Notes: generated by a model not told the origin, from the sequence alone. 64,000 nt of DNA from Paramecium tetraurelia (GCA_000165425.1 CT868035.1:62001-126000), one strand, 5' to 3'. Numbered from the stretch's first letter, positions 1 to 64,000 are shown. A program made the numbers and translations.

Positions 1-227
1 AAATATCTCATTCTTCCTGTTCCTGTTGATCTTCTTCTAGCGACTTTCTCTCCCCATCCGCTGTCTATTATTCAATTAATGGATTTACAAAGTCTCAATC
101 TTGCAGCTGGATATCCGCATGATGCACATCTATTTTTTTAAATATGGAAAGTCTATCTGCCACATCTTTTACAAAAAGTATGAGTCTTTTGATGTCTCTT
201 ACCGATTGCTGGAGTACCTCTTGCCAT
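1..227 (-). CDS. RPL37: 60S ribosomal protein L37 (3' end runs off the window)
   Basis: Translates as [67 protein letters not shown] after removing a 24-nt GT..AG intron at 65-88. It has the CxxC..CxxC L37e zinc finger and the TGTGRMR motif. In-frame TAG/TAA read as Gln. Confidence 0.97.
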
Positions 228-310
228 TGAAATTTTAATAAAAGATTTAATTAAATATAAAAGTCATCACTAAATGAGATAATCCATTATTATTTATTTA
301 ATTTCTTTTT

Positions 311-528
311 ATGGACATTCCCCTTACAACCATTATTTTGATGAATCCTAATGGAACTATTCAAATTGGTACTCAACCCTGGTTTAAAGGCAAGAAGGTG
401 ATGAAATGTTACTAGTGTCAGTAATCAATTCAATTATGTTTAGAAGTAACATTGTTTTTGAAGGCAAATATAACTAAATTAAATGCACTAAGTGCAACAC
501 AGTCAATCAAGTGCCCATAATCTAATGA
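311..528 (+). CDS. 64-aa LSD1-type zinc-finger microprotein
   Basis: ATG at 311, 23-nt intron at 421-443, TGA at 526-528. Protein is MDIPLTTIILMNPNGTIQIGTQPWFKGKKVMKCYQCQSNIVFEGKYNQIKCTKCNTVNQVPIIQ, with C-x2-C-x14-C-x2-C-NTVN spacing as in zf-LSD1. Confidence 0.75.
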
Positions 529-2099
529 TCCAATTTATTTATGTTACAATCAACTATCAAAATAAACTATAGAATTCATATTTCATGATTTCTAATAAAC
601 ATGGATCTCATTAATTCAATTAATATTTCTAATATTAAATATAAACAATAGAAATACTCAGATTTTTAGAATTCTCTTAGAAATCAGACTAGATATTTGC
701 AGCAAAGCAATAAAAATTAGTTTTTTGTTACAACATATTTAATAGGCTATCCATATAACTAACAAATATTTTGATTATATTCTAATATATGAATTTTCTC
801 ACTTTAGGCTTATTAATCAAATCAATAAATATGTCTACAAAAACTCAGATCAACATAGTTTATAAGCAGACCCTTTTGTTAAAACCTTGTATTTTATGAT
901 ACTCTCCAGTACTCCTATCAATAGGTCTAAATATTAAATGTTTCATAAAACCAGGAATCTTTCTTTGCATGAATAATTTCACCATGCGATTATTTAATTC
1001 ATCTATATTAAGAGATAATTTGATAAAATAGATATTTTAATTAAATTAGTCTAATTAGTACTCAATTAAAGGATATATATAGATAGAAATATGCTAGATA
1101 AATAAATTACAGAAAATTTAATATTAAAAATACATTTATACAACATATTAAGTATGATTTTTTAAATCATAAAATCTAAATTTAAAAAATTCAAGTCAAT
1201 TTATAGATAATGAACAATAACAAAAGTTTAAGCAAGAAGTATTACAATATTACAAATAAAAAATTAAAATTAATGATAGTAAAGAATAGAAAGATAAATT
1301 AATGATGATATTGTCAAATTAGTTCGGAGAAAAATATGATAAATAATATTCAATGTTAGAAATTCTTACACATTAAGGAAATAGAAAAGGAACGATGCTA
1401 AAAGTCCAAAACCAGAGAATAATACCCTTTGAAATTGATGAATTTTAAAAAATTCATAAATATTATTAAATAAATATATAGAGAGAACTTGAAGATTTGC
1501 TTGAAATTCTAAAATAATCAAGGTTTACTTACAAGATAAAAGTTAAATTAAAAGGAAAGTGGATGTTTCTATTAACGAATAAGGAAAAATAACCTTATAG
1601 TTTATAGAATAATAAAAACTTGAATTTTGAATTAACGAAATCAATCATCAAATCATATTATATAATATTAGACTCCTCTTTCTAATACCATATAGACAAG
1701 AGCTTATTTTAGAGTCTTTACACAATACTATCAAATAAATTTTTTTATTTTTATAATTTATTGTAATATAGAAATTAATTATTTAAAACCATCAAGATAC
1801 GTAATTGCTGTTGTAAATTAAATTGTTGAGAAACAGACTTGAACAATAGTCCTCTTTGTAGGGATACTTGAAAAAGGGAAAAAAGGACAGTTTGGATCCT
1901 TCCATTGAGAAGCTCAAAGGTAAGACCTTGATATAATTTGATACTGTTATTTAATTCAATTTGTGAGTACATTTGATATTTGATGTTTTTAGAGATTGAA
2001 GGACTTGTAAATGAGGAAAAACCTCTTTTAGTATATTATTTTATAATAAAATGTTTTTTAAGGGTTGTTATTTTGTATTTTTGAATAATATCAATATTT

Positions 2100-3155
2100 T
2101 CATTCCTATTTTACCTTTTTACAGATTTCTTCTTGTTCATGGTATGCTTTAAACGAAACAGCCAATTCATAACAACGTTATTTCATTGACGAAATCCAAG
2201 GTACTCTTTTGTAAGTGGATATTTTCTATACAAATTCAATTGATATATAATACATCGATTTATCCAGAAGCAATAAATTTTAAGACTTATTTGGCCATAT
2301 TTTGAATTTTTTCATTATTTTCTTGATCCCAAATTTCATCAAAATGTTCTAAGAGATTAAGGGGTGATTTTTACCAAGATAAGAGAGGTATCCTTCGTAA
2401 AACTTTTCAGAAGAAAAAATTTTCTTTAAATAAGAAGTATTCATGGTTTTGTTGGAAGACTCAGACCTAAAGGGAATTAATTCTTCAATATTGTCATTGG
2501 TAGAAAAATATTCCTTATAAAATACTTTTTCGATTTCATAAGCGCTCATTGTCAATTCATTTAAGTTCATCTTTTATTTAAGGAATTTAAAGCATTTCCT
2601 GAGTATGAATTTAATTTATTCTTCTTTTGTCTTTTTCTGATTTTGATAGCGATTGATCAGTGATTCTATCAATCCATCATCTATTCTAGTCAAGATCTAA
2701 AATAATATTTATCGAATTTTTATATACTTTATATTTATTTTTCTCATTCTCCTCCAATTCCTTGATTTCCTCCTTGCAGAGATATTCCAATAAGGATTTG
2801 AGTTCCCAGAGTATTTCGTCTTGGGTGAATTGTTTCAGAATTTCATTCTCCTTCTTTTATTTGGGTAAAACTCTTTCTGATTGACTTTTCTTCGTTCGAA
2901 TGTCAGGTTATTGTACTATCGGTATTGTTCTTTGAGATGATTAAGAAAGAAGAGATATTTGTTGAAGAGGATTGAGTGATGGTATTTGTAGATTTGATGG
3001 GTTGGTAATATTGCTTTAGAGTGCACAAAGTAAATGTAAATACTAAGGATAGCTATATAGGAGTATACTTGTATCTGTTGAAGTTATTACAATTATTGTA
3101 ATTAGGGACAATATTAAAGTTATGCTAAAGTGGGAATCTATTAGAATGGATTCAT
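2100..3155 (-). CDS. Ciliate-type hypothetical protein with Q-rich N-terminus (possibly nuclear/DNA-binding)
   Basis: Open in the ciliate code with about 3 tiny introns. Contains KTKEEQIKFILRKCFKFL, PFRSESSNKTMNTSYLKKIFSS and YKRVPW segments and ends at TGA 2100-2102. Function not identified. Confidence 0.7.
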
Positions 3156-3285
3156 GTAAAAAATTAAATATTTGATCAATGTTTTTGGATTCAACTTAAA
3201 ATACACGGATATTGTTAAATTAAATAAAACTGAATCTAAAATGAATCAATATATTAATCTTCTTGATAATAATTTTTATATTTCA

Positions 3286-4759
3286 TCATAAATGAAACTC
3301 TTTCAAATATTCTAATTTTTTCAATTCTTATTTAATCCTCTCCTTATATTCATTATTGTGGAATTTCGTATCCACGGTATCAAATATAAACTGATTCAAA
3401 AATTTAATCTGTCCCAGCTCTTGCTCTAATCCAATAATCTTCTGCATAGGAGTTTATCTAAATTATATATCAAATAAGAATACGAAATATCAATTTATAA
3501 GGTTCTCAGATTTTATAATTTACTCAGATTACTGCAATTCAACTCTTCTACTTGGGTGTTAGAAATAAGTATTTATAAAAATCGCATAAGCTTTAAATCT
3601 CCTATTTGATCCATCAATTTATTGATTGAGTTGAGATTAGTGTCATTCAAATCCAAAATCAAACTTTTCATTTATGATTATTAGGGAATGGCATCAAGTA
3701 CACTTTAATCAAAATTCTTATTTGCAGATATCCTCAGATGCTCAATCTTTTGAATACTGTTCAGGATTCTGTGTAATGTCAGACTGCTAATGGCAGTGTC
3801 CTTAAAATTTAGTGACAATGATTTCAAGGCTGTCAAATACCCAATTTTTTAGAATAGATTGTCTGCCTAAGTCACTTTGGTGTTGCTAAATTGAATGTTG
3901 AGGTATTCAAGATTTTGTAGCTATTTCAATAGATCACCTAACTGATCTATGTTATTTAGATTTGTGTTATTGAAGGTAAGTGTCAAATGACAGAGGTTAA
4001 TACAAAAACTGATTCCTTGCATCAACTCAAATAGGTTTTCCATTTATAAATTATCCAATTTGATGGTCAATTAGAGCAATTTGTTGAGTTTTCTGATACC
4101 AGATCCAAGGGGGGCCAAATCAGTAATTTGAGTTGCTCCAAAATCTAAATGCAATTCTTCCAGATGCTACAATTTGGAGATATTGAGTGCAAATTACTCT
4201 ATATTATTTAGTTGCGTATGTCTAAATGAATATGTTAAATTACCCTGCGAAGAGAGTTAAGGATTTGAGTTAAGTAAACAAATGAACATCGAATAACTTG
4301 ATAGATGTTATATGAGTTTTATTGAAGTTCAGGTAGATCGATTCTAATTGAATATTTTAATTTAAAACTTGAATTACGTTTGAAACATCAGTAATTTGAG
4401 TGTTAGATAAGTCTAAATGAAATCTAGACAGTGTTGTAATGTGTGAGGGTATAATGTTGGAATCATTGATTTTTGTATTCCTAAGTTATGATAAGGATGA
4501 TAATGTACTGTGCTTGTATTTTGAGTACTTCAAAGATTTCACTCCCTTGGATTGCATCTCTGAGTGGTGTGATATCACCAATGTTGGGATCAATGAAACT
4601 CAATTGAAGCTTTTATATTGAGAAGTATCTCGACAATAGCAACATTTGTTCATAAACTTCGTTTTAATTGTGGATTATCCAATCAATTTCTTTTTTTTCA
4701 GAATCTTCCTTGAATTACTCAATTTTTTCTCTAATTTCACGTGTTGATTTATTTCCCAT
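3286..4759 (-). CDS. Leucine-rich repeat protein with possible N-myristoylation (MGNKS)
   Basis: ATG at 4759 (MGNKSTREI). Repeated LxLDLSNTQITD-like units, several tiny introns, TGA at 3286-3288. Confidence 0.8.
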
Positions 4760-4935
4760 CTAAATTAATTTAAAAAAATAATAATATAAAACATTAGTAA
4801 TATATGAAATGAAATGCAAAGAATCAATAATTGATTATTTTATTTAATTGATTTAATTAGGATATTAGACAAATTACAACTGATTTACTTTCATTCTTAT
4901 TTTATTTTAAATTAATTAAAAAGTTGTCTAAAAAA

Positions 4936-5154
4936 ATGACATTTCATTAGATCATCAGTGGAATTGGAGATTTGCACCATCAAACACTTTTGTCACCTCT
5001 AAATTAAGCATCTGCCAAAAGGTTAAAGAAGGTTACCTTCTACAATGAAGCACTCTATCTTGAATTCAGAGCTACTGACAGTCCAATTAAAGTGAATTCC
5101 ACTCTTCAAAAACATTTTTCATCAAGATCACTCTCGGTTATTACCTAACCTTGA
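4936..5154 (+). CDS. 72-aa hypothetical microprotein with KKVTF (RVxF-like) motif
   Basis: Intronless ATG..TGA frame of 73 codons after an AT-rich leader: MTFHQIISGIGDLHHQTLLSPLNQASAKRLKKVTFYNEALYLEFRATDSPIKVNSTLQKHFSSRSLSVITQP. Confidence 0.55.
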
Positions 5155-5576
5155 CATAAGAAATGATTATTATTTACATAATATGTTTCATCTCACTTAA
5201 TCATTTCATTTCTAATCAATATTTACGCATCAATCAAAACAGATGCTTCATTAAGTGATGACCCTATTAGAAAATCTAGAATATCCATTTGCAAAATAAG
5301 GAATCCATAAATGTCACAAACTCTCTATAATCATCTAAATTGAATAAGATTATCCTGAAATTACTATTAAGAGTAGGATTTATGAATTTAAAAGGAATTT
5401 CAAGAAAAGATAGAATTTTTTTGTCCTTTATTTTAAACATCAAATTGTGAAAAAAATACCCAAAGATTAAGTAAATTGAGAAGAAATGTCAGAAAAATAT
5501 ATATAACACATCGAGTATTATTGGTTTTCAGTTTTAGTTGAATTGTAATGATGCTTTTAATAAAATTTTAATATAA

Positions 5577-8500
5577 ATGTATATTTCAATATTCGTAATT
5601 CAAATTTTGAATTTTGCCTAAGCAAGTAAATAAGATATAATGAACGTTGTAGCATTGGATTGTTCAACAATAAAGGGTACAGCCTTGAATAGTTATGCCT
5701 ATAAAACAGACGGATCCGTGCAATTTGAGTTCGCAATACCTACTCCTGGCAATGTGTATTTAACATTTCCGACATATTGGAGTGATTCACCTTCGATTTC
5801 GCCATTAATAACAGGAACCACCACTTGCAGAGAAGTAAACTTCCTTAAGATTATAAAGACCTTATAAAGTATAACGTGCACTTAAGATAATCTTAAATTC
5901 ACATGCAATACTTTACAAGCAGGTAGCCAAATTATCAGATGTAACAATGTGAAGGGACCACACACAAATAAACAGATTGGAAATTTCAGGATATAATTTG
6001 CTTAATAGTCTTGCGATAATATTCTGATTAATAATTTCTAACCTTATGGCGGTTCAGTTGTGTTTTCATCTAACTCCACAACAGGGTTATACCCCAACGT
6101 TGACAAATTGTAAATGATTTGGGAAAACATTGTATTGCCTATTTCTTTTAGTTCAAACCCACAAATTGAAGTTTAGATTTTAAGCAATGGTGAATTTGTT
6201 ACAACTTCAACAGTGAAAGGCTATGTGTCTGCTAGATCAATTGGTTTGTTAGAGTCACTCACAGTCAGTGCTCCAAATCTGATTAAAGCCTAAATGCCAT
6301 AGTCAATAGCAGTAAAGGATGTTTCCATGAAATTATATATGGAATCATTGAAGGTATTGGGCAACACTCAGCCTATTCAATCGCAAATAGATTTTAAGGA
6401 TTCTGATAATGTATTACAATACTAGATTCTCTTTCCCACAATTTAAGTCTAGAATGATTAATTGACAGCCAGTCTGAATATTGCCTCAACTGAGATCAAC
6501 ATCTATACAAAATATACTTTTAGCATAACTATCAAGAATGCATTGAACTCAGCAGGATTTGTGAGAATAGCCTTAGCATAAACATTATTATCCTAGAATC
6601 TGATTTGCTATTGTGACAATACAGTATCTATTCCCACTATTAATGCAGATTACATCGATGTTGGTGGATGTTTGACTACGACTGGCACACATAATATAGC
6701 TATTCAAAATGTACTTAACCCAGTATCTACTATTTCAACTATTACTATTTCCTATATCTAAACTATGTTGAATGGTTTTTCAGTTGATAGAATGACAAAC
6801 TTTCAATATAAGTCGCCTTCATTTACACCTGGTACTCTGAGTGTTCAGTATGACAGATAAGGAAGTGATTTGGATGTAGTTGGAGGTTACTCCTTTTTCA
6901 TATTAAAAATCACACCCAAAAATAGAATTCCAGCTTAAGGACTATTAAAAGTGGAAATACCTTAAGAGATCAAATTTGTTAATTAAAATGCATAAATTTG
7001 TAATGTAGATATTTATGGATGTCAAATTCAAACTATTTAAGATTAGGTATTGATTTTCAAGTTCTCATCATCAATAGAAGCTTCAAAACAATTTATTATT
7101 AATTCAATATCTATACCAATTAGAAATCCATTAGATACTAGTTAGACCAATTATTTTAAATTCACTACATATGATTAATTCAATAACATAATAGACAAAA
7201 TCTCTAATGTCTAAGGATATTCTGTTAATAAAAGATCATCATTTGATGGACTAATAATCATTGAATCAGATTAACCATTTAAAAATGGGTAATCCAATAC
7301 GTTTTATTTTACAATCAAAACTAAAACTCCTCAGTTCTATCCCATTTAAATGACTGTCAAAGTTGGTGATTTAACAATCAATAATAATCCATAATGTAAA
7401 TTAGAAGGTGCTGTTATCAAAACATGCACTAAAATATCAGCTAATCAATTAGACATTTCGATTTAAAGTACTACTGACTAACTTTTATTACCAACTACTT
7501 TGAAGTTATCTGTCTCAACTATTAAATGTAAGGATACAATGACCAAGAGTTAAGATTTTGAATTTTCAACTTAATCTACTAATGGTTTAATGAGTTATCA
7601 ATCAGGACCGTATATAAGTAATGTCTAATTTGGTGACATTACATAAACTGAATTAAGAGTTGACAAATAATATTATGGTGCTTCAAATGCAGTCTATTAA
7701 TTTAATTTTGCTTTACAAAATGGATTAATTTAAGGCAATCATCAGGTGCATATTTTATTTCCATTCAACCTTCCCTCATCAGGTTATTCTTGCAAGGATA
7801 CTACCAATAAGGATTTAGTTTGCAATGTGCAATCTAAAAATATTCTAGTATTGACAGGACCCTTCGACTCTACTTAGTTACTATATAAGGTTATAGTAAA
7901 TGGACTTCCTACTCCTCAAAATGAATAATAACCTCGAACATTCACTATAAAAACTTACAGGAAAATTGATGATTCTAACTATTTAGTTGATAGTTCAGTA
8001 AATGGAGCATTTCAATTCAATATATATTGTCCCTAATTAAATAACTGTAGGACTTGCAACATCAACGATTCTAACAACGTAGATTGTGAAACTTGTTATG
8101 CCTCCACAATTTCTAAGTTTATTTATATGAAATCAAGTGTTTGTGTTGACAATTGTGGAGATGGATACTATTAAAATGACTAAGAATTTTCATGTCAACA
8201 ATGCCCAAGTAATTGTTAAGTTTGCTCACCCACAAATAGTGTTTTAATATGTGATAAATGTTTTGATAATTATAAGTATTAGGATAGCATTTGTGTTGAT
8301 ACATGTGGAGATGCATATTATTTACCATTAACATCTACTAATAAATGCGAAAGATGTGATAGTGAATGTATGTTATGTTCGATGAATTCATCGTATTGTT
8401 CGAAATGTCAACCAAATATCCCAATATAAGCTAATAAATGTTATAAAAATGGATGTTTACAAGGATTTTATCAGACATACAATTCAAATTAAGTGTTAGT

Positions 8501-11500
8501 GTGTGAATTATGTCCAGCTACATGTATTAGTTGTCATTCCTATAATTAATGCACTGAATGTTAACCTAGTTAATATTATTTATCAGGTTCATGTAGAGCA
8601 GATTGTCCTCTTGGTTACTTTATAAACGGATAAGAAATGCTCTGTAAATAGTGTGTTTCTGGATGTAGTTAGTGCTCTAATGATACTGCATGTGTAAAAT
8701 GTTAAGATGGATTCTTATTAAAAGAGTAAAAGTGTGTTTTAGCATGTGGAGATTAGTATTATATGGATACTACTCAAACTTCATGTTTAAGATGTAATCA
8801 GTATTGCCAAACATGTGAAGTGAAAGACGAAGTATAAAAGTGCACATCTTGTATGAGTTCATACTTCTTTTTTAATTTCACATGTATTCAATAATGTGGA
8901 TCAAACTACTATTCTCTGAATCATGAATGTTTTGAATGCTCATAAAATTGTTTAACTTGTGCTGGTAGTCCAGATACCTGTACCTCATGTTTAGTATAAG
9001 GAGACACACCATAATTTCTAGATGGAACTGTGTGTGTCTCTAAATGTTCAGATACTCAATTTGCTGATATTACTAGTGGAAAATGTATAGAATGTCCAAG
9101 TAATTGCACTAAATGTACATCCTTAACCAATTGCTCTTAATGCAACTAATCAGTAATCCCTCACTATCTGATCCAAGGTGCTTGCAAACAATAATGTCCA
9201 ACCAACTATCAACCTATTGGATTGCTTTGTGAGTTTATACCAGAAAGGGTTGTCATCAACACTGAACCTAATAGATATGTGCCAGTACCACATGTGATAA
9301 TATTCGCATTCTTCACTATATCTGTGTTACTGTCTAAACAATTCAAAAGTGAGACTTACATGCCTGGTTCTATTATAGGATTGAGTGCTCTCTTAGTATG
9401 GTCCTCATGGTTCGCTGTGCTGTTTTTATTACTTAATTATTATGAATTCAAGGAGTTATATTACTTTTGGATCTTAATTGGGAGTGTGGGACTGAATTAT
9501 GTATTCAATGCTTTACATCTTGTTTTGGTCTATTAGAAGATTTGGAATGATCAAGACTTTCTAAGATGGTAAGCTTCATCGTTAAAAAATAAATCCACTA
9601 ATGTAATTTTAGTTTCATTATCCATACTATTCGCCTATCCATTATACAAACTTATTATGAGTCGCTATTTTGGTTTTTCGTTTTTCAAAGCTAAAATTGT
9701 GGATATTAAACCCTTATTTTACTTCAATTGTCTAAATGCACTTTACATAACATTTGTTAATGTACCAATAATTGTCAGCTGTATCTTGGTTGCTTATCAT
9801 GAATCTTCTCACAATACTTAGACATTTATAAGTGCCATAGACTCTATAGTTGTTACCTTTTCCTACATATTGTTATTAATATGGGAAACTCAGAAAGGGG
9901 AATCATTTTTTGATGAATTCCACTAAAATTACTACTTTAATGAATCAAAATAACATTTAGGGAAAAATGAAATATCTGGGTATTTTCAGCATCCTTTTGA
10001 ATAGAAATCGTAGGCAGAATAGAAGATTGATCTATCAGATTTGGATGCTTAAGCAGTCAATTAAGAGAACGATGTTACAAAACAGAAATCATAACAGCAA
10101 TCACATGATCAATCCTGTAATCTAAATGGAATTAGTATAATACTGAGTGATAAGAATTCAAATCCTGTATTTCAATAAGAAAGTGACAGATCCAATTAGT
10201 TTCCTTAGAAGCAGGTTGTTCCCTCAAATCTAAAGCATACTATCTACTATAAGAATGTATAGATTAATCAACTTGAGAATCCTGACGATGAGCCTCCTTA
10301 TGAATCCCCTGGATCTGAGAATTTCAGTTCAATGAAATCCCAATCTAGTTAAAATTGTTAATAGTCCTTCAATGATTAAAGTCAATATCCCTTGAAAGAC
10401 ATAAGTTTAATTTAGGATTCAGAGGAGCCACATGAGAACAGTTAATTGTCAATATTTTAAGATGAAAGGAATTAAAGTCCATCAAAGAAATAGAATACTT
10501 TGTAGTTATAATAGATATTAGATAATCATCCTCTTGATCATTATAATATCATCCCTACCTTTGAAAATGAAAATGATGAGAATAATCCTCAATAAGTGAA
10601 TTAGTTAAATGAGAAATCTAAAAGCTCTTGTAAAAAGACTTAGTAATAGATGAAAAATAATGAAGGGTAATAGAATCCATAATAAAATCTTCAATCATCA
10701 TCATCTAGAAGAGAAATACTATAGCCATTATAATATTCATAAGTTTAATAACTTGCCAAGTCTGCTTAATTTAACAATGACAAAGCATTATCATCACATA
10801 AGACATTAAGTCGAGAATCTTAAAGTACAGAGACTATTAAAATTTAATTAGGATAATGTAGATAATAAGGCTTAAATTAAGTAAACCCATAGGTGATAGA
10901 ATAACTATAATAAACTAAACTGGTTAATACTAAAAACAATGACTAAATTCCTAAATAAGGCATTTATGATAGATAGCAGTAATAAATAGGAGTTTCAAAT
11001 TCATAAACATAATCTGATACTGAAAGCTAAAATGATTAGTGTAGAATTCAAATTTTAATGGACAGCAGAGCCATTGAAGAAGAATAGGATATATTTTAAG
11101 ATTAGATTCAAATACAATAAATCAAAGCCAAATCCTCAAATATGAAGGAGGATAGAAAATAATCTAAAATTAAAGGGGAGTCTGAATTAAATAATATTTT
11201 TGATTCAAGTGATTCTATTCACACCATGTCTGATTAAGATTGGAGTGAAAATCAAATCTCACCTTCAGAATTCAACTCACTTAATCAAAGATTTGAAGAT
11301 GAATAAGAATTGGATCTATAAATTCATTTGCCTAATTAAAGTAAAACTTAATAGCATTACAGATAGTGCAAATTAATACCTTTAAATTTATAATTCAGAG
11401 ATGAGAATAATGATGAATAACCAAATATTGGATAGACTTATGTTGATTTTACAAGGAATAGTTAGCCATAGAAGGAAACTAAAAAATAATAATTAGAAAA

Positions 11501-11654
11501 AGTATACTTACAGAAACTAGAGAAAAATGATAAGATTTCAAGTAGAACAAACAAATGGGGATTCAAGAAGAAGCATCCTATCAAAAATCATCCAAAAGAT
11601 ATATCAGATGCATATATAGATGATTAGATAGATGTAGAGGACATAAACTTTTGA
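5577..11654 (+). CDS. ~2016-aa surface protein: signal peptide, long beta-rich ectodomain, furin-like Cys-rich repeats, ~6 TM helices, Gln/Ser-rich cytoplasmic tail
   Basis: ATG at 5577 with one 27-nt intron near the start, then a single frame to TGA 11652-11654. CxxC..CxxC repeats at ~8030-9230, hydrophobic helices at ~9285-9885, low-complexity tail after that. The supplied ORFs at 5640 and 9222 lie in this frame. Confidence 0.88.
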
Positions 11655-12235
11655 ATTAATTAATTAATTATATATATATATATATTATAAATTTAAGGAA
11701 ATTTAAACATCGAAATATCCCATCATTTCTAATTTTCTTAACAACCTTGAATGAAAAATGTTCATATTTACACTGCAAAGACATTATCAATAATAATAAT
11801 GAAAAAGGGTAAAAATTTCAAAGATTATGTTTAATGATCAAAAATTGAATTGTAAGGTTCCATAATAATGGATTGAAATTAGTAAAATATAAGATAATCA
11901 GTTTTATCATAAGCTAGAAATACTATTAATCAAGTAAATTAGAATTGAGATTATGATTATAATTCTTACTAGAACACTTAATCATTAGACTGTAGGAATT
12001 AAACATGAATAAAAGAGTAAATTAGACCTAATTAGAATCGAGAAAATGAATAGAATAATTTTACAGCGCTTAATCACACTCAAAATTTAGTACTTCTCCA
12101 AAATTTTAGAATAATCTAATGGATTACGTATTAAAAATGTTTGGAATATAACCAAAAAACTTTTTTTAGGATTTAGTAGCTAAATTTTAAGTGATAATCA
12201 TATATTCAATATAATTATTATTTAATATAAATAAT

Positions 12236-13639
12236 ATGAAAGTTAAATAAATAAAAGAGATATTAGATTAACTCAAGGAAAAGTATAAAATGGAAATGAA
12301 ATATAATAAAATTTAAGAGAATTTTAGATGTGAATTTTATATCAATTGTCTAAAAATAGCAGAGGGATAGGGTGTATCTAAAAAGTATGCTAAGAATGAT
12401 GCAGCATCAAAGGCATACGATATTTTGGTTAATTCTGATTATTCATTTGCAAGAAGAACTGGAATGAAAATTCAAGATGAGGATTACAAATAATAATTGG
12501 AACAGTATGCTTTAAAGAAAAATATTCGAGTGGAATTTAAGGAAGGCGTAAAAAATGAATTAGGATATTCTTAATATTACATATAATATGGATCAAGAAC
12601 ATTCATTGGATATGGGTTGAAAACTAAAAAATGCTTTAATTTCATGTCTCACTGCATTCTAAAGAAACTTGAATATAATGAAAAAATGGATTAACTCAAA
12701 AACTAGAAAGAACCTGAAAAACAAGCGGAGTTATAGGAACACATATCTCCTCGGAGGATCAAAATTGTGAGATAAACTACTGTCCCAATGTAATAGAATT
12801 AGCAAATAAAAATAGAGGATAGTGAACCTCCTCCTCAAGAATCAAATTTAATAAAGGAGTTGAAGATTTATCATTTTCTAAATAGTCTAATGATTACAGA
12901 GGATGTATACAACTATTTTGATATGTTCTTACTTTAGATGTCTTATCAGAATGACTTTAGATTTAGGACTGTTGGAGCATTCACCACCAAATCAATACGC
13001 ACTTTGAAGCCAGAACTTGACATCTTGATTAACATTCCTAAAGGTAATTTTCCTTAGTTTGAATAATTTTTGGAGAGGACTTCGAAATAATTTTAATATA
13101 AAGTCTTCAGGAATAAAAAACATATATAAATAGAATTACCATTTTAAACAAAGAGTAAATTCTTGAGATGGACAATTTCATCTATCAAAGTTAATATGTA
13201 TATAAAAAAGAAGTTGGCTCCAGATTCTTTAATCCATGATGAATATATGAAATAATATTAAGTGTAGTATCTATAAAATAGATATTCAACTCAATATCTC
13301 TCATTAATTCATCAATGGAAAGAAGATTCAAAAATTCCTTTAAATACAAACATCTTAGACTATTTAGTTGTTTAAGTCTCAAATTATTTCTAAACAAAGA
13401 ATCATCCTATTGTTATATTAAAGCAGCTAATATTCTTATTAAAAAATGGAGTTCTTGATGATATTCTAGATTTTGAGAAAGGAGAAATAGAACTAAACCC
13501 ATTTCTTCAAGCAATACCAGATTACTAGATTTTTTATATTAAAAAGATTGCAGAACAAACTCGTAAATAAATAAAGGAGATTGCTGAGTATTATGACGAA
13601 AAGAAAATTTAGACATGGATTTCAAATTATATCGATTGA
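12236..13639 (+). CDS. dsRNA-binding protein: two N-terminal dsRBDs plus a C-terminal DZF/nucleotidyltransferase-fold-like domain (467 aa)
   Basis: Intronless. dsRBD1 is FRCEFYINCLKIAEGQGVSKKYAKNDAASKAYDIL; degenerate dsRBD2 is DYKQQLEQYALKK..FIGYGLKTKKCFNFMSHCILKKL. C-terminal motifs are RTVGAFTTKSIRTLKPELDILI, IPLNTNILDYLV and LKQLIFLLKNG. Confidence 0.8.
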
Positions 13640-13661
13640 TTAAATAAGTATTGTATATAAT

Positions 13662-15188
13662 TCATTTCTTTTTTGTTTATTTAGGCCTTTATTGTTTTTT
13701 ATAACTTTAATTTGAGTTTCTAAGTGGATATCTTTGCTTCTTCTCCTAAGAAGTTTGATTTGTTAATAGACTTAAATGATCCTTATAACATTTTGAACTT
13801 TAAAATAAACCCTCTTTTTCAATTTTACTCTTTGAAATACTTGAGCAACTATTCTACCCTAAGGAAACACTCCTATTGTTATTGAATTTGTTATCAACTA
13901 GATTAGTGTTAATTTCTTTAGGTTCAGCTTATAAATTAAAATGCTGAGGATCTTCTATAGAATCCAAATTCATTGTCAAATTATTGTTTTTTTAGCTCAA
14001 AATTTACGATCTTAAATATTAATTTAAATCAATATCTCTTAGTTATTAATTTATAGTTTTGTTTTCTTATTAATTCCCATATATAATTTATTGTTGATAA
14101 TCATCCAAAGATATCAAATCAGATTCTACGAAATTTCTATTTACTTTTGGTGAAAAGAATGATAATTGATATTAGAATAATCCTAAATTCCTGTTCTTAG
14201 TCTTCGTCTATACAGATGCATTTGTAGTGGATTTGCATTCTACCTGCCTTGCATGCCCTTATTATTTAGGTTCAGATTCTTGATACTATGAAAAACTAGT
14301 CTAAATATCAGTTTCCTTATACTCTTTCGGCAAATTTAGAACAATGGATCTTTCAGTCAATATTTCACTAAAAGATTTTGGGATTTATCTTTAGGATGAT
14401 TTTGTACTGAATTTCATAGCTTGTAGGTCCTCATTTTCATTTTATTCTATAATAGGTTTTGTATTAACTAAATTCTTTTTTGTAAATGCAGGATATCTAT
14501 CTAAGATGATCTAATCAATTTTTTCAATGTTTAATTTAATTTATTCATGATTTGATACTTAATTTTACTTAATTTTAGTGTTTATATCAACTGAGCTCTA
14601 CACTCTAAACAATTCTTCTTCTAAGTTGCAGTCTTAATTAATTATTCTACTTTATTTTGGTGCAAATTAATTGAAATTAAATGTTGAATTAGGATTTGTG
14701 TCTGAGACTATCATTGTTTTTTGGTCAGTTGAATTTAATTTGTTTGTTTTGATTTACAATGTATCAAATTTAAAGATATTCTCACTTTCACTTAGTTTTG
14801 GAGTGCAACAAGTTGTTTGAGTATAATAGTGTTGTTTACTGTATATATTACCCAAATTTCCATTGTATTGAGAAGAATTTGAAAACTTTCTAGAATTGTT
14901 GATTTACCCAGCATCATGAGATAATGGTGGCTTCAATTACCATGCATCAGATGCTTAAAGGGAAACTCCATTTCGATTAATATGATGATGTTGTGACACT
15001 TATTAATCCGTCTTAAGCTTTGGATTGGAAATGAGTAAATCCTCTCTTGTTTATGAAGACTGCCTGCTTCTTCCAACACTAACATGAAGTTTTCCTGGTT
15101 TCTAAACTTACTTTAATTTTTATTGTATTTTCCCTAAAGGATTAGATCTGTTGGTACTTTTTGATCTGACAAATTTCAACTGACTCAT
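13662..15188 (-). CDS. Hypothetical low-complexity protein (~508 aa)
   Basis: ATG at 15188 and TGA at 13662-13664 are in the same frame, spanning 509 codons. S/T/Q/K-rich, no recognisable domain. Confidence 0.7.
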
Positions 15189-15251
15189 CAAATTTTATTT
15201 ATAAACAAATATTATGTTTTATTTTATAATGATAATTATATAATTAATTTA

Positions 15252-16128
15252 ATGGAATAATAACATAAAGGTAGTAAGTTAAGTATTTATTATGAGTAAT
15301 TACCGAACCTGGAGAAACCATTACAAGCAGTTAACAGTTTTTCAGTACGAATACTCTATTTTTAAACAATGTTGGATTGAGTACAAATATCTCGTCGAGC
15401 ACTTTGAGACATACAGCCGCTTAGATCTCTTTTCCTAAGGCAAATAGATTTCACACTCAATCTTAATTTCAATTGCCAACCAAATTGGAATTACCATCAC
15501 AATTGGGAAAAAGGTTGTAATCCTTAAATTTATCTTTATTTCAGATACACTCAATAAGGTTTCGGTAATAAGAAAGTGTTTCAATATGAATGGCAAAAGG
15601 TTAATGCCAAAGAATTCCCGAGTCCTGATAGATATAGAGTCAGATAGGATCCTGGTATAGATCAATTGAAAAGATCATTTGGATTGTCTTGGGAAGCTTA
15701 TTCAAAAACCTATCTCCCTTATAATAAACATTAAGCTCCTGAAGTTGCAAAATTCTTGCCAGGTACTTTTCTTACTAATTTGAGGTCCTGGAGAATATAA
15801 TGTACGTTAAGATCTTGGACAACACAGATATTAATTTTAGTTGAAGGGCAAGGGGAAGATGTTTAATGATTAGAGAGAGAATGGAGTTCCAGGGCCTGAA
15901 ACCTATTAACCTCAAATCTCATTGACTGTTCCTAATCGATTTTCAGTATGAATTAGATTGAAATGAATTTAGAAAATTTCATTGGGAATTGGAGAGAAAA
16001 AGAATCCATTTTAATCTATGAGTTTCACTCCTGGGCCTGGAAGATATGAATAGAATTCGGCTTTTGATAAGGTATCCAAAAAGAGAGAGTTCATAACAAA
16101 ACCAGGAGAAAGGAGACCGTTCATATGA
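15252..16128 (+). CDS. Sperm-tail PG-rich repeat (STPG/SHIPPO/ODF3-like) ciliary protein
   Basis: Repeats PSPDRY, PGPGEY, PGPETY and PGPGRY. Four tiny introns; TGA at 16126-16128. Confidence 0.85.
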
Positions 16129-16200
16129 TTGTAATTTCAAATACACTTTATTTGTATTTCATACATATTGATTTAAAACATAACATGAAAAGGAAAGAAA

Positions 16201-16817
16201 TCATTTCATTTTGCCTATCTATTCTTTTAATAATTGATTTCTCAATTCATACTCCAATAATTCGTCATTCTCGACTGAATTCTTTGATATGGATTTTTTT
16301 CTCATAGGTGAAGGTGCTAGTGGTTTCAAGATGTTGCGTGCAAATTCTAAGCCTTTTTGTCTAACAGTTACTTGTTTCTATTCGCTTTTGGGAATTCTTT
16401 ATTTAAAGTTTCTATACTCTACTTTCACCTTTATATATTTTATGATGATACATGCTCTGCAAATTCAAGCATCCTGTCCATTTTACCCTTTTGTTATTGC
16501 CATTTTTCAATGGACAAAGTTGGACCTAAGCCTTGAGCAGGGTTTTTTAGGATGGGCTACAATTTCAGTAGTTTATATTGGCTGAGAGTATATGGTTTGT
16601 AATTAAGCATAGAATTTTTGTCATCTTTAATTGAAAAGTTTTTAGACTAATTTTGTTAATCTTGTTCATCTTTTTTCCATTATTCAAATATCAACAATTA
16701 TTCCTCTTAATGTCTTCTAATCAATTCGGACAGTTCTCTTTATTAAATTAGATGTAATTCGTGCAATTTCCTTTTCTAATCTTCTGATAATTTTTCATTC
16801 AATCCATACTAATTCAT
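16201..16817 (-). CDS. JHY-like ciliary protein (197 aa)
   Basis: One 23-nt intron. Motifs YKPYTLSQY, QGLGP, KMDRMLEFAEHV and RQKGLEFARNILKP resemble the JHY C-terminal domain (recognised from memory, not searched). Confidence 0.65.
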
Positions 16818-17040
16818 AATAATTTGATTATAAAATTATATATATTTAACTCGTATTTGTATTCATCTTTCAAAATTACTTCCCTCATCTTTAATAAAAG
16901 TCACACTAATATTGTGGGATCCTAAAAATAAAACATTCAACAAATTTTTCTATTTCAAAAATTGACTTCATCATTGATGCTCCTTACTTAATTGATCAAT
17001 AATATATTTGTAAAAAAAACTAATAAGTAAATAAAATAGT

Positions 17041-18270
17041 ATGAGAAAGCATACGTCTCCCTATAGAAATTAAAAACCAGGATCCTCTTTGATAAGAGTA
17101 CTCTATAAACCAGAATAATAGACGAGGGACAATTCAATTGAAAAAAAAGTTAAGAACTTCTCGCCAATCAGATTTATTTTAAATTCGAGGCACAATTCCT
17201 TTGAATACGCTACCACGAACGTACCATAAACCAAATAATCAATTATTCCCACTTTAAGCAGAAAGCATTTTCAACTCTAGTATATTATTGGTATTGGTGG
17301 TTTCGGGAGAGTTTGGAAAGTCATTTACAAATAATAATATTATGCCATGAAGGAAATGAGTAAAACCTTAGTGATCTATAAACGAAGTGTGGCTTCAGTT
17401 ATTAACGAATTACGGTTGTTAGAAAATCTCAATCATTCATTCATTGTTAATGCAGTAGCTGCCTTCTAAGATAAACAGAACATCTATCTAGTATTGGATT
17501 ACTTGTAAGGAGGAGATTTAAGATATCATCTTGGAAGAAACAGAAGATTCAATGAAGAATAAACAAGTATAATTTGACCAATATCAGAGTTCTTTATTTG
17601 TTGTGTCATTGTGGGGTTGGAATATTTACATTCACATCGCATTATTCACAGAGATCTCAAACCTGAAAATTTAGTTCTTGATTCCAAAGGCTATGTAAGG
17701 ATTACAGACTTGGGAGTAGCAAAGCAATTAGACACCTTAAAAATTGATACCAGTGGAACTCCAGGTTATATGGCTCCAGAAGTAATGTGTGGATTGGAAC
17801 ATGGCATTCCAGCCGATTATTATTCTTTGGGAGTTATTGCTTATGAGTTTATGTTTGGAAAAAGACCGTATTATGGCTAAAATCGAAAGGAAATTAGAGA
17901 TGCTATTCTAGCTAAGTAAGTCTAAATAAAACAGAAGCTAGAAGGTTGGTCTTTGGATGCTATTGATTTTATCAATAAATTGATCTAAAGAAAACCATCT
18001 CATAGATTAACAGATGTAAAAAATCATCCATGGATTAGAGATTATCCTTGGGATAAATTAATTAATAAAGTTATTCAAGCACCGTATGTCCCATTAAATA
18101 ATGACAATTTCGATGTAACCCAAATTCAATATGAAGATCAAGAAAATCAACTAATCATCAATCAAACAGGTTTCTTGATTTCGCAAAATCAGAATGCTTT
18201 TGAAGACTACTATTATGTCAAGGAACAAAGAAGAAGATCATCATTAAATCGATCGTTTCTTTTAAAATGA
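17041..18270 (+). CDS. AGC-family serine/threonine protein kinase (402 aa)
   Basis: GIGGFGRV, YAMKEM, HRDLKPEN, DLG, GTPGYMAPE and an AGC C-tail (APYVP..DNFD). 21-nt intron at 17567-17587; TGA at 18268-18270. Confidence 0.95.
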
Positions 18271-18369
18271 ATTTATTATTAATTTTATTGATTTACATTA
18301 TAAACTATTCTAATTTAATAATATAATCAATCACCAAATTCAAGAACATTTTTATTGATATTGTATTAT

Positions 18370-21300
18370 TCATTAATTTAATTGAGAACTTCGAAATATC
18401 ATTATTATACTCCATCTAAGTAGTTCCTACTTATCTAAATTATTTATTATACTAAATAATATAAAATTTAAATAACATAATTATAATCTAATGCTGATAA
18501 TTAAATTATTATTATAAAATTAATAATATAATTTGAATAACAAATATTTTTCAAGGTTATTATATTTCTTTTGCAATAGTTCTCCTTCTTGTTGTAGTCT
18601 ACATAGATATATTATGATATTTACTCTAACTTCAGTCTTCTTTTGTTATTATTTCAACATATCTATTTCATTTTCCAACACCACAACTTATTACTCTGTC
18701 TCATTGAATTGTTTATTCAAAGATATAAACTTATTCTTCCATTAATTTTTCTCTACTTCTAAATCTTCTGTATTCGATATCACTGAAATATTGGTGGACA
18801 ATTCTTTAATCCTATGCTCTAATTCTCTTTTAAATTTAATTTAAAAATAAATTACTTAATCTCTTCTTCTTTTTCATCACCAAACTTTTTTTCCTTGTGG
18901 TATTTCTCTTCCCATTCCTAAATTTATCTATCTCTCTCTCTCAACAACCTATTATTTTCTAATATCTGCTATTCCTTATTCTTTGCACTCTTAGCATCCT
19001 CCAAACCTTGATTATAAGATTCAATTAGTAGTTTAGAATGCTACTAAATAAGGTAATTTAATTCTGTTAATTTACTCATTTGCTCATTTATGATTAATTA
19101 CTAATTTTAAATATAATTATACGTATTATCGACTAAGATCATCCAACTTATTGCAACAAACATGTTCATCTAGATTTGATTTATCTAAACTCTTTTCTGA
19201 CTTTAGACCTGATTTTTCAGAACTTCCTATAAATGTATTGGCCCTTTTCTCCTTTGTTAAGTAACCTTTTTCAATCTAGGATTACTACGCATCGAATGCA
19301 CCAGTCATATCTTTATTTGTCAGTTCCCATTTCAAATACCCTTTTTGTCTATTGTACTTATAATTCTAGAGTTAATGAATTAAATTCCAATTACTTCATT
19401 TGGACTCTCAAAATTACTCATCAGCAATAAATTTATATATATAAATGTTAGTATATGTTTAAATGATCATAAATTCCTATTTGCCAAAGTTCCATATTAA
19501 TACGACGAAATTTTAGAATTTTAATTTTCTTTGACGATCTCGTAGGATTCAACCTAAAATTATATAAAAATGATTATTTACTCTAAAAGATCCATTTTTC
19601 TATTTCTTGAAGGTATCCAGTTCAGCATTTGATAATATAAGTTATTCTTGTTATTTATGATACTCTCTATTTAGATTAATAAATTGAACTTTCCAAGAAT
19701 CAACTTCTTGAGATAATTAAGCAATTTTTTCATTGTAAGTAGTAACATCCATCTGAGTAATCAATTTAATTTTTTAGCTGTCACACTCTTCCTACAACTA
19801 TTTGATATTCATCTTATTTGATTCTATCTCTTACAATTTAATTTTCAAGAGGCTGCTCAATCTCTCAATTTCATTAGAATAAACAACATTCTTTTATTCT
19901 AATTCTTTTAATTTGTTAGCTTCACTCAATTAAAATTATGAAAATTGTTATCTTACTTTCTCAATTTCCTCATTCTTACTTCTCAATTGCACAGTCAATC
20001 TTTCAATTTCAGTACTGAGCAAGGCAAACTTCTATTAATATTCCTTCAATTAGGTAATATCTTATAATTTGAATTTTAAATTGTCAATTTCCTCACTTCT
20101 CGATTTCAATAGTAAAGACATTCTACTATTTTCGTTATTCAATCTATCTATTTCTTAAGATTTGTGTTAGAGACTTTAATGTAATCTATCAATTTCTTGG
20201 TTTTATAATCCAATTTTATTTTCATAATCGTCTACTTTGTAGTGATCATTAAGAGTGATCTATAATTTGGCTATGCAATTTCTCAATTGATCATTTTCTT
20301 GTAATTTGATCATCAATGAATTGTTTACTCTATCGAATTCCTAAGCTAGATTTTAATATTTGATTTCATAATCTGTATACTTTTGATATTCTTATAATTA
20401 ATTCTGATAAATCATGAGTTATTGTTTGTACTTATCTAATTCGTCCTGTTTAATTCTGATTCTTTGATTAAGATTGTTAATTTCTTCATTTTATAATTTG
20501 GATCTGATTTCATACTCCTAGTATTTGGAAGTATCCTAGAGAGTCATTTGAAGAGTTTAAATAATAGATTACAGTTTCGAAATCTCTTCATTTTTATTGA
20601 GCATTTCATTCATATACTTATCTTATTGATTATGATTCTCTCTTAGTTGATCATCAATTTTTTATTTATAATTGACTTCTCTATTCTTCAGATCCTAAAT
20701 GTCTAATTCAAAGTCTCTCATACGCTTAGATAGAATCTCAATCTCTTTAATATATGTTTATTTGGATTGATCATATTCTTCTGATTTCTGTTTAAGTAGA
20801 GCAGTAATTCTTTCAAGTTCAGTAGTCAATTAATGTTGTACTTATTATTATTGGATGTACGATTGTTCATATTTCTTACTTTCAATTAGGGTCTTTTGCA
20901 TCTACTGCAATTGGGATTGACTTTGAGAGACTAGTACATTTAATCTTTGGATTTCATTCTACCAATATTGTTCATTGTCTTAAGAACTCTTTTTAATTCT
21001 CTCATATTCAACTTGATTCTACTGAATTGCCATAAATTATTAGGTCATTTGAGATACTTTGATCTTTAATTATTCTGATTCATTTGTAGTTTCTCTAAGC
21101 AGAGTATTTACTCTATTGAGTTCAATTTAATATTATTATAGATTGGCTTCTAATTGTTAGACTCGATGAGTGTCTTCAATATAAGTGACTTTCTCTTGAC
21201 ATGTGTTTTTGATTCTGTGGACTTCATTTGTAAGTTCTTGGATTTATTTTTCATAGAGAGAACACTTATTTTTATAAAATTCAAGTTCTTCTCTGGATGG

Positions 21301-21610
21301 CTCAATCACTTTAACTATCTCTTAAACCTTGATATTATAAGAGGATTATGAAGGCTTCAATTGCTGTGTTTCCAATCTAATGGGTGGTTGAGTTTGTTGT
21401 TGGGGTATGGCTCTGGTGTAAGTATAACATATTGGGAGATGTAAAGAGATTCCTTCTATTACATTTAGACCCTTGGGATTTATGAGGATCCTGATTGGGT
21501 TCTAGAAATTATTGGGTTTGGAAGTAGGATATGCGCTAATCCCTGAGTTCCTTCCTACTTCCTTAATCCAACTCTATATTTAGATTAATGCCAACATACT
21601 TTATATTCAT
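18370..21610 (-). CDS. Large coiled-coil cytoskeletal-type protein; both ends approximate
   Basis: Long E/Q/K-rich heptad frame with recurring LSTEIERL/LTTELERI/YSNEIERL units and several tiny introns. The first ~200 nt could not be joined cleanly to the main frame. Confidence 0.75.
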
Positions 21611-21619
21611 TATTTTTCT

Positions 21620-22110
21620 AAGGATGCCCGTTCCTCCTTATTCCATAAAGTAATAATTTAATAAGATTACTCCCACAAAAGTGCAGGATCCAATAAAAGC
21701 ATCCTGTGCAAAATAGCATCACACCTATGATGAATCCAATGATATCACTGATAGCGTTGGCTAATTGATACACAGCCAAAGATGCTAAGCTAAAGGAATA
21801 ATAAATGAGCTAATTATTAGATATCTAACATTCCTCTGCCTAGCAAGGCGCTCAAGAATCTAAAATTATTATAATGTAATCTCATTCAGGCTGTCATTAA
21901 TTCAACAATTCCAACTTCTATCCACTTGCAAAAAGTAAGATACCAAAAAATCTATAATTTTGAAATGCATGAACTTACATCAAGAAGAACATTAGGAAGA
22001 GAGACATGAAGAAGGAGAAACTGAAACACTTGAAATAAGATGGATAATGAGATAATTTGAGTAACTCCTATCAATATAAGCATGATGGAATATATCAAAT
22101 TCGATCATTC
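21620..22110 (-). pseudogene. Disrupted COPI-associated (TVP15-like) small membrane protein gene
   Basis: Fragments FFGILLFASG, NNFRFLSALLGRGMLDIYLASLAVY and IGFIIGVMLFCTGCFYWILHF. Lesions are a frame break near 22030, a 26-bp insertion carrying an in-frame TGA (21872-21899), an intron at 21790-21817 starting AT instead of GT, and no clear start or stop. Confidence 0.65.
21872..21899. mobile_element. Putative retained 26-bp internal eliminated sequence (IES)
   Basis: TAATGTAATCTCATTCAGGCTGTCATTA has TA at both ends and a 5-bp terminal inverted repeat TAATG/CATTA. Removing it and leaving one TA restores the frame ELLN-Y-NNFRFL. Confidence 0.5.
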
Positions 22111-22175
22111 ATCATTATTCTAAAATTTGATTTAATTATTGAAATCTCTATTTATATTCATATTTAATATGATAA

Positions 22176-23168
22176 TCATTATTGAGGTTTGGTTTCTCCC
22201 ATGTCTCCTGCACTTCTATTGGCTTTGTTTCTTGATTCGTAATACCCGAATTCGGATGGCAACCTATAACTGCCTGGTGCAGGTGTTCCAGCTGATGCAA
22301 ACATTCATAATAATCAAAATACCTTTGCCAACAGATCCTGTTCTTCTTGATTCCTTTGGAAAACTTCTAACATTTGAAGAATGAAATTTTGAAATAAAAT
22401 AATGTCCATCCTTTTGAATTCCTGTCTTGTCCACTGGATAGGTTCCTGGTCCAGGAGCATACAAATTGGTGGCTATTCTAATAAGTTATTAGATGTTTAC
22501 AAAAATCCTTAACAAATCTCTTGGAATTCTTGGGATTAAACAAAGTAGCACAGGAGTTATTGTATTTTGATATGGGATACTTCCCCACTGGATTTACAGC
22601 TGGTAATGATTCGTAGGTTCCTGGTCCTGGAATCTCTTTGCCAGTTAAAACCATAAAATTAGTTTTGGGTCTCTATCTCATTGTGTAACGGACGTCACTT
22701 AGTGTTGAACCCAAATCATAGGTGCCAGGAGCTATAATAATATTTGTAATATCTACCTGGAGTTTTTGAATTCAAATTTCCTAGAATACCAGTGCTTGCC
22801 ATTTTCTCTCGACTCATACCAAATTTATTTCCCTTGCCTTTCTTTTGATTGACGTCGACATCACTTGTAATATTGTATTATTATGGAGATGGAGTTGTAA
22901 AAGCCACTTTAGTAAAGTCAGTTCTTATAAATATTTCAATATCCTTACTTTGTTCCCTTCCCTATGCCAGCTGATCTCTTCTCAATCTGAGTTGGTAAAT
23001 CGTAGAAAGCCTTCCCGCAACTAAATTTTAAATTCACTTCCAATACTTAACAGGATTTGCCAGACTGCCAAATCTATCTGATTTAGAAAATGTCCATAGG
23101 TTTTTAGCAGTACTTTGATTGAGTGGTGATCCACAAATCTGCTAACAAGTTGAAACAGTTATTGACAT
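22176..23168 (-). CDS. Sperm-tail PG-rich repeat (STPG/ODF3-like) protein
   Basis: Starts MSITVSTCQQICGSPLNQSTAKKLWTFSKSDRF. Repeats TPSPQQY, PAPGTY, PGPGTY (twice) and TPAPGSYRLPSEFGYY; multiple tiny introns; TGA at 22176-22178. Confidence 0.88.
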
Positions 23169-23269
23169 GATAAATAAATTAATTATTAAAGAAGAATATA
23201 TTCTTTTTATTATTACTACATCTCTAACTAACTTTATTGATACTAAAATATTAAAAAAACTAAATTTGA

Positions 23270-24899
23270 TCAATGTGCTGGCTCCTCAGTTTCAATTTTC
23301 AATTACACCTTCTTATGATGATTCAACGATTCCCTATAAAACACAATTGGATTGTCAACAATTAAACCAGTCTGATTTCCCTTGTTCTTTAAATGCCAGA
23401 TCTCAGTGCAAGCCAATTAAAAGTGATTTCCCTTTTTTAATTCAATGACTTTCTTAATATCTGTCTCCTCGTAACTCTTTGATTTTAAGTATTTCTCCAA
23501 CACATCCGAATTGAAATTCTTAATTGGACATCCATGATATTCGTCATTCCCTGGATTTTATTTCTATTTCATAATACCATTCTACTACCATATTGTATGA
23601 ACAACTGTAACATTGATAGTTCTCTCTTTTCCCCTCCAATCCGTAATTGTGTCGAATGTTGTACAAATAATTCTTATTGAAATCCTACTCACTTATCTTC
23701 TATTAGAATTGCACTATTATTATATTTATGTATACTTACTTTTCATATACTTAATAGTTTCATTAATCTTCATTCCTGCTGACTTAAAGAATAATTGGAT
23801 CTGTTGTCTTCCATTATGTTTTAAATGATGGTTAACCTCTAATCTATCAATCAAATACTCCATACAGAGTGGAAAATGGCTATCATATATAATTCTTCAA
23901 CTTACTCCTTTGATTATTGTCTCACTGTCAAAGCATTCAAAGAGTCTTACTCAAAATTCTAAAGCTTCTGACTCAACATCCCAGAATCTGTCTATTGAAT
24001 TTTCTTGAACATTCTAACTATCTCATCATTTTTCATCAACTCCTCATATTAGAATTTGATTTAATTAGCCTGCATTCTCTTCCTCAGTTTGCCCAGAAAT
24101 ACATCTAATAGACAGTTTTTCCTAAGGTAAACATTTATTTACTTACAATTCATCTTCGTATATATATGCAAAGCCATTCTTCAGATAAGTATGAATGGAT
24201 GAAACTGAATGCAAAACATTGTAAAATGGAGTCTAAGTATTGAGAAAATGAATACTTTAAAGAACTTTAAATAAGTATTAACATTATTAAAATTTCTTAG
24301 TTGTGATTTGCCAGTTCCCAAAATTACATAATTTCCTAATTTATTGGATTGGTCGACTTGATTAGGTAATCTTAATTGTTTTGGTATATCTTCATCCCAC
24401 TCTTACTTAGAAATTTTGGTGATTTCATTGTCTCCCAATAACTTTTTATAGATTTTTAATAATCTCTCATTTGTTTGCTCATTCTCTAGTTATGCCTCGC
24501 ATCGTATTTAAAATAAGTGCTTTTAATATTTAATGAATTCATTGATCTTTTCATCTGATTCTGAATATGCCAATTCTAAAAAAAAGTGCGCGGCATTATC
24601 ATCAATCCAAAACTTGTCTTTTCCTTCATAACAAGAATATTCATTGTAAAATTTGATAGCTTTGGAATACAAATCCTTTTGTTTTAGTGGGTCTTTTTGT
24701 TAATCATTCTCCTCTAACTAACTGAACAACCTATCAGATTAGAATTATCAATATACTAATTCACTTTCTAATACGCTTTAATTCGATCAATGCACATGTT
24801 CAATAAGTCTCTCTTATTGATCTCTTCTGTCTATTGATCCATGTATGGTTCAATGTATAACATAGCTTCATATTGGAGAATTTCCTTTTAATTTTGCAT
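23270..24899 (-). CDS. PRIM2: DNA primase large subunit (Fe-S cluster subunit)
   Basis: [64 protein letters not shown] and HFQLAC, which include the Fe-S Cys ligands. Multiple tiny introns. Confidence 0.93.
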
Positions 24900-24929
24900 T
24901 ATGAAAATAATAATTAAGCGGAAAAATTC

Positions 24930-26609
24930 TCATTAAATCTTATTTTATGAATAAATATAAATCACAAATTTCAACGAGATCCAATAACTCACAAATCCCA
25001 ACATCAACCATAATACAAAACATGCCAATATACTTTCTCCAAAATAATATAAAAATTAATAAAATCCATGCATATTCATATAATAATAATAATAAAAGAT
25101 GAATCCAAACATGTATATGATGCACTATCCTCCATTAATGAATGATATCCATTGCCAATTGTAATTGCCCTTATTCAATTGTTGATAAGTTTGGATGATT
25201 GATAGACAACCCACTATGATCAACAATTGAATATAAGAGAACAATAACAATGTGTAATACTCAAATGGATGATCACTCCATGTACTCTCCAAAATGTAAT
25301 ATAATTCCAATGCAATTGATCTATTATTTAAAATGTTTCTATATACATAAAGGGCACAATTCCATACAAAAATCCTTTTAATAGAAATGAATAATTTGAG
25401 ATTAACAATTTCTTCTACAATCTTTTTTCAAGCAACTCATCTACAGTTCTCAACCTGCCTGAAACTCCTCCTATTATTGTTAAAGGCATGTACACAAATA
25501 TTAAAATGAAGCCAACAGAAAACATAGCTGTAAATGAGTAAGTTGATGTTGTTCCGAACAATATTGAAAATACATCAATAATAAAAAGTATAAATATTGC
25601 AGATAATGGAAAAAGTCCAGTGGTTATGAGCAAATTTAATAGCCATCTCTTGCCTCCAAAAAATTTATAAAACCTCCCCGTTTGATAACCATTTATGGCT
25701 ATTAATAATATAAATTTACTTACCTCCACAAAAACTATATACAATTATTCCTGCCGATTTTATAGATCCTTTACGAGTGTCAAATAAATCAAATGATCCC
25801 AAGACCAACAAAATCAAAATTGTTACCAAAAAATGAATGCCTGTGCCAAGTAATGCAGAGAACAGAATACGATTTGTGGGAGGCATCAATGATTCAATTT
25901 TGATTGACTTCCATCCTTAAGGTTCGATTTCGTTTTCTTCATCAGGGATATTGCTATAACCACTTTTTATAGATCTCCTCAATAAATAACAGATGACGAA
26001 GACTAAATGTAAGATTATTATGGTCTTTAATAGTAGCGAATTCCATTTGATATCATGATGATGGACATTCATAGTCTCATTGTACTCTTAGATTTTAACA
26101 GTAAAATAGAATTCGATCTATGTGTCATCATCTTATTAATTTATTTATTTAAAATCTCCATCATTCATAGTGATATTAGCATACATCAGTCGTGAATCAT
26201 TCGATACATATAAATTAAATGTGATTCTATTCTTTAGATAATACTGCCCCTCTTTATAATGTCCCACTACATCATGCATTATAAAATCCGCCAAATAAAA
26301 CTCGATTATGTACTCTTAATCTATTGCTTCAATCCATTTCTTTATTTCCGCATTTATAAAATTTCTCTCACAAACCTATTTATCTTCTATCTTCTGTTTT
26401 GAATTGAACTTGTACACTGAAGTCATTTATTTATCCCCAGATAATGATTGTCCAAAAGTTTCAATTACTTCCTCGTAATCACTAGGCTTACAATAGGGCA
26501 ACTCATAATATTCGTAAGTCTCTGAAGGGTTATCTTTAGGTCTAATGGTATTAACATATATCTCAATTGAATTACAGAAAGTAATTAGACATAATAAAAC
26601 AATAATCAT
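24930..26609 (-). CDS. Nonaspanin TM9SF / endomembrane protein 70 family
   Basis: Signal peptide, NTIRPKDNPSETYEYYELPYC, ETFGQSLSGD, GWK, ELYYILESTW, NYNWQWISF, multiple C-terminal TM helices, TGA at 24930-24932. Confidence 0.93.
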
Positions 26610-29531
26610 TTAACTAATTAATATTTTTTGAGAATTTAGAGTAGTTCAATTTACAGTATTGGTTTTTGTAGATAATCGCATAACCCAGAATGATCAAATT
26701 ACATTAAGTTATCCTTTGTATCGTAGGCTGAACAAATTACAATTGCTGTCTTCTTGCATCCCATTGAAATTATCTAAAATAGACAAGCAAACTTACTTCT
26801 TTCGAAGTTTCAAATCCATTTAATCCTGGTAATTCTATATCCATAAATATGATATCATAAAATTAGCAAACAGTTTAGAGCTTTTCTTTGACTCTTTGAA
26901 TTGCTTAATAACCATCATATGCCTAATCACATTAAATTGCAAAATGGTTTAAAATAGCCTTGAGTGCAATTTAATTAAAAATCTAATCGTCAACTATCAA
27001 TATCTTTTTACAAGTAGCATTGCATTCATGTAATTATAAAGTTGATATTTTAAACGAAAACGTTTAGTGTATTAATTATTACTTTGGACTTTCAATAGAT
27101 CTAAATTAAAAATAATTTGATTAAGGTATAATTATACGTTCACTGAAATCCTCAACAATGTTTGGACTTTCATATGATTTGACACCATCTGATTTTTAAA
27201 CAACTTTTTCTGAATTCTCATAATGGTCAGTGTTATCCTGATAGCAATATTTCTTTACAATGAAGTTATCTTCTTATTACCAAGATTAAGATTTATTAGG
27301 AACTACAAAACCACCTGTATTAGATTGATTCCTAGTTTAATCTTAATCCTTTTGATCCTAATCCTTTTAGAGCATTTGATCTTAAATCAAAAAGCTAATA
27401 CTGCTACTATCAGCAGAATTTGATAAAATTTCAATATTTTTATTATTACCCTCAATAAATCCTGATGCTAATTTCGCTGCTAAATTTAATCCAAAACCTA
27501 ACTCTGGATGTGTCATTATGTCATTACAACTGTCATCATCTTGATTCCTCAGCATCATTATTTAATTAAAGGAGAATTGTTTCTTTCTACTCATTTGGGC
27601 TGAGTTGTTTTCTACAGCCACTTATACTGTAAAATCATCTTTAGCATTAAATATTAGGTTGATTTCACCACCCTGTAAAATATTGTTAGATTAATGATTT
27701 AGAATATTTAACAACACTTAAATGATTCTTAATTTGTCGGAATTCAAATACTTTTCAGACAGATTAGATTAAATTCTGATCTAAAATTGGATTTTCTTCT
27801 GAATTATATATGGAATAAACACTTATTCAATTTCATTGATCAATTCATTGATTGAGAATCTGCAGAAGAAATATGCAAATTCATTGAGTTAATAAGATAT
27901 GAAATCCAAAATATTATTCATTTGATATTATAGAAAAGAAGTAGAACACTAGAGCAATTCCACTTTTTCTGTAATTTCCTATTCCTCTTTTATGACATCT
28001 CTAAAGATCCTTAAATACTGCTGATTCAAATTAAGAGGAGTTCTTAATTAGAACAATTATTTTTTTAAAACATGATAGAATTATTAATTTTTCATTTCAA
28101 TTTTTTTAAATTTATTTTTATAAGTGATATCTTTTAGGATTAATATCAACACAGGTTGATTTTTAAAATCTCCAAAAATTTACATATCATTTTGAGCTAA
28201 TGAATCTAATTACTAATTTGTCATCTATGTTTGAATAATTGTAAGTTTTAAAAATTTATTTGATTCTAAAGAAAGACTAAAACGAAATTAATTTTAATTT
28301 ATTTGTTAGCCAGAAGATTCATCAATACTACTTTTTTCTCCCTCATAGTTATTCTATTGAATGAGATATTGATTCAGATATTTATTTTAGTTTAGTAAAA
28401 CATCAAAAATATCCAATTAAACTTTATTCTATTGTGCTTTTTTTATTATTTCTTCTAATGTATGTTAATTCATTTCAATTTTTCTGTTATTTTGAGATTA
28501 CGGGAAGTTTAAGCCATTATCCAAATTAACAACATGATTTCTAATGCAATCTTTTAGTTTCGACAGTATTAACTCTTCTTTATTACAATCCATCAACGCC
28601 ATAAATTTCTTATTCATAAATTGTAGATGTTGAAATTTATTCAAAATAATTATGCCATCTGGGATTAAATGTAAAATTCTGGTAATGAAAAGGCGGGAGC
28701 AAAAATCAGATTTGTCAACATCGATAGACTCTTTTTATCGAACAGCTGAAAATAAATCGTTATATGATAAATGTTTATTGGAAAGGATGCTGGGACTTCT
28801 TAATTTTTCTTTGTCCTTGGATTAATCCTGAAAAAACAAGTTACTAGATTCATGCTATCTCATTATTTTTCTTTTTGAATATTTTAAGGTATTCATATAC
28901 CGATCTGATTACTCCTCATCTTGCAATTGCAAAGACAAACGAATTTTTGCAGAGATTATAGATTTTTCATCCCCCAAAATAGCAAATACAAAGACCAAAA
29001 TAATTATGATGCTTTCTAAAATTGTATAATCAAATTTAATGAAAACAATTGAGAATAGTCTCAATATTATATAACAAGGATAACAAAACCTGATTATTTT
29101 ATATGAAATTTGTTTAGCGACTATTTCTTTAATAATATATTAATTAGTTACAATAAACAGAGTGTTTGTGTGATTAGAAAAGGGATTAAAAAGTTAATAA
29201 AGGAGTAGGTTTATTTCTGTATAGGTGATAGTATCAGCAAGAATTAGTAGTAGAAGCAATAAATATTACCCTTTATTGTTAATTTTTTTAATTTGCATAA
29301 GCAATCCTAGTTTCAGGACTATTGATGTTGAAGCCAGAGTTATGATTGCAATTTAATGATTCCATTTTAATATGATGGATAATATTATCCACCATACACA
29401 TTGGAGTCCTTCTAAAATTAAAATTATGTTTGTATTCATTATTAATATTAAATTTTTTAGCAACAGATTTTCTGAATATCTTTAAGTTTAACATTACTGA
29501 ACTTTCGAATTAAGAGTTTTTAGAAGTTCAT
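26606..29531 (-). CDS. Hybrid histidine pseudokinase (TM region, PAS-like, degenerate HisKA/HATPase, intact receiver), ~959 aa
   Basis: Intact frame with two 23-nt introns. H-box reads KKQLFQLRTPLN, N-box NILNHQSN and G1 VENNSAQM. Receiver motifs ILIVDD, FMDIELPGLNG, CSAYD and QKP are intact. Confidence 0.88.
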
Positions 29532-29557
29532 AGTATTTTATAATAATAATACACAGA

Positions 29558-32439
29558 TCAATTAAAATTCTTTTGAAACAGTTTCTTCAACACTTCCTCC
29601 AATTCATCTTATTTTACAGGCTTTGGAAGAAATGTCGAGATACCAACTTTTTGTCCTTCACTGAAATTTTCTTAAGTGTCATACGCAGAACAAATTACTA
29701 TCATTGATTGTTTTTAAGTCAATTCATTAATCTAAAATATAACATCAAATTTACCTATTTACTTGTTTAAAACCCATCAATCCCTGGCATCTCTATGTCC
29801 ATAAATATTAATTTATAAGTAGGACAATGTCCCTACAATTTTGTCTTAACTTTTTCAATCGCTTACAATCCATCAAATGCTTGATCTGCTTCTATTTGAT
29901 AATATTTGAGCATCAATTTAAGTGCTATTTGATTAAATGGAATATCATCAACAATTAACACATGAACACAATTATCACATAAAAAGATGCTTTTTTGGAT
30001 ACTATACTAAGGCAAGGTATTTTAGCATGTAGGAAGAAACTTATGTGAGAAGTATTCAGGACTGATGGGTAAAGAAATTTATGGTTGTTTCATATCATCA
30101 TTAAGTTTTGGAGTGTTCAAAGAAGATTCTTATTCATAAACAAAATTATCCTAAAATTAATAATCATAATCTAATTTTGAATTCATTTACTTAATTAAAA
30201 TTCTATCATCAAATTTTCTCTCACTTAATGTATATTAAATACCTGATTGATTGAATCTTCCAGTTAATTGCGATACGTAATTAGATTAATATTAATCATT
30301 TGTAGCATTAAAGAAATTTTAAACTAAAAATTACACTTTTGTTCCTTGATTTTTTATAGAACTGATTAGCACCTAATTATTATTTGATTCAGCTAATCCT
30401 TCTACTAATCTAGCTGCAATATGCAACCCAAGTCCTGCCTTTTAAGAAACTTAATGAGATTTCAATCTTGCACCGTACTCTGAAGTACCTTTCAAACTAT
30501 TTTGAATTAATGCTAATTTATCATCTTCTATTCCTATTCCATTATCTTTCACTGATACTTTTAGATGGAATAGACTCATTTATTTAATACTAAGTTTGAC
30601 TGTCCCTCCTTCTTTCGTATATTTTGTGGCATTATTTAATAAGTTAACAATAATTTAAAGAATTCTTTGCTTATCATTACAAATAATGGAATCTTTCAAT
30701 GATGGCTATACTTTAATTTAAAAATGAATTTTCTTCTGTCTCATTTATATATTATAAAGATTCTCAATTTCTTGAGTGATCTGATTGATACTGAATCTGG
30801 TGAGATGATAAGAGAAGGAGAAGGATTAAATGGCAGCATAATCAAGTATATCATTAATTTGATGAATTAAAAGAGTAATGGAACACATAGCTATGTCAAC
30901 ATACTCCTGCACATTATTCTCTTTATTCTAATTCTTGATTAGGTTTAACATATGTTAACATGAATTCAATGGAGTTCTCAATTCATGAGAGAATGATTTA
31001 ATTAAACTATGGTGAATAATCTATTCATCTTTCATTTATTGATATCTGTGTTTGCTTGTTACATTCTTAATCATTATAAGTAGAACTGGGATTTCTGAAT
31101 CATTGTTAACTTAGATATTGAGTTTGCTTGAAAATTTATTTTATGAAGGGAGAGATATGTATTCTTACTGTTGTCCAGTCATTGTAGTTGGGATGATGAT
31201 TAATTTGAGTTTCTTCTAATTAATTTTATTTTACACTTCAGATTCAAATAACCATTCATATATAAATGCCTATTATTGTAGTGTCAGTTGATCTGTTTTC
31301 GAATCTTCTTAACTATACGATTCTCCACGTTATTCCAACATTCCATAATATTTTGAAGGATAAAGCATGATATCAAAAATATCTGCTCTTCGATTATCCT
31401 TTTGCAGTTTTCTAACTATCCTTTAAAGAGTATATTAATTTATTTATCTATTTAATTTGGTTGTTTACAAATTATTGGATATTTCACTCTCATTATCTGA
31501 CATTTTAGCATTATTAACACAAACTTTAATCTTCTCCAAGACCTACTCTCCTCCCTAACTTTCCAATAACTTTTCGCATTTGTTATTCATATAGGTAATT
31601 TATTGTAATTGATTTAAAATCACAATTCCTTATGGGAAAATATTGATAAGGTTCTAGTAAAATATATGTAATTGTAAATCTGACTTTTCAGAAGGTTTAT
31701 TTTACTTTTAAGATTTTGACAAATTAGTTAAATTAGAAAATTATCCTACTTTCAAATCACTTGGTTGATCCTTCATTAAAACACTTTAGCTTTTCAATGG
31801 TGTTTGAATAATAGAGAGTCTGCTAAATGATTTTAGTAAAGATTATTGTTGATGATTTGGCGATTCCTTCTCATCTACTTTTTTTAATTATAATTCCGGT
31901 ATTTTAGTTTTACCTTTAGTATTACTATTAACATTAACCTTCTCATCATATTACTCATAAGTTAACAAGTACTAAATTAAAACAACAATTATTATTAATA
32001 AGCATTCTATAGCAAAATAATTAAAGGAAATAAAGGCGATGGATACGAGTCTTAAAATAATATAAAAGGGAAGTCCTAATTTACATATGTAACTCCATTT
32101 TTAAATTGCAAATTTCAAATACGAATTGTAAGTAATAATTATTAATAAACTACTTGAGAAGATGCTCCAAGAGTAATCGTAATTCATGAGCAATAAAGAT
32201 TCAATATAAGTCGCGTAATAAATTAGAGATACTATGTGCACAAATATTAACATTCCGTAATTTTTGATGATCAAAATTGATTACAAAATTCTCATTGTTA
32301 CACACCCTATTTGCAAATAAAACACAATATAGTTTATTGGTTCTATGAAGTATAAAGCCAAAACCATCCACCATAAACTTTAAAGAATATTGGCTATCAA
32401 TATGAGGTTCATAGCAAATAATTTCAATATTTGCTTCAT
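29558..32439 (-). CDS. Hybrid sensor histidine kinase / response regulator (TM, PAS-like, HisKA, HATPase, REC); start may lie slightly upstream
   Basis: FSHELRTPLN, NLLNNATKYT, VKDNGIGI, AGLGL, IVDDIPFN, FMDIEMPGIDG and PKP. One 23-nt intron in the receiver. Confidence 0.93.
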
Positions 32440-32584
32440 GCAGTAATGAATATCTCTTTATTTATTTATAAAAATTAAATTAAAGCACATTAGATATTTT
32501 GTCTAAAACATTTTAGCCAAATATTTAATTGAGGCTTTAAGAAATTAGTAATAAATAGTAAAATAAACATATAAAAACCTTTGT

Positions 32585-35396
32585 TCATATTTTAAATAAA
32601 TATTTTTTTAAGATTTTGTCTAACTCCTTTTTGTTAACAGGTTTGGATAAGAATTCTGTTACACCAACTTATAACGCAAAATTGTAATTCTCAAGAGTAT
32701 CATATGCAGAACACATAACGATTATTGATTAGACACCTGGTATTTATGAGATCTAGTTATAGACGTAGTTTTACAATTTGGGAAGTTTTGAAACCATTCA
32801 AACCAGGCATTTCAATGTCCATAAATATCAATCTAAAGAACTTGCAATGGCCTATCAATTTCTATTTCACCATCTCAACTGCTTAGTACCCATCAAAAGC
32901 AGATTCTGCCTTTATTTTGAAATGATTAAGCATTTGAATAAAAGCAATTTAATTAAATGGGATGTCATCAACAATTAAGATTTACGAACAATTGTCACAG
33001 TTATTGGCATGTATTTAAAAAGATAAAAGCGACCCTTATTGTCTCGATAGTTGGATCAGATTTTTTTTGAACCTATAAGTACTTATAGGAACTACAACTG
33101 AACTGGATAAGTCATCGTTAATTCTAGGACTTTCTATTTGCTCTTTTAAAATAGTTGATTCCAAATCAAATTTTTATTAAAGTCCTTTCATTAAAGTTTA
33201 TGAGAGTTCCGATTTTTGAATAATATGGGACGAAGCGGGAGATAGTACTTCAAATCTTCCAGTAATATTACTTTATTGTTGGGATATCTAGAAGTCCTGA
33301 TTCGTAGTTTCTAAGTTTTAAAATAGAAAAGCAACCTGGGTTCCATTGTTAACGCTAGAGTTGATATCCAAGTAGGCTTTATTATTGGTTAATTTTTTGA
33401 CAATTTTCCCAGATATTTTTAGACCAAATCCAAGGCCAGTATCGTGAGATATTCTATAGGAAGGTTTGCAGAAGGTCTTTCTAATTTATTCTAATTTGTT
33501 TTATTAGATTCCTATACCAGTATCTCTAACAATAACTTAGATCAAGTTGCATTTCATTTATTTAAATGACAAATCAATATCACCAGCAGGTTTAGTAAAT
33601 TTGCATGAATTATTTAAGAGGTTAACTAAGACTTGCATTATTCTTTATTTGTCGTTGATAAATATTTGATTTTATAAGGATTAATCATATTAGATTTCTA
33701 GTTTGATATTTTTATAACTTACTTGTTAATCATACAACTCATGAATCTCTTAAATTAGATCTATGATATTAAATGAAGTTGTATGTTAAGAGAAAGTCTT
33801 TGATTGCATGGCAGCAAAATCTAAGATATCATTAATTTAGTAGTTTAATAATTTAATTGAACTTTATGCTATATTTAAGTACTAATGTATAATTTCATCC
33901 ATTGAAACTTCTTTAATGATATTAAGCATATGTTGACAACTATTTAAAGGGGTTCTTAGTTCATGTGAGAATGACTTCAAAAGTGAATTATTAATGAATC
34001 GTTCTTTTTTTAATTATTTAACTCTATTTTTATGGGTAGTATTCTTAATTAAAATGATTAATATAGGTTAAGGAAAATCATTTGAGTTTTATTTTTTGGA
34101 ATTCGTCAACCCATTTTATGAGATTGCTTCCTATTAGCTTAAAGTCATTTATGTTTACTATAAAATGAATTTGAGTTTTTTTGAATCTTCGCATCTTTCT
34201 TTATCAATTGAACCTTCAAAGAAAAAAGTGTGTTCTTATAAGGTAGAAGGATCAGACAAATAAATTGACCCTGAACTACTTCTCTCTTATTCAAATGATC
34301 CATTCTATCCTGAAAATAGTGCTGAGATATATTTATTTGGATTCAACAAGACATCGAAAACGTCTAATTCTTGATTACTTTATTTGTAGATTCTAATTAT
34401 TTCTTCTAAGACTCTTTAGGTTAACTTATTTCTGGTTCTTGTCAGAGATTATTAAGCATCTTCAGGTATATCACAATTGGACAAACACTTTTTAATGTAC
34501 TCAACTACTCTTTCTTTTCCATCACATTCCAAAAGTTTTTCACACTTTGAACTTATAAATTAGATCTACTGGAATTTATTTAGCATCAAAACTCCCTCTG
34601 GTAAAACATTGACAAGATTTTAATAGAAATTGGATAATTAGGAGTCATTCCTGTCCACTACTAAATGAGAATATTAGCCTTTGTATCCTGCTTTAAGTTT
34701 TGAATGAAAAGAAGGTATTGGAGCACTTTCTTCTCTATATGAATCTTTGATGTTAATTTATACACTATTTCTAGGATGCGAACCTTTATCTGGATAGAAA
34801 ATGAATTTATTTGAATTTTAAGTGAATCGCTTTTCTTATTTAAATTATGATTATTGCAAGGAACTAGAACAATTTTATAAGGATTGATCTAATTTTGGAT
34901 TTGATTGAGTTGAGCTCGCAGAAACATTCTAATTTGAAAAATACACTAACAAAATTAAGACCATTAAAGAGGAAGCCTCACATAATTGAATATCAAATTG
35001 AATAAATATGAGCGAGATCAATCTCATTAATACATAGGTTGGGAATGCAAATCTCGATATCAATCTTATAGATTAATTTTTTATTAGTAGTTATGCTTCC
35101 ATATAATTTAAAAGGATGATTAATGTGTTGATATGATTTAAATATAAAATTTTACTTTCGAAGTTAATATTGACCTCTGTATAGCATACATTATTAGCCA
35201 ATGTAGCTATTAGAATCAATCTATCATACTACCAATTCTTCTTAAGGCATACAACAGATGCAAGCAGCCTTGTTATTATGCATAACGAACACATAAAGTA
35301 ATACGTGTAATTTTACTATTAATAAATCAATAGCATTTCAACAATCCACCAGATTTGTTAAATAATTTGTATAAGGAAAATGTATCTGTGATTCAT
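32585..35396 (-). CDS. Hybrid sensor histidine kinase / response regulator (TM, PAS-like, HisKA, HATPase, REC), ~929 aa
   Basis: FSHELRTPLN, NLLNNSCKFT, VRDTGIGI, TGLGFGL, IVDDIPFN, FMDIEMPGLNG and SKP. One 22-nt intron in the receiver. Confidence 0.93.
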
Positions 35397-36974
35397 AATC
35401 CAGACTTATCCAAATATTCAATTAATTTATTAAAATATGTTTTAATTATTTATATATTATGATACATTCATTATTTAATTAGCTAATAAATACTTAATTA
35501 AATTAGATAAATTATTATTTAGATCGATTAATTTCTACTTTTTAAATCTCTTATTTATCTTAGTTCTTGAATATAATCAAAAATTATGGAGAAATTATAT
35601 ACAAAATACTTCAATCAAACTCAATTATTTTTATTAATTCTATCTTCTATGCACTTATCATATAGGCATTCAGCTGGGTAACTCGCCATTGAGTAATCGT
35701 TTTGAATAATTCAATTTTAATCTATAAAACCTTGAATAAAAACAAACTTTATTCTCATAATATAAATCTCTTGTTCTTTGGAAACCTTCATTTCCTTACT
35801 CCTTGGTTTCCATAACAAATAAAAGTGTTATTTAGAATCATTCCATTTTAGAAATGCACTTCTACTCTAACTAAACTAAATATTTTATGTGTTTTAAAGG
35901 TAACAAATATTCATAAGTTTTTTTGTAATGCTTGGTTGTATCTCAACACAGTTTTATTGTATTCTAACTGGCAGCATATATTATCTAAAATCATATATTT
36001 TTATACTTAAATAAGTAGGTGTCAGATCAGATTATTGGTTTTCCTATTACCTGAAATGAAATTTGATTTAAAATATTAAAATCAAATTTTAGCTGTTCGG
36101 ATTAGATTTCTGAAATGCCATCACACTTTATCTAACCTTTAAAATTAGAATTTAAATGAATTCTTTTGTATTTATCTCTAATAAATAATGATATTCAAGT
36201 TTGGATAGAATGTTTGAGAACTGATGTAAACTTTAAGAAGGCGCAGACAATATTATAAATATAACTTTACGATTTTATAAATATGGTAGATTAGGGTAGA
36301 AACAGTAAAGAGTTTGCTTTTTAGGTCAACGAGTTGGGAAGAAAACTTATTATTTCACAAAATTTTATTATTAATAAATTAGAATATTTATTGGATATTT
36401 AATATAATAATATAATTTTTAAACTTTATTCGATATTAAAATTCTTGCAAATAAACAAAATTTATTAAATTTTTCATAAGGTTTTCATGAATATTTTCAT
36501 TATTATTTACTTTTATCTGTTAGAATGAATTTTATTCTTTTTAAACTCCTGATTTAAATATGAAATTTAAGTTAGATTGAATATTTTTTCTGACATTAAA
36601 TCTAACACAGAAAACATAACCTAATATTTATCTATTTCAAAATGCTATTGTCCATCATTAACTGATGACAAATATTTATTAATACTCCTAGATATTAAAG
36701 TCGATTTTCTGATTTCTGAATATTTATAAATAACTCAAAGTAGGCATCTTAGAATCAGCAATTAAAGTCTCTTACACATCAAAATTGTTACTTTTATAGC
36801 ATTTCTAATAAACAAAATTAATGAATTAGCATATGTTTATATAGGTAATATAATAAATAAGATTTTAGATTCAAGTTGAAACAGAATGTTTATATACAGA
36901 TGTTAAGATATGAAAATGTGAATGTTCTGAAATGCAATAAAATGATTAATAGCATATTAATAAATTAATATAAT

Positions 36975-39900
36975 ATGATAAATTAGTAGAATGTGAATCT
37001 ATAAAGCAATGTTAAGGTTCAATCCATATTAGGTTTCATACCAGCCTTGGTGTTTTAACACATTCTTGAAAATCAAATAAAGGGGATAAAAGCCTAGGTT
37101 CCAGAGATTCAGTCATTTAAGAGTGTAATAATGTTTGCTGATATATGTGGATTCACTAACTTAACAGAACAACTTTCTAAAATAGGTCCAGAAGGATCAG
37201 AAGTGATAGCATTCGCAATCAATAGATATATGGAATTGTTGATAAAATCAATATCAAAGAGTGGAGGAGACATATTCAAATTTGCAGGAGATGCTATTAT
37301 AGTTGTATGGCCGCCTCCGACAAGTTACAATGATAAAGATGAATAGCTCAAAACCTTACTACGTTAAGGAATATAAAGTGCCTTAGATATTTAAGCAAAA
37401 TTGAATGATACTTTCATTTTGGAGAATATAAAACTATCTGTTAAAATAGGATTTGGAGTTGGAGATATCAACATTTTATATGTCGGAGGAGTGTTCAATA
37501 GAAATGAATTCCTAGCAACAGGTTAGGCTCTGATTTAGGCTTTCGAGAGTGAAGCACTGTGCCACAAAAGGAGGCTAAGTTATAATATCTAAGGATGTAT
37601 TTGATATGGTGGGATAGTATTATAATTGTTAAAAAGTGGAATAGTCGTTAATCTTATTTTGTGAATTCCAATAAAGGAGCCAAAGTATAGAATATTTCAA
37701 ACGCTCTCTTAATTAAGAGTAACTTTAGTGCTCAATCATTTGAATCAATAAAGAGTCAATTAATAAGATATATACCTGCTGCCTTACAGTAATACATCTA
37801 TGTAAGTATGCGTATAAAATTAGGTAGATTAAGAAAAATGGAGTTCTGAATTAAGAATATTAACAATAATGTTCATAAATTTGAGTATTGATTTGTCAGC
37901 AGCACTCACTTCTAATGGGTTAAGTCATATTTAATAAGTTGTAGAAACTGTATAAAAATCAATATATGCATTCTAAGGATCTCTCAATAAAATCTTAATG
38001 GATGATAAGGGATCAACATTAATTGTAGTCTTTGGTCTACCTCCTATGGCTAAATAGGATGATCCTGCTAGAGCGGTGATGACTGCTATTACAATGAAAT
38101 AGGAATTAAATGCTATCAATTGTGGATGTAAAATTGGCATTTCGACTGGATGCACTTTCGCTGGTGTAGTTGGAACAAGTGGTTCTAGAAGAGAGTATTA
38201 TTAATATCAATTTAATCTCTAGATACTCTGTAATTGGAGATGCCGTTAATCTGGCAGCTAGACTTATGCAAATTGCTTGTAAAGATGATTAACATTCCAT
38301 TTTGCTTGACGTTGAAACATCAAAAGAAGCTTCATATAAAATGAACATCTCATACTACAAATCCGTTTTGGTCAAAGGAAAAGCAGATAAGGTCAATATT
38401 TATTACCCAGAGGCCAATTTGGAATTGAATAAAATTAGAATTCATAATCCTTTCTTTCCAAGACTTCTCGATAATTATTTATTCGATATTAGCAATTTAA
38501 GAATAATCTAAAGAAGAATTCAATAGTTTCAACTTCAAAATGAATCAAATGTAGTGTTGAAAATCTCTGGAAATTAAGGGTCAGGAAAGTCATATTCTGT
38601 TAAATACTCAATAGATTTCTTTTAGGAGAGTTTTAATTTTATATAAATTAGATTATGTTCCTTTTTATAGAAAGAACAACAATATTTGTATGCTATTAAA
38701 ATTATATTCTAACATTTTCTAAAGAAGATAGGCATCTAACTAAATAAATAATATGATGTTTAATTATTCAAGCAAATATTTGACGAATAAGATCAACTAT
38801 TACAACTCTTTGATTTTGAACCCGTTAGTTAGATCTAACTATTTGATAAGGACTTAAAAAATAAAAATGATTCCTTAGAAACCCTAGACATTCAAATGAT
38901 CAAAGAAAATATAGACTTGTTATTCAAGAAGTTTTAATCGATCACTAACTATCATAAATTAATTTTCGTTTTAGATGATGGTCATAACATCGATGAAGAT
39001 TCTCTAAAAATCATTAGACATCTCATGAAACACAATTAATTCATTTTGCTCATCTTCATTTTCAGATATGAGTACATTGAGTAATTCTAATTTCATGAAT
39101 AACATCAAAATCAAATTCAAATGATTGAAGATGAATTAGATTCAATAACATCTAAATTAAATGATATCAGTAATTTTGAGCATCTCAATTTCAAAAATAT
39201 ATCATTAAATGACTATTAAGTATTGTTATCTGATTTATTTCATATCAATAAGATTAGGTGTTTAAAGAACTAAGAGCAGTCTAATACTCAAGATAAAAAT
39301 ATTTTGCATTATGAATACATTAAATCTTAATTAATGTAATCTAATACTTAAGAATTTTTTTTACAAACCATCTATAGAAAAACATAAGGAAATCCACTGA
39401 CCTTCATAACAATAGTATTTATATATAATTATTATTAGATTGAAAAATTATTGAAGTGCAATTATATGGTTGTAGATAATTAACAATAGGATGTAGTTAT
39501 AATAAATGATTCACTTTAAAATATACTAAATCTGGATGAATTTGTCATTTTAGAATCTCCCTTGAATAAATTCAGACTTAATTCACCCTATTTGGATAAG
39601 GTAGGATGTTTAGAGTTATTGATACTTAAAGTGGCATCAATAATTGGAGACATATTTGATGTATAAACCCTTAATAAAATATAACCATTCAAAGAAGTCA
39701 TTTAAAAAGAAAATTTGATTAAGATTCTAAATAGCTTAGAAGAATTGGAAATCATAGAAACCATGGAACTTAATGATTTGAATAAATATTACAGATTTGC
39801 TAAGCCATTTCTTAGAGAAATTATATATTAGCGATTGCTATTCTCATAAAGGAGAGAACTACATAAATATTACGCGCAAGCATTATAAGAAATTCCATCC

Positions 39901-41070
39901 TAATTTGAAATTGATGAAAAATTGGAAGCTTAGAGATTGGAACATAATTGGATCCTGGCTGAATAAAGGTGGAATAGTTAATCAAATCTGAAACCAAGAG
40001 GATTAGAATTATCGCATAAAGCTAAAAGATCTATCATAATTAAATCAATTCAAACTAAATTAATAGCTAAAACTAATAATATTAAACTTGGTTTATTGAA
40101 AAAGAAATCAGATAAGAATGTCACTTGGGCAGAAAGATATTGTCTGATGACACAAAAAGAATTAAAATATTACTATAGTGAATCAGACTATCATCGATAA
40201 CCATAGAATGCCTTAGCAACTATTATTCTCAGTAGTATTTATTAGATAGTTCCACTTAATGACAAAGAGAAAGTTAATTAAAAGTATGCCTTTGAAATTA
40301 GAACAGGAAATTGGTTTAAAAGATAAAAACTAATGCCAAGAAGAGACTTCTATTTCTCAGCAACAAGTGAAGAATTAATGGAAGAATGGACTATTTATAT
40401 AGAATTTATGAGAGTCAAAGCTACTTATGATGAATTTGTTAATAATTTTGGGAAAATCTAATTTCCAATTGCAAACTTTAAAGAATTCTATGATATGAGT
40501 TTAGGAGCTGAAATGAATAATTATTAACAAAAGTAAACATAAAATAAGAATAATAAATCTAGTATCATTCAAACCTAAAAAAGAAATACTGTGCTATCTA
40601 TCAATAGTTTTTTTAGATAATCTATTGTTGAGAAGAAATAGAAATAAAATAAAGAAGAACTTAAAATATTAATATCTAAGTTTTTCAATAAAAGTTAATT
40701 ATTGCTATTCACACATATATTCGAAAATTCAATTTCAAGTAGAATCCCTGTTATAATTGGTTAAAACACAAAAGCCATGTTAAAATTTGGATAATTCTTT
40801 GTTAAAACTGTTTCAGAATATTCATAATAGTAATAACAAGAAAATGAAACAATTTAAACTGAAGAATCTCCACAAACAAGACCGAGAGCAAGTTTGAACA
40901 TTTCAGAATAAATAATATTAGAAAGTTAAGCTGAATCTATATAAGGAACCCTTAGAAATACAAAAAGGAAATAAACTGCTGAATAGTTTTATAATAAGAG
41001 ATCTAAGAGCTCAGAATTTCTTATTTAATTTAATGAAAATTCCAATTTGGAATAATAATAACAAAGTTGA
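36975..41070 (+). CDS. Soluble (ADCY10-like) adenylyl/guanylyl cyclase with tandem catalytic domains, STAND P-loop NTPase and C-terminal PH domain; frame break near 37554
   Basis: C1 has MFADICGFT and DIFKFAGDA. C2 has NKILMDDKG and RREYSVIGDAVNLAARLM. Walker A is SGNQGSGKS, Walker B is FVLDDGHNID, followed by QGNPL and LKVASIIGDIF. PH region is GLLKKKSDKNVTWAERYCLM..FYFSATSEELMEEWTIYI. Confidence 0.88.
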
Positions 41071-41101
41071 GTATATAATAATTAATATTTAAAAAAGATA
41101 A

Positions 41102-42483
41102 TCAGTAATTAAATTTGGTTATTGTTACTACTTTCATAAGATCATCATTAAAATTTGAGATTTCATAAATGAAAAGAATTTGTTGTCTACATAAAAAACA
41201 TTCTTTGCTTTTTTACGCCATTTCTAATGCACACTTATAGCATATTCCACCATGACCACAAGTCATTAAAACAGCATTTGGTGGATTATCACAACAGATT
41301 ATACATTTCTAACTAGATTCGTTAATTTTGTTTTAATTTTCTTATAATTATTTAGATTCCATTTCTACTGTTTATAAGATTTTCTTGGTTTGACCTCTTT
41401 CAGTCATCAATTCTGTCATCTTTTATGATTATTAAATTAAATCTTATTTAGTTGTTTATCTAAAAAAGGCAGATGATAGCTTTTTTAAAAATATTTAATG
41501 AATTGTATTTCTTCTTTCGTATTATTTTTATTAACTCAGTTAACTAGTAGGTAATTCTCTTTATGAAGATTCAATTTCAGTTTATTATGATTATATTAAA
41601 TAAAAGCAAAAGTCTATTATAGAATCCCATAGCAATTTAGTGATTGCACAAAAAATAATTAAATTAAAAGAGACAGATGAATAAAATAATATTTCCCCAA
41701 TTTTAATAGGTAAATCAAGGCCTAACTTATTGAAAGTGTTAATAATCCACATCACTGAAAGAATGCTGCTTATAACTGAAATATATAGAGCCCAAAGGAG
41801 AGATTTATCTAAAAATAAATAGTTTTTACATTCTTGAGGAACTGTCTGATATTGCTTGAAGATTTCATTTATAATTTTTGATATAAGTACAATAATTAAA
41901 GTAAAACACGTACCTACAAGAGCACTTAGAAACATCCAGTACCACCAAAAGGCTTATGGCCAGGTCCATTCAACATATTTGCTAAGTTTTAAGGAAATAC
42001 AAACACTGGCAACCAATGCTGAAAATCTATAAAAAGTTTTTAACTATATTTGTTAATAAATTGTTTTTTACAAATCTAATGATTGAAGAATATTCATGTG
42101 TTACTTAAGATGAACAACTTTCTTTAGTTCTGATAACAAATGATAAAAGTAAAAACAGATTTCCGAATATAAAATATTAAAGGTTGGTGTAATAAAGGAT
42201 TATTACAAAATTCTTAAGTTATATATATGGAAATTACATATGCCATAATATGGAGAATGTGATCAACCATTTTGACCATCTATTTGTTAGAATAGTAATA
42301 GCAAACCAAGATTTCGAAGACAATACTCAATCCTAAGGGTATTGCAAAAGGTATTCTATTATATTGGAATAGAGCAAATAACAATGCAAACAAGTTGTAG
42401 TAGAGGTAATGGATGCAGAAGTAAGATATAATTTTCTTTATTTTGGTTCTAAAATATTATTGATATTACTTTTAGATTAACAT
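41102..42483 (-). CDS. Multipass membrane protein with C-terminal RING finger (putative E3 ligase); start uncertain
   Basis: Several hydrophobic helices, then CIICCDNPPNAVLMTCGHGGICYKCALEMAQKSKECFLCRQ; TGA at 41102-41104. Confidence 0.85.
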
Positions 42484-42559
42484 TTTTTTTGATAATTAAA
42501 ATAAAATAATATATTTAATCAAAGAAATATTTAATGTCATAAATTTATGTATTTTTATA

Positions 42560-45500
42560 TCATTGCAATCTTTAAGCACTCATTTTAACTTAGCTGCCTT
42601 ATTAGTCCATGCTCTTTCTTTAATTACCCAATCTACTAGTCGATTTTCTTCTAAGGACACTTGTCAAAGAAGTATCCATATCTGCTGATTGCACCTCTTA
42701 TTCTCTAAACAACTCCACAAATTAACACCAACGCTCAGGAACTGCAATCTTAACAAGAATTGAGAATATTAAGCTGCCAAGACCAAATCCAAGACACAAG
42801 AGGTGTTATTGCAAAGTTAAATGAGAAACCTTTACAAATTTCCCTCCATATTAAATGAGCACGCATTAAATAACCAATGTAAAAGTTTAGACAGCCCAAA
42901 ACAAAGGGTTATTGCATGCATTTGCAAATGGGTTGATAGTCTTATAATCCAATTGTCTGCAAGTTATTGAATTGAATACTTGCATGACAACAAAGGTCTA
43001 GAAGAAAATGCTCATTTAGACGACATTTTAATGGTACTAAATAGCTCAATAAATATATTACTTTCTATGCAGCCAATTCTGTAGGTATAGACAAATCCAT
43101 AAATTAAGGAAGAACGAATAAGATGCCACATAGAACACAAATTTGATAGATAGATCCACCAACTATTGTTCTGTTCATAGTGGGTGATACAATTTTGTCA
43201 TCTCTTTTGTATGGTTATCTTTCCAACACTGTAATATTGGGAGGCTCAGTTGCTAAGGCTAAAGAAGCAAATGTATCCATAATAAGAACCCATAACATTT
43301 CTATGGTGTTCAAGGGAGATTCTTTAAGAACTACAGCTCCCAAAAATGACATAAACAAAGCAACCAAATTGACAGTCAATTAAAATTAAATGAACTTTCT
43401 TATGCAATCATAAATGTTTCTACCCCATTTCATAGCTAAATATAAATATTATAATACCTGTAATGATCGAGCTAAAATTATCATCTAATAAAATGATATC
43501 AGCAGCATCCTTAGCAACATCCGATCCTGTAATACCCATAGCAAATCCAACATCTGCTTTCTTTAGAGCTGGAGCATCATTAGTACCATCTCCTGTGACT
43601 GCAATAACATTCCCTTCAGCAATCAAACCAGTAACAAGTATGTATTTATCTTCTGGAGATGCTCTAGCCATAACTTTCATATCCCTACTGACTCTGGCGA
43701 AATTTTCTTTATTGCCAACAACTTTCACTGTTTTTCCATCAACTTATTCATCTTTTAGTCCTCCAACAAATTCTCTAAACTTTTTCCCTTCTACCACTTC
43801 CCATTCACCTATTTCTCTATTTGTTGGCAAGATTCCACATTCCTTAGCAATAGCAGTAGCAGTAAGAATGTTATCTCCAGTCACCATTCTGACTTTGACA
43901 CCAGAGGCATGACATTATTTAATTGAGTTAGGCACATCAGGTCTGATAGGATCTTTAATACCTGCAATAGCAATCAATACTAGATCCTTGTCTAAATCAT
44001 CTTCAGGAATATTTTATGCTACTTTAGTCAATTATGGAATCTATCCTCTAACATTTGATCCATGTGATTAAGGATCAAGATCTCTATAAGCAATGGCTAT
44101 TGTTCTCAAAGAATCTGATGCAAATTTTTGGATAATATTATCATAGATTTACTTTCTCAATTATGGGTCTAACATTTATTCAATACCATTGTTTCCAATG
44201 TATTTATTGCATTACGCCAATATAATTTCAGAGGCACCTTTAGTATAGACTCTAATATATTGTGATTTTTAATTGTAAATAACTGTGCTCATTTTCTTTC
44301 TCTTACTATTGAATGGAAGCTACCTTAATACTTTATCACTTGGTCTAAATTGATTAAAATTATATCCAAAATTATCTGCACATTCCAACAAAGCGCATTC
44401 TGTCTTATTACCTATTTGAACCCATTTATTTGTTTATGGATCCTTTTCAGGAAAAGCGTTTGAATTATAGCAAATACTTTCGCACATGAGCTCAATTGTA
44501 TCTTTCTTAATTTTATTTTTATTCGTTATGAACCTAATCTCTAAATGGTTAATTTTCAGTCCACAAAGCAACAACTTACATTATGTTTTATGTTAGTGTT
44601 CCTGTTTTGTCACTGCAAATATTATTAGCTCCACCCATTATTTCGCATGATGATAAATTCTTAACCAAATTCTATTCATCCTTCATTTTACCCACCGAAT
44701 ATGCTAATGCAATTGTAACAGCCAATGGTAATCCCTCTGGTACTGCCACCACAATTATTGTTACAGCAATCATGAAAGATTCCACTATGATTTGTAAGGT
44801 CTTTATACTCAGAAACGGAAATTTACCCAAATAACAATCATATCCTAAATGTCCCATCAAAGCAATGAATGTTAAAATAGATACTAAAACACCCAATTTA
44901 CCTATGTCTGAAGCAACTCCTTCTAATTTCTATTGCAAAGGAGTTGGAGGATTCTCTTGAATTAATAATTATTTCAACTTTCCAGATACTGTGTTTTAAC
45001 CAACTTTTATATTGAAAATTTTTACCTGCTAATACAATCATTTATCCTGTTCCATCAAGGCATTTTGTGCCTGATATTAAAAATGGACTCACATGTCCTC
45101 TCGCTGCCTCTTGATTCACATTTAATTAATTATGCGGTTATTATGCCATCTCAATATAAGGTAACTTCTTTATCTCATCACTCTCTCCTGTCATAGGGGA
45201 TTCATCAATTTTAACTGCACTTCCTTAAACCATCAAGCCTATTTTAATTGATACAATGTCTTACCATCCACTCCAAACAAATCACCTAAGTTGAAGATTA
45301 ATAAATCTCCAACGACTATATCCTTTGTTTGTATTTCTGTTACTTTACCATCTCTAATTACCTAACACTTTCCATCATCGAGCTTCCTACGTAATTATCT
45401 AAATTGTCTTTCCTTTAAGTAATTGTTTCCCGCTGTTATTGAAATGATCAAGAATATAGCAAAGAAAATCGTTGCTCTAAGTTATAATATTATACAGTTT

Positions 45501-45910
45501 GTTACCCTTCAGTCCATCCTGTTTTTACTCCTTCATTGATCATACCAATTACTGTAGAAACCAAAGCTGCTATTAATAAAATCTGTAGCATAGTGTCCTC
45601 CAAACACTCTAAAATCAATTCACATAATGTTGTTGGCTCTTTCTCAACAGGTAAATTGTCCCCATAAAGTTACTTTGACTTCTCAATTGCACTTTTATCT
45701 TAGAATCCTTTCTAATAATAAACAAATTATCTTCACTTTTAGATCTGTGTTTAATTTCCTTGCTATCCCAAAATCATCTCCTAATTGTTTTACTTTTTAC
45801 ATGCTTGAGCCATCATTGATAGAGTTCAGCTTGAATAAATCCGTCAAGTCATCTATAGATAATTAAGATTGAATTTGGGCTTCCACATCTTTTTATTATT
45901 TGTAGCTCAT
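42560..45910 (-). CDS. PMCA: Plasma-membrane-type Ca2+-transporting P-type ATPase (P2B)
   Basis: [76 protein letters not shown] and [13 protein letters not shown]. Several tiny introns. Confidence 0.96.
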
Positions 45911-47604
45911 TAAATACAATGAACTAAATTTGTTATTAAATGAATATCATTCTAATTGCTATTTATTGGTTCAAAAATACTAAATTGATTCTTTTAAACA
46001 CAATCATAATTGGTTTTAACAGAATTTACAGAATACTTAAATGAAGTATATTTATTAATTAGTCAAATACAGAAAATAAAGAATTTAAAATTAAATAACA
46101 TTGCTAAGATTATAACACAAAGACTTATTGAAAGATTATAAAAACTTTTAAACAAATTATTAAATGGTCATCTTCTTCTACATTTTCAGATCAACATATT
46201 TACCATAACTAATCCAAATTACTCTTTATACATTACCTATTCTTGATAATAGCCTTTCTGCAAAAACTAAGTTGATAGTGAAATGCTTTCACACTTAATC
46301 AACTTTACAATTTTTAGCAAAATCTGAATTTACTATTGTAATTGAACTAATCATCGATTAAATTTACCAAACAAGTCATGATGAAGAATGCATAATTTAT
46401 TTCATTTTTTACATTTAATGTTATTGATGGGAAACATTAATATTTATTAAAAAAATGTAAAATTCTTAAAAAATTTATAAATTTAAAATAGTACATAATT
46501 AATATTTGTTTGCTTGATAAAATAATAAATAATAGACATAGAATTACTAGGATATTTATGATTATGTATCTTGATGCAAGAAAAACTTATTTTAGGATTA
46601 TGAAAATAACTAAGCCATTAGTTACAAGTACAACAATACAAATATCTTTTAATTGAGAATTATATAATTATCTTTACATCCCTTTTCAGCCTGAAATTAT
46701 TAAAAAATGTAGATTAGTTTAAACAAACTGTTAACCGTCTACATACTTAAACAATTCCAAGTGAAAAGGTAATTATTAATTTAACTTAGGTTATTTAATT
46801 GATACCTAATTGATTGGGATTTAATAATGTAATTTATTTTCATCCAGGTTCATGCAAATGCCAAAAAAAATAAAAAAAAATTTGTTACATGTCACCTCCT
46901 TATTCTTCTTATGGAGCTCCTTCCGCTTAGTCATAGGTATATTTCATAATCAAATTACTTAATTCAAAAAAATTATCATGAATTATTTGTTATTAGAAAA
47001 TTCACAACTTTGATTTTGTTTTTCCTGCATTTATTTGCTTATCTTTAATCAGGATACAAAACAAAGGCATTTAGTATTTGGATTAATGAATAATCAGTGA
47101 TTGAAAAAGTTTTCATGTTTTATGAAATCATCTATATCACAATCATTAACTTTAGGGTAAGGTACCTCAATCTAAGCCTAGAAGAAATTTAAATTGCCAT
47201 AAAGGAGTAGAATTATGGCGACTATAAGAAAAAAACATAGAAATTGAAAAATAATCATATTACTGTGAAAAATGGATCATCATTTGATCATTTTATAATT
47301 TAAGAATGAAATGTAAATTCAATATAAGATGAAAAAAGGAGGATAATGTTAAATATTATAATATTCTACAATATGAAAAAAATTCTGTATTTTTCAATAC
47401 TATTTTTTCAAAAAATTATAACTCCACTATTCTAATCTAAATATGTATTATTCAATATTGATAATTATTCTTTGATCATAACATTTACATTTTACAAAAA
47501 TTATTATGTATTTAATTTTTACCTTAACATTTATAATTATAATAATATTTGCTAAAATGAAAAATTTTGTCTAATTACATTTTTATCATAAAATTTATAA
47601 TTTA

Positions 47605-49430
47605 ATGAAAAGGGTTGAATATTACTAAATCAACAAACCCCAATAAAAAGCTAAATAAGAGACAAATAGGTGACCTATTTGCAAATAACAAGAATTAATA
47701 GTTAATAGAGGTAAAAAGGGAAAACTTCATAACGTAGATGAGAAATGACATTCTAAATCACACTTTCGCTTAAAAGGAGGAATATCAATTTCTAAGCCTT
47801 CAAATAATTCGGATAGAAGAGAAGAAGTACGGATATTGAGAATGGAGGGTTTGTGGGACAACTCAGATGTTTACAAAATTTTTCAAACATTTTCATATGT
47901 TTTCATTGATTAATCTACGTAAGATTAGTCGAATGGCAATAATTAATAAAGCTCAAATGCAAAGGAAGTGGTCTTAAGCAAAAGAAAAGGAATTTATTTG
48001 ATTATCTCAGCTGTGTTTCTGTCCAGACTTAAACAAAGTTGAAAGTATATAACTTCAATAAGAATAAATTTTGAAAGTTAATACAAAAAGAAGATAAAAC
48101 TAACGTAAATTAATCTCATACCTATAAAATTGAATTAGAGTATGTAATAAAACAAAAAGAGTAGAACATAGTAACACTGAAAGAAGAAGGATGAAATCAT
48201 AAGCTCTTTCTTCTTATAAAATCCTACATCCATATTCGAAAAAAATAAGGAATAGAAAGAATAGACTCTAAGTAATAGGAATAATAGATCCAATCATTTT
48301 AAAAGAATTAGGATAAATGGCATAAAATAATAAAAAGAAGTTCGCAAAGATACTTTAGTAAGTGAATTATGAGGAAATAAGAAAAGTAAGATCAAAGAAA
48401 CAACTGGTGTTGTTTGGAAGGAAATATTCAAGAACGGACTTCTAAATTTTTTATGAAAGGTATATGAAGGTGAATTAGCAATTCAGTTTCTTGTATCCTC
48501 TTAACCTAATTTATGTGCTACTGTTTATTTAGCTTCGTTAAGAGTATCTGGTTTGATTGAGGATATATTCCATGATTGTATAATTAATTCTTTATTTGGA
48601 CTATCCGATTTATATTTTGTGAGTAGATACTAGCTCTAATATTGATACTACTATTAGATGTGCCAGTATTAAAGCACAGTTCATTGTTTCGCCCCTCAAA
48701 AACCTTTAGTGTCTTTATTATGTTTTTTGCAAAAAATAGAGGAAGAGGAATAACAGTTGGGATACATAAGCGATTCTTTTCAAAGAATATCTCAAATTTA
48801 CTTCCTAAGGTTCATGAGTTATTAGAATGCTCACTAATCAAAGTAACAGGTGAATTACTAGAGGTATTTATACTAAATATATACTACCCTTAAGAATAGT
48901 ATTTTAATAATCAAAAAATGCACTTTAAAAATTAATAATATAACTGATGTCAGCAAAAACAAAAGCAATACTTATCATATTTGGAGATATAAATCATCCA
49001 ATAAATTAAATGTCTTTCATGAAAGATGTTATTCCAATATAATAATACTCCATCAAAAGGATTATTGTCCTAATTTTGCACCTGTATAAAAAAATATAAA
49101 CATATTCTCTGCTAAAACTACCTTAATTAAAATCAATATCAATTATAGAATTTCAATTTCACGAAATAAAGAATGTCATAAAATAACTTATTAACATTTG
49201 ATCTAATATCTGATAAATGGATTAAAAAAACAAGGAACATATGAAGTGCTCTCTGATCTGTGGTCTAAGGAAACTGCTGATTTAATATTGAATTTTGGAG
49301 CAAATCGTTTGGTTCCCTTGAAGAAAAGCATATCCAAGCAATAGTGTAAAGTCCAATTATAAAATGGCTAGAAATTAGATTCCTACGTAAAATTCAGGCA
49401 TTCTATTAATTTAGAAAGTTAAAATGATTC
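47605..49430 (+). pseudogene. Degraded coding remnant of unknown product
   Basis: Protein-like segments (FLQKIEEEEQQLGYISDSFQRISQIYFLRF; GSLEEKHIQAIVQSPIIKWLEIRFLRKIQAFY) and intron-like GT..AG pieces, broken by TGA stops and frame changes. Confidence 0.4.
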
Positions 49431-49682
49431 ATAATTTAATTAAACAAAAATTATAACATTATTATTCGATATTTTTAAAAGTTGAACAATTATAATCATT
49501 ATTATTCAATAAATAATGATTTCTTTTTTGAAAAATATTAATATTTTTATATTGATAAACTCTTTTGAATTATATTTCTATATTTTTATATTAATTAGTA
49601 TTCAATGATAAAAATTGTGTCTAAATTGTATTCGCGCATATTGATTATTTGAATTAAAGTTAATCTTGTTGTGAGATTGAAG

Positions 49683-52066
49683 ATGTCAAATGTGTTAGAC
49701 AGGTGTTCAATGCATCAATAAGTGGGGATTGCTGTATAATGCTTGGTAAAAGATCAATATCACTACTCTATTTTATGTGAGAATTGCTTAGCTGAACGAG
49801 TTAGCAATAATCAAATATATTTATTGAAGGATGCCTAATCAGTTTTTGAAGAATTCAGATTATAGTGTTTAAGTGAATTTGAACTAGAGTAGAATGACAA
49901 AATTAGTTTCTATAGAAATTTGCAATTAATTGTTTAGAAATTGTAGAATCATTTTTTAGAAACATTCGATTAGATTAACAATTAAATAAATGAAAAATTA
50001 GAATTCATAACCCAAATTTTTAATTAGGGATATTTAAGTGGAAATTAAGAAATCTAAATCCTAAATCCTACTATAACAGAATTTGGTGAATAATTATTAG
50101 AGGAAATAACTAAGTTTGAGAATATTAAGAATATAGGGTAGTAAAATGCAATTGATTTTCAGAATCAAATATAATATTAGATATTAAAACTGCAGTAAAG
50201 TCAGATATTAAATGAGTGTCTTGAATTATTAATCTCAGTGGATGAAGGGAACTAAATTATATTGAAAGAGCAAAATGGAAAGAATTTGGAATATTAAAAG
50301 AAAAGTGTTTAAGTATGAATATAATAAAATATTGTTAAAAGAGAACTCCAAAGTTAGATTTAATGTGTAAAGAGCATGAAAAAGAAATAATAATATTTGA
50401 TCTAAGTGAATAGCAATCAAGAGAGAAACGAGCTAGATGTGTAGAATGCGATCCATGCATCTTTACTTCATTGTCAAAGTGTCAGAATATATGGAAAAAC
50501 TATGAAAGACAATAGTCAGAAATTTTAGAGTAGTTTTATTTATCGAGAAAATCATAAATTGGTAGTATTAAGCAATAGCTGCTTTAATTAAGGAGTTGCT
50601 TTACCTAAAAAATCAACGAAATTATTTAATAATTGAATGGAATAATGGCTTAGAGTGAATAGGAAGTGTTCACAAGAATAAACAGCATGAATAAAGATTG
50701 GAATACCATGACTATGGATGAGGTCTTGGATATAGCGGAGACATTAAGCAAGCAAGAGATGATGACGATATTAGTGAAAGAAATGGAAATCAAATATAAA
50801 ATGAAAAACTTAGATATTGATAGCATTTTCTAAAATAGTATTGAAGGGTTATAAGAAATTTATAATCAAATTACCTTATTAAAATTATGCTTGATTCAAG
50901 AAGAGCCTGAGGTTAGGAATGATGGATCACCTTAAAAAAATGATTGTCGGAAATAAAGTTCTAATAGTGCATAAAGCGAAAATCATTCAGTAGAATTAAG
51001 CATATCAAATTCAGATTAAAAGATTAAGTAAATTCAGAATAAAATCAAATCATTGGAAGAATGGAGAATTCAATAACTAAAATGGTCTGATAAATTTATC
51101 GATTATTAATTATTTTATACAAAAAAATAGGCTGAATGGTGTAATGCTATTGCATTTAATAAAGAAGGAAATATTATGATAGCAGGATGTATATTTTCAA
51201 TTAAAGTGTTTGATTTTTAAAAAGGAAGGATTGTTTAAACATATCAAGCTAAATAACATTAAGGTGATGTGAATTGTTTATTATTTAGTAAAATTCTTAA
51301 TTAATTTATCTCTGGGAGTGATGACAGAACTATCAGAATTTGGTCTTAAAGTGAGAAGAATGAATGGAAATGTATTTAAGTTTTGTAAGGACATCAAGAT
51401 TGGGTATTGTGCTTAATCTTAACAGAGGATGAATAAATACTCTTTTCTGGCAGTAGAGATAAAACTATTAAGAAATGGACTAAAAATCAAGATAATTAAA
51501 CATATCAATGCACCCAAACATTAGATCTCCATACTGATGCTGTGCTTGGGTTATCTTTAAATAAATCTGAATCATTTTTGGTATCGTCAAGTTACGATAA
51601 ATCTATAATAGTTTGGTATATAAAAGAAACATTTTTAGTTGAAAAAAAACAAATAATATAAAAAGACTCTTATGGTAATAGAATACTTTTTATTAATGAA
51701 ACATAATTTTTTTGGCAACCAAATAACAATCAAATTGTACATGTCTATAAATACAATGATCAATCATCATCTTTTGAGTCTTCTAAACATAATATTCAGT
51801 AATTCTAAGCAGATGATGATTATTAATATTTTCCTTCTAAATTCTTAAAAGCAAAAGGATTATTTGCTAATATTCACAATAGGTTTATATATATTACCAA
51901 ATAAATAAATGAGGAAGAGTTTGAAGTAGTCTAAATAATAGAATTCGATGATTATCGGAAATTTGGAGCATTCACAGAAAATGGAGAATATTTAGTCACA
52001 TGGCATTATACAGCTTGCGAATTTTAAATTAGAAAGAACGTTGGAAGTTCAAGAATATAATGGTGA
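49683..52066 (+). CDS. WD40-repeat protein with two N-terminal Cys/His (B-box-like) modules and coiled coils (~784 aa)
   Basis: CSMH..LCENC and CKEH..RCVEC modules; 29-nt intron at 50313-50341. WD repeats include HQGDVNCL..SGSDDRTIRIW, GHQDWVLCL..SGSRDKTIKKW and HTDAVLGL..SSSYDKSIIVW. Confidence 0.9.
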
Positions 52067-52329
52067 TAGTTTAATAAGTGTTTTATAATCAAATGCTAAT
52101 CGATAATTTATACTATAAATAAAATATATATTAATTGAATGTGGGTTGGGTGTGGGATCAAAATTAGTTTTATTTAAACGATTTTAAATATAATATTCTT
52201 TACTTTCAATTTAAATATATTTGATTAGATGTTAATTTAAGTATCTTCTTATCCATTAATTGATAATTTGATAGGGAATGAATAAGTTCTATAAATTACT
52301 CTAAAATTATAATTAATTAAAAAAATTCA

Positions 52330-53724
52330 TGATTACTTAAACCTAAATTTAGACTGTTTAGTTTATTGTGGTGAGATAGAAGGTAGATGAACATGAATTT
52401 TTTTCTGACTATTCACTTTTGGGATTGATAAATGCAGGTCCAATTAGGTTTAGTATCTATTCTGTGTATCTTAATATTAATATTAATATTAATTATTACT
52501 AAATTTATTCAATTATCTATTTTTCATTGTAGTAAAATCCTAATGAGAAGAAGTTTTAGTAAGTGCAAAACTCTTTTTCAAATTTTAGATTCTATGACGA
52601 TTCAAACTTATATGTTTCTGTTTGAACACGAGAAGTAATGGGAATTTGTTGATTTAACATTATTTCGTTAATTTCATCTGATTCTTAAGTCTTTAAATAA
52701 TACATTTCTTCCTAACATCTATCTCTTATAAATTTGATAATATTCAACGCATTGATGATCTTATATTATTGTTTTAATTACAATTAAGAATTTCTGGGTA
52801 AACGAATATCTCAATTTAATCTCTCTATTAGTAATTGGGTTATGATTTTGATCGTTCTCCTAACATCCAAGGATGCTCAAGACATTGTTCTGCAGTAATC
52901 CTATCAAAAGGATTATGGCAGACTGCATTTCTAACAAAGTCCTATGCCATTCTATTGTAAATATACTATATATACTCAGATAGATGATAAGGATAAGTTA
53001 TACTAAATTCTTAAGAGATTATTTTACAATACTCTTTTTTTTTCACTCCATCCTGCCAATTAGGATGCTTGTTTTTACACATCATCAAATAATAGATGAT
53101 TCCTAATGAGAATATATCGATTGCTTAAGTTTACTCTCCACCATTTATCACTTCAGGAGCAATGTAAAAGGGAGTGCCAACCTATTGACCAATAATGCCT
53201 CGACAAACCATTTAATAGCCTAATCATAAATCAATCAATTTCACTAAGTTATTAGCACAAATAAATATATTTTCTAGATTAATCACTATGGCATACCTGG
53301 TTTTAAGTCTCTATGAATGATTCCTTTACGATGAAGAAATACTAACGCATTTAGCATTTATTACATTATGTTTCTAACTTCAATTTCTTCTATACTTCTT
53401 TCCCTCAATATCACATCTAGAGTCTAACCAACCAGTTTCTCCTTTATCAAATAAATGTAGTTGTCCGCCTTGAAAACTCTATATAATTTCACTATATTTG
53501 GATGAAAACACTCCTATAAGAGACATAACTCCATCTCCTATTCAAAGTATTCAGTAACCTTAAATTAACACATTTTCTACTTTTATTGCTACTATTTTAT
53601 CTAAGTTTGAACTATAGGCAGCAATTACAATTCCAAAACTTCCTCTCCCTAAAATTTCAATAAAACAGTAGTATTCGCTCAATAAGATATCGTTTAAATC
53701 ATCAATTAAACTTTTAGGATCCAT
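52330..53724 (-). pseudogene. CAMK-like protein kinase gene with a nonsense codon in the DFG motif; 3' end approximate
   Basis: LGRGSFG, VAIK, HRDLKPEN and GTPFYIAPE are present, but the DFG position reads GAT TTA TGA (D-L-stop, 53224-53226). There is an apparent +1 frameshift near 52838. Confidence 0.8.
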
Positions 53725-53880
53725 TTTAATAAATTATAATAATATTTATTGCTATTTTGTGAAATTTCAATTTATTTGCTTCTGGATTTATTTCAATTAT
53801 TATTGGATCAAATTGTATTGTATTTTATGTTTCCTTAATAATAATTAACTGAATTATAAATGAATATATAAAATATATAA

Positions 53881-55479
53881 TCACCTATTGTTTCTACTCA
53901 TATAATCTCTATACTTCTTGAGTGCCTTTCTAACATCAGTAACCTTAGATTAAGCTATTTTAGTTATCAAATCCTTCATGTTTAATAATTCTTTGTCGTC
54001 TGATTTTCCAACCCAAGATGAAATCACCAATCCATTCTCTTATTACAATTAAAAATTGATAGGAGTATTGTCAATGATTATTGTTTTCTCTAAAGGTCTT
54101 CCTATCTTACTTAAATCCTATTTGTAAGATTTATTAATACTTTAATAAAATGAATACCATTATAAACTGTTTGATGTCTATATAATTTATGATCAATAAG
54201 GTGATCACATTGAATTTGAGAAATGGCATTATCTGCATACTTAATAATATTTAAAGTTATACATTTTGTTGGCCTGCTGTAAATATTATTATTTCACAAA
54301 ATGGTTTAATGCTTTCGAGAAATTGGAATAACCATGGTCGGGAGATGAATTTGTTCAATTATTCACTCTATATATCGCATAAAACTATACAAAATGTCCC
54401 ATTGTTTCATCCAAATCCAGTATTATGCACAATTATTTTAAAAATGGTGATTAAATGAAAGGACTATTCATAAGATCTACACTCACTTGCGATTGTCTTT
54501 TGGGAACCATATGCGCGTTGAACAATGTTTTCAAAGGAGATTAATATTCTTGTTTTTTTATTTGTTATGTTGACAAATAAATAGCATTTCTTAATTGTGG
54601 TCTACTTATTGTAACATCTAAAATATTTAAATGCTATAATTAATATCTGCAAGTTATTATTATTGCTTGTATACCCTAATTATCATTTTGTAATAATTTT
54701 TCAATTATTGACTTAATGAAACAATTATTTCGTTTTATTTCCTAAGGAAAACTGATGCAAGGATTGTTTCTTTCTAAAATTACATCAATCTTTTATTATA
54801 ATTACTCAACTAATTGATTCCTTTGTTTTAAATGTTTAATCATTTGATTCAAAAATAGAGCAAAATTCTCTACGAATAATTTTGTTAAAACTGTCATTTC
54901 TTAGTAATATATCTGTTAATTGTGAAGAATGTTGTCTTTCAATTAACACTAAACAAACGAAAATGAAATATCACTTAAGAAAATATACTCCCAAAGGATT
55001 TTCTAAGTTGCTGGACGAACAAAGTAATAAAGATATTATTCTTGTCTGAACTCAAACACTGCTTCCCAATATAATTAAAAATTTGGTGTTTCAGTTTTAT
55101 TTTGTAGACTTTCAAAAATGGCTTTCATATTCTAGAGTTGAATTTGCCCTGCATTAATATCAAAGGAGTGATTAGTTTGCATGAATGTATCAACCTAAGA
55201 ATTTGGTCTGGTAAATGTGGATGAGAAAGTTCCTTTCATTCGATCTGTTTATCTTGTTCCACTTCTTTAAATTCTTTCACCATCCTATTCTAGAGATCTC
55301 AAAGTTCGTTTGGCCTACTATAACGGAGTTTCTAATATTTTTCTCTAATTTTATAATTCCCTGATCAGATGGTAATTATTGCTATACTTAATTGTAAAAT
55401 ATTCTAATTCAAGTTTTCATTTACTTGTTATTTCATCAGAACTTTTTTCGAAATGTGCTAATACTTATGGCTGTTTCAT
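53881..55479 (-). CDS. NIF/SCP-like (HAD family) CTD small phosphatase
   Basis: ILDLDETM catalytic motif, SRPWLFQFL, IFTAG, LYRHQT, KDLSKIGRPLEKTIIIDN and ENGLVISSW..DDKEL; tiny introns; TGA at 53881-53883. Confidence 0.92.
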
Positions 55480-55892
55480 GATAATTAATTTTATTATATA
55501 TAATAGATGTTTATTGAAATATTCATTTACATAATACTAGTATGCTTTAACTAAACTTCCTATCTAATTTATATCATCTTAAATATACGGACATCACAAT
55601 TTAATGTTTTTTTTAAACTTGCTTATTCATATAATAATCAAAATGTTTTTATAATTAAATTCATTATGTAGTTTTATGCCTTTTTTACTTGTAGGCGCTT
55701 TATTTTCTTAGATTTTTACAAACATTTACATATGTAATTCAATTTGATTGGATTCATAAATTTATGTTTTCAATCATTGATTAAATGTCTACTATAATTA
55801 ATTGAATTTCAAATATCAATCTTACAATTAGAAGTACTTAGAATTATATATTTGATAATTATCACATTAATTATATGAATAATTAATTTAAA

Positions 55893-56297
55893 TCAAACAG
55901 CCTGGCTTGGATCTTCCTTAGCTGAATATAAATAAGCATGAATATTAGGTAAAACACCTCCATCAGCAATAGTAGTATTTGCCATTAATTTGTTCAATTC
56001 ATCGTCATTTCTAATAGCTAAGAGGATGTGTCTTGGGTTGATTCTATTCTTCTTGTTATCTTTGGCAGCATTTCCAGCGAGTTCTAAAACTTCCGCCGCC
56101 AAATATTCAAGCACAGCAGACAAATAAACTGGAGCACCTGCACCAACTCTTTCTGTATATCTTCCTTATTTCAAATATCTTGAAACTCTTCCAACTGGAA
56201 ATTATAACCCAGCCTTGTGTGATCTAGAAACTGATTTATGAGCTCCAGCTGCCTTTCCTCCTTTTCCTGCTTTTCCTGCTTTTCCTCCAGGTGACAT
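55893..56297 (-). CDS. H2A: Histone H2A with C-terminal SQ motif (H2A.X-like), 134 aa
   Basis: [85 protein letters not shown]-stop; intronless. Confidence 0.97.
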
Positions 56298-56984
56298 TTT
56301 TTTTATTTATTTATCTACTTACAAAATCATATCAACTTTAAACTTATTCAATATTCTTTTTTTCTATTAATTATCCAATCATATTTTAGATCTCAAAGCT
56401 CGTTAGCCATAAAGAAAATATAATTAAATTCAAGAATTCTTCTTTATCACATATTATCTTAAATACAATTCCTTCCAATAAAATTAAATAAGTAGACTAT
56501 TGTCCAAAAAGATACATTAAAAGATATAAATTAATAATGTTAGATAAATACAATAATGTTATTAAGACATTGTTAAGAATATGTATTAATAAATAACCAA
56601 AGAAAATTTCAATTTCAATGAGTAAATTAATTTATCTAAACTTAATAGTTTTATTCATAATAATTACTTAATAATATCTGTCAACTAAAATATTGAATGC
56701 TTGTTTAATTTGAATTCAGATTTTCTGAATACAATGAGCTCATAATTACAAATAATTTAGATAAATAAATATAATTTATGAATTTGATATAGCTATAAAG
56801 TGGCGTTTTTTGATTATGGAGAATTTCTTAATTATTGTTTTTAAAGTAATTCAAATTATACAAATCATAACTATAAATTATTAAGAATATAATAAGAAAA
56901 AATATAAGGATAATTGTCCTATTAAGGATTAAAAAAAAAGATAAATAAATACAGTTGAAATAGAATTAAATAGAGAAATTTAAA

Positions 56985-57600
56985 ATGCAGGCAAAAAAGC
57001 CAAAATTGAATCGAGAAATTAAAGAGTAACATGATGAGTATTAAACTCGATAATAATAGAAATTTGAAGTAGAAAAATCAAACATATGTTAGCAATTCAA
57101 GAAAAGAAAAAATAATGAGAACAATAAAACAACATGAAATGAAGAGAATTTGATAAGAGGGATTTAGACCATAATGAATTATTATTAAAATATGCTAAAG
57201 TATGAATAAAGTGAGGAAGAGAATAGAAGAACAAAAATTAGCATAGTATAAAAAATTTCAGAAAATTAATTTAATTAGATCAAGGTAGTTCTGAGTTGTT
57301 TATTTACGCAATTGAGATTTAATAAAATTAAAATAATTTGGAATTTGGGAGAATAAAATGGTTTGATAAATTAATGGGAAATACTGTCATATAATATAAA
57401 TTGAAATTGAAATGTGAGATATGAATTAAGTTTTACATAAAGAGAGTCTAATAATAATTTCAAATTCAGACGATGAATGACTCGAAGCGAATTATTGGAG
57501 GTGGAAAACGGAATAGATGAATTGAAATCATTTTGGTTTGATTTTTAAAGGATTTAAGAGGAAAAAATAATTGTAAAACGATTTATAACAGAGAATTACA
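56985..57600 (+). pseudogene. Degraded coiled-coil-like coding remnant
   Basis: E/K/Q-rich fragments (MQAKKPKLNREIKEQHDEYQTRQQQKFEVEK) interrupted by TGA stops and frame changes. Confidence 0.3.
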
Positions 57601-57635
57601 ATTATGAATATTAAATAATATATTTATATAATAAC

Positions 57636-58230
57636 ATGAAATGCGAAGTGAAAACTGTTAAACTTAAAATTCTAGGATTGACTGATTTAAGTAAAATTAT
57701 AAGAAATTCCTCGTATGAAATATAGGTATATTTTGGAGGTGCAAGATAATCAACCAAAATATTAAATTATTATGTTGGTATGTAATTAAGTCATTAGATT
57801 AGCATCTGAATAAATTGAAATTAATTAAGACCTTGAGTTAAATAGTATTCATGGGAAACAATTATAATTTTGGTTGTTTGATAAATTGAAAAATAAATTT
57901 ATTGGAGCAGGATCATATGAATTGAGTGAAAATTAAGTTGAAGGATTTCAATTGTTAGATTTAAAAATCGATACAGTTATAACGTGTGTTTTAATGTTTG
58001 AGTTGGTTGTTGAAGTGAAAGACATTTATAAGCCTGTTGTTTTAGAAGATGATAATGTGATATTAAAGAAAGACGACTCGGAAGAAAAGAGAAAAGAATA
58101 GGAAAGGTTGGAGTAAGAGGAGAAACTTAGAAAACAATAAGAAGAAGAAAGAAGGCTATTATAAAAATAAAACAAAGTTTCCATAGTCACATTAACTGAT
58201 AGATATGTTGAAGATTAATCTTATTATTGA
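57636..58230 (+). CDS. C2-domain-like protein with C-terminal charged coiled coil (189 aa)
   Basis: ATG at 57636, 25-nt intron, TGA at 58228-58230. YEIQVYFGGARQSTK and LQFWLFDKLKNKFIGAGSYEL resemble C2 strands. Confidence 0.7.
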
Positions 58231-58253
58231 ATAATATATATATATTTTGAATA

Positions 58254-61200
58254 TCAATTTGATTTTAGTTCCATCTTTAAAGGTTTTTTGAATTTGTTCA
58301 CTATTCGCTTCACACTAAAAACAAATGTATATTTTGATGGAATAAATCTTGATAATCTCCATTTCAAAAATAAGTTTAATCTGTTAATCACATTTTAGTA
58401 GTTATCAACAGGATAATATAAATTGTAAGAGTACATCCTCTCAAATTCTTCAGAATCTTGATCCGCTCTTTTATACATACTTAAATCGACCATACCTACT
58501 CCAGTTGGTATGCGAATATTCGATCTAATTATTGGACTAACAGTTGATCTGAATTAAGTAATAGTCCCTTGGCGTAGAGGGATAGTTGACAATTTTGATG
58601 AAAACCTTTTCATTGATTGTCTCACTTAAGAAGAACTTTAGCTCTGTCTGCCCAACTGTCTACCATATGGAGAACTGGTTTAGTCATCAGAATGTTATCT
58701 ATTCGATAAGTTTAGAGTGTCAGAATCTTCTTCCCTTATTCTTGACAGGTTCTTCTTCATTTTATCAACAATATTACTTTATGGCCTAGTTTTTGTGTTA
58801 TTTCTTAATCTTTATGATTGCTTTTGACTTTACTAACTATCTGTATCTCCTTTAAATGTAAGATGGGGAGTGTTTTTAATTCTTTTGACAGAAGGAATAG
58901 GCGCTTCATTAGCAATTAATTATGAAGAAGTTGCTGTTTGTATCAATTACGAAGGTTACAAAGGGTCTTAAGGCGTTTATGTTCTTTTCATTTTTTAAGG
59001 TTCTTGTGGTACTAAAGAAAACTTATATAGTTATTGTTGCTGTTATTAAAAATCTGCTTAATATTAGAATTGAGCGGTGCTTAGTGTTCCTTTTTAGTTG
59101 TTCGGTCTTATAATAAACATTTAATCATTTTCATCACAGATATCTTGTAGAACTTTCGAATTCTCTTTGACTTAATCTTATTGTTTTAGTATACTAACAA
59201 TAGTTCTACAATAGAGTTTAAGTTTTACCCATCTTATTTATCTACTATTCTATTATCAGAATAACCTTCATCGCTTTAATAATCATCGCTTAATTCAGAG
59301 CATGATTCCAAATCATCATCTTAAATATCATCATCATCTTCATCTTCATCATCATCATATATTATATCATATTTTAATCTAAATATTTTAAGTGCATCGT
59401 AATTTTACTATAAATATTATTCTAGATTTTACAATCAATTTTGAAAATATTCTATTAAATTCTTTTCTTACATCTTTTGGAGTTCTAGAAAAGCTAGATC
59501 TTTATTATTAATTATAATTGTCTTATTTGTATACTTTTTCAAGATCTGGGGTATACCTCCAAATAGGACACTTAGAAATTAAATGATCTGATGCTCTGCA
59601 AGAGTAACAACACATATTAAGAATACTGAATTGTTGATTCAAGAAAGAATGCCTAATAAAAAAATATCTCTCATGGTCGATCTTATTTTATTAGATTAAT
59701 TATATAAACTTTGATTATTGGATCTTATATAATGAAACGAACCCTTTAGCTTTTGCAGATGCTTACCTTAATTGACCTGAGAAAAATGAAAATTCACCAA
59801 AAGATTCTCCAGAAACCAAATGAGCCAACTGAGTATTTTAGTCAAGTATTGAGATTTCACCAGAATCAATAATATACAAAGAACAATCATCTTGCTTACG
59901 CTTTTAAATCACAAATTCATTAGGATTAAATTTAACATACTCCATGATTTAGGTCAAATTTTCAAGGGTATCTTTTGAAAATTTGAATAGAGACTTACAA
60001 TTAAATAAAGCTTTGATTCTCATTTATAGAAACAACTCTTCTTTAAGGGTAGGTGGAAGTTATTAAATTAAAATTTAGATCTAATTATCTAAATGTATAT
60101 AACAATATTACCTAGTCGTCCTTATTACCCTATTATTAAATGAACCTCATATAATTTCTAATTCTGGCTGACATTTACAATGTAATTCCTCTTTTGGATA
60201 AGAAATGATTCATTATTTCCATCTATGATAAAGTCTTGTTATAATTCTAATATTGCTGTTTCATCATAAATCCAGTGTGATTAATGATAATTGCAATCAT
60301 CCAACAGGAGATAAACATAATGATCGTTGAATAAATTAATTCTACATTTGTTTTAACATGAATCAATCCTAATCCAACATTTAACATCAGACATGTATTA
60401 ATATAAATAGAATAACAATATCTTGTCCATTCATCCTCATCTTAAATATTCAAGGTCATCATCCAAGAGTTTTATTGTTCTATTCCTATGAAGTGCCAGA
60501 AACATGAACATGAATGAATTGCATATAACACTATCACAAATATTTTGTAGCAACCAATATCAAAAGGAAGAAAATCATTTATTCTAAATATTAAGAAATT
60601 CAATTTCTAAACTCCTAAACAAATTTTAATTAATAAAATACACCAAATTAATACATAATTTGTAGATAAGTACAATGATAATGTTGTTGCCACTAAATAC
60701 AAAATATCTAACAAAGTTTGACGTTTAATAAATTACAATTTATACTTAATTTGAAAGTTTACAAATTTACCTTCTTAAATTTAAGGTTTTATATAATTTA
60801 TTGGCAAATCTGAAATAATTATTAATATAGCAATTATTTCTAAAGCAATGTTTGTTTCTTATTAAAAACTTATTTTGAACGGCAACCAAACACATAACAT
60901 TATAATACAAATTATCACAATTATATCCCAAAAAAGAAAACATAAGGGGTGAATTTATTATTTATTCATCTCATCTTTAATGGTATAATGAGGGCTATTT
61001 TCTAAATAGTTTTCAATTAATAATTATTTTTAGTATCCATTAAAATAATTTTCTCGATATATGTATGCTTTTTGAAGAAGTGTATTAGCGAATTGTTTAA
61101 CAATTTTCTTGTCAAATATGTTTCTACTTACAGCCTCTGTTAAATTAAGTTCAGAATAAAGCGGCTACTTACGTGAGGATCGCATTCCTTAATTAAATTA

Positions 61201-61506
61201 ACTTTTCTTTAATTTCTTTGATTCGTCAACGTTTTTATTATCAAATCCTTCAGAATTTACATTCAGTGTCTAAGCCTTTCTATTCTAATCTTAATGATTT
61301 TATCCATTATCTCTATAAGAAATGAACGATCTTAATGGTTCTGTAATTGGAGATGGACAGATAAATGATGAATTTATTGTAGGCGGTTTTAAATCTGATG
61401 GTGTTTGCATTAGTTTCGGTAATTATGATTATGAAATTTATCGCCGTTTGACTTATTCTATTTGATTGGACTCATTATCAAAGGAAGAACTGTCGGAATT
61501 ATGCAT
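58254..61506 (-). CDS. Cyclic-nucleotide-binding-domain (EAG/CNG-like) 6TM cation channel subunit with divergent pore
   Basis: IHPLCFLFWDIIV (S1), IHSCSCFWHFIG (S5), pore TCLMLNVGLGLIHV, C-linker, CNBD GESFGEFSFFSGQLRQASAK, CCHC knuckle CYSCRASDHLISKC, acidic tract, TGA at 58254-58256. Confidence 0.88.
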
Positions 61507-61956
61507 TGCTATTTTAATAAATATATTTGAAATATATTATTTCGAATAAGTTAATATTATAGAAATCTTATTACAATGAATATTAATAATAAATAAAGTT
61601 CTATACATATCCAATGTTTCAACGAATCTAGTCAATAAGTAATTATTAAAATAATAAGAAGTTTGATTTTTTTTAAATTTTTTATCCAATGAACGATGAT
61701 GTTTGGAAAATCTATTAAAATATGGAAAACAATAGCATCATATTCAATTTAACTTTATATATTGATAAATTCCTTTTGACCAAATGACAAGGATTCGAAA
61801 AATTCTTTATCAATTTTCGGTTTATAATATTTTCAGAAAATTATTAATCATTAGATATTATTTTCATTATATATCAATTTCAATAGAATAAATAAGCTGA
61901 ATTCTTTTAATAAATTTGCAACAAGAATAATGATTATATATAGAAATTAAACCCAA

Positions 61957-63031
61957 TCATTCAAACTTTATTTCTTTGTAGTCTTCTTCTTATTCTATTC
62001 CAATCCACCCATATTTTTTTAATTCATTTATTCCTTAAAGTAATTAAAGATTTAATCTTGCATTTATGGAATGATTTGCTCTCTTATGATAGGATCTGTG
62101 AAACCATTCTATTTAATTTATTAAGAGTGGCATTTTTTTCATAAGTTTGACCAGTATTAAATAGAATAGGTTCATTCATAATTTCATAAGATATAACACA
62201 AGTAAATGATTAAGGTATGGGTATATCTTATAGCATCTTTTTTTATGTTGATTATTCCAGATGATTACAATCCAATTTAACATTTCTAATTTATGCTAAT
62301 TCTGCAAGTATGCTTTTAAAAGATTAGACATCTATCAGTAGATATTTAAATGTTAATACTTCTTCTATCCATTTCTTAAGCAAAATCAGAAAATCCATTC
62401 GCTTTCCCTTTCCTAAATTTTAATTTATTAGAACCTTCAATTTGTTCTTTTATTAGTCGGTATTATCCTTTATACAATCATTTGCTTTATTATAAAGAGT
62501 ATATTACCTTAGTCTAAGTACTGCAAGCCTTTGTGGGCCTATTTTATTAATTATTCACTTATTTCTTGATATTTCTAGACCACTAGTAAAGTTATTGTTC
62601 CATAAATAAAGTGTGCTCTAGCATTTGTTTAATCAATTTTAATTGCTTATTCCTTGTCCTATCTTGCTTCTTTATATCTATTCAAAAGTTTATATGGACT
62701 GCTCTATTTGAGTATTAAATAGAATCAGTGCCATGCAGATTCTAAATATATTTGTTATACTATAGCTTTCGTATAGCATTCAATAGCTTTTTAATAGTTT
62801 TTTTGAGAGAAAAAGTTATTGCCCTTTGCTTTTTCCTCCAAAGATTGCTGTATATTGTCTGTATACTTTGGAGTGGAATTAGGATTTATGTTACTCCAAC
62901 TAATTTATTAAAGAGTAGGTTTTTTTGCTGCTTTAAAGACTTTTCTTTAGTATTAGGGGTCTTATTGTGGAAATATTTTCTGGATGTAAATTAAGAAATT
63001 ATAAGGCTTCATTTGAGTGTGCTTATCCCAT
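61957..63031 (-). pseudogene. CHIP/STUB1-like TPR plus U-box E3 ligase, multiply frameshifted
   Basis: TPR segments EEKAKGNNFFSQKNYQKAIECYTKAI..YSNRA and AIKIDQTNARAHF; U-box IPQSFTCVISYEIMNEPILLNTGQTYE..NGFTDPI. Several frame changes are not explained by GT..AG introns. Confidence 0.8.
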
Positions 63032-63088
63032 TATTGATTAATAAATTATCAAATTTACTTCAAAAACAAAATTAAAAAAAAGGTGAAA

Positions 63089-63673
63089 TCAAAGAGAGCC
63101 TTTAAGTTTATTAGTATCATTTCTACTATCATAAGGATGAAAAAATTTCATTAAGTCATCATCTTTCATTTAATCAATGTATTCATTATCATTATACTCG
63201 CTTTTGTATATAGAACTAATTTTTAAGTCTTTGTTTTTAATGCTGATCTAATTTTTGGATCTATTGTTGTTTCTGAGTTATCACATAATAGATGATTAAT
63301 TATATATTTAAATAAACGAATGACTGAAGTATCCTAAATTTAGAATATAAATGAAATTACTTAAGAGCTAATTTTAATCTCTTCTAAAGAACTATTTGAA
63401 TTATCTTTTAAAAACTATTTGATTGCAAATAACATAATTGCTGATATTTTAGATTTAGAAATATGTCCATTGAATGGTTCCAACAATGGAAATGCAATTG
63501 ATTTGATTCCCAAGGTCACTGCTAATTGGAGGCAGTTAATTATGCATTCACATTTTATCAGTATATATATTAACTCCATCTATTTATTACCTTAGACCCT
63601 CTTGAAAAGATTCGGTTTTTTAAAAATCAGTAGAACCATTAGTAGTATATGAATGTTTAGGCATCATCATCAT
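63089..63673 (-). pseudogene. Macro-domain-like fragment
   Basis: CIINCLQLAVTLGIKSIAFPLL resembles the C-terminal half of a macro domain. The N-terminal half is not recognisable and the frame breaks near 63166. Confidence 0.35.
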
Positions 63674-64000
63674 ATTATTGGTTTGAAAAGAACATTTTTT
63701 TTTTGAATTACAAATAAAGTAAAAAGAGATGAAATAGTTACTATTAAATTTGGATAATAGAGTCAGTAAACCTTTAAATCCAAGGATTTCTTCAGTTCTT
63801 GTAAAAGAACCAGTTTAAATTTGAAATTGTGTGAAGAATGAGCGTTAAGAACGACTCGAATATATAGTACACACTAAAAGATTTCTTATACTTATTTATA
63901 ATTGGATAGGGAGAATTAATAGCTAAATTTGAAATAGAAAGAAAAATATTTATAGAACATATCATCACAATTTAGAAATTCGATGATAAGGATGCAACAG

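What the first reader, a model, noticed from the sequence alone, without database searches (positions are those of the whole stretch)
26606..35396. Tandem hybrid histidine-kinase triplet with one intact but catalytically dead member
Seen in sequence: three co-oriented paralogues share the TM-PAS-like-HisKA-HATPase-REC layout and an intron at the same codon of the receiver (after GFxTSxx). Two have canonical motifs (SHELRTPLN, NLLNN-x2-K, DxGIGI). The third (26606-29531) has LFQLRTPLN with the phospho-His replaced by Phe (28051-28053), NILNHQSN and ENNSAQM. It still keeps an uninterrupted ~959-codon frame and a complete receiver (DD, phospho-Asp in FMDIELP, SA, KP). Established: these His, N-box and G1 residues are needed for autophosphorylation and ATP binding, and bacterial DivL is a known HK pseudokinase. 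Inference: true pseudogenes nearby are full of stops, so this looks like a maintained pseudokinase. It could act as a receiver-only phosphate sink or a heterodimer partner for its neighbours, i.e. a locally encoded eukaryotic two-component module.
Basis: partly seen in the sequence, partly recalled or inferred. Interest (0 to 1): 0.8.

Follow-up and report, generated by a model that had tools for sequence, protein, structure and literature searches.

The report
Conserved dead histidine kinase in Paramecium
A Paramecium membrane sensor kinase lost the residues it needs to phosphorylate itself two genome duplications ago, yet is still kept intact beside its active sister genes, so it probably works as a non-catalytic partner in their signalling, much as known pseudokinases do in bacteria and plants.

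Summary
Confirmed. Three co-oriented hybrid histidine kinases (B, C, D) share a receiver intron. D lacks the phospho-His (Phe), the N-box Asn/Lys and the G1 box, but keeps DD/D/S/K in its receiver. It is neither a lesion nor a pseudogene. Nine D copies from four Paramecium aurelia species carry the Phe and each lies next to a C gene. The loss predates the intermediate genome duplication. dN/dS against the recent ohnologue is 0.147, and 0.117 in the dead core, matching active C (0.113). In a survey of 183 kinase genes of this genome, 179 keep the His; D is the only lineage that lost H, N and G1 together. Corrections: the likely start is 29439 (936 aa), PAS is sub-threshold, and the triplet remains from a four-gene tandem array. 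Best mechanism (inferred, about 0.45): a membrane-anchored receiver phosphorylated in trans by sister kinases, with the dead core as a dimer scaffold (RetS-like). A phosphorylation-independent role (PsmA/ETR2-like) is a strong rival. Expression and binding were not tested. It is a new member of a known kind; I found no description of it in eight literature searches.

The parts
26606..29439 (-). Gene D: hybrid pseudo-histidine kinase, 936 aa (exon 1 29439-26797, exon 2 26773-26606)
   Evidence: start supported by orthologues
28972..29427 (-). D N-terminal hydrophobic region, 5 predicted membrane segments (residues 5-156)
   Evidence: hydropathy scan
28570..28686 (-). D weak PAS-like segment (residues 252-290), below the Pfam cut-off
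28030..28053 (-). D H-box FQLRTPLN: Phe (28053-28051) in place of the phospho-His, Gln at H+1, Thr kept at H+4
27685..27708 (-). D degenerate N box NILNHQSN (second conserved Asn replaced by His, Lys by Asn)
27592..27612 (-). D degenerate G1 box ENNSAQM (Asp and both Gly lost)
27487..27501 (-). D retained G2-like motif LGFGL
26606..27003 (-). D receiver domain: DD 26991-26986, phospho-Asp 26841-26839, Ser 26731-26729, Lys 26665-26663
   Evidence: exon-2 positions counted from the translation
26774..26796 (-). D receiver intron, 23 nt GT-AG
29558..32439 (-). Gene C: canonical hybrid histidine kinase, 952 aa, intron 29754-29732 (public name GSPATT00034411001)
32585..35396 (-). Gene B: canonical hybrid histidine kinase, 929 aa, intron 32774-32753
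35767..36139 (-). Probable eroded remnant of array member A, which is intact in three paralogous regions
   Evidence: 61% nucleotide identity over 287 nt, E 9e-10 under permissive scoring; almost no protein-level signal
25575..26609 (-). 5' part of the downstream TM9SF/EMP70 gene; its ATG overlaps D's stop codon

Best explanation
Shown: D is an old, selected pseudo-histidine kinase. It arose by tandem duplication within the A-B-C-D kinase array and lost His, N-box and G1 residues before the intermediate whole-genome duplication. By established HisKA chemistry it cannot autophosphorylate and probably cannot bind ATP, while its receiver stays phosphorylation-competent. Inferred: D works as a membrane-anchored receiver. 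Its Asp is loaded in trans from the His of an active kinase, most plausibly its array sisters, so it drains or diverts their phosphoryl flux as RetS does to GacS. The dead DHp-CA core is kept as a dimerisation and interaction scaffold that links the membrane input to the receiver.
For: Phe at the His position in 9 of 9 D sequences from 4 species; His in 26 of 26 A, B and C sequences. The older ohnologue reads FSFELRTPLN, so this is a substitution, not a deletion. D is monophyletic with support 100 inside the array clade. dN/dS for D against its recent ohnologue: exon 1 0.147 (95% CI 0.113-0.186), DHp+CA 0.117 (C: 0.113), receiver exon 1 0.046 (C: 0.048). Across the intermediate duplication the receiver stayed as conserved as C's (75% vs 78%) while the dead core drifted, which points to the receiver as the constant function. 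D's receiver helix 1 is 57-71% identical to A, B and C, within the 57-64% they share with each other, and averages 33% to other kinases. No Hpt domain was found in the genome, so kinase histidines are the evident donors. The DHp hydrophobic core is intact (15 of 17 columns), and the model folds as DHp+CA (pLDDT 82). D lies next to C at 9 of 9 loci. [quoted passage not shown]
Against: No biochemistry and no expression data. Receiver similarity to the sisters is expected from common descent alone. In PsmA the conserved receiver Asp is dispensable (PMC12963549, section 10). D's receiver has the same D+2, T+1 and T+2 residues (E, A, Y) as its sisters, so it shows no sign of tuning as a fast sink. 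In the C402-type copy, helix 1 is only 36% identical to C. C orthologues occur on three contigs where no D was retrieved (longer proteins were not searched), and four dispersed C-like genes were found with no D in the fetched flanks. Joint loss of C and D in the fourth paralogous region may be a single deletion. The Hpt search could miss a divergent or intron-split gene. The fold model was built on an alignment made mostly of active kinases.
Confidence: 0.45

Rival explanations
1. Phosphorylation-independent receptor or scaffold: D signals through its membrane region and protein contacts (PsmA-like or ETR2-like), and the receiver Asp is conserved for structural reasons.
For: The whole protein is constrained, including the membrane region (dN/dS 0.20) and the CA-receiver linker (0.11). 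The dead core diverged fast between the two D sublineages and then froze (DHp 78-99% identical between species), which suits new partners. PsmA and the subfamily II ethylene receptors are precedents.
Against: All five catalytic receiver positions are kept in every D copy whose receiver could be read whole (Glu for the first Asp in two), and the receiver is the most constrained domain.
Confidence: 0.27
2. Dominant-negative heterodimer: D's DHp pairs with a sister kinase and blocks its autophosphorylation (RetS mechanism 3), and the receiver is secondary.
For: Intact DHp core; constant adjacency to C; the RetS-GacS DHp heterodimer structure (PMC8498467, passages).
Against: D's DHp is 36-44% identical to the sisters, against 64% among them. 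It changed far more than C's across the intermediate duplication (45% vs 83%), which is hard to square with a fixed interface.
Confidence: 0.11
3. DivL-like reverse sensor, or phosphatase only: the His-less DHp binds a phosphorylated receiver (its own, a sister's or a single-domain regulator's) and either reports it or dephosphorylates it.
For: LRTPLN is invariant in 9 of 9 D sequences, including Thr at H+4, and the C402-type copies keep ExxT. In RetS this Thr is required for phosphatase activity. DivL binds DivK~P without a His. Single-domain receivers exist in the genome.
Against: The window-type copies have Gln at H+1. The docking stretch H+5 to H+20 differs between the two D sublineages (38% identical). 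RetS keeps its His, and DivL lacks phosphatase activity.
Confidence: 0.11
4. Decaying duplicate, or a local sequence error, with no function.
For: Long branches for D. Low divergence of D's last exon is partly due to overlap with the TM9SF start.
Against: dN/dS confidence intervals all lie below 0.22 without exon 2. All 8 indel runs against the ohnologue are in frame. The same lesions occur in 4 species. Member A appears to have eroded almost beyond recognition in the same interval.
Confidence: 0.03
5. Converted kinase with Ser/Thr activity, as reported for ETR2-type receptors.
For: Precedent in PMC2952764 (passages); G2 is retained.
Against: The N-box Asn and the G1 Asp and Gly residues are lost in 9 of 9 D sequences.
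Confidence: 0.03

Closest known systems
RetS (Pseudomonas aeruginosa)
   Same: Membrane hybrid kinase with a degenerate HATPase that cannot bind ATP; regulates another kinase as a phosphate sink, a phosphatase and a DHp heterodimer partner. Its kinase region ranks first in the fold search, but ordinary kinases score alike, so the rank means little.
   Different: RetS keeps the His and HExxT and has two receivers; its partner GacS has an Hpt. D lacks the His, has one receiver and arose independently in a ciliate.
PsmA (Streptomyces venezuelae)
   Same: PAS-HK-receiver pseudokinase without the His and without ATP-binding residues, keeping the receiver Asp.
   Different: Soluble, has a long disordered linker, binds DivIVA, Asp shown dispensable; no active tandem sisters were described in the sections I read.
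Plant subfamily II ethylene receptors (ETR2, EIN4)
   Same: Eukaryotic membrane receptors with an eroded His-kinase domain and a receiver, kept beside active paralogues after duplication.
   Different: Ethylene-binding and GAF input, reported Ser/Thr activity; not orthologous.
DivL (Caulobacter)
   Same: Aromatic residue (Tyr) at the His position; no kinase activity.
   Different: No receiver of its own (recalled; consistent with the passages read), still binds an ATP analogue weakly, acts as a sensor of DivK~P.
CCNA_03265 (Caulobacter)
   Same: Hybrid kinase lacking the His with the receiver Asp retained; heterodimer or Hpt loading proposed (PMC11481889).
   Different: Bacterial, untested, Hpt proteins available.
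Ciliate multi-TM hybrid histidine kinase family
   Same: D belongs to it by descent. 201 membrane kinases are reported for P. tetraurelia and 70-83 for Tetrahymena.
   Different: The passages I read do not mention catalytically dead members.

Membership tests
Active HisKA hybrid histidine kinase (gene D) | Phospho-acceptor His in the H box | tested here: not met
   Phe in 9 of 9 D sequences; a His seven residues upstream is not conserved
Active HisKA hybrid histidine kinase (gene D) | N-box Asn and G1 DxGxG | tested here: not met
Active HisKA hybrid histidine kinase (gene D) | Receiver with DD, D, S/T, K | tested here: met
Active HisKA hybrid histidine kinase (genes B, C) | H, N, G1, G2 boxes and a complete receiver | tested here: met
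   activity itself not assayed
Pseudo-histidine kinase | Kinase fold retained | tested here: met
   AlphaFold2 pLDDT 82 with histidine kinases as top matches; the alignment was dominated by active relatives
Pseudo-histidine kinase | Catalytic residues lost but gene under purifying selection | tested here: met
Pseudo-histidine kinase | No autokinase activity in vitro | not testable with these tools
   needs an assay
RetS-type kinase modulator | HExxT phosphatase motif | tested here: not met
   FQxxT or FExxT; only the Thr is kept in all copies
RetS-type kinase modulator | Receiver accepts phosphate from a partner kinase | not testable with these tools
   only sequence compatibility was examined
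RetS-type kinase modulator | DHp heterodimer with the partner kinase | not tested
   the complex predictor was not available; sequence evidence is mixed
DivL-type | Non-His residue at the phospho site, no own receiver, binds a phosphorylated regulator | tested here: not met
   D carries a receiver; binding untested
ChpT-like phosphotransferase (features recalled) | His retained on a dead kinase core | tested here: not met
   D lacks the His; a separate 17-member clade keeps it in 16
Pseudogene | dN/dS near 1, stops or frameshifts | tested here: not met

The most novel reading that the evidence does not exclude
Paramecium runs about 200 hybrid kinases without an Hpt protein and wires them through repurposed dead kinases instead. 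His-less members such as D would act as trans-phosphorylated membrane receivers, and the 17-member clade that keeps the His but has Lys at H+1 and an eroded ATP pocket would act as ChpT-like relays to the few single-domain regulators. That would be a eukaryotic phosphorelay of a different design.
Probability: 0.12. Interest if true: 0.8.

Novelty: new member of a known kind. Interest (0 to 1): 0.47.

Why it matters
I found no functional account of the large ciliate histidine-kinase family in the passages I read, and no Hpt was detected in this genome, so how these kinases pass on a signal is open. D is a rare (3 of 183), dated and well-controlled case of a kinase turned pseudokinase: the active sisters, the duplication history and a lost sibling all lie in the same array. 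It gives a concrete, testable handle on kinase-to-kinase signalling in a ciliate, and it is an origin of the hybrid pseudokinase independent of those in bacteria and plants. The concept itself is known.

Tried and rejected
Expression: the run search gave no RNA holder listed and no reads could be laid, so transcription, the start site and the introns are untested by reads. Complex prediction of D with C was not available, so there is no verdict on binding. His deleted rather than substituted: rejected, because the C402-type copies read FSFELRTPLN. Start at 29531: disfavoured. Truncated receiver in the C29 ohnologue (public model P0006): rejected, the genomic exon 2 is intact. D-TM9SF fusion proteins in three public models (P0004, P0005, P0230): judged annotation artefacts, since TM9SF has its own ATG and hydrophobic leader and the C402 copy has no TM9SF in the fetched flanks; not tested by reads. 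Receiver exon 2 as evidence of selection: set aside because of the overlap with TM9SF. Orthologues outside the aurelia group: none among the best 150 hits in 1.84 billion representatives or; P. bursaria hits are distant paralogues. Array remnants in the two older paralogous regions: none in the 20 kb fetched from each. RetS as top fold hit: not used as evidence. Earlier scan notes: nothing. PMC5975490 (passages) had nothing relevant. Divergence across the intermediate duplication is near saturation at synonymous sites (dS about 2.5, or undefined), so those ratios were not relied on.

Full report
Sequence. The window is AT-rich ciliate DNA read with code 6. Three long minus-strand frames encode hybrid histidine kinases, here B, C and D. 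C is 100% identical over the searched region to a named Paramecium tetraurelia protein. Removing one GT-AG intron of 22-23 nt after the same receiver codon gives clean proteins of 929, 952 and 936 aa. B and C pass the Pfam cut-offs for HisKA, HATPase_c and Response_reg; D passes only Response_reg. D has Phe at the His position, His and Asn for the N-box Asn and Lys, and no G1 Asp or Gly. It keeps G2, the Thr at H+4 and all receiver catalytic residues.

History. Synteny places the array in four paralogous regions: the window (B, C, D), C29 (A, B, C, D), C402 (A, C, D) and C86 (A only). From flanking-gene identities of about 83-90% and about 60-68% I read C29 as the recent and C402/C86 as the intermediate whole-genome duplication; the names of these events are recalled. 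A probable eroded remnant of A lies at 35767-36139 (weak at protein level). D sequences were retrieved from P. tetraurelia (3), P. pentaurelia (2), P. sonneborni (2) and P. octaurelia (2), and none from P. primaurelia (longer proteins were not searched). All 9 have Phe, a broken N box and no G1, whereas 26 of 26 aligned A, B and C sequences keep the His. The C402-type copies read FSFELRTPLN, so His-to-Phe came first and H+1 changed later in the window's sublineage. D is one clade inside the array clade. It lies next to C at 9 of 9 loci, by genomic DNA or neighbouring accession numbers.

Selection. Against the C29 ohnologue (Nei-Gojobori, exon 1, dS 1.09), D gives dN/dS 0.147 (95% CI 0.113-0.186), DHp 0.082, CA 0.147, DHp to CA 0.117 and receiver 0.046. 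C gives 0.117, 0.064, 0.110, 0.113 and 0.048; B gives 0.092 overall. Exon 2 was left out because D's stop overlaps the TM9SF ATG and silent divergence there is suppressed (3 of 50 codons against 21 of 49 and 22 of 50). Between species the dead core is about as conserved as C's active core (DHp 78-99% against 88-92%). Across the intermediate duplication, however, D's DHp and CA fell to 45% and 39% (C: 83% and 70%), while the receiver held at 75% (C: 78%). This pattern of a burst followed by stasis says the core is functional but its surfaces were remodelled, and that the receiver is the constant part.

Rarity. I fetched the loci of 143 HisKA matches, of receiver-motif and receiver-profile matches and of the D search. 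Of 189 gene groups, 183 had an aligned H box and 6 did not. Of the 183, 179 have His, 3 Phe (the D copies) and 1 Asn; 160 are canonical at H, H+1, N and G1. The other 23 are the 3 D copies, a 17-member clade with Lys at H+1 and eroded N, G1 and G2 boxes (His kept in 16; one clade with support 1.0), and 3 genes whose N box was unaligned or misaligned. A published count is 201 membrane kinases, and my entry points favour intact genes (only 51 of 235 receiver candidates were scored), so further dead members may be missed. No Hpt match was found (0 candidates; the control rang in 9 of 14 genomes). Three single-domain receivers were found.

Structure. AlphaFold2 on a 100-sequence alignment of this genome's kinases gives a DHp hairpin plus a CA domain (pLDDT 82, pTM 0.81) that matches RetS, GacS, phytochromes, HK853 and DivL. 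The alignment biases the model toward that fold. The DHp core is hydrophobic at 15 of 17 columns, as in many active kinases. The closest solved sequences are hybrid-kinase receivers such as SLN1.

Mechanism. Shown: the catalytic residues are lost, the receiver is intact, and the protein is under selection. From established two-component chemistry: D cannot phosphorylate itself, so any phosphate on its Asp must come from another His. Inferred: with no Hpt found, the donors are other kinases, and the sisters have the most similar docking helices, so D most likely drains or diverts their phosphoryl flux (0.45). Against this: shared descent explains the similarity; the variable positions that set receiver kinetics (PMC8510515) equal the sisters'; PsmA's Asp is dispensable; and C copies occur where no D was found. 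The rivals are a phosphorylation-independent role (0.27), a blocking heterodimer (0.11), a DivL-like sensor or phosphatase (0.11), a relic (0.03) and a Ser/Thr kinase (0.03). Expression and binding remain untested.

Literature. Eight full-text searches turned up no description of a ciliate pseudo-histidine kinase. What I saw: PMC6324907, passages and section 16; PMC12963549, abstract and sections 10 and 15; PMC5992135, abstract and section 7; passages only of PMC1557398, PMC8498467, PMC11481889, PMC10463195, PMC2952764, PMC4211667, PMC8510515 and PMC5975490. I opened no supplements; the tables of PMC6324907 and PMC10463195, and the 2009 P. tetraurelia kinome paper (seen only as a reference), could list degenerate members. 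The library lacks most subscription papers. ChpT features and the motif names H, N, G1 and G2 as applied to the alignments are recalled.

Verdict. A real, ancient, selected pseudokinase; a new and independent member of a known kind. Interest 0.47: solid and testable, rare within its family, but the concept has bacterial and plant precedents and the module idea is unproven.

Noticed in passing
G000 C7, C56, C70, C83, C224, C258, C313, C391, C447, C513, C535, C666 (e.g. L177, L119, L124): A 17-member kinase clade with HKLKT[P/S]L[N/H]: His kept in 16, Lys at H+1, N/G1/G2 boxes eroded to varying degrees, receivers intact, often in tandem. Candidates for a second pseudokinase or phosphotransferase lineage.
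   Followed up: partly
G000 whole genome: No Hpt (PF01627) match despite at least 183 hybrid kinases.
   Followed up: partly
L043, L089, L122 (G000 C1:125.5k, C34:174k, C524:292k): Three intron-split single-domain CheY-like receivers, possible end points of the kinase network.
   Followed up: partly
window 26550-26800: D's stop overlaps the TM9SF start codon; 96-100% nucleotide identity to the ohnologue over 26700-26551 suggests the TM9SF promoter lies in D's last exon, or gene conversion. Three public gene models fuse the two genes.
   Followed up: partly
window 36825-41070 (+): Divergently transcribed gene or genes with a weak cyclase domain, an AAA-like domain and a PH domain next to the array, syntenic on C29.
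   Followed up: no
window 35767-36139: Probable eroded remnant of array member A.
   Followed up: partly
window 19549-21606 (-): Gln/Glu-rich gene with no Pfam match, kept in six paralogous copies.
   Followed up: no
L044, L148: Two otherwise canonical kinases read MDVELP with ED at the acidic pair; a few others (L048, L094, L185) showed no aligned phospho-Asp, possibly from introns.
   Followed up: no
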